Positions 1 through 64,000 of a DNA stretch of 64,000 bases are shown here, piece by piece. A program made the position numbers and the translations under genes. Location of the stretch: the IMG/VR virus record IMGVR_UViG_3300032038_000020, positions 1-64,000 of that record; one strand, 5' to 3'. Within the stretch, counting starts at the first letter, position 1. Every line of letters begins with the position of its first letter. The DNA is from an uncultured virus (IMG/VR IMGVR_UViG_3300032038_000020) (taxonomy: Duplodnaviria > Heunggongvirae > Uroviricota > Caudoviricetes). Under the pieces are notes generated by a model. The model was not told where the DNA came from, searched no databases, and saw nothing but the letters and a program-made list of their open reading frames with translations.

Positions 1-1
1 T

Positions 2-766
2 CGTAAGTCAGCTTCAGAGACTGGAGAAGCTCCGAGACATGCTATTCTCGAGTTCTTTGCTAAGAACCTTATCAATGATATCATCTCTGATGCTTTCATG
101 AGTACCGAGATCAATAACTTCCAGGAAGAGTTGAATACATATGCTAAAGCTGCAGGTAATGTAACTGGTGTTATCGTCGACTCTTATACCGATGAAGTAA
201 AGGAGAAGTTTGAGACTGGTCTTCTTGAGACAGCCGATAAGATTCAGGAGGCTAATCCTGAGAAAGCAGAAGAGCTCAGAGAGATCGCTAAGTACTTTCG
301 ATACACTCACACTCTCGAACTCGTCAAGAAGCATATCGAGAATGGTGGAGACACTTATCTCAACCGCTGCTATAAGAAGTCGCGTAAGATCAAGCAGTAC
401 ACAGCATCCTTCAATGCTTACTATGAAGGTACTGTACCGAAGATCAGAGACATCGAAACACTTGCTATCCCCTTCCGTCAGTTAATGGTGGATGAAGAGA
501 CAGCTGAGACACTCATAGTAATGCTTGGTGATACTTGCTATGAACAGCCTAAGGGTTCACTCGTAGGAAATATCTATGCATTCTATCTTCTCACTGGTAT
601 AATGAATATCGCTATGTCTGCAGACACTAGTGATACTATCCGTGAGATCAGAAACAATATCGCTGTTATCGTGTCACAGGTTCGTCAGTTCCTCAACAGA
701 AGACTGAAGGACTCCAAGTACGGCGGTGGTAAGAAGAGAAAGAAGGGTAAGAAAGGGAAGCGTTAA
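2..766 (+). CDS. hypothetical protein, 5'-truncated by the window edge; basic C-terminal tail
   Basis: Frame is open from base 2 through ATG 98 to TAA 766; ends GGGKKRKKGKKGKR. Confidence 0.75.
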   Translation, partial: RKSASETGEAPRHAILEFFAKNLINDIISDAFMSTEINNFQEELNTYAKAAGNVTGVIVDSYTDEVKEKFETGLLETADKIQEANPEKAEELREIAKYFRYTHTLELVKKHIENGGDTYLNRCYKKSRKIKQYTASFNAYYEGTVPKIRDIETLAIPFRQLMVDEETAETLIVMLGDTCYEQPKGSLVGNIYAFYLLTGIMNIAMSADTSDTIREIRNNIAVIVSQVRQFLNRRLKDSKYGGGKKRKKGKKGKR

Positions 767-775
767 TGCTTCCCA

Positions 776-787
776 AACTATCCTATA
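776..787 (+). promoter_or_regulatory. late-type phage promoter AACT-N6-TA
   Basis: AACTATCCTATA upstream of the AGGAGG SD of ORF 813. Confidence 0.5.
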
Positions 788-812
788 ATCTATAAATAGG
801 AGGTTCACTTCA

Positions 813-1235
813 ATGGTAAACGAAAAAGGTAGCTTAACTTTTCTGAAGACTGATGCACAGTGTTTCTTTCAGCTTCAGTTAACAGTATGGAACCAAACTC
901 CTAAGGGAGCTAAAGGAACTATCTTTCAGGTAAGTTCGCTCAACGAATATCAGATCGATGTCATCAGTGATGAAGCACCTGGTCTGAAGACATACAACTG
1001 CAGAATCGTAGGATTCACTATGAGAAATCGTCCTGACTATAAGGGCTTTGTTAACTACGATAAAGAAACTAACCAGGCTAAGCTTGCAGAAGTAGATACT
1101 ATCAAGATAGACTACTCCGAGGACGGCAAAGCTGGTGTTACTAGCATCAATGTATGCGACATTCGTGATATCAGATTAACCTATGCTCCTGGACAGGACT
1201 TTGAAGTTATAAGAGATATCAAGGATTTCAGATAA
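813..1235 (+). CDS. hypothetical protein
   Basis: 140-aa ORF with AGGAGG SD. Confidence 0.75.
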   Translation: MVNEKGSLTFLKTDAQCFFQLQLTVWNQTPKGAKGTIFQVSSLNEYQIDVISDEAPGLKTYNCRIVGFTMRNRPDYKGFVNYDKETNQAKLAEVDTIKIDYSEDGKAGVTSINVCDIRDIRLTYAPGQDFEVIRDIKDFR

Positions 1236-1247
1236 GGGGTGATTGCG

Positions 1248-1808
1248 ATGGCCAAGTTCTACAATGCTGATGGCACTATCACATCTACCGATAAAATCCT
1301 TGACGAATACTATAAAAGGAAAGGTACACCGATGGACTATAATGACTATCTCGGCAGTGATGCACTTGAAGAGACTTCCAAAGATACAGGTTCTTGGAAG
1401 AAGGTAATCACTGGTACAAAAAGAAACAGCGACGGTACACCGAATATGGGTGACGTATCAGACGGCTACCATACATTCGATGAACTCTACGAACACAGAA
1501 GCATTCTGTTCTTAGCATTACTGCGTTCTATACAGGATGTAAATGAGTTCGCTGAGTATGAAAGCCTTCATATTTCTGCACATCCATGGTACTCTAAACA
1601 GCATGAAGATGGAACTATGTTTCCTGGAATGTTCATTGCTGGTATGAGTACTGATTATGGAAGTGTAACATATCACTTCGACGAAAAGTATCTCCCCTTA
1701 TTCGAAAAGGCTGAGATTGAGTACTTGGAGAGAGCACCTAAATGGGACGGCCACACTCCACAGGATGGACTTGAAGTTATAAAGTCTCTATTCTGTGGAA
1801 ACGAGTAA
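1248..1808 (+). CDS. conserved phage protein with SDGYHTFDELY...WDGH motifs
   Basis: Motifs VSDGYHTFDELYEHR, SVTYH and APKWDGHT are typical of a widespread phage family; ATG 1248 follows AGGGGT. Confidence 0.65.
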   Translation: MAKFYNADGTITSTDKILDEYYKRKGTPMDYNDYLGSDALEETSKDTGSWKKVITGTKRNSDGTPNMGDVSDGYHTFDELYEHRSILFLALLRSIQDVNEFAEYESLHISAHPWYSKQHEDGTMFPGMFIAGMSTDYGSVTYHFDEKYLPLFEKAEIEYLERAPKWDGHTPQDGLEVIKSLFCGNE

Positions 1809-1826
1809 CTAAGAGAGGTTAGTTGT

Positions 1827-1973
1827 ATGGGAATGTATACCGAAGCAGAGATTTCTGCTACTTTAAGACACATAGATGACGAGCTGCACAATATCAATCT
1901 CAATCTTATAGAGTTGATCAAGGCGGTTCGTTCTATAAATGAAACTAAGAAAGAGGTAAACGCACATGAATAA
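1827..1973 (+). CDS. small hypothetical protein (48 aa; not in the ORF track)
   Basis: GAGAGG SD; MGMYTEAEISATLRHIDDELHNINLNLIELIKAVRSINETKKEVNAHE; fills the gap and overlaps the next start. Confidence 0.6.
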   Translation: MGMYTEAEISATLRHIDDELHNINLNLIELIKAVRSINETKKEVNAHE

Positions 1974-2847
1974 GAACAACATTTCACCCACAGGCATCAT
2001 GGCAACTTTTGCCAACATTGTCTCCTTTCTCATAGGAGCATACAACAAGGATAACGAATTCGACGTTAAGAAGGACTTCGTTGACCAGGTCAAGGGATAC
2101 AAGAACTTTCTTGCAGATCAGAACTGGGATGCTACTACTCTTACTGCTGAAGAGATCACTGCATTCGGCGGTCTCAGAATAAAACCAGAGGAAGATCTCT
2201 TCTTTATTCCTCCTTGGCTCGTAGAGTTCCTTCCTGAGGACTTCCAGCTTATTGACATAGAGCTTGGTACAAACGCTCACGTTGTAGTAAAGGATATAGA
2301 CAGGGAAAAGCTCTGGAGCACGGATACAAACGACTACGGTGTCACCAAGTATGCTATTCAGGCAGTCTCAGAGTCTGACTTTAAGTCAAATAAGGGACTT
2401 ATGTTCTCTGAAGCTCTTAAGCTGATCACTGATCCTAATAAGGATGGTATGATTATGAGACTTCCTAACTGGCAGCCCGATGTGTTCATCAAGACTCAGT
2501 GGACTGATGAGAACAGTAAGATGACTCATCCTTACCTTTACGTAACCAGCAGATTCGGCTGTGTTCCGTGGAAGGAAACTGTACCTGAGATGTTCAGCTG
2601 TAAGTGGGAAGTATATCAGGAGGACTACTATAACGAAGTAGTAGAAGAGATGAAGAAGCAGAAGGAAGAGCTCTTCCAGAAGGCTGTACAGCAGAACTTA
2701 GCAGCTAACGGTGGTAGGGGTGTAAACGTAGAGCAGATCGGAAAGGATCTTCTTGAGGGACTCATGCAGAAGCCTGAAGAGAAGAATGACGGCTGCGAGT
2801 GCGATCCTGAAATCGACGCTACTCATTCTGACGAAGTAGATAAATGA
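1966..2847 (+). CDS. protein with a central DUF2829/Tad2-like domain
   Basis: MFSEALKLI...RLPNW...PYLYV...VPWKETVPEMFSCKW resembles the DUF2829 pattern (MxFxxAL...RxxW...PY...VPW...dmlaxdW). Confidence 0.55.
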   Translation: MNKNNISPTGIMATFANIVSFLIGAYNKDNEFDVKKDFVDQVKGYKNFLADQNWDATTLTAEEITAFGGLRIKPEEDLFFIPPWLVEFLPEDFQLIDIELGTNAHVVVKDIDREKLWSTDTNDYGVTKYAIQAVSESDFKSNKGLMFSEALKLITDPNKDGMIMRLPNWQPDVFIKTQWTDENSKMTHPYLYVTSRFGCVPWKETVPEMFSCKWEVYQEDYYNEVVEEMKKQKEELFQKAVQQNLAANGGRGVNVEQIGKDLLEGLMQKPEEKNDGCECDPEIDATHSDEVDK

Positions 2848-2961
2848 ATAGCTGAACTGGAGTCAGGATTCGCTAAGCAAGAGAGCATCGTGACTAACCA
2901 GTTCGAAGAAGACTTCTTTTATCCAAGCTTCGACAGTGAGATCACTTCGCAGTTCATCTGA

Positions 2962-3006
2962 CAAAAAACAAACGGGAGGGCGCATAAGCGTCCTCCTATA
3001 TTTTGT
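2962..3006. terminator. bidirectional intrinsic terminator
   Basis: GGAGGGCGC-ATAA-GCGTCCTCC hairpin flanked by A and T runs between convergent genes. Confidence 0.7.
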
Positions 3007-4551
3007 TTACTTCATAGACACTACATGGTTCTTAACCACGATGTGATTAGAACATATAGTGTCAAATCCCTCGTTGTGAGAGATTACCATGAGTGTGCTA
3101 TGACACTCACGGTTGATAAGATCTATTGCCCTGTTTCTGTTTCTCTCATCAAGGTTTGACGTAACCTCATCAAGAATGAAGATCTTGTTTGGGTTGCGTC
3201 TCATCTCGACTATTGTCCTTGCAAGCAGCACGCGCTGCTTGAGACCTGTTGAAAGCTTGAAGCCCTTTGATCCAACAGGGCAGTCGAGAAGCTTATCGAT
3301 CTCTACTGGAACGCCTTCAACTCTGAAAGCGTTTCTAAGATCGTTAAGCATATCGAGTTCCTTAAAGATCTTGATGATCTCTTCATCAGTAACAGTCTCG
3401 TCACCAAATGTAACATTGTTTCTGAGACTATCATTCAGAAGAGTTGTCTCCTGGAATACATAGTATGTATCCAGATTTTCTGGGAGACCAAAGATCTCTT
3501 CAGACTTAATCGCACCAGCGATCAAGTTTCCGAAACTTGACTTGCCCTCACCAGATGCACCAGTGATAAGATATCTTTCACAGCGTCTGATACTGATGTT
3601 GTTCACAGTGAACTGAGCGCTGTCCTTCCCATAATCGAAAGAGCCAGATACTGTGAACTGAGAAGGCATAGAAATCTTCTCATCGTTATCGTTGCCTTCG
3701 AGAGCTTCAATCTGCTTGGTAGCAGCCTTAATTTTCGAAGTGTATGCAACGATATCGATGCACTTGAAGATTGCATTGTAGATTACATATTCGTTAATGA
3801 ATACATAACCTAAAGTCTCCTTGTCCCATCTAAAGAAGTATGCAATGAAGCATACGGGGATATAAGAGACAGCCTGGCACAGACCGAACCAAGCTCTCTT
3901 CTTGATATTGGTACTGTACTTGTACGAGTCATCTGCTGCGTCAGCGACTCTGTTAAATAAGTAAGAGAACTTACTAGCGTACTTGAGAGTAAGTAAGTTC
4001 TCAAGACCATCAACAAGAACTGACTCCAGCTTAGCAGCAGCATCATGTTCGTTCTCGTTGAACTTGAACTTTTCGTTGCCCCATAAGTACATAGCAGAGC
4101 TAAGTACGAAGCAGCTGAAAAGGATGACTATAGATGCAATGGAAGTACGGATCTTCCATATCATAATAGCCATAGGAAGAATACAACTGAAACAGGATAC
4201 GATAGTCACATATCTCTGTCCAGTGTATTCAGAGATCTTATTGATACTGTCGATGATAGTACCAACAGAGATCTTATTGATACTCTTAGTCTCAGACCAA
4301 GCCGACTTCTCAGTCAGTCTTGTCTTAAGATCAAAGTATACTGTTGAGCTAGCCTTACGACCAGCTGCATCTCTCGCTGTATCGAGAACGGCGAAAGCTA
4401 CATTGCAGATGATGAGACCGATAAACAGTCTCTTACTGAATCCATTAGCAATGAGCTTTGAAATCACAGTAGCGTTGGCAGTGTTCTGCAAGCCAACAAG
4501 GATGGTGAGGACCACCATTAAGATGGTCAGCATAGTTACTTTCTTCTTCAT
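3007..4551 (-). CDS. ABC exporter, fused membrane domain and ATPase
   Basis: N-terminal hydrophobic helices; Walker A GASGEGKS, Q-loop VFQ, signature LSTGLKQR, Walker B FILDE, H-loop ISH; AAAGGAGG SD before ATG 4551. Confidence 0.9.
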   Translation of the reverse strand: MKKKVTMLTILMVVLTILVGLQNTANATVISKLIANGFSKRLFIGLIICNVAFAVLDTARDAAGRKASSTVYFDLKTRLTEKSAWSETKSINKISVGTIIDSINKISEYTGQRYVTIVSCFSCILPMAIMIWKIRTSIASIVILFSCFVLSSAMYLWGNEKFKFNENEHDAAAKLESVLVDGLENLLTLKYASKFSYLFNRVADAADDSYKYSTNIKKRAWFGLCQAVSYIPVCFIAYFFRWDKETLGYVFINEYVIYNAIFKCIDIVAYTSKIKAATKQIEALEGNDNDEKISMPSQFTVSGSFDYGKDSAQFTVNNISIRRCERYLITGASGEGKSSFGNLIAGAIKSEEIFGLPENLDTYYVFQETTLLNDSLRNNVTFGDETVTDEEIIKIFKELDMLNDLRNAFRVEGVPVEIDKLLDCPVGSKGFKLSTGLKQRVLLARTIVEMRRNPNKIFILDEVTSNLDERNRNRAIDLINRECHSTLMVISHNEGFDTICSNHIVVKNHVVSMK

Positions 4552-4612
4552 ATAAAGGCCTCCTTTCAACCTCAGTCAAATTTGTTATTAGAAGAATGAT
4601 TATAACTACCTA

Positions 4613-4623
4613 TATAGTATACA
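4613..4623 (-). promoter_or_regulatory. early-type promoter (TGTATACTATA)
   Basis: Variant of the recurrent TATATATTAT motif, upstream of the ABC gene. Confidence 0.45.
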
Positions 4624-4669
4624 GCCCAAAAGCAGTAAGATGACGGGAGCACTTAAGCTCCCGCCACTC

Positions 4670-7036
4670 TTAGTAGTCATAGTAGAAGTCGTCTTCATCA
4701 TCGTCATCCACACTACTGTATGGATCATTCATATCCTTATAGAACTGGTCTATAGTACCAAGCATACAGTACTGGTTTGCAGGATCCTCCAACTCTTCTA
4801 TAGGTTTGTTGAACTTCTGGCTGTATGCCTTTCTACCTACTGGAGTAGAGAGAATCTTCTGAAGAGCCTCTTGGTCTTCTTGTCTCTGCTGTTCCAACCA
4901 GTCCTTGTAGAGCATGCTACCGTCATCCAGATCCTTAAGCTGCTGCTCTACTCTACCATGCATACCCTCAAGGTCGCCAGAGATATTGATTCCCTCTGTA
5001 GCCTCGAAGCTCTGGAAGATAGGCTCTTCAGCTTCATGCTGTTCAGTCTGGAGGTTAGGTATTCTTATACCCCAGTTCTCTGTAACGTTCTTACCATAGT
5101 ACAGAGGATAGAGTGAAAGGAGATAAGAGAATACAGCATCATCGTGGCTCTGAGCAGAGTGGTCGATTCTACCAGTCTTCTTAACCTCAAGGTTCTTCAG
5201 CTCTTCATATATGATAGGAGATACGAACTTGTCCTTATGGTCTTCCATTCTAAGCATAAGAAGGTCCATAAGCTGTTCTCTAACTATCTTAGTGTTGTCG
5301 AGTCCATAGACTCTAGTGAGCTGTTTCTTACGATTGATATGGACTCCGTCATACTTCTCCTCTATAGTCCTCTCCTTAATCTCATAGTAGAGATTAGACT
5401 TGATCTTAGACTTGAGAAGCTTTGCCAATACGCCTGTACCTACACCATTACGCTCTACTACTACCAATGCATTTGGTGTCCAGTTGCTTACTACATCATA
5501 GATTACCCTAGCAAAGTCAATAGTAGATATGTAGTTACAGTTAAAGTCTGCCATAAGCTTAGACGTTGTGGAATCTGTTATACTCATAGCGGATGAGTCT
5601 TTGTTATAGCCAGCGGCAACGTCACAGCCAATGATAGGAGCAATACCTGGTCTGAGCTCTTCATATACATTGAGAAGAAATGCTCCGACATAGACTTGCT
5701 TCTTAGGTTGTCTAACGAATCTGCCAACAATATCAAGCTGTTCTTTTGTGAATGGTGAGTTCTCTGCAGACATAGCCCACTCAAGAAGGAACTCTCGACG
5801 GATGTCTGTCCACTTGTACTCTTGTTCACGGCAACGCTCTTTGAACCACTCTTCTGAATAGCCAAGCTGTTGATAAGTAGTCTTGATATGTACGAAGATA
5901 CTCTTCTCGTTGGAGTTGAGTATATTGGTGAGCTCTTGGAGTGAAAGATCATACCAGAGTTCTGAGAATGGAGTCATGTTGCTTCTCATATCATACATAT
6001 ACTTACCGAACTCATCAGAGATGAATCCAGGTGTAGATGTAAGACAAAGTCCATGAGGAGCTCCATTGTCTTGACAGTTTCTGAAAGCTCTAGTCATGGC
6101 AGGCATTGCATTAGACAACGACTCTCCAAGGAATGGGAAGAACGCAGACTCGTCGAGCCAACAGTTAGTGATAGTACGACCTCTGAGGAGGGAGATAGCA
6201 GCAGTCTTAGAGGTTGCTCTAGCGAGTGCTTCTATCTTGTTGAAGTTGATTGGGTGCTGTACATAAGATACAGTATTACGAGCCTTAAGCTTCTTACCGT
6301 TCTGACCAAATGCTTGGTCGAATCTAAGGTAAGATGGCAGAGCCTGTATAATCTTCTTCATATCGTCAAGGTTTCTCTTAGCATCGTCCAGCTTCTTATT
6401 GAGGAAGACCATGTTAGCGTTTCGAGAACCGAAGTTGTATACCCATGAATACCATACTTCACATCCTACTGTTTTACCAGTCTGACGAGGCTGCTCATGG
6501 TATACATTAAGAGACAATGTAAAGCAGAAGTTAAGAGCTAGGTTTCCTCTGTCAAGTTTGTACCTGACGTAAGGTCCACCCTGGCTCTGTACTCTAACAA
6601 CTTCTCTGATGTAGTAGAAGAAGTTACGTTGACACTCTATAAAGATCTTTTGCTTCATGAACAGAGGAAGCTTAGGATCATAGGGATCTACATTAGCGAG
6701 ATCCTTATCAAAGAGTATAAGGAAGAACTTGTTGTTCTTGATTCCTATAGCTTTCAGATAGTAGTGCATATCCAGAAAGCTTTGGTTCTTAGTATTCATC
6801 TGAAAGTAGACAGTAGACCTTTGTCCCGTAAGAGGATCAGTCATCACGTTCTTATTCTGACTTGGTGGGACAAATGGCATTGTCTTCTTAGGTTTCATTT
6901 GTGAAGGATCAATATATTGGTTAGTCTGAACAGTTCCATCGTAAAAGATCTCTGATTCGTTAGAGCCAGTATATGTGCGGTCTTCTTTAGCGACATCAGT
7001 ATCTTCGTCAAAAATCACTTCAATAGTACTTGCCAT
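4670..7036 (-). CDS. terL: terminase large subunit
   Basis: Walker A HEQPRQTGKT, Walker B WLDESAF, coupling motif TSTP, nuclease motifs GCDVAAG..DSS, VERNG and HDDAV; ATG 7036 follows AGAGGTG. Confidence 0.93.
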   Translation of the reverse strand: MASTIEVIFDEDTDVAKEDRTYTGSNESEIFYDGTVQTNQYIDPSQMKPKKTMPFVPPSQNKNVMTDPLTGQRSTVYFQMNTKNQSFLDMHYYLKAIGIKNNKFFLILFDKDLANVDPYDPKLPLFMKQKIFIECQRNFFYYIREVVRVQSQGGPYVRYKLDRGNLALNFCFTLSLNVYHEQPRQTGKTVGCEVWYSWVYNFGSRNANMVFLNKKLDDAKRNLDDMKKIIQALPSYLRFDQAFGQNGKKLKARNTVSYVQHPINFNKIEALARATSKTAAISLLRGRTITNCWLDESAFFPFLGESLSNAMPAMTRAFRNCQDNGAPHGLCLTSTPGFISDEFGKYMYDMRSNMTPFSELWYDLSLQELTNILNSNEKSIFVHIKTTYQQLGYSEEWFKERCREQEYKWTDIRREFLLEWAMSAENSPFTKEQLDIVGRFVRQPKKQVYVGAFLLNVYEELRPGIAPIIGCDVAAGYNKDSSAMSITDSTTSKLMADFNCNYISTIDFARVIYDVVSNWTPNALVVVERNGVGTGVLAKLLKSKIKSNLYYEIKERTIEEKYDGVHINRKKQLTRVYGLDNTKIVREQLMDLLMLRMEDHKDKFVSPIIYEELKNLEVKKTGRIDHSAQSHDDAVFSYLLSLYPLYYGKNVTENWGIRIPNLQTEQHEAEEPIFQSFEATEGINISGDLEGMHGRVEQQLKDLDDGSMLYKDWLEQQRQEDQEALQKILSTPVGRKAYSQKFNKPIEELEDPANQYCMLGTIDQFYKDMNDPYSSVDDDDEDDFYYDY

Positions 7037-7084
7037 AATAACACCTCTTTCTGTAGTTGATACAGTGGGCTCAATAGCCCTCTT

Positions 7085-7096
7085 TACGGAGATGTT
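7085..7096 (-). promoter_or_regulatory. late promoter AACA-N6-TA
   Basis: AACATCTCCGTA on the minus strand, upstream of terminase. Confidence 0.65.
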
Positions 7097-7261
7097 CGAC
7101 AAGAAAAAATAACCTCCTGGTTAGAGGAGGTGTATCTAACTGATATACCGACGTTTGTGAGCTGTATATCATAGATACTAAATAGCGTAGATCATTCAGA
7201 AATGAGGACAGGAGGGCATAGTTTTATGGCTTTACCCTCCTTGATTTTCGGCCAGTTTTAT

Positions 7262-7867
7262 TTAGTCCTCTACTTCAGTTCCAGGGAGTCTTCCCTGGAA
7301 GAAGGAGAACTTATTTGCATCGAGACACCCGTAAAAATTACAGGAGTCTCCGTTATAGTTGAAGCATGCAATATTCCAGTACTTATCTGTGAGATGAGTA
7401 ATGGATACTAAAAGAAGGCACGCAGCCTTCTTCATGATAAGCGGAATTGATTTCCACCATACATTTACAATCTCATCCTCAAAGATTACTTCTGCCAGAG
7501 GTATCTCCTTAATGAAATTGTCCTTGGTGTTCTTCTCGATGGCCTGTACGCAAAGACCAAGGTCTGTCGAAAATCTTTTTGAAGTTACCACCGCTAAGGA
7601 GTTAATCACTCCATACGGATCCCCGTCTCTTATTGCGTCTATTAAAGTATCGATGCTTTTCGTAAAACTTACCCTGTTAAGGCACGAATCCTCAACAGGC
7701 TGTCCTGTTCCAGTTATATAATATTCCCCTGTTTCATGGTCGAACTTTGTTACAAGTTCGAAAAGAATAGACTTGATCTGTGCATTTGTGAATGTCTCTG
7801 CTGGCATTACTTTTGCGATCTCGTTTACTGCTGTAGCCTCATTAGCCTTCTTTGTGTTGTTTCTCAT
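7262..7867 (-). CDS. orphan hypothetical protein (no SD; structured UTRs on both sides)
   Basis: 201-aa ORF with its own early-type promoter at 8054-8064 and terminator at 7103-7131. Confidence 0.7.
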   Translation of the reverse strand: MRNNTKKANEATAVNEIAKVMPAETFTNAQIKSILFELVTKFDHETGEYYITGTGQPVEDSCLNRVSFTKSIDTLIDAIRDGDPYGVINSLAVVTSKRFSTDLGLCVQAIEKNTKDNFIKEIPLAEVIFEDEIVNVWWKSIPLIMKKAACLLLVSITHLTDKYWNIACFNYNGDSCNFYGCLDANKFSFFQGRLPGTEVED

Positions 7868-8149
7868 AATTCAAGCTCAGTAGGTGCTACACCTTTGACA
7901 GAGGTCAAGCTGAGCATAATGTAGTTTCCTTTGGAAACGCCCATTCATAGGGGCACACCCTTTTTCATGAATGCAGGGATCCTGCTTCTCCATGCAGGAT
8001 CATAGAATTTTTGCATCCATGGTATGGAGTTAATCAATTCTCTCATACACCTCAATGATATACAACCATCTTAGCTAACTTTTACGATAGCCACTACATA
8101 TATATAATCAGTGCCTACACGGGCACTTAAAATAAAGGAGGACACACAT

Positions 8150-8974
8150 ATGCCACTCGGTAATAATTCCTACAACAAAGGCAATTCAAACGGAAAGAAG
8201 AACGACTTCTCTCCAACTACTTACTCTAGCGTCAAAATCTCTAACTTTGACTCTGGTGTAGATCCATCATCAGTATCCTTTTCATTCTGGAAGGGAATGC
8301 TCAGAATAACAATCACCCCTATCAAGAAGAGTGCAGACGGAGGTTATAACTTCGATAAGGACAACGCCACAGAAGTTTATCTCACTCCTACCAGAGCAGC
8401 TCTCTTCCTTAACTATCTTAAGCTCTTCAGAAAAGATCCCAATGCTTACGTTAACGTAGGTGTTACTGCAGGAAACTCTATCATCTACGTAACTAACGGT
8501 GCAGAGGAGTTCGACGAGCAGGACGGCAATGGACTTTTCCTTATTATAAAGAATCTTGATGATAAGGGAAACATAGATTCCGAAATCGCTTACCAGTTCA
8601 GAACTACACCTGACAAGGATAACTTCGGTATCCTCAACTACAAAGGCGGTACAGATTTCAGTAAGGACTATGAGTACACAAAGTTCCTCGACTATGATAT
8701 CTTTACCAACACAGTAGCTCAGTACGTTAACGGCAACAGTAGTGCAGTTGCAGCTACAGTTGTTGACGCTACAAGGTTCTCATTCAACAGTATCATCAGC
8801 AAGCTGACAAGCATTCAGGAGAATCTCGGCATTGATACTGGAAGCGGATACAAGAGAAAGTCGAATGCATCGACATTCTTCTCAAATAACGGCAACGAGT
8901 CTTCATCTTCGTCTATTCATGGTAGCGACAAGATCGAAGAAGTTGACGACTACAATGATCTCATAGACATGTAA
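8150..8974 (+). CDS. hypothetical protein, possible ssDNA-binding protein
   Basis: AAAGGAGG SD; beta-rich core followed by a flexible S/N-rich linker and acidic tail (EEVDDYNDLIDM); function is inferred only. Confidence 0.4.
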   Translation: MPLGNNSYNKGNSNGKKNDFSPTTYSSVKISNFDSGVDPSSVSFSFWKGMLRITITPIKKSADGGYNFDKDNATEVYLTPTRAALFLNYLKLFRKDPNAYVNVGVTAGNSIIYVTNGAEEFDEQDGNGLFLIIKNLDDKGNIDSEIAYQFRTTPDKDNFGILNYKGGTDFSKDYEYTKFLDYDIFTNTVAQYVNGNSSAVAATVVDATRFSFNSIISKLTSIQENLGIDTGSGYKRKSNASTFFSNNGNESSSSSIHGSDKIEEVDDYNDLIDM

Positions 8975-9029
8975 CAAAGATAGGGATGTGAAAACATCCC
9001 TATCCTTCTCTTTGAAATGGAGTGATACT

Positions 9030-9554
9030 ATGTTTAAGAGAATACTCAATAGGATCAAAAGAAAGCCTCTAACCAGAGAGGAAGAACTTAAACGTAAATA
9101 CAGGGGTATGACACGAGATGAGATTATCGAATATCTATGTATGAACGAGAGGTTCGAAGAACTTAAAGAGATGCATCACTATTGGTTCGCCAATAGCGAG
9201 ACCAAAGAACTTTGTTCTGTATTCGAAGGATGTCCGATATCGTTCTTTATGGAGTACATGGCGATGCATAAGAACGAGAAGTATAAGCATGATGCTATAT
9301 CACTGTATGACGAAGACCGTAGAAATATATTCTTCTGGGAAGGTGGTACTAGAATGCCATACTATCCAGACAACTACATCATCACCAAACTCTACTATAC
9401 AGGATTAACTTCTGGATTCTATGGTAGGGTTAAGAAGGTTGAATACGAAGAGATAATAAATACAATCAAAAAGATGCCTGTAACGAAAGCAAGCCTAAAG
9501 TATCTATCTCAGATAGTTCATGATACCTTAAAAGGAGGATTGGATGAAAGTTAA
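9030..9554 (+). CDS. hypothetical protein
   Basis: ORF with GGAG SD; overlaps the next gene. Confidence 0.7.
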   Translation: MFKRILNRIKRKPLTREEELKRKYRGMTRDEIIEYLCMNERFEELKEMHHYWFANSETKELCSVFEGCPISFFMEYMAMHKNEKYKHDAISLYDEDRRNIFFWEGGTRMPYYPDNYIITKLYYTGLTSGFYGRVKKVEYEEIINTIKKMPVTKASLKYLSQIVHDTLKGGLDES

Positions 9555-10053
9555 AGATATAATCCCTTTACTCAAGACATGTAAGGGTAAAGAGAACGAA
9601 GAGGTAAACTTCTTTATTAGTACATACGAAAGAATGTACGGAGAAGACCTTTGTACTAACACGTTAAGCGGACTACCTATAGCAAATGAAGAGACTCTTA
9701 GCTATTTCAACGAAAGTGAAGTAGCTGCTATAGATTCAGACGAAAAACACATGATTACTATATACATCAAAGAGAATGAAGAACAGCTTAATGCCAACTT
9801 CGTAGGAAGACCATTATCTGACTTCATAGACTTTATGCAATGTATATCTGGTAGTGTGTACTATCATTATGACTTTGAAGTATATAACGATAGTATGCTT
9901 CATACTAGATCATATGTGAGAGTAGATCATGCTTATGATGAAGCTCTATCAGAAGTCAAGCCAGATAAAATCAATGCTTTCTTAGAGCATAGTGTAATAA
10001 CCCATATATCTGAAGAGTCTCAATCGTATCAGCTTTACATAACCGTAAAGTGA
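9544..10053 (+). CDS. hypothetical protein
   Basis: 169-aa ORF with AAAGGAGG SD. Confidence 0.75.
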   Translation: MKVKDIIPLLKTCKGKENEEVNFFISTYERMYGEDLCTNTLSGLPIANEETLSYFNESEVAAIDSDEKHMITIYIKENEEQLNANFVGRPLSDFIDFMQCISGSVYYHYDFEVYNDSMLHTRSYVRVDHAYDEALSEVKPDKINAFLEHSVITHISEESQSYQLYITVK

Positions 10054-10062
10054 TAAGGAGGA

Positions 10063-10764
10063 ATGACAATGGACAACAAAGCTCACCAGCAGAAGATTAC
10101 AAACATGGTCATTGATGCTAAGTGTATTCTTGACTATGACCTCACGATCATGAAGATCTTCCAGTTCAACTACAACCATCCAGACTATGTGGATCAGGAA
10201 GTTATGCATTATTCTCTTGGACAGCTTAAGAACGCTCTTGTAAAGCGCAAGGATGCTAATCCTCTGACTATATGTATCCCTGAGACAGCTATGGATAGAG
10301 CAAACATTGAACAGATTCTTGAAGACATCTATAAGAACAATGAGTATGATATCTTCAAGTATATCACTGTTACTGGAACTAGTAAGCTCATCTACATGAT
10401 GCAGAATCATAGTTCTTTCGATGTAACTGTGGTGTGTAAAGATGAAACCGAGAAGGGTCTTATAGAAGGACGTACCAAGTCTTTCAAGACTGTAATCGGA
10501 TACGACTCTATCGATCCCAAAAACTTCAATGGATTCATGTTCAAGGATATCAGAGATGTCTTTGCTCTCCCATATAAACTTGAGAAGAAGACTCTCTTCT
10601 TCCAGAACTATGAATTCAATATCACTCGTGATACTGATGGAACACCGTTTCCCAATGCAGAGTATGCGGTAGCATTAATGCGAGAAGGAAACTACCCAAT
10701 ACTTGTAGAAGTGTATGATCATACTACACTCGAATCTCTTTCTAAACAGCAAACAAGTCAATAA
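10063..10764 (+). CDS. hypothetical protein, possibly a degenerate HAD-like fold
   Basis: N-terminal VIDAKCILDYD loosely resembles HAD motif I; AAGGAGG SD. Confidence 0.4.
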   Translation: MTMDNKAHQQKITNMVIDAKCILDYDLTIMKIFQFNYNHPDYVDQEVMHYSLGQLKNALVKRKDANPLTICIPETAMDRANIEQILEDIYKNNEYDIFKYITVTGTSKLIYMMQNHSSFDVTVVCKDETEKGLIEGRTKSFKTVIGYDSIDPKNFNGFMFKDIRDVFALPYKLEKKTLFFQNYEFNITRDTDGTPFPNAEYAVALMREGNYPILVEVYDHTTLESLSKQQTSQ

Positions 10765-10786
10765 TCAATCAAAAGGAGGAAATGCT

Positions 10787-12520
10787 ATGATAAGCAGCAA
10801 TATAGTTGAAAAGGATACTCTTAGAAGAGTTCAGCTCGAAACACTTGAAGCTCTTCACAGATACCTTTCACAGTCATTCGGACCATACGGTTCAAACACC
10901 ATCCAGTATAAGAAAGAGGGTTATCCTCGTTACACTAAGGACGGTCACACAATTCTTAAGTCAATCATGTTCTGCGGCGAGATCGAGCAGGCAGTACTTG
11001 CAGACATCGAAGAAGAGACAAGAGCACAGGCTAAGAGAGTCGGTGACTCTACAACCTCTGTTACTATTCTCTCATATCTTATATTCAAGAAGCTTACTGA
11101 GAGAATCGAAAGTCAGTTCACAAAGACACCTCCTGCAGACATTGTAAGAGCTCTCAAGGAAGTTGTAGATGCAGCATCTACAATCATCAAGGCTCACGGC
11201 AGAGAAGTTACTCTTGACGATATCCGTAAGATCTCACTCATCTCTACAAACAATGACGAGAAGCTTGCAGAAGAGATCGTTAACGTTCATAAGGATCTCG
11301 GTCTTAACGCATACATCGACGTTATGGCTGGTTCTGGAGAAGAGTTCGTTCGTAAGACATACGACGGCATGTTCTTCGACTGTGGTTACCACGATGCATG
11401 TTTCATCAACATGCCTGAAAAGTCTGTAAACAGACTTGAGAATCCTCGTATCTACTACTTCGAAGATCCTATTGACACTGTAAACTACGGCGAGCTGTTC
11501 GATACAATCATTGCTCACAACATCATCAATCCGATCAATGAGATGAACAGCAATCGTCCTAACAACAATGAGATTCCTCAGATCATTCCTACAGTCATCA
11601 TAGCTCCTAAGATCGTAAGAGACTATGCTCGTACTCTCGAGGTTGTAATGAACTACTGTGCTAAGTTCACTCAGGCTAATCTCCCTAACACTATCCCGCT
11701 CAACATCATCACTGGTGTTACGGATACTGATAAGGTGTACCTGAAGAACATACTCAATCTCTGCGGAGTTCCTACTATCAACAAGTATGACGACGCTAAG
11801 GCTGAAGCAAGAGACCAGAAAAACGGCACTGCTCCTTCAATCAAGAATGTATGGGAGTGGTACGGTACTGCAGGTTGCGTAGAGTCTGGTGCATTCTCTA
11901 CAAAGCTTATCGATCCTAAGAACTACAAGAATGAAGATGGTACATATACAGACGTCTTCAATGCAGTTCTGAATGATCTCGATGCTCGTATCGCTGAGCT
12001 TGAAAAGCAGCACAACGAAACTCTCAAGATCTACCAGTACAAGAAGCAGAAAAACTCACTTCTCGGTAACATGGTAGAACTCTATGTAGGCGGTATCACT
12101 ATCGCTGACAGAGATCAGGTAAGAGACCTTGTTGAAGATGCTGTTCTCAACTGTCGTTCAGCAGTAAATGAAGGCGTTGGCTACGGTGCTAACTTCGAAG
12201 GACTCAGAGCATTCAAGGCTCTCATGGATGTATCACTCGGCGATGGCTCTCTCAAGGAAGAAATCGTTAAGTGCTTCTATGAAGCATACAAAGAAATCTC
12301 TGAGCTTCTCTACAGATATATGGATGATCCTGAGGGTAAGGTTGCACTTTCTCTCGCACAGGATTGTCCGTTCGATGTAAGAACTGGTGAGAAGGGTGAG
12401 AACGTTCTCTCCTCTATCGATACTGATATTTGTGTACTCAACAGTATCTCAAAGATCATCTCACTGATGGTTACTGCTAACCAGTTCCAGATGTCTAATC
12501 TCAATATCAACAAGTATTGA
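10787..12520 (+). CDS. groEL: phage chaperonin (GroEL/Cpn60-like)
   Basis: SFGPYG, TKDGHTIL, VGDSTTS, LYVGG, VEDAV..CRSA..EGVGYG motifs. Confidence 0.92.
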   Translation: MISSNIVEKDTLRRVQLETLEALHRYLSQSFGPYGSNTIQYKKEGYPRYTKDGHTILKSIMFCGEIEQAVLADIEEETRAQAKRVGDSTTSVTILSYLIFKKLTERIESQFTKTPPADIVRALKEVVDAASTIIKAHGREVTLDDIRKISLISTNNDEKLAEEIVNVHKDLGLNAYIDVMAGSGEEFVRKTYDGMFFDCGYHDACFINMPEKSVNRLENPRIYYFEDPIDTVNYGELFDTIIAHNIINPINEMNSNRPNNNEIPQIIPTVIIAPKIVRDYARTLEVVMNYCAKFTQANLPNTIPLNIITGVTDTDKVYLKNILNLCGVPTINKYDDAKAEARDQKNGTAPSIKNVWEWYGTAGCVESGAFSTKLIDPKNYKNEDGTYTDVFNAVLNDLDARIAELEKQHNETLKIYQYKKQKNSLLGNMVELYVGGITIADRDQVRDLVEDAVLNCRSAVNEGVGYGANFEGLRAFKALMDVSLGDGSLKEEIVKCFYEAYKEISELLYRYMDDPEGKVALSLAQDCPFDVRTGEKGENVLSSIDTDICVLNSISKIISLMVTANQFQMSNLNINKY

Positions 12521-12636
12521 GTGGCATACTCCGACCCATAAGGTACTGATGAGTATAAACTAGGGTACCTGTTCAGATATCCCTCTCTCGGACATATGTG
12601 TGGGTATCGTTGGGGCTAGTGTCCTTTCAACACCAT
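12521..12636 (+). ncRNA. candidate structured RNA element between the chaperonin stop and its terminator
   Basis: Several stems seen by eye (ATACTC/GAGTAT, AGGG/CCCT, GTTG/CAAC) and a possible pseudoknot ACCCATA/TGTGGGT. Confidence 0.35.
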
Positions 12637-12640
12637 TCGA

Positions 12641-12680
12641 AGAGGTGGGTAGGGAGTTTATCTCCCTACCCATTCTCTCT
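12641..12680 (+). terminator. intrinsic terminator
   Basis: GGGTAGGGAG-TTTAT-CTCCCTACCC hairpin. Confidence 0.65.
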
Positions 12681-12738
12681 AATCAACTCTTACCGAACGT
12701 CTAACTTTACTATAACTGATTTAATGGAGGTGTACGAT

Positions 12739-13521
12739 ATGAGTAAACTGAGACTCACGTTTGACGAATACATTAAGAACCCTTCTGGTAAGGGATCATC
12801 AATTAACACTTCTAGAGATACAACTGCTCAGTTCTATCAGACTAAATACGATGCATTGGTAGCTAGAGATGGTCTGGTGAAATATGAAGTCTATAGAACT
12901 GCATCAGATGTGTACTACATACATTTCCATATCCCATCGAATTCTACTAAGGGATTCTTTTACGATACTGTAGTCGAACTCAACCCTAGCAACTCGACTA
13001 CCAAGGGAAACGTAAAGTCCTACTTCGTCAGATTTTATGCAAACGATCCCAACTTCAACTTCACTCATGCTCATGCTTACTATACACATGGTTTGATTAT
13101 ACCAGAGCTTGATAAGAAGCTCTCGTTGCAAGTAAAAACAAGCAAAGCTAACACCCGTAACCCAGATAATGCTGTAGGTTATGTACAGAGTATATATTTT
13201 GCTTATCTTACCATGCAAAAGGACAATCTGTTCGATAAAGGGATTCTTGATAGAAAGGCTTCTGTTGGAGGAGTTAGTAGATTCTCTAAGGATGTCCTTA
13301 CTTATAAAGACAAGGAAAAGGAAAGAACCAAGTTTATAGAAGACCAAAAACGAAAGGCAGCTCCTGCAGGAAAGGAGGAGCTTAAGCCTAAAGTGATTTC
13401 GTCAAGATTCATTGGTAATGGCCTCTCTCATATACCAGTAGTCTCAAAAATCACTAAGACTTCTAAGTCATCTTCCGCTATAAAGAATACTCGAACCTCT
13501 AAGACTACAAAGAGGAGATAG
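12739..13521 (+). CDS. hypothetical protein with a basic C-terminus
   Basis: GGAGGTG SD; late-type promoter at 12703-12714. Confidence 0.75.
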   Translation: MSKLRLTFDEYIKNPSGKGSSINTSRDTTAQFYQTKYDALVARDGLVKYEVYRTASDVYYIHFHIPSNSTKGFFYDTVVELNPSNSTTKGNVKSYFVRFYANDPNFNFTHAHAYYTHGLIIPELDKKLSLQVKTSKANTRNPDNAVGYVQSIYFAYLTMQKDNLFDKGILDRKASVGGVSRFSKDVLTYKDKEKERTKFIEDQKRKAAPAGKEELKPKVISSRFIGNGLSHIPVVSKITKTSKSSSAIKNTRTSKTTKRR

Positions 13522-13523
13522 AT

Positions 13524-13534
13524 TATATACTATA
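13524..13534 (+). promoter_or_regulatory. early-type promoter TATATACTATA
   Basis: Recurrent motif followed by a CCAGAGC/GCTCTGG hairpin and an SD. Confidence 0.55.
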
Positions 13535-13584
13535 GATGAGTCCAGAGCATCAACTATACCGCTCTGGTTAAGGAGGATATACAC

Positions 13585-15270
13585 ATGATACAGCCAACAA
13601 CAATCAACAACCCTTACGCCTACTATAACTTCTTACACCCGCAGAAGTATAATGTAGTAGGAATCGCCAATGATGAACAAGCAATCTATAATCTGTTCAC
13701 GTATTTCGAAGTCCCACATTGGGTATCTATCGATAACTGGCTACAAACAGATGATGACATGGTGTTCTATACAATTAAGAACGCTATAGTCATGCCAACG
13801 ATCTCTGAGTTCTTTGGAATGAACCCAGCAGATCCAAACACAATAAACGTTAATTCGTTTATGGTAACTCCTAAGAGGTGTTACAACGGTGACGATCTGC
13901 GTCAGCATATCTGTCACTATCTCAATTACTTCTGCAAGTTCTATGATCCTGATAAAGAGCTTGCTAGTCATTATGTGCGTATGAAGCACATGATTGACTT
14001 TGGACTCACCACACTTACTGGTGAGAGACATCCGTATAAAAAGGAAGAGTTTATACTCGACATCCGTCGTTATATTCTTGGATCTACTATGTGTGCTAAG
14101 GTAGCTAAGATGAACGAGGACAACTACTCGCTCAAGCTTAACTATAAGAACAACACAAACCAGGCTCTTCAGTATAATGATACGCATGGTAAGATATTCA
14201 TGGAGATTAGTGTGTTCATGAATATGCTTATCCCTCTCGTGAGTCACTTTGTGTATAAGTCTAAGATGACTTCGACACAAGAGATAGACGAACTCTTTCA
14301 GACTGTATATCAGTTTCTCTTTGATCGTTATATAAACACTGTAGATCTAAAGGCTAAGCTGTTTGAGACAGCCAACACGACGATCGCAAGAGATCAGAGA
14401 ACTAACAAGGATCTTTGGGACAAGAGTGAGATAAGAGGTATGGATATCTCTGTCAACTCTCTCGATGCTGTAGATACACTTGTACTTCAGGTAATGCCTA
14501 AGTACAAATATAACCAGAATATGGTTATGTATAACTTCACATCGATTAGAAATACTGCTATCCAGTATGCTGTTGGAATAGCATATGAGTATGATTTGGT
14601 TCCACTCTCTTCCTCTAAGAGAGATGGTGAAGACTCTACTTCTCAGTTTGATAAGTTTGAGGCTACACTTGGTAAGGCTGATGAAGCAAAGTTCCTACAT
14701 AACACTGCTGTCGCTTACACTGTTATGAGGAACATCGAAAGTCATTATGGTCCTTTCCCACAGGACATGATAGACTTTTACAAGATAGAACTCGGAAAAG
14801 GTGCTAAACCCGTCATTAACTCTTTCCAGTATAAACTTATAACAAACTTCTTCGGAAAGCTGTTTGGATCAGTACTTCCGATGAAGACTATTAATCTTGA
14901 TGAATACATCGAGCTTATGATATCCACCAAGAAGAATCTCGTAGCTCAGAACTTCTGTATTCTTCCTGAGATTATTGCTGGAAGAGTAGTAAAGCTTTCA
15001 ACAAGAACTGTTCTCAGTAAGAAGCATGAAGATATGCTTACTAGCAGTGAGCATTGGGCTCAGATAAGACACAAGTATATGGACAATCAGGTGATACTTT
15101 CTCGCATCAAAGCTGATTTCGCTGCGTTGATATCTTCTGATTTCCAGCTCATCCGTTATGATCCTACAACTGGAAAAGGGGACCAGTATAACGGTCAGCC
15201 AATAATAATCAACTCTTCTATATCCTACAGGATTGTAGAAGAATTCTTATTATACGAGCTTATGGTATAA
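13585..15270 (+). CDS. probable non-virion RNAP promoter-specificity subunit (AR9 gp226/phiKZ gp68-like)
   Basis: 561-aa helical protein with an early promoter, two genes from the chaperonin, mirroring the AR9 gp228 (chaperonin) and gp226 spacing; call rests on synteny and size, not on a motif. Confidence 0.5.
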   Translation: MIQPTTINNPYAYYNFLHPQKYNVVGIANDEQAIYNLFTYFEVPHWVSIDNWLQTDDDMVFYTIKNAIVMPTISEFFGMNPADPNTINVNSFMVTPKRCYNGDDLRQHICHYLNYFCKFYDPDKELASHYVRMKHMIDFGLTTLTGERHPYKKEEFILDIRRYILGSTMCAKVAKMNEDNYSLKLNYKNNTNQALQYNDTHGKIFMEISVFMNMLIPLVSHFVYKSKMTSTQEIDELFQTVYQFLFDRYINTVDLKAKLFETANTTIARDQRTNKDLWDKSEIRGMDISVNSLDAVDTLVLQVMPKYKYNQNMVMYNFTSIRNTAIQYAVGIAYEYDLVPLSSSKRDGEDSTSQFDKFEATLGKADEAKFLHNTAVAYTVMRNIESHYGPFPQDMIDFYKIELGKGAKPVINSFQYKLITNFFGKLFGSVLPMKTINLDEYIELMISTKKNLVAQNFCILPEIIAGRVVKLSTRTVLSKKHEDMLTSSEHWAQIRHKYMDNQVILSRIKADFAALISSDFQLIRYDPTTGKGDQYNGQPIIINSSISYRIVEEFLLYELMV

Positions 15271-15329
15271 CCACAAATCTGGACAGAGAGATCTTCTCTC
15301 TGTCCTCTATTATAAAAAGGAGGACTCAT

Positions 15330-16604
15330 ATGAGACCAAAGATAGGACAGGTCGTACTTATCGACCCAGAGGACAAACTCGAACTGAGAGATAAAGAATC
15401 TACCGTAGGAACTGTTATCAAGGTAGAACGTAACCAGAGCACACTGTTAATTTCTATAAACCCAGAGAAGAAGATAACAGTTCCCAACAAGTATCTCTAC
15501 AAGATAGAAATGGATGAGACTAATCCGCCATACGTTATAGTGGAGAGAACCCTTCCAAGAGTACGATTCACTCAGAACGACTTAAACAAGCTTGATACTG
15601 TAACAAAACTTATAGAGCACTTGTCTAATAGACTTGCAGAGTTTGTTCCCAGTAACGAGAAGAGCGAAATGCTCGATGTGTGTGCATTTGCTAAGAGTAA
15701 TATGCTCTACACTATGAGCAAGATCAATAGACTCATTTCTGGTGAACTGGAGACTGAAGCAAGGGATATGTTTATCAACAGATTCCACAAGTATGCTGAA
15801 GATGATGAAGAGCCAAGAGACATTAAACCTAATGACACACCAAACACAAAGCTTGTACCAGAAGAAGTCTCAGAGGATTTCGCAAGAGAAATCGTGAACA
15901 GATTCTGCAAGTCTGCTGAAGAGGAGGATATCGGTAAGTTTGACGAGGATACTGTGTTCAATAGCGATATACTCAAATGGACCAAAGAAGCTTCAAACGG
16001 AAACGATATGCTTACAAGGATCGTCATGGATCAGTTTAAGGCTAAGATACACTCTACTTCTATAGACGTCTTCAACAAACGTGAAACTATCGAACAGCTT
16101 TTCGATGAGAAGTGTGAAGAGCTTGTCGGTAAAGAGCACAATATGAGAGAATTGATATCTGCTATGGAAATCATATTCAAGAGCAGTACCAAGTCTATAA
16201 TCAACATCCCGATCCTTATTGTTATGGATCCTCTGGACCTTATAAAGACTCTTATCGAAAGACATCCTACGAAGATCATGACATACCAGGACCTCATAAG
16301 CTTTATCAGTGAAGTTGGATCAGTGGAGGAGATCCTTGATGCAGAGGGGCTTCATCTTCCTGATGTAGTGAAGAGCATAGCTGTACCAATCTTCCCGTTT
16401 AACGATGAGGTTACACCGACCTCTATCATAAGTATACTCAAGGACACTATAACAGCTATCTGTACAGAGGTGTCTGAGCATACAGATATCGAGATACTCG
16501 ACGATGATGAAATAGAAGATGTAGGACTTGACGATACGTTTATGCTACATCTTCCTATACAGATTACTACTATGGCAGTCAAGCCATTCGGAGGAGAAGA
16601 TTGA
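15330..16604 (+). CDS. hypothetical protein with an N-terminal SH3/KOW-like beta domain
   Basis: 424-aa ORF with AGGAGG SD; KIGQVVLI...GTVIKV pattern. Confidence 0.65.
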   Translation: MRPKIGQVVLIDPEDKLELRDKESTVGTVIKVERNQSTLLISINPEKKITVPNKYLYKIEMDETNPPYVIVERTLPRVRFTQNDLNKLDTVTKLIEHLSNRLAEFVPSNEKSEMLDVCAFAKSNMLYTMSKINRLISGELETEARDMFINRFHKYAEDDEEPRDIKPNDTPNTKLVPEEVSEDFAREIVNRFCKSAEEEDIGKFDEDTVFNSDILKWTKEASNGNDMLTRIVMDQFKAKIHSTSIDVFNKRETIEQLFDEKCEELVGKEHNMRELISAMEIIFKSSTKSIINIPILIVMDPLDLIKTLIERHPTKIMTYQDLISFISEVGSVEEILDAEGLHLPDVVKSIAVPIFPFNDEVTPTSIISILKDTITAICTEVSEHTDIEILDDDEIEDVGLDDTFMLHLPIQITTMAVKPFGGED

Positions 16605-16605
16605 A

Positions 16606-16842
16606 ATGAATGATTTAGCAAAGAGAATCTATGAAAACCAGGAAGAGTACAACAAACTCTTCCTCGAACTCACAAGTAAGTTCAAAGACGACAATAACAG
16701 TTCGCTATTCGAATCAACCCGTACGACAGAGATAGACAATCTCCTCAAGAGCATCAATGTGGTTCGTAACAACCTTGAAGTGCTTAAGGGAGTTGAAGCT
16801 TATCTGGAAGAACAAGAAAAGAGGATGTATAATCATGGATGA
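16606..16842 (+). CDS. small coiled-coil hypothetical protein
   Basis: ATG 16606 after GGAGGAG; overlaps the next start. Confidence 0.65.
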   Translation: MNDLAKRIYENQEEYNKLFLELTSKFKDDNNSSLFESTRTTEIDNLLKSINVVRNNLEVLKGVEAYLEEQEKRMYNHG

Positions 16843-17092
16843 TATCGAGAAGGAAATCCAGGATGGCTTTCTGAGAAACAAGCTTCGTAAAGCTCGAAAG
16901 GCTAAGGGTCTTACACAGCAAGAAGCCGCAAACCTTGCAGATATCTCCGCATCTACTGTCTCTTATATAGAGACTGGTAAGGGAGATTATATGGCATCTA
17001 GTCTTCTTAAATATGCAGATGCTCTTGGATATGAAGTATCTATACACAAGAAGGGCGGACCTATCGTAGATACTGAAGAACCAGAAGAGTAA
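16835..17092 (+). CDS. XRE-family helix-turn-helix regulator
   Basis: LRKARKAKGLTQQEAANLADISASTVSYIETGK...LLKYADALG. Confidence 0.88.
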   Translation: MDDIEKEIQDGFLRNKLRKARKAKGLTQQEAANLADISASTVSYIETGKGDYMASSLLKYADALGYEVSIHKKGGPIVDTEEPEE

Positions 17093-17153
17093 CGATACAA
17101 TAATCGGAGGAGTCTATCTCCTCCGATCCTTATTTTTAGAGAGGTGATAGATC

Positions 17154-17378
17154 ATGAGACACATCATAGTACCAGGAAACAAGGCTAACAGCAAAGTTAA
17201 GAAGTTTAAATGTGATATCTGTGGTTGTGAATGGCTTTCAGATGAGTATGAAGAAGATTGGACAATACATTCTATACCTGCATATGACAAATGTCCTACA
17301 TGCAATACCGAAATATTTGCTATAGGAACTTTCATTGATGGTAAAAAGCACTCTCATGTACGTAACAAGAAGAGGTGA
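17154..17378 (+). CDS. small zinc-ribbon protein
   Basis: CDICGC...CPTC; GAGGTG SD. Confidence 0.7.
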   Translation: MRHIIVPGNKANSKVKKFKCDICGCEWLSDEYEEDWTIHSIPAYDKCPTCNTEIFAIGTFIDGKKHSHVRNKKR

Positions 17379-17383
17379 GCTGA

Positions 17384-18433
17384 ATGACCAAAGAAGAACT
17401 CAAGGAATGGCTTCTTTATAATATGGAAGATGCTAAGCTTGCCTCTGGAGGTAAGCAAGTAGTATGTAGATGTCACAACTGTGACGATCACAGCAGACAT
17501 CTCTATATAGGCCCGTTCGATGATTCCGATAAACCTATTCAGTATCAGTGTAAGAGATGTCCTAGACCGTTCTATGGAGTGGTCAATAGGGACTTTCTTG
17601 AGAGATATAGGACTGCTACTGCAGTACCAGAGGACGTTAACGAGGTTAACAAAGGTACTAACAAACATCGAAAGAGTATCAATGGTACTTCTAATAGAAT
17701 CTATAATGTGAATAGGAGTTTCATTACAGACGCTCCACTCACCCAACAGAAACTAGCGCACATCAACCAAAGGTTAGGGTTATCTCTAACCTACCAAGAC
17801 TGTATCGATAACAAGATTATCTTGAATCTAGGGGATCTCTATAGAGGAAACCCATGGATTAAGAGTTTCACTCGGCATGAGAACATCGTACAACAGCTTG
17901 ATAAGTACTTCATAGGCTTCTTATCACGTTCAAATGCTTCTCTCAACATGAGAAACCTTGTGTATGAGAAGGGTGCAGTGTATGAAGGTATCGATAAGAA
18001 GTACGTAAACTACATTCTCTTCAACGAAGGAGTTGAAAATGACTACTATATACTCCCGACAAATGTCGATCCTCTTCAGCCTATAGGACTTCATATAGCA
18101 GAAGGTCCATTCGATGTATTGGGAATCAAGTATAATGTAGTAGGTCCTGATGTTCCTAACCAGATTTACATCGCTGGTAAGGGTAAAGCGTATGATAAGA
18201 TCGTAGAATTCATCATAACTAGGTATGGATTCATGAATCTTACTCTTAACTACTATCCAGATAAGGATGTAAAGGACTACGAGATGAATAGAGTGGTGAA
18301 TATCTTCAAACCATTCGGGTTTAAGCAGCTCGTATTTCGCAACACTTACGAAGGAGAGAAAGACTTTGGAGTACCGAAGAACAGAATCATATGTTCTAAG
18401 TACACCATAGGTCTAGGGAGAAACAGCTTCTAA
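17384..18433 (+). CDS. dnaG: DNA primase (zinc-binding domain plus TOPRIM)
   Basis: CHNCDD...CKRC zinc finger; TOPRIM motifs IAEGPFD and YPDKD. Confidence 0.8.
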   Translation: MTKEELKEWLLYNMEDAKLASGGKQVVCRCHNCDDHSRHLYIGPFDDSDKPIQYQCKRCPRPFYGVVNRDFLERYRTATAVPEDVNEVNKGTNKHRKSINGTSNRIYNVNRSFITDAPLTQQKLAHINQRLGLSLTYQDCIDNKIILNLGDLYRGNPWIKSFTRHENIVQQLDKYFIGFLSRSNASLNMRNLVYEKGAVYEGIDKKYVNYILFNEGVENDYYILPTNVDPLQPIGLHIAEGPFDVLGIKYNVVGPDVPNQIYIAGKGKAYDKIVEFIITRYGFMNLTLNYYPDKDVKDYEMNRVVNIFKPFGFKQLVFRNTYEGEKDFGVPKNRIICSKYTIGLGRNSF

Positions 18434-18485
18434 CGGCTGTTTCTTTTTTATACACATTACATCACTATAAACGGAGGAGATTGCA

Positions 18486-18908
18486 ATGCCACTGTATAAC
18501 AAGTATCGTCAAGTTACGGATTTAAGTGAGTTGAAAGAACCACTTATGACAATAAACCAGTTCCAGAGACCTATAGAGTTGGAAGGAACAGATGCACAAA
18601 TCTTGCTTATCGTGAGATTAATCTTATTAGATCCTGGTACTATACAGACACACCCTGATATGGGTGTAGGATTAATCTCTTTGTATAGATATACTGTAGA
18701 CGTAGACCTTGATAAACTCAGAAACAGGATACAGGCTCAGATATCTAAATACCTGCCAATGTTTACTACGGTACAGGTAAGAGTTGATCTCAATGTAAAC
18801 GAACACACTCTTTACATATACGTCGATTCAGACCAGCTTAATGCGCTCGTACCGTTTGATACAGAGAACTTGACTATTATCCAAGGTCTCGACAATATGA
18901 AAGTATAA
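18486..18908 (+). CDS. baseplate wedge protein, T4 gp25-like
   Basis: RLILLDPGT...HPDMGVGL...IQAQISKYLP pattern; late-type promoter at 18458-18469. Confidence 0.7.
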   Translation: MPLYNKYRQVTDLSELKEPLMTINQFQRPIELEGTDAQILLIVRLILLDPGTIQTHPDMGVGLISLYRYTVDVDLDKLRNRIQAQISKYLPMFTTVQVRVDLNVNEHTLYIYVDSDQLNALVPFDTENLTIIQGLDNMKV

Positions 18909-18928
18909 AAGTAAGGGAGGACACCACC

Positions 18929-20875
18929 ATGTCAGACGAGAACAAAAAGATTACTCTTGATGATCTATCTAATGGTGCTAAACACACAGCAGCTATACCG
19001 CCACCGTTACCTAGATTAGACTCTAGAACAGTCAGAGATGTCAATATTGCAGAGGTAGCTCAAAAAGCTCCAGAACCAATGCAAGAAGATATGGTTCCTG
19101 GTGTTATCAAGAGCGCCATCAGTAAGATTCCAGCAACAATAGAGAGACTTAACAATGAGTCTCTTGCTATTGTACAAAAGGGACAAGAAGAAAGAATAGA
19201 GCAGATGCTCGACTCAGACGATGATGTCGAGATGCCTACCAATTCATCTACTCCTGCTGCTGTTCAGACATCAACAAACATTGTAAGACAATCGTTTGAT
19301 GATGACGGAATAGATTTCGATGACGACGACACAGATGACAGTGATGATGATGTCGATTTTCCTGTCCCTGTGAAGACATACAATACCAAAGTAGAAAGGA
19401 AAGTAAACACTATGGAAAATAACAACACCCCTCAGACAGAACTCGATAAGAAGATTCATGCTATTGCAGAAGCTGCAGTAGAAACACCTGAGAAGATTGA
19501 GTTTCCTGAGCCTACTGATACAGACAAGGAGAAGCTTGCTGAGAAGGTTCAGGAAGCATATGAGGCTGTAACAGGTGAAACAATCGGCGAAGAGACTAAG
19601 GAGGATGAGTCTACTACTGATGTGGAAGAGGAAGATGCTCCTGTTTTACCTCCGACAATTCCTTCATCCTCAGAAACAGACTTCGGTACTACTACATTCG
19701 CTATGTCAGATGACGATCTTGCTCTTCTTGATGATGAAGACATGATTGTTGAGAAGTCTGATAAGGCTAAAGAAGTCAGCGAAGCTGAAGAGAAGGAGAG
19801 ACGTAACGCTCTCAGAGACTCTATCAGAATCTCTGTTAAGGAGAACTTCAAGCCTATCGATAATAAGGTTGATCTTTCTAAGTTCGAGATTCAGAAGAAG
19901 CCTATATCTGCTTCTAAGGTGCTCAACCATATCAAGGAGACTCCTGTAAGAACGGCTACTACACCTCTCTTCTCTACTTCTAAGAAGGTAATCGAAGTAT
20001 CAGAGTTTACTGCTACAGAAATTCAGAAGCTCAACCCTGCTCTCATCAACCAGAATAACTTCTATACAGCACTCAGAGATCGTTATCAGCTTCTCTATAA
20101 CCACATCGTTGATCCTAACAAGCCTGCTACATTCGAAGCTTGGCTGAAGACAGTTCCTGAAGATGCAATCGACGATTACTTCTTCGCTGCTTATAAAGCT
20201 ACATTCGGTGCTGCAAACATTCTTACCTACGAGTGCCCTAAGGACGGATGCGACAACGTATTCCTTAAGGAAGTACCTGTTATGTCCATGATCAAGTATA
20301 AGAACGATGCTGTTAAGAAGGAGTATCTCGATCTTCTCCACAACGGCAAGCTCAACATCTCGAAAGATACTTACTCTGCTGGACTCTTCCAGGTCAGCGA
20401 TGAGTACGTGTTCGCTCTCAAGACTCCTACACTCTACGAGAGAGTATTCGAGCCTACACTTCTCGACTCTCAGATTCTTGAGACTTATGGTCAGCTCATT
20501 ACACTCATCACTTATATCGACGAAATCTATGTAATCGATCAGGCTAACAACAAGCTTATTCCTATCGACATGCAGCCTGTTCATACAGATCCTCGTAAGA
20601 CTGTAAGAAGACGTATCAAGACATGTGCTTCTATCATCAGAACACTTACATCTGATCAGCTTCAGACACTTACTGTCGAGACAGACAAGTATGATAAGCC
20701 CGATTCAAAGAGAAATCGTAACGACGATGACGACGAAGACACAACACCCGAGATCCAGTACATTTATCCTGAGTGTGAGTGTCCTAAGTGCAGGATCAAG
20801 ATCAAGGAAGCAGTAGCTGATCCTGTCGACATGCTTTTTACACGTCATCAGCTGGGAGTTTATCAGCGGATATAA
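18929..20875 (+). CDS. baseplate-hub/tail assembly chaperone-like protein with a long acidic N-terminus
   Basis: C-terminal half has two Cys pairs (CPKDGC, CPKC) and ends ...MLFT..., resembling T4 gp26/gp51-like hub assembly proteins; follows the gp25-like gene. Confidence 0.55.
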   Translation: MSDENKKITLDDLSNGAKHTAAIPPPLPRLDSRTVRDVNIAEVAQKAPEPMQEDMVPGVIKSAISKIPATIERLNNESLAIVQKGQEERIEQMLDSDDDVEMPTNSSTPAAVQTSTNIVRQSFDDDGIDFDDDDTDDSDDDVDFPVPVKTYNTKVERKVNTMENNNTPQTELDKKIHAIAEAAVETPEKIEFPEPTDTDKEKLAEKVQEAYEAVTGETIGEETKEDESTTDVEEEDAPVLPPTIPSSSETDFGTTTFAMSDDDLALLDDEDMIVEKSDKAKEVSEAEEKERRNALRDSIRISVKENFKPIDNKVDLSKFEIQKKPISASKVLNHIKETPVRTATTPLFSTSKKVIEVSEFTATEIQKLNPALINQNNFYTALRDRYQLLYNHIVDPNKPATFEAWLKTVPEDAIDDYFFAAYKATFGAANILTYECPKDGCDNVFLKEVPVMSMIKYKNDAVKKEYLDLLHNGKLNISKDTYSAGLFQVSDEYVFALKTPTLYERVFEPTLLDSQILETYGQLITLITYIDEIYVIDQANNKLIPIDMQPVHTDPRKTVRRRIKTCASIIRTLTSDQLQTLTVETDKYDKPDSKRNRNDDDDEDTTPEIQYIYPECECPKCRIKIKEAVADPVDMLFTRHQLGVYQRI

Positions 20876-20925
20876 GAAGAGCCGAACGGCTTACTAATAA
20901 TGTATACAAGGGGAGGATATCGTTC

Positions 20926-21072
20926 ATGGAACTCATGACGATGCCTCCTGCTTGGTTCAATGTTCTTTACATGATCGCTATTGAGAGACAAGAACAGCAT
21001 GCTAAAGAATTGGCTGAGCAAGCCCAAGCTGATGCAATAGAAGAAGCAATTGAGGAAGGAGGAGCTATGTAA
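20926..21072 (+). CDS. small ORF (48 aa) or -1 frameshift extension of the upstream gene
   Basis: -1 frame is open 20821-21072: ...YKGRISFMELMTMPPAWFNVLY...; GGAGG lies 9 nt before ATG 20926. Confidence 0.6.
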   Translation: MELMTMPPAWFNVLYMIAIERQEQHAKELAEQAQADAIEEAIEEGGAM

Positions 21073-21073
21073 G

Positions 21074-21415
21074 ATGTGTATGATGGACATCTTAAGTCAC
21101 TCTAAGAAAACTGCTTTAGATAACAAGGTTGATGTAGCGTACTATATCATCAACTATATCGATCACGAGCTGATTACTTTCAATCTCATCAATCAGCTTG
21201 ATAGAGAGTGTATAGATACCAAGATAGACACAGATGGTATCATCACTGTCACTTTCAAGACTAACTCTACAGAAGACTATGAGTCCTTCAAGTCAGAGCT
21301 CTCTTCTCTGATCGAGAGTAATCCTACAGTAGAAGTATCAGGCAGTTTCTATAACCTAGCCTTGACAAATATCGAGAATGAAGTAGGAGTGACTATCTCC
21401 CCCTATACTACATGA
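21074..21415 (+). CDS. hypothetical protein
   Basis: ORF after a GGAGGAG SD; followed by a hairpin at about 21432-21455. Confidence 0.65.
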   Translation: MCMMDILSHSKKTALDNKVDVAYYIINYIDHELITFNLINQLDRECIDTKIDTDGIITVTFKTNSTEDYESFKSELSSLIESNPTVEVSGSFYNLALTNIENEVGVTISPYTT

Positions 21416-21467
21416 TCGTTCATATAGAAGGTCCAGTGGAGTAAAATCCACTGGATTGCCTTTGTGA

Positions 21468-21479
21468 AACATCTATATA
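21468..21479 (+). promoter_or_regulatory. late promoter AACA-N6-TA
   Basis: AACATCTATATA upstream of an AAAGGAGG SD. Confidence 0.65.
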
Positions 21480-21500
21480 ATTACGAAAGGAGGAATTTGA

Positions 21501-22712
21501 ATGAGCGGTAAGTTTATCAATAAATCCTATGTTAACACAATAGATGCCTTACAGCAAGGCCAAGTGAACAGGGTCAAGAATGCGAACTACCTCTTTAACG
21601 ATAAAAAGCCAGTCATATCAGACTGGTATAATATGAACTCTACTGGCACTACATTCGATGAAGGTACTAGAGCAGAGTATGCTAGACTTAGTCATGCGTC
21701 TCCTATAAGATACAATAAGATTACTGGAGCTGTATTCTATGCTAGCGGAATCAAGCTTGCTATGGATGTAGACTTCAATGAAGACGGTCTTGGACTTGCT
21801 TCTCAACCTGCTATATCTGGTACAGTACTTCCTAATACGTGGATCCCATATGCTGGAGACTACTTCTCGATTCAACACGCTGGAAAGGAGTGGCTGTACA
21901 AGGTTACTGCTACATCGTTTGATACTATAGACAATGGTAACAACGTCTATAGCTTTGAGGCTATGCTGGACAACTACGGTATAGATGAGATCGAGAGACA
22001 AGTAGTAGAGAGATACAAGTTTGTAGTAAACAATATTGGTACAAACTACTCTGTCGTTATCAAAGAAGAATCATACGATGCTATAGAGACTCTTGATAAT
22101 CTTCTTTCCCAAATCAAGACGTACTTTGTAGCTCTGTTCTTCAAGGAAGCACTTCAGACCTTTGTGTATCCTGGAAAGTATGGAGAAGTCTATGATCCTT
22201 ATATGATAGAGTTCCTTATGAGACATTCTATCCTTACTGGATCTGATCCATATATCTATGTCTCACAAGCTATACAAGTACCACAGACAATGATATTAGA
22301 CTACGACAAGACTTTCTTCAAGGCTTTAGAGACTAAGTCTATAGATCGTTTCTGTAATCGTCCTGCCAATATCAATATCATTGAAGACATCTATAGTCTC
22401 TTCCATACTACACTTGTTAAATACTTCAAGGTCGACTATGCAGAGCCCATATTCCAAGGTGGTTATGCTATACTTGATCCAGTGATGATATCGGATGCTA
22501 AGGAAGGTATAGAGCGTCAGAATGATGATCCTAAAGCACTTAACAATATCATCACTCGTTACTTCCACGATAAACCTCTTGACTCATCGATTTGCGATAT
22601 CTTTGACAATATAGATTATAAGCCTACGCCATATCTATTCTATGGTCTTCCGATGGCTCTGTTCTGTATTGAATCCCAGATACGTAATTTGATGAGCAGT
22701 TCAACATCTTAG
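21501..22712 (+). CDS. probable virion structural protein (neck/head-tail region)
   Basis: 403 aa, late promoter; PNTWIPYAGDYF beta-barrel-like segment. Confidence 0.45.
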   Translation: MSGKFINKSYVNTIDALQQGQVNRVKNANYLFNDKKPVISDWYNMNSTGTTFDEGTRAEYARLSHASPIRYNKITGAVFYASGIKLAMDVDFNEDGLGLASQPAISGTVLPNTWIPYAGDYFSIQHAGKEWLYKVTATSFDTIDNGNNVYSFEAMLDNYGIDEIERQVVERYKFVVNNIGTNYSVVIKEESYDAIETLDNLLSQIKTYFVALFFKEALQTFVYPGKYGEVYDPYMIEFLMRHSILTGSDPYIYVSQAIQVPQTMILDYDKTFFKALETKSIDRFCNRPANINIIEDIYSLFHTTLVKYFKVDYAEPIFQGGYAILDPVMISDAKEGIERQNDDPKALNNIITRYFHDKPLDSSICDIFDNIDYKPTPYLFYGLPMALFCIESQIRNLMSSSTS

Positions 22713-22742
22713 TAACTAAATCCTACTTAAGGAGGGAAAATA

Positions 22743-23165
22743 ATGACTACTGACGTATTAACTGTAGATGACCTTCTGATTGAAGCGTGTGAAGAAGATG
22801 CTGAAATAGAAGAGGGTTACTTCACAGAGAATCTTAAGTTTATACTCGATAGAGATATAGACGAAGACATCAATAACGGCATGAACTCTATCTTTAATGG
22901 AGAGGGTCTTTCACTTGATGAAACTATCATCAATCTTGTTGATCGTCTTGAAACAGAAGTAAACGATTCTGAATCTGGAGAAGCTAAACTTTACATAGCA
23001 CCTGAAGATATACATGATCCAATCGAAGATGAGCTTCCTGGAAAGTTCAGTTCATCACTTTACGATTGGGTAGACGAAGACGATCCTAACCAAGAGAGTG
23101 CTTGGTATGGAAATGATTCTGGTGACTACAATGTTGGATATGACTCTATATTCGGCGATAACTAA
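22743..23165 (+). CDS. highly acidic protein, possible internal head/scaffold protein
   Basis: D/E-rich; late promoter at 22703-22714. Confidence 0.55.
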   Translation: MTTDVLTVDDLLIEACEEDAEIEEGYFTENLKFILDRDIDEDINNGMNSIFNGEGLSLDETIINLVDRLETEVNDSESGEAKLYIAPEDIHDPIEDELPGKFSSSLYDWVDEDDPNQESAWYGNDSGDYNVGYDSIFGDN

Positions 23166-23179
23166 AGGAGGTACTAACA

Positions 23180-23554
23180 ATGGACGAATACATCAGAGAT
23201 ATCATAGACAGTAGACGTTCTCTTATTGTAGAACGTGCTGTGGATGAAGACCTTCAGGCTGAGAAAGAACTCAGTATTGAAGTCAATACTCTTGCTGGCA
23301 AGTTCGTAGACGGCTTTATAACCCAGGAAGAAATAGATAGCTGTCAGCTTACTGAAGAGGAGCTTAACAGCACACTCGACGACATCATAGATGATGCTGA
23401 AGCAAACGAACTCGCTTTATATGAACCTGAGACCTTCTCCGACGATGACGGAGAACTTTCAGATATCAATGCTATACTTGACTCAGACATAGATCCTGAG
23501 CTTCTCGAGCTGGATGATGATGAGTCTATGTATTGCGAACCAAGCGTAGACTAA
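23180..23554 (+). CDS. highly acidic protein
   Basis: D/E-rich; AAAGGAGG SD. Confidence 0.65.
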   Translation: MDEYIRDIIDSRRSLIVERAVDEDLQAEKELSIEVNTLAGKFVDGFITQEEIDSCQLTEEELNSTLDDIIDDAEANELALYEPETFSDDDGELSDINAILDSDIDPELLELDDDESMYCEPSVD

Positions 23555-23569
23555 GGAGGTACATGAAAC

Positions 23570-24091
23570 ATGAATATCATAAAAAAGAAGTGTATGCTCA
23601 TTACACCTTGTAATGTCACATTCAGGACATCAAGCGGTAAAGAGATCAAGCCCAATACAAAGAGTATCGAATTCGTATTGACTAAGGAAATACTTGTAGC
23701 TATGAACAGCGGCATCAGAGTATTCGAGATCGGCTCAGACGGTAAGCAGGTTCAGCTTAATAAGAGCAACTTCGATAAGATCAATGTTCTTATGAACTAT
23801 GATGAGACGGCAGAGGAGAAGGAAGCTCCTACAGAGGTGCCTGTTGGTCCTGTTAAGATTACACCAGCATGGTTGAAGGGTGAAACAGATCATCCTGCAG
23901 AAGATAAGCCTAAGGAAGAGGAGACTGTAGATCCTGCAGAAGAGGAGTCACCTTCTGAGGAAGATGAGGAAATCGACATGACCCCTCAGGAAGATCCTGA
24001 AGCTAAGTACTACGATACTGATTCCGATTCAAAGGACGACTGCGATGAGGAAAAAGAAAACGGCGAAGACGACGAATTCAACGTTGACTAA
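23570..24091 (+). CDS. hypothetical protein with an acidic disordered C-terminus
   Basis: AAGGAGG SD; E/D/P-rich tail. Confidence 0.7.
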   Translation: MNIIKKKCMLITPCNVTFRTSSGKEIKPNTKSIEFVLTKEILVAMNSGIRVFEIGSDGKQVQLNKSNFDKINVLMNYDETAEEKEAPTEVPVGPVKITPAWLKGETDHPAEDKPKEEETVDPAEEESPSEEDEEIDMTPQEDPEAKYYDTDSDSKDDCDEEKENGEDDEFNVD

Positions 24092-24101
24092 TCTGCTCGA
24101 C

Positions 24102-24140
24102 AAAAAAGAACACTGGGTTTGATCCCAGTGTTCTTTTCTT
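24102..24140. terminator. bidirectional intrinsic terminator
   Basis: AAAAGAACACTGGG-TTTGAT-CCCAGTGTTCTTTT. Confidence 0.8.
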
Positions 24141-24147
24141 ACTGTGC

Positions 24148-24216
24148 TTAGACTTGGACTTGTAGCACGTCTTCTGATGGAAATGCATATCCACCACAAG
24201 TTTCAAAATCGTCCAT
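24148..24216 (-). CDS. 22-aa small ORF MDDFETCGGYAFPSEDVLQVQV
   Basis: Perfect AAAGGAGGTG SD, own early-type promoter (24310-24320) and terminator. Confidence 0.5.
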   Translation of the reverse strand: MDDFETCGGYAFPSEDVLQVQV

Positions 24217-24372
24217 TTTTAGCACACCTCCTTTCTTGTTAGCTATATGTCCCCTTTAAGGAGGTAGGGGATATATAAGACTACAGAATTCATTTTCTGT
24301 AGACATCTTAATAATATATGCTTCTAAATGCGTACTTTAACGACGGTGGGATTTCCCCACCGTCGATTTAAA

Positions 24373-26076
24373 TTAGAATACTGGGTCGATAGGCTTGAAT
24401 GATGGATCAGGCTGTATAGTGAGGCTATATAGATTCATGATACATTCCTTCGTTACATTACGAGGACTTATACCATCCATACCTATAAGGTTGATCTTGC
24501 TATTTGCAGCTTTCTCCAGTTCAGCATTAGCTTCGATAGTATAGATACCCTTAACTATAGCGGTATCTCCATCGAAGTCCATACCCATTACATCTATATT
24601 ACCATTAGAGATAGTAAGAGTTGGAGAGAAGAGAGCAGCGGTGTTTCTTCCGAGATCTTCAGATCTGATCTTAGGCCACCACTTATACACTTTACCATCC
24701 ATCATAACAGGCTCAGTTTCATTAGTAGACTTGATGTTTATCTTGGAAGGATACTGGTTAAGGTAACGGTCTATAGGGAATCGAGTAATCAGACACATCT
24801 TATCTGCAGTCATCTCACATGCAGCAAGATAGAAGAGATCACACCATGTCATAGGTCTTTCTATAAGAGGATAGCCTGAATAATCCTTCTGGTCATCTAT
24901 ATGCTCAGATGTAACTTTTCTTCCTTTAAATACTATGAACGGAGTATCTGATGTAGTTTTAAGTTTCTTCTCTTTCACCATCTTAGCCCATTCAGCTTTA
25001 TCTATGGGAACTGGTATAGGCTGGAAACGGTTAGAGTATCCATGAACAAATCTCTCTATCTGTTTCACTATCTCCGTATCAGAGAACATGATCTGATAGT
25101 CTTCTATAGGAACAGATATCTCACCACTCGGACCAGTCATGGAATACATAGTCTTACCACCGAATTCGTTCTCAAAGAAACGTCTACAGTAGTAGATGAT
25201 GAATGGCTGGAAGAGTACTATAGCAGCCTCAAGAGGGCATGCTGCATGGTCCATATCAACCATGAGGTCTTCTATGTTTTCAACCTTCAGATTGGCAGCA
25301 GACATAACAAGACGTACACTATAGTCTACAGTCTTGTACATGACACCCTTCTTTATAATGCCAGTCTTTCCAGGTAAGTTACCACCAGTTTCTTCACCAT
25401 TGATTACTGTACCTGCACCGAACCAATCATAGATCTGTTTCAGTGTAACTTGTATTCTACCCTTAGTAGCATCTGCAAGACTTAGTCCATACTCAGCAGT
25501 TTCTCTGAGTGCTTTGGTCGCAATGATAAGAGAGCTGTAGAGCTTATTGATTTCTCCGACGCCTATACTAGCCTGCTTAGTATCAACGTCTCTATAGTAT
25601 GGCGGTATAACGGGGCATTTCTTAACCCACATCTGGCTCTTGACTTTGTCAAGAAACTTAATCTTTGTAGCTCTGTCTTTAGAACTGGATTCTTTGGCAG
25701 ACCAGTCTATCTTATCGTAGTTTGCTTTGAACCAATTCAGACCAGTATTACCTTCAGGGTCTTTAACCAATTGTCCTTTAGCATCAATAGAGAAGTTCTC
25801 GGTTCCGTGTACTATAGCCTCTACCTTCTTATCTAGAGTACAGAGTATCTTATAGACCAGAGGATTGAGGAACCATTCGCCAAGATCTATATATGCATAG
25901 ATACCAGCTCTTTCAGCTTTAGTAATACCGAAGATCTCATTAGACAGAAGTCCATCTGGTGCTGGAGTCGGACCGTTAAAGAATACAGGGTTAGTGATCT
26001 CTTTACAGTCATTGGCTCTGACAAAGCGTTCTACGTCTAATATACTTATATCGAAATGATTAGTAGATGAACTCAT
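24373..26076 (-). CDS. rpoC: RNA polymerase beta-prime N-terminal/catalytic subunit (probably virion RNAP)
   Basis: DGLLSNEIFG, PVIPPYYRD, GKTGIIK..VMYKTVDYSVRLV, ITRFP and catalytic GMDFDGD; late-type promoter at 26103-26114. Confidence 0.9.
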   Translation of the reverse strand: MSSSTNHFDISILDVERFVRANDCKEITNPVFFNGPTPAPDGLLSNEIFGITKAERAGIYAYIDLGEWFLNPLVYKILCTLDKKVEAIVHGTENFSIDAKGQLVKDPEGNTGLNWFKANYDKIDWSAKESSSKDRATKIKFLDKVKSQMWVKKCPVIPPYYRDVDTKQASIGVGEINKLYSSLIIATKALRETAEYGLSLADATKGRIQVTLKQIYDWFGAGTVINGEETGGNLPGKTGIIKKGVMYKTVDYSVRLVMSAANLKVENIEDLMVDMDHAACPLEAAIVLFQPFIIYYCRRFFENEFGGKTMYSMTGPSGEISVPIEDYQIMFSDTEIVKQIERFVHGYSNRFQPIPVPIDKAEWAKMVKEKKLKTTSDTPFIVFKGRKVTSEHIDDQKDYSGYPLIERPMTWCDLFYLAACEMTADKMCLITRFPIDRYLNQYPSKINIKSTNETEPVMMDGKVYKWWPKIRSEDLGRNTAALFSPTLTISNGNIDVMGMDFDGDTAIVKGIYTIEANAELEKAANSKINLIGMDGISPRNVTKECIMNLYSLTIQPDPSFKPIDPVF

Positions 26077-26228
26077 TGTAGTACCTCCTTAAGTAAGTTG
26101 ATTATAGAATGGTTCATGCTTTAGAATCAGGTTCAAATGCAAGTACGACTATATATTATAAAGGTGTACAAGAGAGTTAGTGATTCAATGCTCTTGAGTA
26201 CTAAATACATTATTAAGGAGGATCTATT

Positions 26229-26465
26229 ATGATCAATGGTTACAACACGCAACTCCCGTCAAGAGAGGCTAAGATGACAGGACAGCCTGTCAGTCTCGAA
26301 AGCGTGATGAATGAATTCACATTCATCACTACATCAATCAACGCTGGCTATTTGTCAGCAAAAGACCCTGCAGTTCAGAAGAGGATAAGAGAACTGCAGC
26401 ATGATATCACTCATCTGCAGAACGCATATCATCAGGCAGCAAATATGGGCCTGATACAGCGCTAA
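26229..26465 (+). CDS. small hypothetical protein in its own early transcription unit
   Basis: Early promoter at 26150-26160, AAGGAGG SD, terminator at about 26486-26519. Confidence 0.7.
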   Translation: MINGYNTQLPSREAKMTGQPVSLESVMNEFTFITTSINAGYLSAKDPAVQKRIRELQHDITHLQNAYHQAANMGLIQR

Positions 26466-26567
26466 GTAGTAGCGCAACCTCCTTGATCGGTCCACTGCCC
26501 CGTGGACCGATTATTTTTTGTCGTAGAACATCACTATAATTACACACCCTTGAAAGGAGGACTCATG

Positions 26568-27998
26568 ATGGGTAGACATTATAGATGTATATACTGCTCT
26601 AAGTCTCTTGATAGAGACAAGCTTGTAACCCATATGGAGAAGGAACACTCTGATATGCTTAATCCTGATAAGGGATTTACTGCTAATCATGTAGTGTTCG
26701 ATATATGTAACAACAAACAGCCTGTAGGAGATGCTCGTGGAGTTTGTAGAATCTGTAAGGCTCCTACTATGTGGAACGAGAAAACTGTTCGTTACGATGC
26801 TTTCTGTTCTGATCGCTGTAAATCTGTCGCCAGACAAAATGCAGTGAAGAACATGATGAAAGTATATAACAAACCCACTCTTCTCAATGATATGGATCAT
26901 CAGGAGAAGATGCTCGCCAATAGATCAATCTCTGGTAAGTACAGATGGTCTGACGGAACATACAAAACTTACGTAGGAAACTATGAGAAGAAGTTCCTCG
27001 AGTTTTGCGATGGGGTCCTTGGAATGGACTCATCAGACCTCGTAACACCTGGTCCTACTTTAAAGTATGAACATAATGGTGAAGAACACGTCTGGATCAC
27101 TGATGCTCTTTATCTCCCTTATAACCTCGTCTTTGACATTAAGGATGGTGGAGATAACAAGAACACCAGAGAGATGCCAGAGTACCGATCTAAACAAATT
27201 GCTAAAGAAAAGATGATTACTGATCAAGGCGAGTATAGCTATATTAGGCTTACTAATAACGAGTTTGTTCAACTGCTCGATATATTCGCTGAGCTCAAAA
27301 AGATCAGCATGGAACCTGATCCGCATACTATATCCAGGATCCATGAAAGCCTGATTGGAGGTGCACTTCCTCCTGCAGGTGCTACGGATGTTAATCCACA
27401 CCCTTACCTGTTGAACTATCATACCTTTGCAGGTGGTGATGAGGGCTATGCTCTCTGCAACGATATAGCTTCAGATTGTTGTCTGACAGTGGATGATAAC
27501 GGTAAGATCAAGAAGAAGAACACCAAGAAGCTCCTAGCTCAGAAGGAATGTATTGTATATAAGTACAAGGGCACTAACGGAGAACAGATCATGAGAGAAG
27601 CCTATTCAAAGTACAAGTCTCAAAAGACTGTAAGAATGGACTACTTTGCTAAGTTGGTATCTGAGATGTCTGACATATTAACGCCAGACCAACTCGACTA
27701 CTCCCCAGTCCTTGAACAAGTTTCTATATCTTCACTCGGAGAGAAGTTCACATCTCTTTGTGTTACCATAGAAACTGCAGTAAACGAACTAGTTGGTAAC
27801 AGAACTCTCTCTGTACCAGTAGTAGATCCATACAAGATGGAACAGTGTCGACACATACTGAGAAACTATAAGAATCTCGTCGTGAAAGAATGTGTCGATG
27901 GTGGATACTATGTGGAGAACACCATATCGAAAACCAGGTCTAGACTCATCGATTCTATAGAGGATATCGACAAATCCCTCTTAGATTCAGTGAGCTAA
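26568..27998 (+). CDS. zinc-finger plus PD-(D/E)XK-type endonuclease-like protein
   Basis: C2H2 CIYC..HMEKEH; CRIC..CSDRC; nuclease-like E..F..TD..VFDIKDG; late promoter at 26527-26538. Confidence 0.55.
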   Translation: MGRHYRCIYCSKSLDRDKLVTHMEKEHSDMLNPDKGFTANHVVFDICNNKQPVGDARGVCRICKAPTMWNEKTVRYDAFCSDRCKSVARQNAVKNMMKVYNKPTLLNDMDHQEKMLANRSISGKYRWSDGTYKTYVGNYEKKFLEFCDGVLGMDSSDLVTPGPTLKYEHNGEEHVWITDALYLPYNLVFDIKDGGDNKNTREMPEYRSKQIAKEKMITDQGEYSYIRLTNNEFVQLLDIFAELKKISMEPDPHTISRIHESLIGGALPPAGATDVNPHPYLLNYHTFAGGDEGYALCNDIASDCCLTVDDNGKIKKKNTKKLLAQKECIVYKYKGTNGEQIMREAYSKYKSQKTVRMDYFAKLVSEMSDILTPDQLDYSPVLEQVSISSLGEKFTSLCVTIETAVNELVGNRTLSVPVVDPYKMEQCRHILRNYKNLVVKECVDGGYYVENTISKTRSRLIDSIEDIDKSLLDSVS

Positions 27999-28037
27999 AC
28001 ATATAAGTAAAATCTACAACCCGAAGGAGGTTACATT

Positions 28038-28505
28038 ATGAACTTAAGCACAATGATTCTTCAGGAAGCTTCTAAGGCAGATCAGAAGATTCTTGATGAT
28101 ATCGAAAGAGATCAGATAGCACATGACTACCAGGATACTTTGGCTGGTCTGGCTACAGTAGGAAGTATCACTTTCCCAGCATCAGAAGTCCCGATCATAA
28201 AGGACGAATGTGGTGAGTGTGGAGAGTGCGGCGAATGTAATGAGAGCTACATGGTAGAGTACGACATGCTCTATAAGTTCATGGAAGCTAACAATATCGA
28301 CGAAGAGTACGAAGCTCATGCAGCACTGTGTGAGGAGTACTCACTTGAACAGGCTCAGCTTGTAGTAGTTGCAGAATGCAACGAAGTAAACAAGGGCCTT
28401 CTTAATAATGCACTTAAGACTGGAGAACTCGGCGTAGCAAGACGTTATTGCTCAGGTCTCTGCAATCTTCTCAATCACGGAATCCGTGTAATGAAGAAGG
28501 GTTAA
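28038..28505 (+). CDS. acidic, probably virion-associated protein with (ECG)n repeats
   Basis: Late promoter at 27998-28009; ECGECGECGECNE. Confidence 0.6.
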   Translation: MNLSTMILQEASKADQKILDDIERDQIAHDYQDTLAGLATVGSITFPASEVPIIKDECGECGECGECNESYMVEYDMLYKFMEANNIDEEYEAHAALCEEYSLEQAQLVVVAECNEVNKGLLNNALKTGELGVARRYCSGLCNLLNHGIRVMKKG

Positions 28506-28585
28506 TTATTACACTAACGGCGACATCATAGTAGGGACCAAGGGTGGTTGCCCTTGGTCCAATTCTATGCCTAGGAGGAATCTAT

Positions 28586-29302
28586 ATGAACAATAACCCG
28601 TTAGATAGTATCAAACTGCCCGAACTTCATAAAGTCACAATTCCCTCAATCGATAAAGACAAGATACCACAGGAGAAAGTGACTATCTCTAAAGAACAGG
28701 AAGTTGAATGGGCTAAAGACCTTATACTCAGAGCAACAAACAATACGTATCTGCTGGAAGAGGGAGAGAAAGATCCTTCTATCGAGATGAAAGAGAAGCT
28801 CGATAAGATGTCAGATGATGAGGTACTTGAGATGGCTGAAAAAGTTGGAGAGTGTATCCACAAGATGGTTCAAAGAAAGAAAGAAGAAGAAGCAACTTTC
28901 AGTATGAAAGCTAAGGCAGAACTACATGAAGAGGATGGAGAGATCGTAGCGAATCCTACCAAAGTCATTAGCTTCAGTCCTGTAGATATAAATGCGGAGT
29001 TACTTTCACCTATAATTAAGGAAAGACTTAGTGCAGAACTTGGTATAGGAGAGATTCCAGATGATCTTGAGACACAAGTACATCTGTGCAGAACATGGCT
29101 CAAGTCTAAAAACTTCTTTGAGCTTCCTGTTGAAGAGATGTATGATTGGCAAGTTATACTGCTCACGACATCAGCTTTAGACGATAAGCTTGAAATGTAT
29201 CATAATCTTGCAAGTATGACCACTAAAGATGTCGAGGAAGCTTCTAAGGATTATGAGACTATGCTTAATAACTTCAATACTGTATTCGGTAAACAAGACT
29301 GA
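28586..29302 (+). CDS. hypothetical protein
   Basis: AGGAGG SD before ATG 28586. Confidence 0.7.
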   Translation: MNNNPLDSIKLPELHKVTIPSIDKDKIPQEKVTISKEQEVEWAKDLILRATNNTYLLEEGEKDPSIEMKEKLDKMSDDEVLEMAEKVGECIHKMVQRKKEEEATFSMKAKAELHEEDGEIVANPTKVISFSPVDINAELLSPIIKERLSAELGIGEIPDDLETQVHLCRTWLKSKNFFELPVEEMYDWQVILLTTSALDDKLEMYHNLASMTTKDVEEASKDYETMLNNFNTVFGKQD

Positions 29303-29373
29303 CATTATATATTATAGAGGCGAGTCCCAAGGATATGTCCTTGGGGCATCTCTATTGAAAGGAGGAATGAGGC

Positions 29374-30210
29374 ATGATTTCATATGCCGACGAAGGGAGC
29401 AATCATCCCAAACACGACGTCGTGTGTATTTTTACTGATGGTGGTATACACGACGGACAATCATCAGCATCATCAGTTATAGGGCTTCTTAGAAACGATG
29501 GAAGTAATGAGCCCTGTTTGGATAAGATAGAAATCTTCTCCAAGTATCACGACAACTCTACAAACAACATCGCAGAGCTGTCGGCTATTCTCTTCGGTAT
29601 AGAGAAAGCCTTTGAGCGTTATAAGAGTTCTGACGATCATACTTACGCATATCTGATCTTCTCGGACTCTGAATACGCAATTCATTCTTTAACAGAGTGG
29701 GTCTTCGGATGGTACAAGACCTACACATGTGAAAAGAAGAATGGCATCGTAGTTCCTTACATGCTCACTAAGTGTGGTACGCCAGTTAAGAACTGCGAGA
29801 TTATCAGTGCTATCATAGGAATGATAGTACATCATCAGGATTGGTTTACCTTCCTACAATTTGTTAATGTGAAGGGTCACACTTGGAAGAAGGGTGGCGT
29901 AGAAGAACAGATGGCATACTATAGAAAGGCTAACCAGACTGATATAACAAAGAAAGAAGCTATCTTCGTGACGAAGTACAATCACATCGTCGACAGAGTA
30001 GCTTCTAATGTTTGTGATTGGGTCCAGGACAATGGATTCGACATAAACTTCGACGACAATGGGGATCCATGTATGCGTTTCACTGTAAAGGGTATGGACT
30101 TCAATGTCTATGATTCCGTAAATGACGGTGTAAGATACTCAAAGTATATGATACTCACTGATGCTATAATGAGATTGTATAGAGAGATCTTAAACCAGAC
30201 GCCGTTCTAA
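29374..30210 (+). CDS. rnhA: ribonuclease HI
   Basis: IFTDGG, TNNIAELSAI, IFSDSEY, VKN, VKGH, NHIVDRVA; early promoter at 29306-29316. Confidence 0.92.
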   Translation: MISYADEGSNHPKHDVVCIFTDGGIHDGQSSASSVIGLLRNDGSNEPCLDKIEIFSKYHDNSTNNIAELSAILFGIEKAFERYKSSDDHTYAYLIFSDSEYAIHSLTEWVFGWYKTYTCEKKNGIVVPYMLTKCGTPVKNCEIISAIIGMIVHHQDWFTFLQFVNVKGHTWKKGGVEEQMAYYRKANQTDITKKEAIFVTKYNHIVDRVASNVCDWVQDNGFDINFDDNGDPCMRFTVKGMDFNVYDSVNDGVRYSKYMILTDAIMRLYREILNQTPF

Positions 30211-30227
30211 TGAAAGGAGAAAGAACT

Positions 30228-30758
30228 ATGTTGACGTTAAACGAAATGATCGATAACGCAGTTGCAAGACTTTCTATCAAGTCTTATGACATAGTGAGCA
30301 TAATAGATCTTTCTAATGTTAAGGCGAACTATTCTTCGTTCTACCATTATAATCTAAACAACTGCTTTATGGTAGAATATGATAAGTACTTTGACATACA
30401 TTACTGCTTCATATGTGATAACGGCTTTGTTGTTGAATATGAAGAAGAAAGATATGTTGTAAATCCCCATGACACCTATAATATCTATAACATAATGGTT
30501 CTCTATGGTGTTATGGGCTATAAGCAAAACGATATAGCTAAAGCACTGAACACTTCTGTGTCTACTATAGGAAATAGAATAAAGATAATCAAGCAGATAT
30601 TAGAGGTATCTGATATAAAAGATTTAGATCCAGAAGATGTTGTCAAGATCAAATATGACCGTACCCACTTACGATTATCTGATCTAAGCAACAAGTTGCA
30701 AGCAATCATCGATAAGTACGAAAGGAGAAAGAACGATGAGAATGTCGATAATGACTAA
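30228..30758 (+). CDS. HTH DNA-binding protein (sigma region 4/LuxR-like HTH)
   Basis: GYKQNDIAKALNTSVSTIGNRIKII. Confidence 0.7.
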   Translation: MLTLNEMIDNAVARLSIKSYDIVSIIDLSNVKANYSSFYHYNLNNCFMVEYDKYFDIHYCFICDNGFVVEYEEERYVVNPHDTYNIYNIMVLYGVMGYKQNDIAKALNTSVSTIGNRIKIIKQILEVSDIKDLDPEDVVKIKYDRTHLRLSDLSNKLQAIIDKYERRKNDENVDND

Positions 30759-31161
30759 GGCTAACAAAGCCGCTAAAAGACTGGGTATCCGTCCTAGTCA
30801 GATCACACATATTCACGATCTCTCAGAAGTCTCCTCAGAGGGAGCTAAGGGAATCATGATCGTGTTTCAGGTAGCAGATGAGAAGTATGCTGCCATTGTA
30901 AGCGACAACGGCCACATTAAGAAGTGGATTGTTGGCGAGAGACATGACAAGGTTGTTAATATGTCTGCAAAGACTAAGAAGTCTATGAGACTCAATAACA
31001 ATCAGTACATCATCTTTCTGTTATACGCCTATGGCTTTACCCAGAGAGCAATAGCTCGTCTGATGGGTTGCAGTATGGAGCCTATTAACAGAAGAATATC
31101 GAACATTCGCCTCATGCTGGAGACAGCTAGTGTAGGCGACGAACTTGAAGAAGAGGACTAA
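30736..31161 (+). CDS. HTH DNA-binding protein, paralog of the upstream gene
   Basis: GFTQRAIARLMGCSMEPINRRISNI. Confidence 0.7.
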   Translation: MRMSIMTKANKAAKRLGIRPSQITHIHDLSEVSSEGAKGIMIVFQVADEKYAAIVSDNGHIKKWIVGERHDKVVNMSAKTKKSMRLNNNQYIIFLLYAYGFTQRAIARLMGCSMEPINRRISNIRLMLETASVGDELEEED

Positions 31162-31165
31162 TCTG

Positions 31166-31456
31166 ATGGATATGGATATATTTGAACGTGGATATACAGC
31201 TTGTACAATGTTAGGGGTTGATCCTAGCACTGTTATTGGTGTAAGATCTATATCTACAGAGGAGAAAGAAGATGTCGGAATAGCATTGGATTGTGGCGAT
31301 TGTATACACGTTCGCATCGACAAGTTTATGAAATGCTACAAGAAAACCGACGATATCTCTATACTCGTAGAGATGTACAAGGACGGTATCGAAAGATCTC
31401 ATATAGCTCAGATCTTCGATATATCGATAAAGACTGTTAACGCATTCACAAAATAA
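31166..31456 (+). CDS. HTH DNA-binding protein, third paralog
   Basis: GIERSHIAQIFDISIKTV. Confidence 0.65.
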   Translation: MDMDIFERGYTACTMLGVDPSTVIGVRSISTEEKEDVGIALDCGDCIHVRIDKFMKCYKKTDDISILVEMYKDGIERSHIAQIFDISIKTVNAFTK

Positions 31457-31469
31457 TGGAGGTAATCAC

Positions 31470-33179
31470 ATGATTAAGTTTGAAATTGAAGGAACCACAA
31501 ACAAGGAGTCATCATACGCTACTATTGGCGTAGACATCGATCCTAATACAGAACACCACACTCATGCAGACTTCGATGTACAGTCTACAGATCATACTTC
31601 TGTATTCAGAATTAGTGGAATACCGATCGCTATGATCAATCACGATGTCAATAAAGAATACAAAAGTTTTAAGCCTACCGATACTTTCAAGCTTCTCGGA
31701 ACCGACTCTACAGGAAACACAAAACAGTTCGATGTAGTTACGGTAGCAAGAAACGGTGTAACCGTACATGCTAACGGAATGTATAAGAACCTAGGTTTTC
31801 TCGAAGGCATCGGAGATACCATATGGGATGAATGCTATGACAAGCATCCTGTGTTCAATGGAATGGAGTATACTGCCGAGATGGATGGCAACAGCTTTAA
31901 CAATCCGTTCCTTGAATATAAGAGATTAAAAACTCTTCCTGATGTAAAAGCAAAAGTCGTACGTTCTAAGTACGAAGGAATCAACACTCAGAAGATTATC
32001 GTAGGAAACTACGATATCGTAGCAAGGGTTGAGGATGGAGAGATTGTAAATATGAACTTCCCCAGAATCAATCAGTGTATCGATATAAGCGATTCTGGTG
32101 ACGATTCGTTTGGATCTACTGTGGTTAAGGTAAATCATAAGATCACTGATATACGTCAGTCAAAGCTTGTAGCCCATGTAGCTTATGTTACTGGAACAGG
32201 TATAGTAATAGAATCCTTGGCAGACGGAAACGATGAATACGAAATAGCTATTGGTAAGAAGGCTGAGAAGCTTGTCTTATCGATACTGAAGTCCAGCGAT
32301 TATATGTCAACATGGATCGCAAAGGGTGCTCATAACTATGACCATATCAATGTCTACTACATCACTCTGAACCAGAACTACGAAGACGTTAAAGAGTACT
32401 TCTATATATCGGATCACTCTTCTTTCTGGGCTCTCTATAGAGCAGATCTGAGAGAGGGCGAACCTGTTCCGATCAAGATTACATTGGAAAATCTCAAAGT
32501 CAACGAGGGAGATAAGTACACATATATGAATACATACTATGACGACTTTGGTGATATAGTGTTTGAGAAGACGATCGTGGACGGAACAAATGAGTCACAC
32601 TACACTGAAACAACCAAGAACTATAAGTTGGTATGTGATGTAGAGCATACGAAAGACGAGTCAAAGTACTCTATAACCATCAATAGAGAAACTGGTGGTG
32701 GCGCTCACATTGCAGCTATAATCGAACGTCTCGCCGATATTGCTAAATATGGTGCAGATAAGTATGTGGATGCTCTTGAATCTATTATCGAGTACAACGA
32801 CAATGGCTACTTCCAGCCTATAAACATGTATCGTTATCTTACAAAGATCGAGAGTATCTGTAAGAATCCTCAGAATGCTCTGAGATGGAACTATACTCTC
32901 TTTAATCCTAAGCGCAGCAAACAGTGCATTGATATTGATCTGTTACTTAACCCTGGCGACATATTCGGCTTAGCAAGACTTATACTCTGGCATAAGGATG
33001 TCTATGAACATGGCCCATGTGAAGAATATAAGCTTCTCGAGAAGATAGAATGGAATTCATTCATGCTTCCAAGCGACTTCAAGTGCGAAGAAGAACCGAA
33101 ACGTGAAAGAAGACTATACAGAAGACATGTGTCTAATGCGTGCGAAGCAATGGCTATGGACGTGGACGTAGACGACTAA
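31470..33179 (+). CDS. hypothetical protein
   Basis: 569-aa ORF with GGAGGT SD; terminator hairpin at about 33192-33232. Confidence 0.75.
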   Translation: MIKFEIEGTTNKESSYATIGVDIDPNTEHHTHADFDVQSTDHTSVFRISGIPIAMINHDVNKEYKSFKPTDTFKLLGTDSTGNTKQFDVVTVARNGVTVHANGMYKNLGFLEGIGDTIWDECYDKHPVFNGMEYTAEMDGNSFNNPFLEYKRLKTLPDVKAKVVRSKYEGINTQKIIVGNYDIVARVEDGEIVNMNFPRINQCIDISDSGDDSFGSTVVKVNHKITDIRQSKLVAHVAYVTGTGIVIESLADGNDEYEIAIGKKAEKLVLSILKSSDYMSTWIAKGAHNYDHINVYYITLNQNYEDVKEYFYISDHSSFWALYRADLREGEPVPIKITLENLKVNEGDKYTYMNTYYDDFGDIVFEKTIVDGTNESHYTETTKNYKLVCDVEHTKDESKYSITINRETGGGAHIAAIIERLADIAKYGADKYVDALESIIEYNDNGYFQPINMYRYLTKIESICKNPQNALRWNYTLFNPKRSKQCIDIDLLLNPGDIFGLARLILWHKDVYEHGPCEEYKLLEKIEWNSFMLPSDFKCEEEPKRERRLYRRHVSNACEAMAMDVDVDD

Positions 33180-33347
33180 GACACAAAGGAATGGCTAGAG
33201 CACAACGCTCTAGCCAACCCAATTTATTTTTTAGAAAGGAAGTGCACATGAACACATCTTCAACCCTTATCATTATGTTACCTGAACAGACTAAATCACT
33301 ATTGTCTGAACTTTATAATAATCAAATCAGATAAAGGAGGGCTTAAC

Positions 33348-34289
33348 ATGCCTAAGAACTATGGTACAACTTACTTATACAACAAGTTCCCCTATGAGGA
33401 GAAGATCTTCAAGTTCATCATGAACGCTGAGCAGATTCCTGTAATGGATAGCTCGTTCGACGATGTGAAGTATGAGTTCAAGAAGAGACAGCTCTCTCCT
33501 GCACTCAGTAAAGTTCTTATAAGTAAAAACGTTATTCTTCTTTCCGCTAAGGATGGAAGACCTGTAAATACTCAGTTCCGTGTATTCTGCTGCAAGGATA
33601 TCAGAAGTAAGTCGAACGACCTTAAGGTCTTCGTAGACGTTACTGGTCTGATATACAGAGACAAGGAAAGCAATGAGTTTAAGTGTCGCAATATCGACAT
33701 ACTCATAGCCAATATCGTGAATGCTATGGTAACTCTTATCTACCACAAAGCAGAGGACAAGATCCTCACTACTACTATCATACATCAGGCTATGGACGCT
33801 TTCTCTAGCCTTATGACTTATATAGTAGACTACCTCACTCATATATCCACCATTCCTTCAACAAAGAGCAAGTGTCAGTATCTCTGCTGCATGTACTTCG
33901 TAAGGAATATTCTTTACAGAAACTTCGACAACAATATGAAGCGTGTAGCTGGTCAGATCTGCGGTCTGTCTGAAAGAGAACAGGATATGATCATCGCTAG
34001 CGTAGATGAAGAGGACGATTTCATCAATCTCAAGTTCTTCATCGAATGCCTCGCTAAATCTATCAAGTCACCTAGTCTCAAGATAGACAACATTGTGGAC
34101 AAGTGGATGTTCTGCTTCGGCTCTAACACTCCATTTGCTATGGAGTACTTCCCTGCATTATCAGCTATGCTGACAGATGCATATACTGGTGCATATATGA
34201 ACAACCAGAAGACAATCGAAAAGGTAGTTGGAAACATTCTCGTATCATATACTAAAGCTGTCATTGAGAAAGGTAGTGTATTAGTATGA
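33348..34289 (+). CDS. conserved jumbo-phage hypothetical protein, probably virion
   Basis: 313 aa; late-type promoter at 33309-33320; first gene of a structural operon. Confidence 0.55.
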   Translation: MPKNYGTTYLYNKFPYEEKIFKFIMNAEQIPVMDSSFDDVKYEFKKRQLSPALSKVLISKNVILLSAKDGRPVNTQFRVFCCKDIRSKSNDLKVFVDVTGLIYRDKESNEFKCRNIDILIANIVNAMVTLIYHKAEDKILTTTIIHQAMDAFSSLMTYIVDYLTHISTIPSTKSKCQYLCCMYFVRNILYRNFDNNMKRVAGQICGLSEREQDMIIASVDEEDDFINLKFFIECLAKSIKSPSLKIDNIVDKWMFCFGSNTPFAMEYFPALSAMLTDAYTGAYMNNQKTIEKVVGNILVSYTKAVIEKGSVLV

Positions 34290-37264
34290 GCAACTTCATA
34301 AGAGATGTGTCTGCTCGTTCAAGGGATATCCCCTTGAACGGGCTTCCAGCTGTATATGAAGACTATGTATACCCTTCGGATACTACGAACAACTACGAAG
34401 AACTCGGTAGTACTAGTCATATCTTTAATCAGCAGCCTATACAGCAGGTAGACTCATATTATAATAACCTCTATAGACACACTATAGAGAAACTTAGATC
34501 ATGCACAGAGACATGGAATGATTACCATAACGCTAATGCTGTTCCTTTCTACATCAAGGAACCAGTATCTGCAAGAATAAACGATGATACTCTTCATATG
34601 AGGATCAACTCTGAAGACAGCAATACCTTTGTTCCAGATGCTTCTACTTTTCTTGTAGAGGACCATATCATGAATGACAAGGATCTTGTTGCTAATAATG
34701 AGATTGAGACAACAAAGAGATTCACATATCGTCTCAACTTCAATCCCTATATGAACAATACCGAGAATCTTGAGGTAATGCATGAAGGACATGCACTTAA
34801 GTTTATAAATGGTACTATCCATATAGTCTCCAGTTATGCTGTCCCTCCAGTAGATGAGAATGATGAAGGTACACTCGATACCCTCACAAGCTTAAAGGAC
34901 ACTGTACTGGACTTCAATATATCCAAAGCTATCGAAGCTTCCAAGTTCAACGATACATTCCTTATCGATATAGCACCTACAGTATCTCAGGAAGAAGATC
35001 TTAAGATAACAACTGATACACCTTTGGATCTTGGTACTATTATAGATACTGGTATACCTTGCACACAAGAAGAACTTTGGAAGAGAGGAATCATAGCACC
35101 GTTTCTGTTCTTTATAGACGGTCATCCTCTTGCATGGCATAATGTAGTCTTCACAACCGACAAGAGAGACACTTATGTCACTTTCATACTCAGATACAAT
35201 CACATTAAGTCTATAGTATCTAACGACCCCTATATCAGATGTGTCGGATTCCCATTCCCTATATACTATATCACACCATATCACTGGGAAGATTACGATA
35301 TAGAAGGTAAGTATGATCTCTTCTGTTGGAAGGGATATGATGATGATTGGTGTGATCATATCTATCCTACTAGCAATCAGAGACAAGCTGCTAGTAACTA
35401 TCTTCTCTATGCCATCTATCCAGCAGTAGATAATGTATACGTAGAGGATATCAATGTAGAGTTTAGCAAACTTCGCAAGGCTAATACTACATCCAACCCT
35501 CTGTACTACAACTACAAGATATCTACAAGCAAACTTCCTTATGAAAACAAGATCAAACGTACCAATGTTTTCTCACTGTTCTATTCTAAGGACTGTAAGA
35601 ACAACACTACTGCTAGAGGAATCATCTCTGAGTTCGATGATGAAGAGAAGATAAAACTTACTTGGCATCCTTTCAATCATCTCAACTTTACAGTTGATCC
35701 TTCTACAATAGATTACGTTGAAGACTACTATGAAGATGAGAGGATCAACATCGATGGAATGTACTTCAGAATCTTCTATAACAAGAAGGTTGTATATGAC
35801 CAAGATAATGTCATGAGACTCTGGAACAAGACCAGGGTAAACCAAGACTATGAGAGATATGTAGCATCTCTTGAGTCTAATATCAAGCTTTTCATCGATC
35901 GTATATACAATCTAGCTCAAGATCCTGTATGGCAAATACATACAGACATAATGCACTTCGACAATATGGAAGAAGGCTCTACTCCTATAGATGAGTTTCT
36001 TTGGTACAGCAACCAAGAAACAAAAGTTAAGCTTCACGAGATAGCAGATGAGATGTTTGAGTCTGACTCAGAGCTGATCAAGAACACTATATCTTCTATC
36101 ATAGATGATGCATCTGTAGAGAACTTCAATACAGATGCTTTAGATGAATGGTGCTTACGTAAAAATCTTCCAGAGATGTTTGTGTATGGCGATAACATGG
36201 ATCTTATCATCAATAACATGGGATTACTGGAAGAGGTGTTTGATTTCAAGTATCGTGATTACAACGATTACTTCAGAGATCTATATGATGCCACTAACTA
36301 TATTATCGGATACGATCCAGACAAACTTGAAAAGACTATCATACATCCTACATTCAGTTATACTAAGACTGGTAAAGAGCTGTATGGTATGGTATATGAA
36401 GACGATACATACGGTCCTTCTATCAAATTCCCTATGGCTGAATGTGATGGTAGAGAATCATACCTTATGCTGTTCCATAATGGAGAACTGTACAGGAATT
36501 ATAACTCGATTCGTTATGACGGTTTCTTCATATACTTCAATATGTCAAAAGACATCGACGTATTAAACTCTGATGATGACAAATGGGAGTTCGTATGGTT
36601 CAGAAACGTTAACAATGGAGTCTACGAGACTACTTACTACAATCATACATCGGATAAGCTTGCTACTATGTACGCAACTACTGGTAGTATAGTCACTCAA
36701 CAGACTGGATATAAAGTAATTGGATGCAATACTGATGTATTCGATCCAGAGGATCTTGTCGTTATGACAAACATAATCAACTCGAATCGATACAAAGAAA
36801 GAATCAAGAGCAATACAGATGCTGAGTTTAGCAAGACAAAGTATCCATTGTACTATAGACTCTTCTCATACGAAGGTCATCATGAAGATCCACAGTATAA
36901 TCACTATGGTGTCTTTAAGTACCTTGCAGACTATAAGCTTAATGGTCTTCATAGAGTATCCAGACAGGGTGGAGGAGAGTATTTCATTCAGCCATACATG
37001 AGCAGCTTCATGAATAGTAGAAGTGTACTTCACTCTAGCCCCGATCCAAACCCAGACAGAATGGCAACCTACAAGAGCAGACCAGGACTCGGATCTCATT
37101 GTTTCGCGTTCTGTCCGAATACAAGTAATGCGAATATATCATATGAAGGCGATACAAGTGGAATGGCTAGTGTATCGAAAGACAATAGCTGGTTCTATGG
37201 AACCAATATAACTACCATCAGATGTAGCAATACTTCATATGCTGTTCGTAAGGAAGAAGAATAA
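34286..37264 (+). CDS. large virion/baseplate-associated protein with an LRR-like C-terminal end
   Basis: 992 aa, ATGA overlap with the upstream gene; repeated L/F-F-x-N/D-G beta motifs; ends LGSHCFAFCPN...WFYGTNITTIRCS. Confidence 0.5.
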   Translation: MSNFIRDVSARSRDIPLNGLPAVYEDYVYPSDTTNNYEELGSTSHIFNQQPIQQVDSYYNNLYRHTIEKLRSCTETWNDYHNANAVPFYIKEPVSARINDDTLHMRINSEDSNTFVPDASTFLVEDHIMNDKDLVANNEIETTKRFTYRLNFNPYMNNTENLEVMHEGHALKFINGTIHIVSSYAVPPVDENDEGTLDTLTSLKDTVLDFNISKAIEASKFNDTFLIDIAPTVSQEEDLKITTDTPLDLGTIIDTGIPCTQEELWKRGIIAPFLFFIDGHPLAWHNVVFTTDKRDTYVTFILRYNHIKSIVSNDPYIRCVGFPFPIYYITPYHWEDYDIEGKYDLFCWKGYDDDWCDHIYPTSNQRQAASNYLLYAIYPAVDNVYVEDINVEFSKLRKANTTSNPLYYNYKISTSKLPYENKIKRTNVFSLFYSKDCKNNTTARGIISEFDDEEKIKLTWHPFNHLNFTVDPSTIDYVEDYYEDERINIDGMYFRIFYNKKVVYDQDNVMRLWNKTRVNQDYERYVASLESNIKLFIDRIYNLAQDPVWQIHTDIMHFDNMEEGSTPIDEFLWYSNQETKVKLHEIADEMFESDSELIKNTISSIIDDASVENFNTDALDEWCLRKNLPEMFVYGDNMDLIINNMGLLEEVFDFKYRDYNDYFRDLYDATNYIIGYDPDKLEKTIIHPTFSYTKTGKELYGMVYEDDTYGPSIKFPMAECDGRESYLMLFHNGELYRNYNSIRYDGFFIYFNMSKDIDVLNSDDDKWEFVWFRNVNNGVYETTYYNHTSDKLATMYATTGSIVTQQTGYKVIGCNTDVFDPEDLVVMTNIINSNRYKERIKSNTDAEFSKTKYPLYYRLFSYEGHHEDPQYNHYGVFKYLADYKLNGLHRVSRQGGGEYFIQPYMSSFMNSRSVLHSSPDPNPDRMATYKSRPGLGSHCFAFCPNTSNANISYEGDTSGMASVSKDNSWFYGTNITTIRCSNTSYAVRKEEE

Positions 37265-37277
37265 GGAGGTGATATGA

Positions 37278-38873
37278 ATGTCAACAGCAAGAATTTACTG
37301 CGGTGCTTCTGAAGAGATTATACGATCTTCTATCACAAGTGATGTAGATACTCTTACAATATATGGTGCTGGTTCAAACTACACACTGACTAAAGAGTTT
37401 GTTGACGTAGTATTATCTCTTGATGCTACTATAACAACTTATAATCTTGAAGAGATACATGCTATCGGAAAGGAAGCTTTTCGATACGTTAAGAACACAG
37501 ATGGTTCTTCAATCGCTATCAATGCTGACGATACATTAGAAGTGATAGAGCCATTTGCATTTGGACAATCGAATGTCCTGAGAAGTATAACTCTTCCCAA
37601 ATCTCTTAAGAGAATAGAGAACTGTGCGTTCTTCGATTCGGCTATAACTACAGTCAAAATCGAACACGAAGACAACGTAGCAGCCTTAGAGTACATAGGC
37701 ATGTCAGCATTCCAAGACTGTACTAGTTTAACTCAATTCGGTAGAGATGGAGCAGAATCGCAGGGTTACTTTACAGAAGGTCTTAAGGTTATTGATGCGT
37801 ACGCATTTGCTAGATGCTCAGCATTGACTATAACCTTCCATGCTCCTGCTAGTCTTGAAACTATAGGAGCATACGCATTTGCGTGGTCTGGTATAAGCGG
37901 ATTCGCTCTACAAGAAGGTTTAAACAAGAGGTCAGGTACTTTACCATCGAATGCTGAATTGGAAGCTCCAGCCAAAATCACACTGTGCTCAAAGCGCCAA
38001 TTCAGGTACTTTCATGTCGACGTTTCTAACGAAGTTAACAGAATTGAGCTTCCAGAAGAGTTCGTTACTTGTGTAAATGATGATCAGTTTATGGTATTCA
38101 AAAACGGTCGTCTTATACCACATGGTAACGTTATGTCGAGACCTGTAGATGGAACTCCTCTGTTCAAATATGAGATCTATATAGATACTCCTAATGCTCA
38201 GCCAGGTGACGTACTCGATATATTCTATATACCAGAGATACTTACTTCCATCAATAGCTCCGTAGAGAACTTCTCTCAGTATAAACCTCCAGAGTCTGAG
38301 ATAGAGGGACTTATAGAGGACTACTCTTTACTCCAACCATATAACTTCCTCCCTGCAGATCAGAAGGGGTTCATTAAACTCAGCACTCCTCTATACAACT
38401 TCAGCAACAAAGACTCTATGTTCATATTCGTCAATGGTAAGAAAGTAGATATAGATCATATATATGATGTGTCTACTGCTACTATGAGGATAACTCAGTT
38501 CCTTCAGCCTCTCGACATACTCAACAACGATGAGTCTAAGCATTACCCAATACAACTCCTCAACTTCCAAGACAATCATAGAATCAATTCATTCGTATTC
38601 TCCAAAGACGGTTTATCACATTCACCAGACCAAGTAAACATTGTACCATTCGAATGCTTGGAATCTTACAACAAACTGTCCATTCTTGATAGAATGCTTT
38701 ACAATCTCCCAATAGATAAACTTGAAGTTCTCTTCCCAATCGAAACAACCGATATGGATGAAGATGACTTCATAGGCGTAAAGTATCCTAGAGACACTGT
38801 TATAGTACAGAGACTATACAATATCAACAAGGAATCTGGAGACGACGAATGGTGGAGATACATTAACAGTTAA
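37278..38873 (+). CDS. virion protein with BspA-type leucine-rich repeats
   Basis: Repeats IGKEAF, IEPFAF, LPKSLKRIENCAF, IGMSAFQDCTSL, IDAYAFARC, LETIGAYAF, then VFKNG/IFVNG domains. Confidence 0.75.
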   Translation: MSTARIYCGASEEIIRSSITSDVDTLTIYGAGSNYTLTKEFVDVVLSLDATITTYNLEEIHAIGKEAFRYVKNTDGSSIAINADDTLEVIEPFAFGQSNVLRSITLPKSLKRIENCAFFDSAITTVKIEHEDNVAALEYIGMSAFQDCTSLTQFGRDGAESQGYFTEGLKVIDAYAFARCSALTITFHAPASLETIGAYAFAWSGISGFALQEGLNKRSGTLPSNAELEAPAKITLCSKRQFRYFHVDVSNEVNRIELPEEFVTCVNDDQFMVFKNGRLIPHGNVMSRPVDGTPLFKYEIYIDTPNAQPGDVLDIFYIPEILTSINSSVENFSQYKPPESEIEGLIEDYSLLQPYNFLPADQKGFIKLSTPLYNFSNKDSMFIFVNGKKVDIDHIYDVSTATMRITQFLQPLDILNNDESKHYPIQLLNFQDNHRINSFVFSKDGLSHSPDQVNIVPFECLESYNKLSILDRMLYNLPIDKLEVLFPIETTDMDEDDFIGVKYPRDTVIVQRLYNINKESGDDEWWRYINS

Positions 38874-38931
38874 TGATAGTGGGTGGAGCAATCCACCCAC
38901 CATTCTATGACACTGAACTATACTATAATCT

Positions 38932-39756
38932 ATGAAAGGAGATGAAAAGTGTCAAATGACTACTACAACACCAAATGAAATTGCTAATGAAGCAACTTCG
39001 GCAGAGTCTGTCGAAAAGTATGCTGAGTTGATAAATAAATACGGTGCGTTGGTTGTTATAGCTGCAGTGTTCTTGGTTATAGTTCTTGCGGTTATGGTAA
39101 TCATGCTAAAGTCTTATTTAAAAACTCAGAGTCTAATTCAATCTCAGAACCAAACAATGTTTGAGGCAATTCTTGACAACATAGCAAGCTCCAAAGAAGA
39201 GAAAACCAAAGATAAGGAAGAGCATAAAGAGCTCGTAGATACATTCATACGAATGTCTGTCCCTATCAGATCTACATTGGAAATTCTAGCAGACCGATTG
39301 AATGCAGACAGGACGTCAGTGTACGTATTCCATAATGGTACAAACACTACTCACGGTCTTCCATTCATAAAGATATCATGTCTGACAGAAGTCATGAAAC
39401 GGGGAACATTAGTCGCAAGAAAAGTCGTACACCATCAAGGACTGCCTTTAGCATCATTTGACAAGAGCATAAGCTATCTCGTATCCAATCAGGTTGGATA
39501 TATTCTTGACAATGACGCGGATGATAGATTCCCAGACATCAAGAATATACTCAACACGGCTGGAGTGATGGCTGCAGGATTTCTTGCTTTGTATGACGAC
39601 GATAATAATATGCTCGGAATCATTGTATCAGAATTTGCGGATAGGAAAACAGAAGAGGAGATGGAAACTGCAATCGATATGATGAAAGAAGAGTCACTCA
39701 AGATCATACCCGTACTTGATTATGCAGACTATCAGTTAAAGAAGGAAGAGGAATAA
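38932..39756 (+). CDS. holin candidate: single TM helix plus GAF-like domain (T4 T-like architecture)
   Basis: TM ALVVIAAVFLVIVLAVMVIML; LNADRTSVYVFHNG...LGII GAF pattern; late-type promoter at 38916-38927. Confidence 0.6.
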   Translation: MKGDEKCQMTTTTPNEIANEATSAESVEKYAELINKYGALVVIAAVFLVIVLAVMVIMLKSYLKTQSLIQSQNQTMFEAILDNIASSKEEKTKDKEEHKELVDTFIRMSVPIRSTLEILADRLNADRTSVYVFHNGTNTTHGLPFIKISCLTEVMKRGTLVARKVVHHQGLPLASFDKSISYLVSNQVGYILDNDADDRFPDIKNILNTAGVMAAGFLALYDDDNNMLGIIVSEFADRKTEEEMETAIDMMKEESLKIIPVLDYADYQLKKEEE

Positions 39757-39876
39757 CTTCAGAGGTCCCCTACCGTGATGGTAGGGGACTTTCTACGTCC
39801 AAATCTTACCAATAACTATATATTATTGTCATGTATCCTTGAGAACCACAACCACTTTGAAAGGAGAATGATAATA

Positions 39877-40578
39877 ATGGGTACAAGAAATAACGGAAGG
39901 ATAGTAGCAGCATTCTTTATGGCAGTCTGCATGACTGTAATATCTCTGCTGATCATCTTTGGTAGAGAAGAAAAGACTGTGCCGATGAGCAATAACGTTA
40001 CTACAACTTCCACAACAGAGTGTAGAACATCGACGACAACAACCACAACAATGAAGAAGAGTACTACTAGTAAATCTACTTCAACCACAACGACAACCAC
40101 AAAGACCACAACTACGGAATCTACAACTGAACCTGTAGAGACAGAGCCTCAGAATGATCAAATCATCGGAGGCGATGGAACCGTTACCGTTAACGGATGG
40201 ATTTTCAATAGTCCTATCGATGCACAGTATCTCTATGATCGCTGTGCTGATTATGGAATCGATCCTGCTGTCATGTATGGAGTAATGATGGCAGAGTCAA
40301 CAATGGGTACCGCATGCACTAACTTATGTGGTATCACAGATGTAGCTGCTCAAAGCTACAATGAAGCTACTGGTAATGGATACTGGAACTGGGAGTCCGA
40401 TCCTTATCAGAACTTAGAGATCAGTTTATATTGTCTGAATGGAGCCTATGGATACTATGGTAATGGCTCTACTTACGATGCACTGGCAGGATATAACACA
40501 GGATACTGGGGTCACATTGCAGGTACATACAGCCCGTATGCTGAAACTGTAATGGGTTATGCCAACTCAGTGTATTAA
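39877..40578 (+). CDS. membrane-anchored lytic transglycosylase (SLT-like) with a Thr-rich linker
   Basis: N-terminal TM, poly-Thr stalk, YGIDPAVMYGVMMAES (catalytic E) and ALAGYNTG. Confidence 0.75.
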   Translation: MGTRNNGRIVAAFFMAVCMTVISLLIIFGREEKTVPMSNNVTTTSTTECRTSTTTTTTMKKSTTSKSTSTTTTTTKTTTTESTTEPVETEPQNDQIIGGDGTVTVNGWIFNSPIDAQYLYDRCADYGIDPAVMYGVMMAESTMGTACTNLCGITDVAAQSYNEATGNGYWNWESDPYQNLEISLYCLNGAYGYYGNGSTYDALAGYNTGYWGHIAGTYSPYAETVMGYANSVY

Positions 40579-40727
40579 ATAGAGAAACCACAAGCCACAA
40601 ACCTAGGTTCTCAGAATACAAGCAACATGACAAGTCCGAGGAGAGTGGTTCTCTCCTCGGATTCTTTTTTGTCAGTAGAAACCCCCAGAGCAATTCTGCT
40701 CTGGGGATCTGAGTGCTGTGTATGCGA

Positions 40728-40946
40728 TTACGGATTATCAGGATCAACGTTAGAACCGTTACCGTCGTTGCCGTCCTTAGGAACATAGGCAAGAATCACT
40801 GTATCACTCCAGAGAGCTTCTACAACGACATTTGAACCCTGCTCCTTCTCGATCTCAACGATTGCATCGTTGATGTTCTCGGTAGCTACTTCAGGCTTGT
40901 CTGCAATTCTGACAACCTTAACAGCCTTATTCTTAGGAGTTGCCAT
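40728..40946 (-). CDS. small hypothetical protein
   Basis: GAGGT SD, late promoter at 41034-41045, terminator at about 40682-40707. Confidence 0.7.
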   Translation of the reverse strand: MATPKNKAVKVVRIADKPEVATENINDAIVEIEKEQGSNVVVEALWSDTVILAYVPKDGNDGNGSNVDPDNP

Positions 40947-41092
40947 AGTCGATTACCTCGCTTTCTTGATAGATTAGAGCATATATTTATACTCATCAAA
41001 AGGAGAATTTTGATAATAGCACCGCTGCTATTTTACTCATATGTTAACAAAAAAGAAGGGATGAGACGCTCATCCCTTCTAATGATAGTGTA

Positions 41093-42646
41093 TTACGCAA
41101 CCTTTGGCTCAAGATCAAGACAAGACTGAATGTCGTCAAGATCCTCTTCTGTATATGAATCCATAGAAAGGTTAACGAAGCTGTTGAGACAGATGAGATT
41201 GTTGGTCTGAAGAGATACATTAGTCTCAAACAGACCAGTGTTTCTGGAGATCTGACCAACGTAACGTGGATTGAATACTTCCATACAAGCCTTGAGGAAC
41301 TCCTGATTGATGATGTACATGCAGTTCAGAGTATCACCATCAAAGTCTGCATTAAGACCAGAGAGAATCTCAAGTGGCAGTGACATTGCATAAGAGTCAA
41401 AGTGAATACCAACAACCTGCATCTGAAGAACTGACAGAGACCAGATAGATGGATTACGATTGATAAGTACACCGACATACTCGGAGTTGACTATATTCAT
41501 CATAATGTCATAGATCTCTTTAGACGGATTGATAGTTGCCATGAACCACTTCTGATATGCAATGTGACGAGGCATTGTCTTTGAGAGAATATTGACTATT
41601 CTGAACTCAAGAAGCTCTACCATAGATGCATATGGGAGTATTACCTGATCTATCTCAAGATCACTGTTCGGCACGATTACTGATCTCGCACAGAAGTTAT
41701 ATCTGCCTCCTATAGTAGAACGTACCAGTCCCTTCTTATGAGAAAGCTGCTTCTCAAGGTCTGTATAGATATCCATCCACTTAGACTGCATTCTATACAG
41801 AATCTGTTTAGCAGGTTTACCAGTACGTCTAGAGACAAGCTGGTTACGATTGACTCTTGTAGCCTGAGCCGCAAGAATATTATACAGTGAGTTATTACCA
41901 TCAAAGTTGAACTGACTGTCGTCAAGGTTGAATGGTCTTAACTGTGTAGTATAGACTGGAATGGAGTGGGTGAACACGATGTTCTTATACTCCATGATGT
42001 GGTCATAGTAATCCATCTTCTCTGGCTTCTTGGCATGCTTGTTCTTATAGAACTCCATGATCTCGTCAAAACGATCACGGAATGCAAGTATACCAATTCC
42101 AACGAATGGACTACTCTTACTAGGTTTCACCTCGATAGGTTTACCGTCTACATCTATCTTATCATCATTATCGATGATTGCATCGAACTCTTTGGCTCCG
42201 ATAAATGCAGAGATAGACTTGAACAGGTTGGGATGAATCAGACAATACTTTTCGTCTATACATATCCATCCAAACTTCTCAAAGTCATCACCCATGTAGT
42301 CTACTGGAGTATGACAATACTCACAGATCTGTCCATAGTGTAATCTACCATTAAGATGATTGCACTTACATCTGTAGCGATTAGAGTATGCATCCTGATC
42401 ATTCAGAGTGGGACCGAAGAATGTCGAGAAGATACTTTTGTCGCTCTTAAGGTCTTTCTTGATGTCCTGACGCTTCTCGATGATCATACCCTTACCTCTC
42501 ATAAGGTCAGCTTCTCTTTCCTTATCGAGGTCTATGATTTCGAGAGACGTCTCATATACGTATTGCTGTTGTGTTTTGGGGTCTGATGATACGGGTGTTA
42601 TTGAAAGGGTTGTTCTCCTTTCACGTCTGTCGTAGTCGCTTAACAT
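41093..42646 (-). CDS. rpoC: RNA polymerase beta-prime N-terminal/catalytic subunit (probably non-virion RNAP)
   Basis: Zinc domain CKC..CEYC, FGWI, IPVY..LRP, KKGLVR..GGRYNFCARSVI, INRNPSI and LNADFDGD. Confidence 0.93.
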   Translation of the reverse strand: MLSDYDRRERRTTLSITPVSSDPKTQQQYVYETSLEIIDLDKEREADLMRGKGMIIEKRQDIKKDLKSDKSIFSTFFGPTLNDQDAYSNRYRCKCNHLNGRLHYGQICEYCHTPVDYMGDDFEKFGWICIDEKYCLIHPNLFKSISAFIGAKEFDAIIDNDDKIDVDGKPIEVKPSKSSPFVGIGILAFRDRFDEIMEFYKNKHAKKPEKMDYYDHIMEYKNIVFTHSIPVYTTQLRPFNLDDSQFNFDGNNSLYNILAAQATRVNRNQLVSRRTGKPAKQILYRMQSKWMDIYTDLEKQLSHKKGLVRSTIGGRYNFCARSVIVPNSDLEIDQVILPYASMVELLEFRIVNILSKTMPRHIAYQKWFMATINPSKEIYDIMMNIVNSEYVGVLINRNPSIWSLSVLQMQVVGIHFDSYAMSLPLEILSGLNADFDGDTLNCMYIINQEFLKACMEVFNPRYVGQISRNTGLFETNVSLQTNNLICLNSFVNLSMDSYTEEDLDDIQSCLDLEPKVA

Positions 42647-42700
42647 GGCTAGATTCCTCCTTGTGTTATATTATAGAATCGTTACAGGTCCTATAACTTT

Positions 42701-43219
42701 CTACTCGAAGATCTCGCTAACGGTCTGAATACCATCATTGAACTCTTCGAAGAATCTGTATTGCTTCTTTACTGAGATTTCATATGAGTTCACTACGATC
42801 TCTGGGTCGGGAACGAAGTACTCTCCATACTTCTCAAGTATTCCGCATCTGCGAACGATTGTGTTTAATTTCTTCAGCGTCATATTCTCATCGAATTCGA
42901 TATCCTCGTTCGCTGTGATATCGATACCTTCTATTGAGGAGCCGTCTGATAGTTTACCGAACTCTGTTTTGATTTCGAATGTAAACTTACCTTCGCTGTC
43001 TTGTTCGGCAATAACTTTGATACTGTTGATAACAATCACCTTAGACTTTACTATCTCTGGTGGTTTGTCTTCTTCTTTGTTAGTGATAGGTGGTTTATAG
43101 TTAGAGAGAATCCTATCTCTCGTAGCCTGGTCTACCGAACTTAGAAGAACATATCCCTGCTGTTTCTGTTTAGGAATGTTCTCTTCATCGTTATCTGTTA
43201 TCAGTTCGACTTTCGCCAT
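42701..43219 (-). CDS. hypothetical protein
   Basis: AAGGAGGT SD; early-type promoter at 43241-43251. Confidence 0.7.
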   Translation of the reverse strand: MAKVELITDNDEENIPKQKQQGYVLLSSVDQATRDRILSNYKPPITNKEEDKPPEIVKSKVIVINSIKVIAEQDSEGKFTFEIKTEFGKLSDGSSIEGIDITANEDIEFDENMTLKKLNTIVRRCGILEKYGEYFVPDPEIVVNSYEISVKKQYRFFEEFNDGIQTVSEIFE

Positions 43220-43313
43220 AATTGTACCTCCTTACGGTTCTATAGTATGTAAGTCTAACCATTATTGACTGGTTGAACAATTAAGTAATGAATTCAATGC
43301 AAGGAGGTCTATT

Positions 43314-44528
43314 ATGGCTACTAAACGTGTTGCTAAAGAGATCACTAACAAAGAAGATCTCGACGAGATACTGAATCTGAGTGATCATGACTGTCTGAAG
43401 TTATCTGTAGCGATGGAGTACTTCGGAGAGTTCAATGGTAAAGTAAGATTCCACCCGTATGATTGGTTCAAAGTTCCGAAGGGAACTTTCCATAATAACA
43501 AGAACGTGTTTACTACTACTCTTGGTGCTTGGCTCTTCAATAAGGGCTGTCTCTCATGGAGCGGAGTGTTCGAAGAAACTGGATATATCAATGTACCAGT
43601 TACCAAGAAGGTTGTCAAGGGTATTCTCACAAAGCTCTCTTATGCTATACTGGAGGAGAGACTTACTGTTCCTCAGTATAAGAGAATGATCGATGCTATG
43701 CAGAAGATGATGCCATACAGCACTGTCATCTGTCCTACTACATCAGAGGCTATGCTTACTATCGGTAAAACTATAGAACCCAAGAAGAAAGAGCTCTTCA
43801 AGAAGTACGAGAAAGAACTCGCTGCTGGAGATGCTCTTACTATGAACAAGATCGAGAAGGAACTTCTCGACTACTGTAAAGAGAAGCTTGATGGAGATCC
43901 TTGTATGGATGGTATCAACTCTGGTGCTGGAGCAGACTGGGGAAACAACTTCAAGAACATGTATGTCATCAAGGGAGCTCAGAAAGATCCAGATCCTACA
44001 AAGGGATACAATCTTATCACTTCTAACTACATGGAAGGTGTAAGTAAAGAAGACTACTCTGCTATGGCTAACTCTCTTGCTGCAGGTCCTTATGCCCGTG
44101 CAAAGAATACTGCTTCTGGAGGCTACTCTGAGAAGCTCTTCTTGGGTGCAACCCAGCACGTCGTACTTGACGAGAAGGGCTCAGATTGCGGAACCACGAG
44201 GACTATTCAGATAACCCTCGATAATACGCGTATGAGAATGATGATGTACTCATACATCGTAGAGGGGAGCAAACTGGTTCGACTCGATAGTACAAACATG
44301 GAGAAGTATAGAGGTAAGACTGTAAAGATGAGATTCGCTTCTATGTGTAAGGGTAAGAAGATCTGTAACAAGTGTGCTGGAGATCTCTTCTACTTACTGG
44401 GAGTAAAGAATGTCGGTACAGCATCACCTCAGCTTGCATCATGCGTAAAGCTGATATCAATGAAGGCTTTCCATGACTCTACAGATAAATACATCAAGAT
44501 GGACCCAGGTGAAGCATTCGGAACATAA
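43314..44528 (+). CDS. rpoC: RNA polymerase beta-prime C-terminal subunit (probably virion RNAP)
   Basis: INSGA, SNYMEG, bridge-helix-like NTASGGYSEK, SDCGT, ICNKCAG, trigger-loop-like MKAFH; late promoter at 43276-43287. Confidence 0.88.
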   Translation: MATKRVAKEITNKEDLDEILNLSDHDCLKLSVAMEYFGEFNGKVRFHPYDWFKVPKGTFHNNKNVFTTTLGAWLFNKGCLSWSGVFEETGYINVPVTKKVVKGILTKLSYAILEERLTVPQYKRMIDAMQKMMPYSTVICPTTSEAMLTIGKTIEPKKKELFKKYEKELAAGDALTMNKIEKELLDYCKEKLDGDPCMDGINSGAGADWGNNFKNMYVIKGAQKDPDPTKGYNLITSNYMEGVSKEDYSAMANSLAAGPYARAKNTASGGYSEKLFLGATQHVVLDEKGSDCGTTRTIQITLDNTRMRMMMYSYIVEGSKLVRLDSTNMEKYRGKTVKMRFASMCKGKKICNKCAGDLFYLLGVKNVGTASPQLASCVKLISMKAFHDSTDKYIKMDPGEAFGT

Positions 44529-44626
44529 GATAATGTCGGTGGGAGCAATCCCACCGACTGTTATATATTATTAAGATGTGGAACACCAACCACATCTATA
44601 TTTTATATCCGAAAGGGAACGATATC

Positions 44627-44902
44627 ATGATGACTATTGAAGATTTTAGAGAACAGAATCCAAACAGCTGCGGAAACTTATGTTGGAATTGCAGATATAA
44701 CTGCGATCACTGGGATAGAAGACATAATGGTGCACGTTGCCTCTCTTTTGAGAGAAGTCCTAATCTATCTACAAGTGAACAAAGAGCTTATTTGATGAAG
44801 GCACTTAGAGAAGAATATGAAGCTAGCAAGAATAATGCAACTAACTACTTCTACAAGGCCTATAGAAGTCTTTACTTCAATGAAGAGGAGACTCTCGTAT
44901 GA
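44627..44902 (+). CDS. small Cys-rich hypothetical protein
   Basis: CGNLCWNCRYNC..C; early promoter at 44562-44572. Confidence 0.6.
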   Translation: MMTIEDFREQNPNSCGNLCWNCRYNCDHWDRRHNGARCLSFERSPNLSTSEQRAYLMKALREEYEASKNNATNYFYKAYRSLYFNEEETLV

Positions 44903-44944
44903 GAGTCCCCTGTTTCTCTCTTCCACCACATCTTTATTTCTTTT

Positions 44945-45991
44945 TTAGAAGTACAGGTAGTAGGAGATTTCAATTCCCTTAGAAGTATCAGAGAGGGATT
45001 CGTTAGGGAAGTTGAACTTAGTGAATGGTCTGATGTCCTGATAGAACTTCTTGTAGTCTGCGTCTCCTGCAGAGTCCTTACCGAGGTATGGTACTGCTGT
45101 ACAGAGTGAGATAGTGTTAATTCTTGCAGAGCTCATAGCATCAAGGTTCTTGAAGTATTCTCTACAGTCTGATGCAGAGATAGTCATATGAAGCTCTACT
45201 ACTACATCAGCATCAGAGATCTTATCGCTTCTGAAGATATCTGTAGCAGAATCAATGATACCAGAACCGTCTGCCCATCTATAATGGATGATAGGATTGG
45301 TATCGAATGTCTTGAAGAAGTATGATATCATCTGGTTAGGTGCTGTACCAGTCGTACAACGACCAAAGTAGATTCCTCTATCTGTAACACCAAGGTCACT
45401 GTTAGCAGCCTTAACCTTAAATGGTACAAGACAGTTATTTACAGCCTCATCATTGATCATACCAGGATCATCAATGATAGAGAAGTTTGTGTATCCATAT
45501 GGAGCGATCCACTTAGTGTTAGACACTCTGAATACTCTGGAGTTGTCTATACCACATCCGTCGAAGCCGACAGCAAAGAGACAGATTCTCTTGGTAAAGT
45601 ATTCGTACACTGTCTTAAGTGCAGCCGATGCAGTACTATATGCTGTACCAGAATCACTATTACCGAATACATTAAGAGGGTTAGTATTGTCTGACGAACC
45701 CATAAGTCTCTTATCGTTAGGCTGATCGAACTGAGTATGATAAGTACTGAAAGCTTCATCATAGCTCTTTATACCAGCAAACTGTTCATCATATGATGTA
45801 GCATCGAATGTAGGATCGAAGAGTATAGCTTTCTTAGCGTTAATCTCTGATCCTGAGATGAGTACTTTGTTTGATCCTCTGAAAAGGACCTTACCAGTAC
45901 CAGTCTCTTTAAGTACGATATCTGTACCTTTGATTGTAGCAGCATCTGATGCTCTGTGTTCAGAGTCAAATGCGTGTATCTGTTTGTTCAT
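44945..45991 (-). CDS. probable baseplate/tail structural protein
   Basis: Downstream of the wedge-like gene; NKVLISG at the N-terminus and C-terminal KGIEISYYLYF beta strand. Confidence 0.5.
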   Translation of the reverse strand: MNKQIHAFDSEHRASDAATIKGTDIVLKETGTGKVLFRGSNKVLISGSEINAKKAILFDPTFDATSYDEQFAGIKSYDEAFSTYHTQFDQPNDKRLMGSSDNTNPLNVFGNSDSGTAYSTASAALKTVYEYFTKRICLFAVGFDGCGIDNSRVFRVSNTKWIAPYGYTNFSIIDDPGMINDEAVNNCLVPFKVKAANSDLGVTDRGIYFGRCTTGTAPNQMISYFFKTFDTNPIIHYRWADGSGIIDSATDIFRSDKISDADVVVELHMTISASDCREYFKNLDAMSSARINTISLCTAVPYLGKDSAGDADYKKFYQDIRPFTKFNFPNESLSDTSKGIEISYYLYF

Positions 45992-46003
45992 TAATATACC
46001 TCC

Positions 46004-49000
46004 TTATACGATTGTACGATAGCAGTCTGGAATTTCACACTCTACAACTACATCTTCCATGAAGCATGTAGCATCTATCATTGTACACGGGAATCCCTGA
46101 ATCTCTTCAGGAAGTCTGATCTTGTTATACTTAGAAATATAACGGATAAGTCGAACTTCTCCATCTTCGATCGAGTAGATAAAGTCGAGTTCTGTTGTCT
46201 GATAGTATGAGAAGCTACGAGAGAACTTAACTCTTTCAGAAGAAAGACCTACTTTATCACTGAACCCAAAAGTGGATTTCAATACAGGTGTATCGTACAC
46301 TGTACTCTTCTCAAAGAAGAAGTGAGCTCCGTTCTTATTAAGGTTATCGAGTATATGCACTCTGTTACCTGTAGTGTCTGAATCATCATCTATAGAGAAT
46401 ACAGATGATGTATCGATGAGTTGTGTCTTCCAAGATTTGAAGAAGTTGATTATCTTAACGATCCAGTCTCTTACATACTCTTGGTTGTGAGACGGAATAA
46501 GATTGTAGAGATATACCCATTCGCCAGAGTCAAAGTATGCCTCAAGTGCATAGACTACATACTCACATACCTGGTTGATATATGTACGCCTATCATCTAT
46601 AGAGCTATAGTTACGAGCAGTATTGAGTATATCTGCAAGATGCTCATCACGATCACTGAGGAACTCATAGTAAGTCTCAGCTACATGAGGAGTACCCTCT
46701 TCATCCACAGTAAAGAAAGTGAAGTCATTCTGGGTTTCCATGAACGACTCATAGAGTATCTTATAGACATCGTATTCTTTTTTGGATTCAGCATGCTTCA
46801 TCATATACACGAGATGCTCACGAAGCTTTACGTTTGTATAGTAAATCTCCTTAAGCTTTTCGAATGTCTGTATAGTCTGAATAGCTGTGGGGTCTTCTTC
46901 ATCTGTATGGTAAGCATTCATGAAATCAGCTTCAGTGTTTCTTACAAACTCATATGGATAATAAGAGATATCGACGATATGACCGAATCTTCTGGTATCT
47001 TCTATAGGGAAGATATCCTCTGGATCGTACTTACCAGCCACTACAGCATTGTGTACACTAGTAGGATGAGCTTTGTCGCGAATGCTTGCTACATTGTCTT
47101 CATTTATCTTGAAGTAAGCTTTCTTCTTAATGACATCTCCATCAAGATATGATATCTCATAGAAACCTTCGAAGAAATCATCTATCTTGTGGTTCTTAAG
47201 GTCTTGGAAGATCTTACTACCAGGGTCTGTAGCAGTAGGTTCATATCTACCACAAAGGAATGCATTCTCTCTAAGCTTTACTCCTTCTTCTATATACTCA
47301 AAGAACTGTTCAGGATTCTCAAGTACATCATCGAGATATATCTTCTTTCCAGTTCCAGGCTGTACATAGTTTGCATAGGTATCGAAGAGAGTGATGATTC
47401 TGTCATAGACTTGACTCCAGTCTTGAGAGAAGTCAAAGCCATTGATAGTCATATTAGCTTCCATAGAGCTAGCTACGTTATCTGCTTCTACTCCATTATA
47501 TAAGTAACTTAAGGCTATCATCATCGCCAAAAGGTCATTCAATCTCACTTGGTTGGGTGAGATGAATGAGTCTATGTTTACCATAAGAGCATCTGTAGCC
47601 CTAAGGATCTCGCCACTATTTCTCATGGCGTCGAAGATCATATTCATGAAGTACATAGTCTGATAAAGATACTTAGTACTATCTATAGCAGAGTCTACAC
47701 AGATATATTTAGTTCTCTCACATGAGAAGTCTTGGTTAAGAATCTCATTAGTCTTACGCTGATGGTAATTGTCCCTTTCAGTCTCAGACATGATTTCATC
47801 TCTAGACAGACCATCCCAGAATGGATCCTCTCTAGTGATAGTATCATATGATCTACGAAGAGAATCGTTCTCTATATACTTATCAGCATTCTGATCTTCT
47901 ATAGGAACTCTTAAGAATGCTAAGTCGTAGTTTTCATAATACTTCTCGAAACCAACCATATCCTCAGTTACGAGATGTGAACTTCCAGGATATATGAATG
48001 ACTTACCTACATCATCTTCAGTATAGTACTTGAAGTTGGCTCTGTCCTTTTTCTTGGTCTTGATAAGCCAGTATGTGAAGATCTCTATATCATCTCTACC
48101 AAAGAGGTTCTTGATATCCATGATGTTTCTATTGGTACTCTTGTACTTCAGAATCTCATTGATATTCTTGATGAGCTTGATCTGGTAGTTCATAGGGATC
48201 TCTTTATAGTATTCAATACCATAAGACTCAAAGAGATAACGAATGGTACGTGAGTCAAAGATATCCTTATTGATGATATACTCTTGCACTTCAGAAATGA
48301 GATCTATCATAGTCTGTATGAGAAGAAAGATGATAAGAACGTCTTCATAGTGCTCACTACCGATAGCATAAGCATCGCTGTACATGGTAGTGATTGTGTA
48401 TTCTCTGTTACGATCAAAATAACGGAGAAACTTGTAGTATATAGGGAACTCTGTATTGGTAGCTCCAAACTTAAGTGTAGGTTTAGGACAATACAGAAGT
48501 GAGAAATCTGGAGCCATACGAGCTGTGTATGGATCAATAGCCTTCTCTCTTAAGTGATAGAGGTATTTAAAGTCAGGACCAGTATAGTCCTGCTTCATAA
48601 TGTCGAGTATGTTTATATTACGTCTAGAACTTTCACCAATCTCTGAGACATCTCTATAGATCTCCCAGGCTTGATTGTCTGCAGGGTCCAGATCAGGGTC
48701 TAACCAGTCAAGAATCTTTCTGGCTAACTCGCCATCAGGTCCTTCAGCATTGTAATCCCTCTGGATCTCATGTATGTACTGATACTTGTTTACGGCATCA
48801 GCATCATATTCCTCAGTATCAGGGTTATAGTAACCAATACCTACATTGTTAAAGACAGTAAGGTTCGCTTCCACGGTTATGTAACCTTCATCCTTATATC
48901 TTTGGAGAGGTACATACTTGGTAGCATTCAGTTCTTCCATAAGAGCATCATATTCGTCTGCAGAAATAACTCCATGATAGTCATGAGTAGCTATCCATTC

Positions 49001-49291
49001 TTTTATCTCTGCAGTTTCTGGATATGGCTGTTGTCCATTAAGCTGTCTATAGTAGTTATTCAGTTCATCATAACTCTCTTCAAGATACTGAGACTCATCA
49101 ATTAGTCCAGCCTTGTAGCGAATCAGTTCATCTGAGTTTCTACGTGATTCAAGCGTCTCGTATTTGAGAGCATCTCTCTCATTTTTGACTACGGAGTTGA
49201 TAGCCATGTTCTTAGTATCTCTGACAACAAGGTCTATATAGGGGTTATCAGTAAACTTCATGTCATACTGATACGAGTAATGTCCGCCCAT
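46004..49291 (-). CDS. large baseplate wedge-like protein with a C-terminal BspA-LRR cap-like segment
   Basis: ELNNYYRQLNG; LFESYG..Y..IP..LIKNINEILKYKST tail-P2-I-like segment; late promoter at 49322-49333. Confidence 0.6.
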   Translation of the reverse strand: MGGHYSYQYDMKFTDNPYIDLVVRDTKNMAINSVVKNERDALKYETLESRRNSDELIRYKAGLIDESQYLEESYDELNNYYRQLNGQQPYPETAEIKEWIATHDYHGVISADEYDALMEELNATKYVPLQRYKDEGYITVEANLTVFNNVGIGYYNPDTEEYDADAVNKYQYIHEIQRDYNAEGPDGELARKILDWLDPDLDPADNQAWEIYRDVSEIGESSRRNINILDIMKQDYTGPDFKYLYHLREKAIDPYTARMAPDFSLLYCPKPTLKFGATNTEFPIYYKFLRYFDRNREYTITTMYSDAYAIGSEHYEDVLIIFLLIQTMIDLISEVQEYIINKDIFDSRTIRYLFESYGIEYYKEIPMNYQIKLIKNINEILKYKSTNRNIMDIKNLFGRDDIEIFTYWLIKTKKKDRANFKYYTEDDVGKSFIYPGSSHLVTEDMVGFEKYYENYDLAFLRVPIEDQNADKYIENDSLRRSYDTITREDPFWDGLSRDEIMSETERDNYHQRKTNEILNQDFSCERTKYICVDSAIDSTKYLYQTMYFMNMIFDAMRNSGEILRATDALMVNIDSFISPNQVRLNDLLAMMIALSYLYNGVEADNVASSMEANMTINGFDFSQDWSQVYDRIITLFDTYANYVQPGTGKKIYLDDVLENPEQFFEYIEEGVKLRENAFLCGRYEPTATDPGSKIFQDLKNHKIDDFFEGFYEISYLDGDVIKKKAYFKINEDNVASIRDKAHPTSVHNAVVAGKYDPEDIFPIEDTRRFGHIVDISYYPYEFVRNTEADFMNAYHTDEEDPTAIQTIQTFEKLKEIYYTNVKLREHLVYMMKHAESKKEYDVYKILYESFMETQNDFTFFTVDEEGTPHVAETYYEFLSDRDEHLADILNTARNYSSIDDRRTYINQVCEYVVYALEAYFDSGEWVYLYNLIPSHNQEYVRDWIVKIINFFKSWKTQLIDTSSVFSIDDDSDTTGNRVHILDNLNKNGAHFFFEKSTVYDTPVLKSTFGFSDKVGLSSERVKFSRSFSYYQTTELDFIYSIEDGEVRLIRYISKYNKIRLPEEIQGFPCTMIDATCFMEDVVVECEIPDCYRTIV

Positions 49292-49395
49292 AGCAGTGCA
49301 CTCCTTTCTATAGTTTGATTTTACTGAGATGTTGGGGGTAGCGAGAATGACGCAAATGAGAGGGATGCACAAAGCATCCCCCTATTTTGCTTCGG

Positions 49396-49848
49396 TTATA
49401 TACCAGTTTGTCCGTTGTGTTCCATAACGAAGTTTGTTACTCTGAAGTACACTCTTTTGGCTATTATATCAGTGATAGCATCCTCATTGTAGAGGATACA
49501 TAACTGCTCATATAGAGCTTCTGAAAGTCTTTGTGAGACGAGAGTACAGATATCTTTGTTGATCTGAATCTCTTCCTCTTCTTTGATATAGTAATCACTC
49601 TTATAAGCAAGATTGAGTATAGTGAACTCCTCAAAACATTGCTCTACAACAAGATCGAGCTTCTCATCTATCTTGTTATCAATGTCGAGTGTGGTGATAT
49701 GTTTATATCTTTCAAGTTCCACGTTGTTATCTTTAGCCGTAGCCCATACCTTTATTGCAGTCTTAGCTAAACTCCTGAGTGACAGGAGGTAGATCATACT
49801 AAAAACGATAAGGACTTTGACCAGGAATTGTATCGATATGACTGGCAT
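49396..49848 (-). CDS. membrane-anchored hypothetical protein
   Basis: N-terminal hydrophobic helix; start position uncertain. Confidence 0.6.
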   Translation of the reverse strand: MPVISIQFLVKVLIVFSMIYLLSLRSLAKTAIKVWATAKDNNVELERYKHITTLDIDNKIDEKLDLVVEQCFEEFTILNLAYKSDYYIKEEEEIQINKDICTLVSQRLSEALYEQLCILYNEDAITDIIAKRVYFRVTNFVMEHNGQTGI

Positions 49849-50524
49849 AAGTTTTCTCACTCCAATTCTTTACTTCTTCAGCTACTTCGAGAAGTCCATC
49901 ATCTACTGAGTCTACTTCTTCGTAAGCTGTGCGTATATAGTAAAGCACCTTGGTACAAATATCTGGAGTGATGCCGTTGTAGTATCTCTTGAAGAGTTCT
50001 GTCCACTTTCCAAATACCTGATTAGGGTGCGTATAAAAGTTATCGGCGTTATGATAGAGCTGATGCACAGTTTTACTCATCATAACTATTGGTACCATGT
50101 TGTTCGCATGAGCAAATCTGAGCTCTGCTACTACATGAGGTACTGTTACGTATCCATAAGTATTAAGAAAGTGTTCGGTGATCATAACTGTAATGTCGAA
50201 GATCGTTAAGATACAATGGTTCATTTCCAATGTAGCCATGTTCGAATCGATATTGTGCAGTACTTGACAATGATCAAGACCCATCTCCATCAAGTATGCT
50301 TTGTAGTTCTTATAGAATCTGAGTCCTCTAAAGAGATTGATAGCACTATGTATGAATCTATTATAGAGGTCTACATCTATCATGGAATCCTTAGTCTGCA
50401 TCATAGGAAGTTCATACGGTGAACTTGGAGAACACAGTGTAGGATTACCATTATTAAGATACGCTGTTACATCTGGGAAGGGCTGTCCATTACCCTTATA
50501 TGTAAGATCTAATGTTTCATTCAT
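49799..50524 (-). CDS. conserved hypothetical protein, degenerate HNH-like
   Basis: C..LEMNH....IVMMSKTVHQLYH pattern; late-type promoter at 50549-50560. Confidence 0.45.
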   Translation of the reverse strand: MNETLDLTYKGNGQPFPDVTAYLNNGNPTLCSPSSPYELPMMQTKDSMIDVDLYNRFIHSAINLFRGLRFYKNYKAYLMEMGLDHCQVLHNIDSNMATLEMNHCILTIFDITVMITEHFLNTYGYVTVPHVVAELRFAHANNMVPIVMMSKTVHQLYHNADNFYTHPNQVFGKWTELFKRYYNGITPDICTKVLYYIRTAYEEVDSVDDGLLEVAEEVKNWSEKTYASHIDTIPGQSPYRF

Positions 50525-50567
50525 ATTCTATGCCTCCTTAGCACGTATTATAAGATAGTTTAAAGAC

Positions 50568-50766
50568 AAAAAGAGGGGAGGAGGCCGTTAAGCCTCCTCT
50601 GCGAAGGGGGTGAATGGTTCTAGATAAAGCCAAATTAAGCACCACTTGAAGAATGGATGTCGTTACGCCTACGACAACCGAGGGCTCAATAGGCAATACA
50701 TGAGTTGAACCGAATGCTAGAATGATTATAGTCACGTTAGCGAGACGATCCGTCAACATCCCGCTC
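50568..50766 (-). ncRNA. candidate stand-alone structured ncRNA (~200 nt)
   Basis: Own promoter AACA-N6-TG (50766-50777), no SD, several stems whose G-U pairs work only on the minus strand, own terminator. Confidence 0.6.
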
Positions 50767-50794
50767 ACTATAGTGTTATAGGAGTTGTAAAGTA

Positions 50795-51238
50795 TTATTC
50801 TGTTTCTTTAACACTTGTTTTCTTTATGTCAATGATAGCAAGCAACTCTTCCGCCGATACAGCGATATTGCTATTGAGAGGTCTGACATAAATAGAATGG
50901 ACCCGTCTGAAGTCTTGTAATGCCCTGAATACATCTTTATCAAACTGGTCATGAAGCCCAATACTGTACCCTTTGATAAACATAAACAGTCTCACTATAC
51001 CCCATAGAGTATCTCTAAAGAATGATAGACTTATCTGCTTATCAAGGATTGTTTTCTCAAGCTGGGGTTCAGATTTGACGTTTAGGTATCGCTTCAGTAT
51101 TTCCATACAGATGTCGTGTTGCTCTTCGTATGTGTTAAAGTTATGTGATGGTGTGTACTCCATACGTTTCACACAAAAACGAACAAATGATTCTTTGCCG
51201 TCTTTATCGATGAAACTATGGTCTTTGTTGATAGACAT
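50795..51238 (-). CDS. hypothetical protein with a possible peptidoglycan-binding-like helical domain
   Basis: LFMFIKGY..G....FDKDVFRALQDFRR resembles PG_binding_1; promoter at 51263-51274. Confidence 0.45.
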   Translation of the reverse strand: MSINKDHSFIDKDGKESFVRFCVKRMEYTPSHNFNTYEEQHDICMEILKRYLNVKSEPQLEKTILDKQISLSFFRDTLWGIVRLFMFIKGYSIGLHDQFDKDVFRALQDFRRVHSIYVRPLNSNIAVSAEELLAIIDIKKTSVKETE

Positions 51239-51335
51239 AAACAGTCCCTCCTTTAAAGTGATTATAGAATGGTTGCGGGAACTGTAAATGAGCAGTAACA
51301 GCAGAGGGAGGCTATTGCCCCCCTCCGCGTATATG

Positions 51336-52478
51336 TCACTTTATGTCGGATTCATTGACCCAACCAGTCACATAATTACCGATAGGAGTTTTACCTACAT
51401 TGCTAGAAGAATTTGTTATTCTGATACGTCCATTGAGTACTTTACCATCATAGATGAAGTAAGTACCAGTCTTCTTACCAGAAGGGTTCTTAGCTGTAGA
51501 TGATGTGTAGAGATCTACACTAGAAAGCTCAACTTTCTGTCCTTCACGAATAGTTGTAGTAGGTGCAGGAGCAGGTGTAGGCTCTTCCTTCTTAGTCTCC
51601 TGAACAACAGGAGCTGGAGCAGCCACTGTAGTAGGATTATCGATCCATCCAGTTACATAGTTACCGATAGGATTCTTACCTACATTAGCCGCAGAGTTAG
51701 TGATACGAATACGTCCATTGACTACTTTATCATCGTATCTGTAGAAAGTACCAGTCTTCTTACCAGAAGGGTTCTTAGCAGATGCAGATGAATAGAGAGG
51801 AGTATTGTTCAGCTGAAGAACGTTATCGTCTGTTACAACAGGCTGTACAGGCTTCGGCTCTTCTTCAGGCTGTTCTGTTGCGGGCTGAACACCATTGATC
51901 TTAGCTGGGTAGTCTACATAGCAGTAGTCAGCATCTACATCGCCGTAGATACCAGGAATCTTAGCAGTCCAGCTATACTGCCACATAGTGTGACCAGTGT
52001 AAGACGTTCTGTTTACTCCAACTTGAGCTATCCACACATCATACTTGTTCTTGATCTGTGAAGAGATAGCTTTAGACATGTCGAGGAATGTGTAGAGACC
52101 TACATAGTATCCTGCAGCCTTAACCTTATCGAGGAATGCAGGAATAATAGTATTCACGATTCCTCTCTGCTTTCCTTCCTCTACATCGTAGAAGAGAGGG
52201 TAGTCGAATGTCTTACCCTTGACAGCCTGAAGGAAGCAGTCAGCCTCTATGCGAGCCTCTGCAGCAGACATAGCATATGAATACCAATAAGCACCCACCA
52301 TAAGTCCAGCAGCTTTAGCACCAGCATAGTACTCTTCGAACTTCTTATCCTTCTGGGAGATGAGTCTTCCATATCCAGCACGGATAATAACAAAGTCTAT
52401 ACCAGAATTCTTAACTGCGTTCCAGTTTATGTTACCCTGGAAATATGAGACGTCAATGCCTCTATATGTTTTGCTCAT
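51336..52478 (-). CDS. endolysin: GH25 muramidase plus two cell-wall-binding repeats
   Basis: GIDVSYFQG, IIRAGYG, GAYWYSYA, YDVEE, MWQYS, VDAD; two ~60-aa repeats; late promoter at 52502-52513. Confidence 0.93.
   Translation of the reverse strand: MSKTYRGIDVSYFQGNINWNAVKNSGIDFVIIRAGYGRLISQKDKKFEEYYAGAKAAGLMVGAYWYSYAMSAAEARIEADCFLQAVKGKTFDYPLFYDVEEGKQRGIVNTIIPAFLDKVKAAGYYVGLYTFLDMSKAISSQIKNKYDVWIAQVGVNRTSYTGHTMWQYSWTAKIPGIYGDVDADYCYVDYPAKINGVQPATEQPEEEPKPVQPVVTDDNVLQLNNTPLYSSASAKNPSGKKTGTFYRYDDKVVNGRIRITNSAANVGKNPIGNYVTGWIDNPTTVAAPAPVVQETKKEEPTPAPAPTTTIREGQKVELSSVDLYTSSTAKNPSGKKTGTYFIYDGKVLNGRIRITNSSSNVGKTPIGNYVTGWVNESDIK
51345..51830 (-). repeat. tandem intragenic repeat (285-bp offset) encoding the endolysin binding modules
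   Basis: 34-bp identity AAGTACCAGTCTTCTTACCAGAAGGGTTCTTAGC at 51461 and 51746. Confidence 0.85.
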
Positions 52479-52549
52479 AGTATAACCTCCTTTATAGGTA
52501 TTATATGAATGTTTAGGGGCCTAGATAAGTAGACCCCTATACGAATGAA

Positions 52550-55500
52550 TTAGAATGTAGGATCAGAACCTACTACAGTCATAGAAGTGATTCGTCCCTT
52601 AGCATCGAATTCGCAAACGAATTCTTTACCGTCGTCTGAATCGATAGTCATGTCAGTGTAAAGGTTTGCATATCCAGTAGCAGAAGGATTGTATATCGGT
52701 ACCTTGTTATCAGTTCCTCCTCCAATATCTGCATAAACATCTTCCCATCTAAAGGTGAGAACTCTTGTTGTAGATCTGAGAATACCTTCTTCTACTGTAG
52801 AGTAGTAAAGTCCGTCTGCGTAATCATCAGAATACCTAGAATCTGAATTAGCAAATACTGAGCTGACTTTACTAGCAGTGGATGTGCTATGATGCTGTGT
52901 GATTCTGAAGAATCCAGTAGCCATAGGAGACCTTCTACCTTCCATATTTTCTATATATTCCTCTTTCTCACACGAAGTATTATAGAAGTACTTTCTTCCG
53001 AATATCTCCTGGAAACCACTCTTTATGAAGAAACGATGGTTTATTACATCTATCGTTACACGAGCTGGCTGTCCAGCTATAAACAGCACGGTTGTAGTTA
53101 TAGACTTGCTGGCAAGTCTTTCAGTAAGACCATTTACAGTATCTAAATCATAGAACACCAGTCCTGTACCACCAGAGATCTCTTTTCGTGTCTTAACCAT
53201 AAACACTTCGTATCTTACTGGATCTGGATCTCCGTCGTTATATTTATCACATATGTCTCTGAGTCCCTTGAATGAGACACCGAGAATTGGGCATATAACA
53301 GGAAGGATCGTTTCTACTTCTTTACCAGTCTTATCTGTAGCAGAATCGATGTACCAGTATATCGGAAGCTCGAGGTCGTTCAGTAACATTGGATCAGACC
53401 AGAATGATCTAGCCCACTGATAACGATCATATCCTTCGATAGCCATACCAGTACTTGAACCGTCAGCATTATAAATCATCGCATATCCAGTATTGGACTG
53501 TCTGTTGACTTCTGAGACTTTTCTATTAGACTTAGCGAAGTGTTTCATGCCAACAAGAGGACCAGCAATATCTACACTTCTATTAGTACTAAGTCCTAAC
53601 AGGAGATCTTTCCAGTTGATAGTGTCCGCTTCGATTGGTTCTATACCAGTACCAGTGAGAAGAAGCTTATCACCATTCTCATCCGTGAGAGAAAGTGCAG
53701 TTACTTTCTTTAGACCAGCAGTAACCTTAGCCACATTTATTCTGTTAGCTTCGTTTACGGAATAGTCTATAGAAGAATCTGTCTTGTCTCTAAGATATGT
53801 GTCTATACCGCCGTGAGGATGCTCAGAAGTTACATTAAACTTATACATCGCAGTAGTAGTATATTTATTCTCAGCCTGCCAAGTTATAGCAGTATTGGCA
53901 TCAAAGAAGCTCATCTTGACGTTAATGGACTCGAAGTTTCTGTTGTCATCGTTAACTTCCTTGATTCCTTTTCCATTACCTACGTCTTTAGTAAAGAGAT
54001 CGTACATGAAATCATAAAGACTTCTGTACTTAGTCTTACTACTGTCAGTGTAGATGAACTGTTCATCTATACCTCTATTATACATAGACATTTTGTGAAG
54101 AGCAGTAGTTTCGTCTCTATCGAAAAGCTTCCAGCATTCTATGGTCTTAAACCACTTCTGGAAGTCGATTCCATATTGTGTGTCAGGACGTGGCGGGAAT
54201 GTGTTAGCCTTTGGTACTCTAGGATAAGGACAAGTAGGCTGATAGAAAGCAGCACAAGAAGGTACTACTTGAGCTGCAGAGTATGGGAATAATCTTACGC
54301 CTCTACATTTGATGTCATACTTGTTCCTTCCTTTTGTCTCAGTTCTCCAAGTGCTTGTATCAGCATTCCATAAGTGAGCAACAAGAGTCTCTTTATAGAA
54401 TACATCGTTCCTCTGAATATCAGGCGAGCTGGTAGGAGCTTCAGTGAAATGGAATGTTACAGCATATTCGTACCATCCATATTGTTTATGAGTGTCATCA
54501 TTCTGACCGTCATAATAGTACAGAGTCTTATCTATACCAGCATTTTTATAGTTCTGATACATACTCTTGGTTACAACAGTAGTAAACTCTCTATCCTCGA
54601 ACAGCTGATAGGAATCGATATGCATCTCTTCGACATCGAGATTGTTTACAACGTGGATAGGACGTCCTATTGCAGATGCATCTCCATTTATAGCATAGGT
54701 AGCTCGAGTATACTTCAGTATCGCAAAGATGGTAGAGTTCTCATAGAGAATTTCCTTGGTATCAAAGTTTACCATGTGAGGATATCTTATCACTATCTTG
54801 TATACTGCATAGTAGTCTCTACCCTCATCATTTGAATTGACGAAGTATGGTAAAGAATCAAAACCAGATACTTCATACTCGAATGTATAATCTGGTGTAG
54901 TGATCGAATCTGTTCCTATGGTGAACTTCGCATTGTTCTGGGAGTACTTGAGCTTGATATTAGAAGTGAAAGTAGTACCATGACTACTATCGTCGAGTTT
55001 GTATACGATATCCTCCAGATCCTTTGAAAGGTGCAACGATCTAAAGTTGAATATAACTTTCTTGCAGTTCTCTTCTGAGATACCAGTAGCAGTTTTGATC
55101 TCCTCTATAATCTCGTCAGACATCTTATAAGTTACAAGACAATGACGATCAGCTGTTATAGGGGTTACATCTGTTTTGTCGAATGGATCGGCATACATAG
55201 AAAGCTCTGGGTATTGATCGGAATTAGAACCAAAGAATCCATATCCAGATCCAGCAAGTACAAGATGTCCATTAGATGGATTGGTAAGAATATCGAAACC
55301 GTAGTTCTTAGTTCCGTTAGCCTTGATACTCCACCAATGAGTTATGATATATGGTGCATAATCAGACTCTTCTATATTGATTTCAGACTTAGCACCATTG
55401 ATCGTGATATCGGTAGGACGTGGAAATGATAACGAGATATAGTTATCTATATCTCTTACAGGTACATACTTGATACTTTGCATATCGTATTTGACATCAA

Positions 55501-56941
55501 TACCTTCATCTGCACATCCTATAGCCAGATAGTACTTAGGAAGTTCATTGAGTGACTCTATGTGCTCAAAGAATCCTCCAGGATATGGAGTAAGATGAAG
55601 AGGATTAGAGCCATGATCTCTATCCATGATACTCTGATATGAAGATGCAGGATCACTTGAGTAGGGGATAGCATATCTTGTTCTGAACTGCTCGGAGAGG
55701 TTTCCTATGGTTTGTACTATTGCTTGAGTAGCCAATACGTTACAAAAAGCTCCTTCATACTTATCGTATATACTTCCTTCTTCTCCGCTGTCTCCATTAG
55801 GAGTCATAAACGCACATACAGCTACATTAGACTGAAGTCTGTTAAGGTCATCGATCTCAACGTTTGCCACTGGAGCCATAGCAAAACCTTGATCGCCGCT
55901 CTTAGGAGCATAAGAATAGAACTGGTATAATACCAAGTCCTCATTGTTTCTGACAAGAGAATAGTTCATACAGTTATTCTGCTGAAGAGAAACGGCTCTG
56001 GATAAGAGATTATATGAAGTACCTGTTTCGCCATTAACGATTTCTTCTATCTCTCTATCGAGATCCACTGAATACATTTTGAGTGTACCAGGCGCATTAG
56101 TATCTACAGGAGAAAGAAAAACAAAAGAGCTACTCTCTGTTTCTGTCATTGAAGCAGCATACAGAGTTGGCTGTGGGTCGATATTGTCTGATTTGTAGAG
56201 TTTGCTCGGATCGATATCGAGAAAATACATATGTGCTTCGTCAGCTTCCATATCTTGTATCGTATACGCTTTATCAGTTTTCTTCTGAGTAAGGAAAAGA
56301 CCAGATGCCTTTCCTTTCTTAGTCTTCAGTTTAGTTACAGTAGTCTGCATCACACTCTTGATAGTGTGATCTTCTCTAGCTGTCGATCCCGTTTTGTCAT
56401 AGTAAGAATCTGGATACTGCTTCTTGTTAGTATCAGAAGCTCCTTCGCTGTCAGTATAACGATAGAACGATATAGGATCGATAGACTTCATATCGATAAT
56501 CGGATCAGCATCACTTACAAGAACGCCACTATCGTCTTCGATTATCTTTCTACGAAACTCTTTGAATGATCCTCCACCTATCTCATTAGTAGGAGCTATG
56601 AAGATCTTGTTAGCATCAAGATCTATAAGAGCCATTACATACTCTCCTACATCTGGGAGAGAATCTAACGGGTCACCATCGAAATTGAAACATTGGTCTG
56701 CCGTAAACTGAGCAACTACATCGTTATTCTGGTTCTTGACATCGAATACCTTATGCCAAGAGCTATACGGATAGTTAGGAAGAGTAGCAGTTGCTAAGTA
56801 TTCTTTAAGGATTATACCTTTCACTTTAACAGGATAGGATGTATCCATAGTGAGGTGATTGACAGCTGGACCTGACGACCCAGAGTCTTGTGTAAGCGTA
56901 TGGATAAGGTCCATACGTCTAGTGAGAAGTTCTGTACTCAT
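52550..56941 (-). CDS. very large late protein, probable tail fibre/receptor-binding or baseplate component
   Basis: 1463 aa, beta-rich; late promoter at 56968-56979; no catalytic motif recognised. Confidence 0.5.
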   Translation of the reverse strand: MSTELLTRRMDLIHTLTQDSGSSGPAVNHLTMDTSYPVKVKGIILKEYLATATLPNYPYSSWHKVFDVKNQNNDVVAQFTADQCFNFDGDPLDSLPDVGEYVMALIDLDANKIFIAPTNEIGGGSFKEFRRKIIEDDSGVLVSDADPIIDMKSIDPISFYRYTDSEGASDTNKKQYPDSYYDKTGSTAREDHTIKSVMQTTVTKLKTKKGKASGLFLTQKKTDKAYTIQDMEADEAHMYFLDIDPSKLYKSDNIDPQPTLYAASMTETESSSFVFLSPVDTNAPGTLKMYSVDLDREIEEIVNGETGTSYNLLSRAVSLQQNNCMNYSLVRNNEDLVLYQFYSYAPKSGDQGFAMAPVANVEIDDLNRLQSNVAVCAFMTPNGDSGEEGSIYDKYEGAFCNVLATQAIVQTIGNLSEQFRTRYAIPYSSDPASSYQSIMDRDHGSNPLHLTPYPGGFFEHIESLNELPKYYLAIGCADEGIDVKYDMQSIKYVPVRDIDNYISLSFPRPTDITINGAKSEINIEESDYAPYIITHWWSIKANGTKNYGFDILTNPSNGHLVLAGSGYGFFGSNSDQYPELSMYADPFDKTDVTPITADRHCLVTYKMSDEIIEEIKTATGISEENCKKVIFNFRSLHLSKDLEDIVYKLDDSSHGTTFTSNIKLKYSQNNAKFTIGTDSITTPDYTFEYEVSGFDSLPYFVNSNDEGRDYYAVYKIVIRYPHMVNFDTKEILYENSTIFAILKYTRATYAINGDASAIGRPIHVVNNLDVEEMHIDSYQLFEDREFTTVVTKSMYQNYKNAGIDKTLYYYDGQNDDTHKQYGWYEYAVTFHFTEAPTSSPDIQRNDVFYKETLVAHLWNADTSTWRTETKGRNKYDIKCRGVRLFPYSAAQVVPSCAAFYQPTCPYPRVPKANTFPPRPDTQYGIDFQKWFKTIECWKLFDRDETTALHKMSMYNRGIDEQFIYTDSSKTKYRSLYDFMYDLFTKDVGNGKGIKEVNDDNRNFESINVKMSFFDANTAITWQAENKYTTTAMYKFNVTSEHPHGGIDTYLRDKTDSSIDYSVNEANRINVAKVTAGLKKVTALSLTDENGDKLLLTGTGIEPIEADTINWKDLLLGLSTNRSVDIAGPLVGMKHFAKSNRKVSEVNRQSNTGYAMIYNADGSSTGMAIEGYDRYQWARSFWSDPMLLNDLELPIYWYIDSATDKTGKEVETILPVICPILGVSFKGLRDICDKYNDGDPDPVRYEVFMVKTRKEISGGTGLVFYDLDTVNGLTERLASKSITTTVLFIAGQPARVTIDVINHRFFIKSGFQEIFGRKYFYNTSCEKEEYIENMEGRRSPMATGFFRITQHHSTSTASKVSSVFANSDSRYSDDYADGLYYSTVEEGILRSTTRVLTFRWEDVYADIGGGTDNKVPIYNPSATGYANLYTDMTIDSDDGKEFVCEFDAKGRITSMTVVGSDPTF

Positions 56942-57012
56942 TACATTTCCTCCTTTGTGTTGATTGTTACTTAGATGTTTCGGAACAAGAAAAAATAAGG
57001 GGTAGGGAGAGC

Positions 57013-57819
57013 TTAACGCCCTCCCCTCCTTCTTGTTTCGAGATACAGTTCGGATATTACTGTATTCAGACTCATCAGCAGGTTGTAATTGTATTCGATG
57101 TTCAACGCTCCCATGTATGATGGGTCTGGAGCTCTATCTATAGTAAACTCACTCACGAATCCAGGTATGATACGGAAGTGAGATTGACTGTTAAACTCCC
57201 TATACCATTCTACAGGGAGTAATCTATTGATATAACTCTTTGATATGCTGCTTAGATACTTGATAGCGGAATCGATATCGTTATTCAGCAGGTAACCAAA
57301 GAGATTGCATAGGAAAGTAACCCAAGTATCATAGTGAATCGGTAAAGCTTCATCTTTAACTCCCTTCACGTCTAAGATAGATTCTTCATTATCTACTCCG
57401 AAGAAGAACTCTAACTTAGGACACTCTGTCTTGAGGAATATGTCATAGCGATTCTTCAAGACAAACTCTATAGGCGAAAATGAAGTCTGATGTAGTGGAC
57501 GAGTGATAAAGAGTGCATCTTTCTTTATCGAAATGATCTCGTCTAATTCTATAGAGTTGGATTCTATAAGAAGTTTTCTCGCTTCTTCAAACCCAGTCTC
57601 AAGAACTTGCTTGAGCTTTGGGTTTTCTCTTTGCATGAGACCTATCTTGATCTGACGTTCCTTCTTGTCCATCACAAGGAATTCATTATAGGTCTCTTTC
57701 GTGATCGCACCATACTTTAGCAGTATGCTTATATTAGCTTTTCGTATGTCATATTCATAGATACTACTCTGTACGTATCGTAACGGAGTAGTGTAGTTTG
57801 TTTTCTTCCATATGCTCAT
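57013..57819 (-). CDS. putative minimal DNA-polymerase palm-like protein
   Basis: IYEYDIRKAN (motif A-like) and ISIKKDALF (motif C-like). Confidence 0.4.
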   Translation of the reverse strand: MSIWKKTNYTTPLRYVQSSIYEYDIRKANISILLKYGAITKETYNEFLVMDKKERQIKIGLMQRENPKLKQVLETGFEEARKLLIESNSIELDEIISIKKDALFITRPLHQTSFSPIEFVLKNRYDIFLKTECPKLEFFFGVDNEESILDVKGVKDEALPIHYDTWVTFLCNLFGYLLNNDIDSAIKYLSSISKSYINRLLPVEWYREFNSQSHFRIIPGFVSEFTIDRAPDPSYMGALNIEYNYNLLMSLNTVISELYLETRRRGGR

Positions 57820-57830
57820 ACGTAGCCTCC

Positions 57831-58307
57831 TTAATCTGGAGGATCATTAGGAAGATCCTCCAGAGGGAAATTGATTCGAACCCAATCAAGATCCAACTCA
57901 ATCTGTTCCAAACCTCTATCCGAGAAGGTAGCTTCTTTGATTGTCTCCAGATCTTGGGGTTCTTTTACAATATTGCAGACACATCCGTACAGCATAAGAA
58001 TGTACCCTGCCATTGTTTCCGCAAGGTATTCGGCATACGGTATACTGAAGTCTACAAGTATAACTACATCATTACCGTAATGGACATTACGCATGATGTC
58101 TACTATTATCTTATGAACTTCAGGCTTCCCAGTCCATAGTTCATAACAGAATCTATTGAACTCGGAATCATCGTTATACATCATAAGGTTACTTGTATAA
58201 TTGAACGGATCCAAGCTAGATATCTTGGGATAGTTCTCATTATACGAGCATAACGAGAGTACCATAGTATCCTCATGACCAAACGGGAATTGCGAGAATG
58301 CTATCAT
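57831..58307 (-). CDS. hypothetical protein
   Basis: TGATG coupling to the upstream gene; GGAGGT SD. Confidence 0.7.
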   Translation of the reverse strand: MIAFSQFPFGHEDTMVLSLCSYNENYPKISSLDPFNYTSNLMMYNDDSEFNRFCYELWTGKPEVHKIIVDIMRNVHYGNDVVILVDFSIPYAEYLAETMAGYILMLYGCVCNIVKEPQDLETIKEATFSDRGLEQIELDLDWVRINFPLEDLPNDPPD

Positions 58308-58894
58308 CACTGACCTCCCCACATTGGTGTGAACAGCATCTGCTGCTGTGGCTGCTGAGGTGCTGGATAGATCTGATAAGCATATGCTTTGTTCTGTATC
58401 TGTCCTACGAATGCTTGGTCGATACTAGATGTCATGGAAGGATGATGCGGGAATCCAGTTACCATCAAGATTCCATAGAATTTTGCAAAGACATAAAACA
58501 GAACGTCCTTGAAGTTTCTCACATCTAAAGTGCTCACTATCTTATCTCCACCATCCTGATAGAAGATAAAATCGATATCTTCAAACAGCATCTTAGCTGC
58601 AATTGTCGATACGAACTCATCTATTGTTGGTGTCATATCTGAGCGAGTAAGATAGTTGATGTAACAGATTTCGAAACTGTTTCTATCTCCATTCTGTAAG
58701 AATGAATAACAGTTAAGATCAGGAAGCAGAGCACTTCCAATCAGAACTCTTTGAGCTGCCATAGCCTGAACCTGTGCCTGATCGACCATAGGGTCGTCAA
58801 GCAGAATGACAAAGTGTTTACGACCATTACTATCAAGAGTATATCTTACCATTGAAAGGTCGTTAGCATTGTTTATATAGTATGCATGAGCCAT
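58307..58894 (-). CDS. hypothetical protein with a Q-rich tail
   Basis: AAAGGAGGT SD. Confidence 0.7.
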   Translation of the reverse strand: MAHAYYINNANDLSMVRYTLDSNGRKHFVILLDDPMVDQAQVQAMAAQRVLIGSALLPDLNCYSFLQNGDRNSFEICYINYLTRSDMTPTIDEFVSTIAAKMLFEDIDFIFYQDGGDKIVSTLDVRNFKDVLFYVFAKFYGILMVTGFPHHPSMTSSIDQAFVGQIQNKAYAYQIYPAPQQPQQQMLFTPMWGGQ

Positions 58895-58957
58895 ACCAAT
58901 ACCTCCTTTTCTATAGTGTTAGGGGATGAGTAAAATCACCCCCTAACGTCGATACTA

Positions 58958-60991
58958 TCAGTTCTTCCTCTTGTTGTAGTTATTGTCCTTTCTTCTCTTC
59001 TTGTTTCTCTTCTGTTCATATTTCTTTGCTCTTGCTGCTTTCTCAGGATCATAGTAATCTGTGATCACTGATGAAGTAGATACTGAAATAGGCTGTTCTT
59101 CTTCTTCATCTCCCCAGTCTTCTCCTTCTTCTCTAGCACGGAGAGGAGGAGTAGAATTGTCTGGTGTCATCGTAGATGAAGTGTATGCCTTCTTAGGACG
59201 AGGTGTAGTGTCAACTGTATACATCCACCAAGGTGTCTCATTGTTCTTCACAGATTCCTCATAGATCTTCTTCGCATCGTCATTTTCCTCTATCTCTATG
59301 TGTTCTGAATCGTTCTTTTCAGATTCTCCTTTAGTCCCCTGAAGCTGTTCCTTAACAAGCTCAGGAATCATCTTCATGAAAGCTGGGACGACTTTGTCGA
59401 CGATATCGATGATGAGACTCTTCTTGTCAGGCATTCCCTGATAAAGTGAAGCGACAGTCTCTTTCATGCTCTTAAAGTCTACCTCGACTGCCATGAAGTT
59501 CTCGTTGATCTTGTTTGCATCTGTTGCATACTCATCTCCGAGATTCTTAAGATCGTTTGCTATCTTTTCGATCTTTTCATCAAGGTCATTGATCTTGTTG
59601 TAGATCGATGAGGCGAATCTATCGAACTCATCACGAGTGATGTAATCCGCATCGGTGTCTTCATCATCCTCATCTTCATTCAAATAATCAAGATCTCCTT
59701 TATAGTTAGCTGCAAGAACTTCAGCAGTAGCTGAATACGAATTCAGGATTGCGGTGTCGTCAGGAACAACCGACTCATCAACAATTTCTGCTTCAACATG
59801 CTCTACAGGAGTCTCATTTGTTTCGACGTCAACAACCTCTTCTTCCTTCTTATCCTCTACTTCATCGTCTTCAGCCATTACATCAAGTCCTGAAGACGAA
59901 GTGAAGCTGTTAGGATTAGTAGCAAATTCCGTCAGTCTTGCCATTGATTCTACGAACGAATCTGTGGAATCATCAGAAGTTATAACTGGTGCTGATATCG
60001 GTGCTGCCTTAGGTGCAGGTGCATGCTCCATATCAACAAATGATGAAGAACGGTCTACAAGTACCTTCTTCTTGGTCTTCTGGCTTACGCCGTCTACGAT
60101 TACATCGTCTGTGTCAAAGATAATTTCGATTGCCATATTAGATAACTCTCCTTTTCTGCTTTCGCCCTTAACGTAGGTGCGATTGATTGTGGTGGGTGTG
60201 TTTGTAGCCATAAGGCTCTTGATCTCGTACTTCTGTCCGCAGACAGTGCATTCCATCTTATTGAATCCGAGATCAAAATCAATAAGACCATTGCATGGCA
60301 TTTCTATACCATGTCTTTTGACCCTTCTAGTACAATAGCACTTCTTAGGGTCTAAGATAACGACAGACGGAAAGTCACATAAGATTGGGCCAAAGTTTCT
60401 TCTTATAACCCACTGCTTAGGTGTAGCGATTCCTACATCTGTCATGGCAATCTTTCTTCTTCTGAAGACGATATCTAAGATATCAAAGATCTGATCGCCA
60501 TAATCTATTATACTGTCTTTGTCTATTCTGAGACCAACCTCATCCAATGCTATTGCACCAGACTGAGTCACATCATAGACTTTGGTACAGTATGGTTTAA
60601 GAACATGCTGAACGTTGAACTCGTCCTTGTTGTTCTTAAATCCTTCTAGAGAGGTGCTTATCTTAGCACCGAACTGAGGGAATTCAACAGATGAATAGAA
60701 CCTTCTATTAGTTCCACCGATCTCTGTCTTGAACCCTCTGCTTTCCATAAACTCATCCAGAAGATGATACTTTTCTATCGGATGAGTTGTTAGAGTTGGT
60801 GAGACAGCTACATCCTCGATGAACTTGATGTCCTGAGGAGTGAACCATCTCGCTAATGGAGGACTCTGCCAAGAATCATACCAACGAATCATCTGATCAT
60901 CGATAGACATCTCTGGATCGAATCCATGCGTTTCTTTATACTTAGCCACAGGGTCAAAGTATATTTTATCGAGGTCTTTATTCACTCTCAT
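58958..60991 (-). CDS. protein-kinase-like domain, zinc ribbon and acidic/coiled-coil C-terminal region
   Basis: IGGTNRRFY (Gly loop), GAKI (Lys), NKDEF (Glu), MTDVG..PKQW (catalytic loop), LCDFP (DFG-like); CTVC. Confidence 0.6.
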   Translation of the reverse strand: MRVNKDLDKIYFDPVAKYKETHGFDPEMSIDDQMIRWYDSWQSPPLARWFTPQDIKFIEDVAVSPTLTTHPIEKYHLLDEFMESRGFKTEIGGTNRRFYSSVEFPQFGAKISTSLEGFKNNKDEFNVQHVLKPYCTKVYDVTQSGAIALDEVGLRIDKDSIIDYGDQIFDILDIVFRRRKIAMTDVGIATPKQWVIRRNFGPILCDFPSVVILDPKKCYCTRRVKRHGIEMPCNGLIDFDLGFNKMECTVCGQKYEIKSLMATNTPTTINRTYVKGESRKGELSNMAIEIIFDTDDVIVDGVSQKTKKKVLVDRSSSFVDMEHAPAPKAAPISAPVITSDDSTDSFVESMARLTEFATNPNSFTSSSGLDVMAEDDEVEDKKEEEVVDVETNETPVEHVEAEIVDESVVPDDTAILNSYSATAEVLAANYKGDLDYLNEDEDDEDTDADYITRDEFDRFASSIYNKINDLDEKIEKIANDLKNLGDEYATDANKINENFMAVEVDFKSMKETVASLYQGMPDKKSLIIDIVDKVVPAFMKMIPELVKEQLQGTKGESEKNDSEHIEIEENDDAKKIYEESVKNNETPWWMYTVDTTPRPKKAYTSSTMTPDNSTPPLRAREEGEDWGDEEEEQPISVSTSSVITDYYDPEKAARAKKYEQKRNKKRRKDNNYNKRKN

Positions 60992-62589
60992 TATACTTCC
61001 TCCCCCATCGCTTTGTACTGAGCAAGTCTAGCATTGATATTGTACTCAGTCAATGCATCCTGCTGTTCGTCAGTAAGCTGACTTGCTAGATCCTTAGTAG
61101 GATCAAACAAAGGTTTACCATATATGTCCTTAATTACTCCGTTGTCATCTGGAGCTATAGGAGCTGTACCAACTATCGGTGGACACGGATCAGCATCTCT
61201 TATTGGTGCATTATAGTCAACTCTACAGTTGCCAGTTCTGAGCTTATCTAAGAAGGCTCTCTTTCGCATCTCATAGTTGACTTTAAGCTTATTAGTAAGA
61301 TACTGTTCAACCTGAGGACCATTAAACAGCTCAGGATGATTCTGATAGTCGTACGCCAGTTTTACATCCCTTCTATCGCCAAGCTGAGTTGGCAGAGTAT
61401 TCATATCGAACCTTATATTCGGATCAATACCACTCAGATAGAAGGAACGTGTGTATTCTTTTGGTGACATATAGCAACCCGCTTTCCAACGAGTCATATG
61501 TCTCTTATAATCCTTCAGATAATAGGTATTGTAAACCCATTTCATATATGGATCATCAACGCCATTCGTCAGGATCGATTCGTACGATGTAGCAAGTGCT
61601 TCTGGCGGTGGTGCACATACTACATCAAAGATATATCGTGCCATCTGCTTTTCATATTCTGATCTACGACAATTGTCATAGAAGTGCAGACGGGACTGAT
61701 ATTCTGCAACGTCGTGAGACTTGCTATACACAATCTTATGAGTACCAGTCTCTGGGTCGTTTGGTTGTGTTAAGAGAATTTCATCTCCTTCTTCTGTAAG
61801 AACAGATACGCTGACTCCAGACTCTTCAACTCTCTGGAAGTTCTCATCATAAGTGTAATCCATAAACTTATGATCTGCTTCGTATCTCATCTGCTGAAGA
61901 TCCTCTTGAGATGGGAACATACGTCTTAATGTTTCCTCAACCTGTTTTGTCCAATCTTCAACAGATACATTTTCTGGTCGGCCCCACATCATGGTTCCTC
62001 TCCAGTAGTTCTTCATAGTCTGCATTTGAGCTTCCTGAGCTTTTCTGATCTCTTCAGCCTGCTCATTGTTCATCTGCATTCCGCCAATACCCATACCCAT
62101 GCCAAACATATTGTATCCCTGCTGAGCCTGAGAGATATAAGAACCTCCCAACGGATTATAAGTTGTGGCCGCAGCGTTTACTATTGGATTGGAATACGGC
62201 ATGGATGTTGCTGTCTTCTGTGTCATACTGCTCTGCTGTCTTGCTATGTTCTGCCAGTTTGAGGCAGTAGAATCGCTTGATACACAAGACATTCCTTCGC
62301 TTTCCTCTTCATTGTCGAACGAGAAGTTTGATTCATCATTCAACTCATTCAGACCATCTAAAGAGAAATCTACATCTTCTGTCGGCTTTGGTGAACCATA
62401 CATCTCTTCTTCGATGTATGATTTGCTTGACTGTAGCAGTCTCGCTTTTCTTTCAGCTCTTCTCTTCTTTTCTTCATCTAACATAACTGAAGCTGTCGGT
62501 GGAGCTGACTTTTCTTTAAGTTTGTTTAATGTCACATTATCATTCCTTTCATGTATTTGTATGTCTGAATAGTAGTAAGGTTGTGCCAT
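60991..62589 (-). CDS. hypothetical protein with a low-complexity Q/M/G region
   Basis: 532 aa; TAATG coupling to the kinase gene; early promoter at 62624-62634. Confidence 0.7.
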   Translation of the reverse strand: MAQPYYYSDIQIHERNDNVTLNKLKEKSAPPTASVMLDEEKKRRAERKARLLQSSKSYIEEEMYGSPKPTEDVDFSLDGLNELNDESNFSFDNEEESEGMSCVSSDSTASNWQNIARQQSSMTQKTATSMPYSNPIVNAAATTYNPLGGSYISQAQQGYNMFGMGMGIGGMQMNNEQAEEIRKAQEAQMQTMKNYWRGTMMWGRPENVSVEDWTKQVEETLRRMFPSQEDLQQMRYEADHKFMDYTYDENFQRVEESGVSVSVLTEEGDEILLTQPNDPETGTHKIVYSKSHDVAEYQSRLHFYDNCRRSEYEKQMARYIFDVVCAPPPEALATSYESILTNGVDDPYMKWVYNTYYLKDYKRHMTRWKAGCYMSPKEYTRSFYLSGIDPNIRFDMNTLPTQLGDRRDVKLAYDYQNHPELFNGPQVEQYLTNKLKVNYEMRKRAFLDKLRTGNCRVDYNAPIRDADPCPPIVGTAPIAPDDNGVIKDIYGKPLFDPTKDLASQLTDEQQDALTEYNINARLAQYKAMGEEV

Positions 62590-62703
62590 TGGCCATTTGG
62601 CGCATCCCTAGTACACTCGCCACTATAATATATAACTTACACTTTGTTTGCGATAACTACTTAGTAACAAGCCTGGATGGGCATGATAAGAAAGTGAGTG
62701 TGA

Positions 62704-63426
62704 ATGCACATGGAAAAATTAAGAGATATGATGATGGACTCTCTCACCCCGTTTCATAAGAAGCGGTCTCGTTATGAGAAAGGTGGAAGAGGTATTCCGT
62801 CAGTAACAGAGATCCTTGGTTACATAGATAATCAGGGTCTTATTGATTGGGCGAATGCCATTGGTCGAAAGGGCCAAAACAATAAAGACATAGCAGCGAA
62901 GGCTGCTAGATATGGAACCGCTACTCACTCAGCTATAGAGAACTACCTTAAGGAAGGTTACGATACAGGGTTTCTTGATAACTCTTCATTCAAAGCTTTT
63001 CTTAAGTGGTGGAATGGAATCAATAGCTGTCACAAAGTGGTAGTATTAGGACAGGAAGAAGCTCTTATAACTGAGCTCTTTGCTGGCACATATGATCTGC
63101 TTATCTCTATAGATGGAAAGATCTATATGGTCGACTTCAAGACAAGCAATCATGTTAACTACAAATACTTCATGCAGTTGGCTGCCTACAGATATCTGAT
63201 ATACAGACTCAAAGGCATCAGCATTGATGGAGTAATTATTCTTCAGCTTGGTAAAGGTCCTAATGCAGGATTCACCGAGTTCCCTCTGGACTTCAACATT
63301 CCAGATCATTACAACTTCATAGAGAACTGTATGAATGCTTTCGTAGGAGCTCTCTACACATATCATAGTGCAGAGCCTCTGAAGGATCAGTTCAAAGACG
63401 TATTCTATGAGATCAACAAAAAATAA
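62704..63426 (+). CDS. PD-(D/E)XK (Cas4/lambda-exo-like) exonuclease
   Basis: PSVTEIL, YGTATH, QEE, FAGTYDLL, VDFKTS, QLAAY. Confidence 0.85.
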   Translation: MHMEKLRDMMMDSLTPFHKKRSRYEKGGRGIPSVTEILGYIDNQGLIDWANAIGRKGQNNKDIAAKAARYGTATHSAIENYLKEGYDTGFLDNSSFKAFLKWWNGINSCHKVVVLGQEEALITELFAGTYDLLISIDGKIYMVDFKTSNHVNYKYFMQLAAYRYLIYRLKGISIDGVIILQLGKGPNAGFTEFPLDFNIPDHYNFIENCMNAFVGALYTYHSAEPLKDQFKDVFYEINKK

Positions 63427-63456
63427 GTAAGGGGAGTCAATCGACTCCCCTTATCT

Positions 63457-63999
63457 TTATACCCATTCAGCATCAGAAATCATCTTGTTCTCGACAAGCA
63501 GCTTCTTAAGCTGACGTTTAATCTGACCATACGATCTAGTCTTTGTGGGATCATAGTCAATCCCAATCGCACAGCACATGGCCTGATATCTATCAGTGCA
63601 GTTTCTTTCGGCATCCTGATATGCATTATATGCTGCTGCGGCAAGATTGACATCATATATGACTTTCTCACTAGCTTTTTTGAGATGCTCAATCTCTTTC
63701 TTCATAGCTTCGATTGTAGCGATGTGTCTCTCATCTGCCGACTTGAAGTTGTCGGCAACTTGCTTAGATTTCTCGAGAGCTTCATTCTGAGTCTTAATGA
63801 TGCTCTCAAGCTTAGCAATTGTATCCTCGAGATCCTTGACTTTCTTGTCGTAATCTGCAGGGATGTTCTTCTGCTTCTCAAGAACCTGTTCTAGTTCCTC
63901 TCTCATCATAGCTTCTCCGCAAGCCTGATCTGAGAGTTTCTGGTTCTCTTCGGCAAGCTCGTTTCTCTCTCTACGGAATTCATTTCTTTCCTTTTCAAG
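63457..63999 (-). CDS. coiled-coil protein, 5'-truncated by the window edge
   Basis: Frame is open to the window end; heptad-rich E/K sequence. Confidence 0.7.
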   Translation of the reverse strand, partial: LEKERNEFRRERNELAEENQKLSDQACGEAMMREELEQVLEKQKNIPADYDKKVKDLEDTIAKLESIIKTQNEALEKSKQVADNFKSADERHIATIEAMKKEIEHLKKASEKVIYDVNLAAAAYNAYQDAERNCTDRYQAMCCAIGIDYDPTKTRSYGQIKRQLKKLLVENKMISDAEWV

Positions 64000-64000
64000 C

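Follow-up and report, generated by a model that had tools for sequence, protein, structure and literature searches.

The window that we analyzed, positions 1 to 64,000 of a partial virus record of 122.5 kb, contains on its minus strand what is almost certainly a real RNA gene, located at 50568..50766 and specifying a non-coding RNA of about 199 nt. The gene is under purifying selection. An initial annotation of this DNA had proposed a dedicated late phage ncRNA at this place, and the proposal is borne out by conservation in five distinct relatives, the lack of a conserved reading frame, a promoter and a terminator of its own and contigs found in RNA libraries. Taken with the affiliation of the phage, these features suggest a stand-alone late ncRNA gene that belongs to a single clade of jumbo phages of the AR9/phiKZ type.

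The RNA and its close relatives come from a clade of uncultured jumbo phages seen in cattle and gut samples. A complete close relative (G045, 232 kb) codes for multisubunit RNA polymerase subunits, tubulin, RecA, a chaperonin and phiKZ-type head proteins, and the RNA polymerase subunit in the window (41093-42646) has its closest counterparts in phiR1-37 and the AR9 group, so that phage-encoded multisubunit RNA polymerases, an AR9-type trait, are found in both. The Shine-Dalgarno (SD) sequences and the relatives of the lysin point to a Firmicutes host. Three contigs of related phages (L299, L300 and L301) are filed within bacterial MAGs (Bacilli, Succinivibrionaceae and Izemoplasmatales), probably as binning by-catch rather than as evidence of the host. 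G045 also has a Tad2-like anti-Thoeris domain (L207:17053-17910) and an nrdD gene interrupted by a LAGLIDADG homing endonuclease gene (L217:8511-11713), the split being probably an intron. The relatives were gathered by searching with the 241-aa protein encoded downstream of the RNA, which provided five further distinct versions of the element with 207-212 nt. Structures were compared over six distinct sequences (the window and five relatives, L007, L013, L015 and L016 among them), while some counts are given over eight copies.

Boundaries and non-coding nature of the gene

The RNA has a 147-aa ORF on one side and a 241-aa ORF on the other, and a GH25 endolysin gene lies a short way upstream. 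It is preceded by a late promoter of the non-virion RNA polymerase type (AACA-CTATAG-T/G, 50766..50777, minus strand) that was present as first annotated, matches exactly the AR9 late consensus AACA-(6N)-T(A/G) and was invariant in 6/6 sequences. As the last base of the AR9 consensus is the transcription start (PMC5312081), G50766 is the expected 5' end of the RNA. On a reference profile made up of the 34 SD-linked promoters of this form in the genome, the promoter of the RNA reached 8.7 bits, low in the range of the 34 (1.3-12.8, with only three lower), and 8.7 bits or more were found at 0.05% of the genome positions. A register 4 nt further upstream gave -26.8 bits and was rejected. At the other end, the GC-rich intrinsic terminator (50568..50599) was found at its annotated place, with a hairpin of -16.4 kcal/mol (50599-50578) kept in 6/6 sequences and a U tail. 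It is one of seven terminators detected in 3.4 kb, vs 1.4 expected. The four stems and the two loops of the initial annotation (CUCAUGUAUUGCCUA at 50704-50690 and AGGCGUA at 50670-50664) were likewise present with their letters and coordinates. What failed was the argument that wobble pairs fix the strand: the plus strand folds too (-61.4 kcal/mol, z=-2.4), and without the terminator the opposite strand has the better z in 4/8 copies. It is the promoter and the terminator that fix the strand of the RNA.

Four of 17 RNA-library runs were compared with the window, their contigs showing presence only (not strand, ends or level) and possibly containing DNA. One metatranscriptome contig (X3) covers 50607-50763 and another (X4), from a different bovine study, 50605-50754, both with 0 differences. 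On the terminator side their ends are no more than 2 nt apart, immediately ahead of the stem, which is a weak hint. In neither X3 nor X4 was there a contig on the flanking genes, and X3 additionally covers 49461-49743, although coverage holes carry no weight here. A contig from a run of uncertain kind (X2, 50597-50863) joins the end of the 147-aa ORF and the RNA, and the fourth run (X5) gave contigs over the upstream ORF and the lysin and none on the RNA.

The core of the RNA was 88-93% identical in the four relatives compared, vs 66-69% at the four-fold degenerate sites of the neighboring gene. As a caveat, the whole 270-nt gap was 82% identical to the relatives, no more than other gaps of the genome (67-89% over their longest matches). 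The long invariant blocks take in unpaired positions. An overlapping frame of 76 aa stops after 13-53 residues in 5/5 relatives, and no SD-preceded start was found inside the RNA in the eight copies examined, in agreement with the roughly 170 nt without SD noted initially. Upstream of the core there is a variable AU-rich linker (50723..50738, minus strand) with frame-breaking indels and a second late-promoter-like 12-mer (50738-50727), near-consensus in the window and full in L007/L008 (6.1 and 8.7 bits), that was not found in the linkers of L013, L015 and L016. Judging from the sequence, transcription might also start there and give a shorter RNA that begins shortly ahead of the core.

Comparison with known families agreed with the original statement that no tRNA, tmRNA, RNase P or ribozyme is recognized here. 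The covariance models of Rfam 15 gave 0 hits in the window at the gathering threshold, and at E<=10 none matched the RNA core (riboswitches, ribozymes, 6S, SRP, RNase P, pRNA, HEARO and RsaE); a GIR1 match at that level lay outside the core and was spurious. ARAGORN found 0 tRNA or tmRNA genes in the window. In the 3' end of the 147-aa ORF, a match to Lacto-phage-1 (50817-50896, minus strand) had an E of 1.3 and 16.7 bits vs a cut-off of 50, and was taken as chance. We found no description of this RNA in the literature, where motif lists in supplements could include it.

The upstream 147-aa ORF (50795..51238, minus strand) has, according to structure searches, a peptidoglycan-binding-domain fold in its C-terminal half. 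The top seven matches of its model (pLDDT 69) were cell-wall enzymes or binding proteins, and it is this half that aligns with them, with modest scores (Z 4.5-5.7, rmsd 1.8-3.9, 62-88 residues), and this predicted fold would group the protein with the lysis genes. A recombinase core-binding/ALOG domain suggested by the Atlas was discarded, Foldseek giving nothing at E<=0.001 and the wide search leading to the peptidoglycan-binding fold. On the same two grounds we dropped the idea that the ORF and the RNA form a protein-RNA pair; both are missing between the lysin and the 241-aa gene in distant phages (the ORF from all six distant genomes fetched, among the matches listed). The downstream 241-aa core gene (phrog_12252; 49799..50524, minus strand) has a predicted HNH-like fold. 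Its model (pLDDT 81) best matched the HNH endonuclease of phage GVE2, again modestly (Z 5.1, rmsd 2.7, 84 residues), and aligns with HNH parts only, those of IscB included. The gene has a separate late promoter outside the RNA (50549..50560, minus strand), and an equivalent promoter is found before the orthologue in phages without the RNA. A 25%-identical paralogue is located in the same genome (G000 83580-84098), and likewise in most of the relatives fetched, among the matches listed.

Alternative folds of the RNA

Folding and alignment predict that the RNA starts with a 5' hairpin, P1 (50739..50765, minus strand), with 9 bp and the invariant loop letters UUGACGGA. All of its alignment cells (100%) are paired, with two one-sided changes, and its pairing probability goes from 0.12 to 1.0 depending on the copy. 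For the conserved core (50616..50711, minus strand) the favored fold of the full-length RNA in these calculations is a rod. This is built from the helix GGUUC (50711-50707) with GAACC (50620-50616), the helices GUA/UAY and GCC/GGC, the helix AUUGAGCCC (50690-50682) with GGUGCUYRAU (50643-50634), an 11-nt bulge with the invariant UCUUCAAG and then an apical hairpin. The apical hairpin (50658..50676, UGUCG/CGACA, invariant loop letters GGCGUA) is common to the rod and to an alternative fold, whose other hairpin (GGUUCAA/UUGAGCC, 50683..50711; 100% of cells paired, one one-sided change) is mutually exclusive with the rod and is the candidate nascent fold.

Both hairpins had been proposed initially and are kept in 6/6 sequences. 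The kissing loops proposed with them are not the favored full-length fold, the rod (in which the GCC of the first loop is paired with the 3' strand) being preferred in 5/6. With the kissing loops held open, the hairpin fold was worse than the rod by 2.3-4.8 kcal/mol in 5/6 and by 0.3 (a tie) in L013; the kiss could contribute up to about 5-6 kcal/mol before loop penalties, so the kissing fold may form all the same. The complementarity of the loops (UGCCU with AGGCG) survives in four kissing pairs kept in 6/6, while the fifth is found in 1/6, the window only, and in shuffles the chance of at least 5 bp between random loops of 15 and 7 nt was 0.18. Similarly, the closing helix UUCUAG/CUAGAA is there in the window, but two of its six pairs exist in 1/6 sequences (again the window only).

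Over the alignment, 98.6% of the cells of the rod were paired vs 95.1% for the hairpin/kissing structure, and the three unpaired cells of the rod come from a one-base misalignment of L007. Two-sided compensatory changes were 0 in either fold among the six distinct sequences. All five one-sided changes (three in the rod helices, two in P1) keep G-U-compatible pairs on the transcribed strand, which is weak evidence. The z of the whole region, -3.3, is largely due to the terminator; without it the values were between -1.1 and -1.8 in 8/8 copies.

Nascent transcripts were represented by 5' fragments, in equilibrium calculations without pseudoknots. In these fragments the hairpin GGUUCAA/UUGAGCC had P=0.98-0.99 in the five relatives and 0.01 in the window, and in the full-length RNA the rod had P=0.95-0.99 in 5/6 sequences and 0.07 in L013. 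Since the hairpin is dominant in the 5' fragments and the rod in the full-length RNA, the RNA may be bistable. An invariant long-range pairing of 8 bp, GGAUGUUG/CGACAUCC (50761-50754 with 50662-50655, minus strand), competes with P1 and the apical hairpin, with P=0.23 in the window and about 0 in the relatives.

Distribution among related phages

By aligning the downstream protein we arrived at 48 viral loci. A covariance model was built from the six close sequences (effective number 1.08; diverged homologues may be missed) and run, besides DNA searches, over 46 of the virus records. Strong matches came from two close relatives. The other 44, of which 18 have an estimated completeness of at least 90%, gave none that was convincing. 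Two weak matches of the model were dismissed on alignment. All 44 more distant records keep the downstream core gene. Its distance to the lysin in G004 and G015, both complete, is 139 and 122 nt, with no room for the RNA. As far as can be detected by sequence comparison, the RNA appears to be a clade-limited accessory.

Searches at the nucleotide level gave the same picture. With blastn against 50,697 phage records we obtained chance matches of 23-30 nt (best 20 of 21) and no real similarity to AR9, phiKZ, 201phi2-1 or PAK_P3, and against 72,556 plasmids no match. The three MAGs holding related contigs were negative (0/3, best 150 candidates each), eight loci searched with the filters off gave at best AU-rich noise (E 0.086), and 299 of 301 Bacillota genomes gave six matches at E<=0.01, near chance. 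Pattern scans recovered only the four known IMG/VR relatives; one of the scans gave at least 119 loci, two of them real and both known, and L325, also from these scans, was rejected as a homologue. Among 211 intergenic gaps of nine genomes the best other match, among those listed, was in G012 (E 0.054), a gap with an early-type promoter in front and, by eye, a different pairing, and it was rejected. Phages with 65-83% identical proteins do exist in the protein collection.

Possible functions and relation to known RNAs

By elimination we infer an accessory late RNA that is recognized by a protein, a decoy or sponge, and give this reading a probability of roughly 0.45. A folded ligand bound by protein is suggested by the invariance of unpaired as well as paired letters, by searches in which no phage or rRNA target was seen and by the related phages that do without the RNA. 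The non-virion polymerase would make the RNA of about 199 nt late in infection, beside the lysis genes, and the product would settle into the 5' hairpin, a flexible linker, an irregular rod of about 95 nt and a short C-rich tail. It would then act in trans through protein binding, the contact being made by the invariant unpaired letters of the P1 loop, the 11-nt bulge and the apical loop. The partner would most likely be a host RNA-binding, nuclease or defence protein titrated by the RNA, which would thus be an accessory part of the interaction with the host and not a part of core assembly. A Pfam scan of 186 G045 proteins detected no reverse transcriptase, Ro60 or type III toxin family.

The target searches bear on the explanation that we place next, which is possible if unlikely: a base-pairing sRNA of the Firmicutes C-rich type (RsaE/RoxS-like), with a single-stranded UCACCCCC masking the G-rich ribosome-binding sites of phage or host mRNAs at a late stage of infection. 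Antisense sites of the invariant blocks conserved in three phage genomes did not go beyond shuffles (longest 14/12/13 bp vs 15/16/14), and the longest rRNA matches, of 8-12 nt, compare with shuffle maxima of 12-13, the rRNA being that of stand-in Bacillota genomes and not of the host. A duplex scan of the start regions with the whole RNA was discarded as too permissive, its top genes differing by genome. Pairing of the apical loop with the start of G000 86883-87704, strong in two relatives (-17.6) but weak in the window (-12.0), was also set aside. Specifically for the C-rich motif, UCACC(C/U)C before the terminator (50606..50613, minus strand), the letters UCACC are invariant in 6/6 and anti-SD-like (the 16S 3' end of the fetched loci reads GAUCACCUCCUUU), and RsaE/RoxS provide a precedent (PMC6158497). 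Over 97 orthologue triplets its best conserved partners, among the matches listed, were a few phage genes with G-run SDs, including G000 105637+ (-16 to -19 kcal/mol in all three genomes) and window 58958-60991. However, any C-run would choose the same genes and the permutation null is invalid, orthologous start regions being alike by descent, so these genes are not counted as targets. Besides, L007 has UCACCUCU instead of the C-run, and the motif could have arisen as a degenerate copy of the 3' arm of the terminator; in the full-length RNA of the window it is unpaired with a probability of 0.56-0.9, but in some relatives it is partly paired within the molecule. The sRNA would also leave the invariant 100-nt core unexplained. 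A single-stranded C-rich motif able to pair with the SD is shared with RsaE/RoxS, as these are described in the cited work (PMC6158497). The RNA here differs by its one unduplicated motif, its large invariant core, the lack of an Rfam match and targets that are predicted only.

A cis element is decidedly unlikely. It would be an attenuator or riboswitch-like leader governing read-through to the HNH-fold gene, or else a structured 3' UTR protecting the mRNA of the peptidoglycan-binding gene. The order promoter - structure - terminator - gene and the two mutually exclusive folds are what such an element might show, no terminator was detected between the 147-aa ORF and the RNA, with contig X2 spanning both, and phiKZ-like phages make 5'UTR-derived sRNAs by early termination (PMC11512511, PMC10914365). 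Yet the candidate antiterminator has -3.2 to -5.9 kcal/mol vs -16.4 to -16.6 for the terminator in 6/6 sequences, and Rfam gave no riboswitch match. The separate late promoter of the HNH-fold gene, and the wide occurrence of this gene without the RNA, argue against a riboswitch and equally against an RNA that serves the neighboring HNH-fold protein as a guide or scaffold, similar to the HEARO/omega RNAs (Rfam RF02033). This last is the least credible of all the readings. HEARO RNAs are structured RNAs located in the 5' UTRs of HNH nuclease genes (PMC9755519), and the RNA here likewise lies directly upstream, 44 nt from a gene whose model best matches HNH nucleases. It differs in having no HEARO match in Rfam, in the 44 records with the HNH-fold gene and no detectable RNA, and in its 5' end, which is invariant with no variable guide part, the linker variants descending from one sequence, unlike guides.

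The two folds would also allow a two-state 'timer' RNA, which we consider quite doubtful. Kissing hairpins formed during transcription would hide the C-rich tail, the completed 3' strand would slowly refold the RNA to the rod, and the exposed anti-SD tail would then silence G-run mRNAs. The helix sets of both folds are intact in all six sequences, but the 5' fragment of the window prefers a third pairing and the helix hiding the tail is strong in one copy only. The initial annotation had thought of an assembly RNA. The pRNA of phi29 is of similar size, with its own promoter and loop-loop pairing, and is an essential part of packaging. A stable kissing-loop RNA of this kind would agree with the size, the promoter, the late timing, the possible loop-loop pairing and the two hairpins with four kissing pairs kept in 6/6 sequences. 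It is nevertheless improbable: the rod is favored in 5/6 and leaves the kiss outside, the closing helix and the fifth pair are lost in the relatives, the loop match has the chance of 0.18 given above and there is no Rfam match. Furthermore, no homologue was detected in the 44 more distant records that keep the downstream core gene, which disfavors an essential assembly role.

We regard as very improbable a new self-cleaving or otherwise catalytic RNA, even if the invariant unpaired letters in a compact core would suit it. Apart from the spurious GIR1, there was no Rfam ribozyme match at E<=10. An HDV-like ribozyme core contains nested helices and, by eye, the 15-nt loop is too short for them. 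In addition, with a start and an end of its own, the RNA needs no cleavage. Just as remote would be conservation at the DNA level, as a binding or packaging site with an incidental transcript. The weak folding z without the terminator and the lack of two-sided changes are in line with it, but the invariant promoter and the conserved terminator bracket the conserved stretch exactly and, on the transcribed strand, none of the five one-sided changes breaks G-U-compatible pairing. DNA repeats at the locus were judged by eye only.

The RNA has its nearest counterparts in other phages. The late units of Bacillus phage AR9 are similar in their AACA-(6N)-T(A/G) promoter and in the homologous multisubunit RNA polymerase subunits of the phage; those in the part of the AR9 study used here are mRNAs, one tRNA and antisense RNAs, with no stand-alone structured RNA of this kind (PMC5312081). 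Small RNAs are found in phiKZ, 201phi2-1 (sRNA005) and PAK_P3 (ncRNA1, about 210 nt, late) (PMC11512511, PMC10914365). They are also short (90-210 nt), structured and kept among close relatives, and have no assigned function in the sections of these papers that describe them. However, they are mostly derived from 5'UTRs or 3'UTRs, whereas the RNA here has its own promoter and the next gene another.

Other candidates were seen in the same phages. Outside the window, G000:C1:112792-~112990 (plus strand) is a second candidate for a stand-alone late RNA, also with the AACA-N6-T/G start. Its predicted fold is a long rod with about 30 bp between the 5' and 3' ends, which are kept in G045 and G046, and, as modeled, it is a better candidate for a 6S-like RNA than the one studied here. 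Also outside the window, G000:C1:71025-71190 (plus strand) has a late promoter, a structured non-coding stretch closed by GGCGG/CCGCC and a strong hairpin, with ends conserved and the middle variable in G045 and G046. A further structured gap driven by a late promoter, of about 260 nt, is located at G045:33129-33482 (minus strand). Finally, a repeated leader is found directly before the start codon at window 7867-7965 (minus strand), G000 91334 (minus strand), G045 42930 and G046 216696, with GCUCAG/CUGAGC, a possible GGUGU/GCACC pseudoknot, no obvious SD and no Rfam match.

The RNA family is new to Rfam, while small late RNAs with no assigned function are already known from phiKZ, 201phi2-1 and PAK_P3. 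Jumbo phages with their own polymerases make small late RNAs, and the papers, in the parts cited here, assign a function to almost none. For now, the RNA is one of several orphan late RNAs, confined to one uncultured clade. Its clear boundaries, its strong conservation, its absence from Rfam and its presence in gut RNA libraries make it a concrete candidate for probing and for pull-down. A bistable RNA would be a new timing device, and if the two-state scheme held, late events such as lysis would be timed by a self-refolding RNA. Should the decoy reading be right, the RNA would lead to a host protein or a defence that gut jumbo phages neutralize with RNA.
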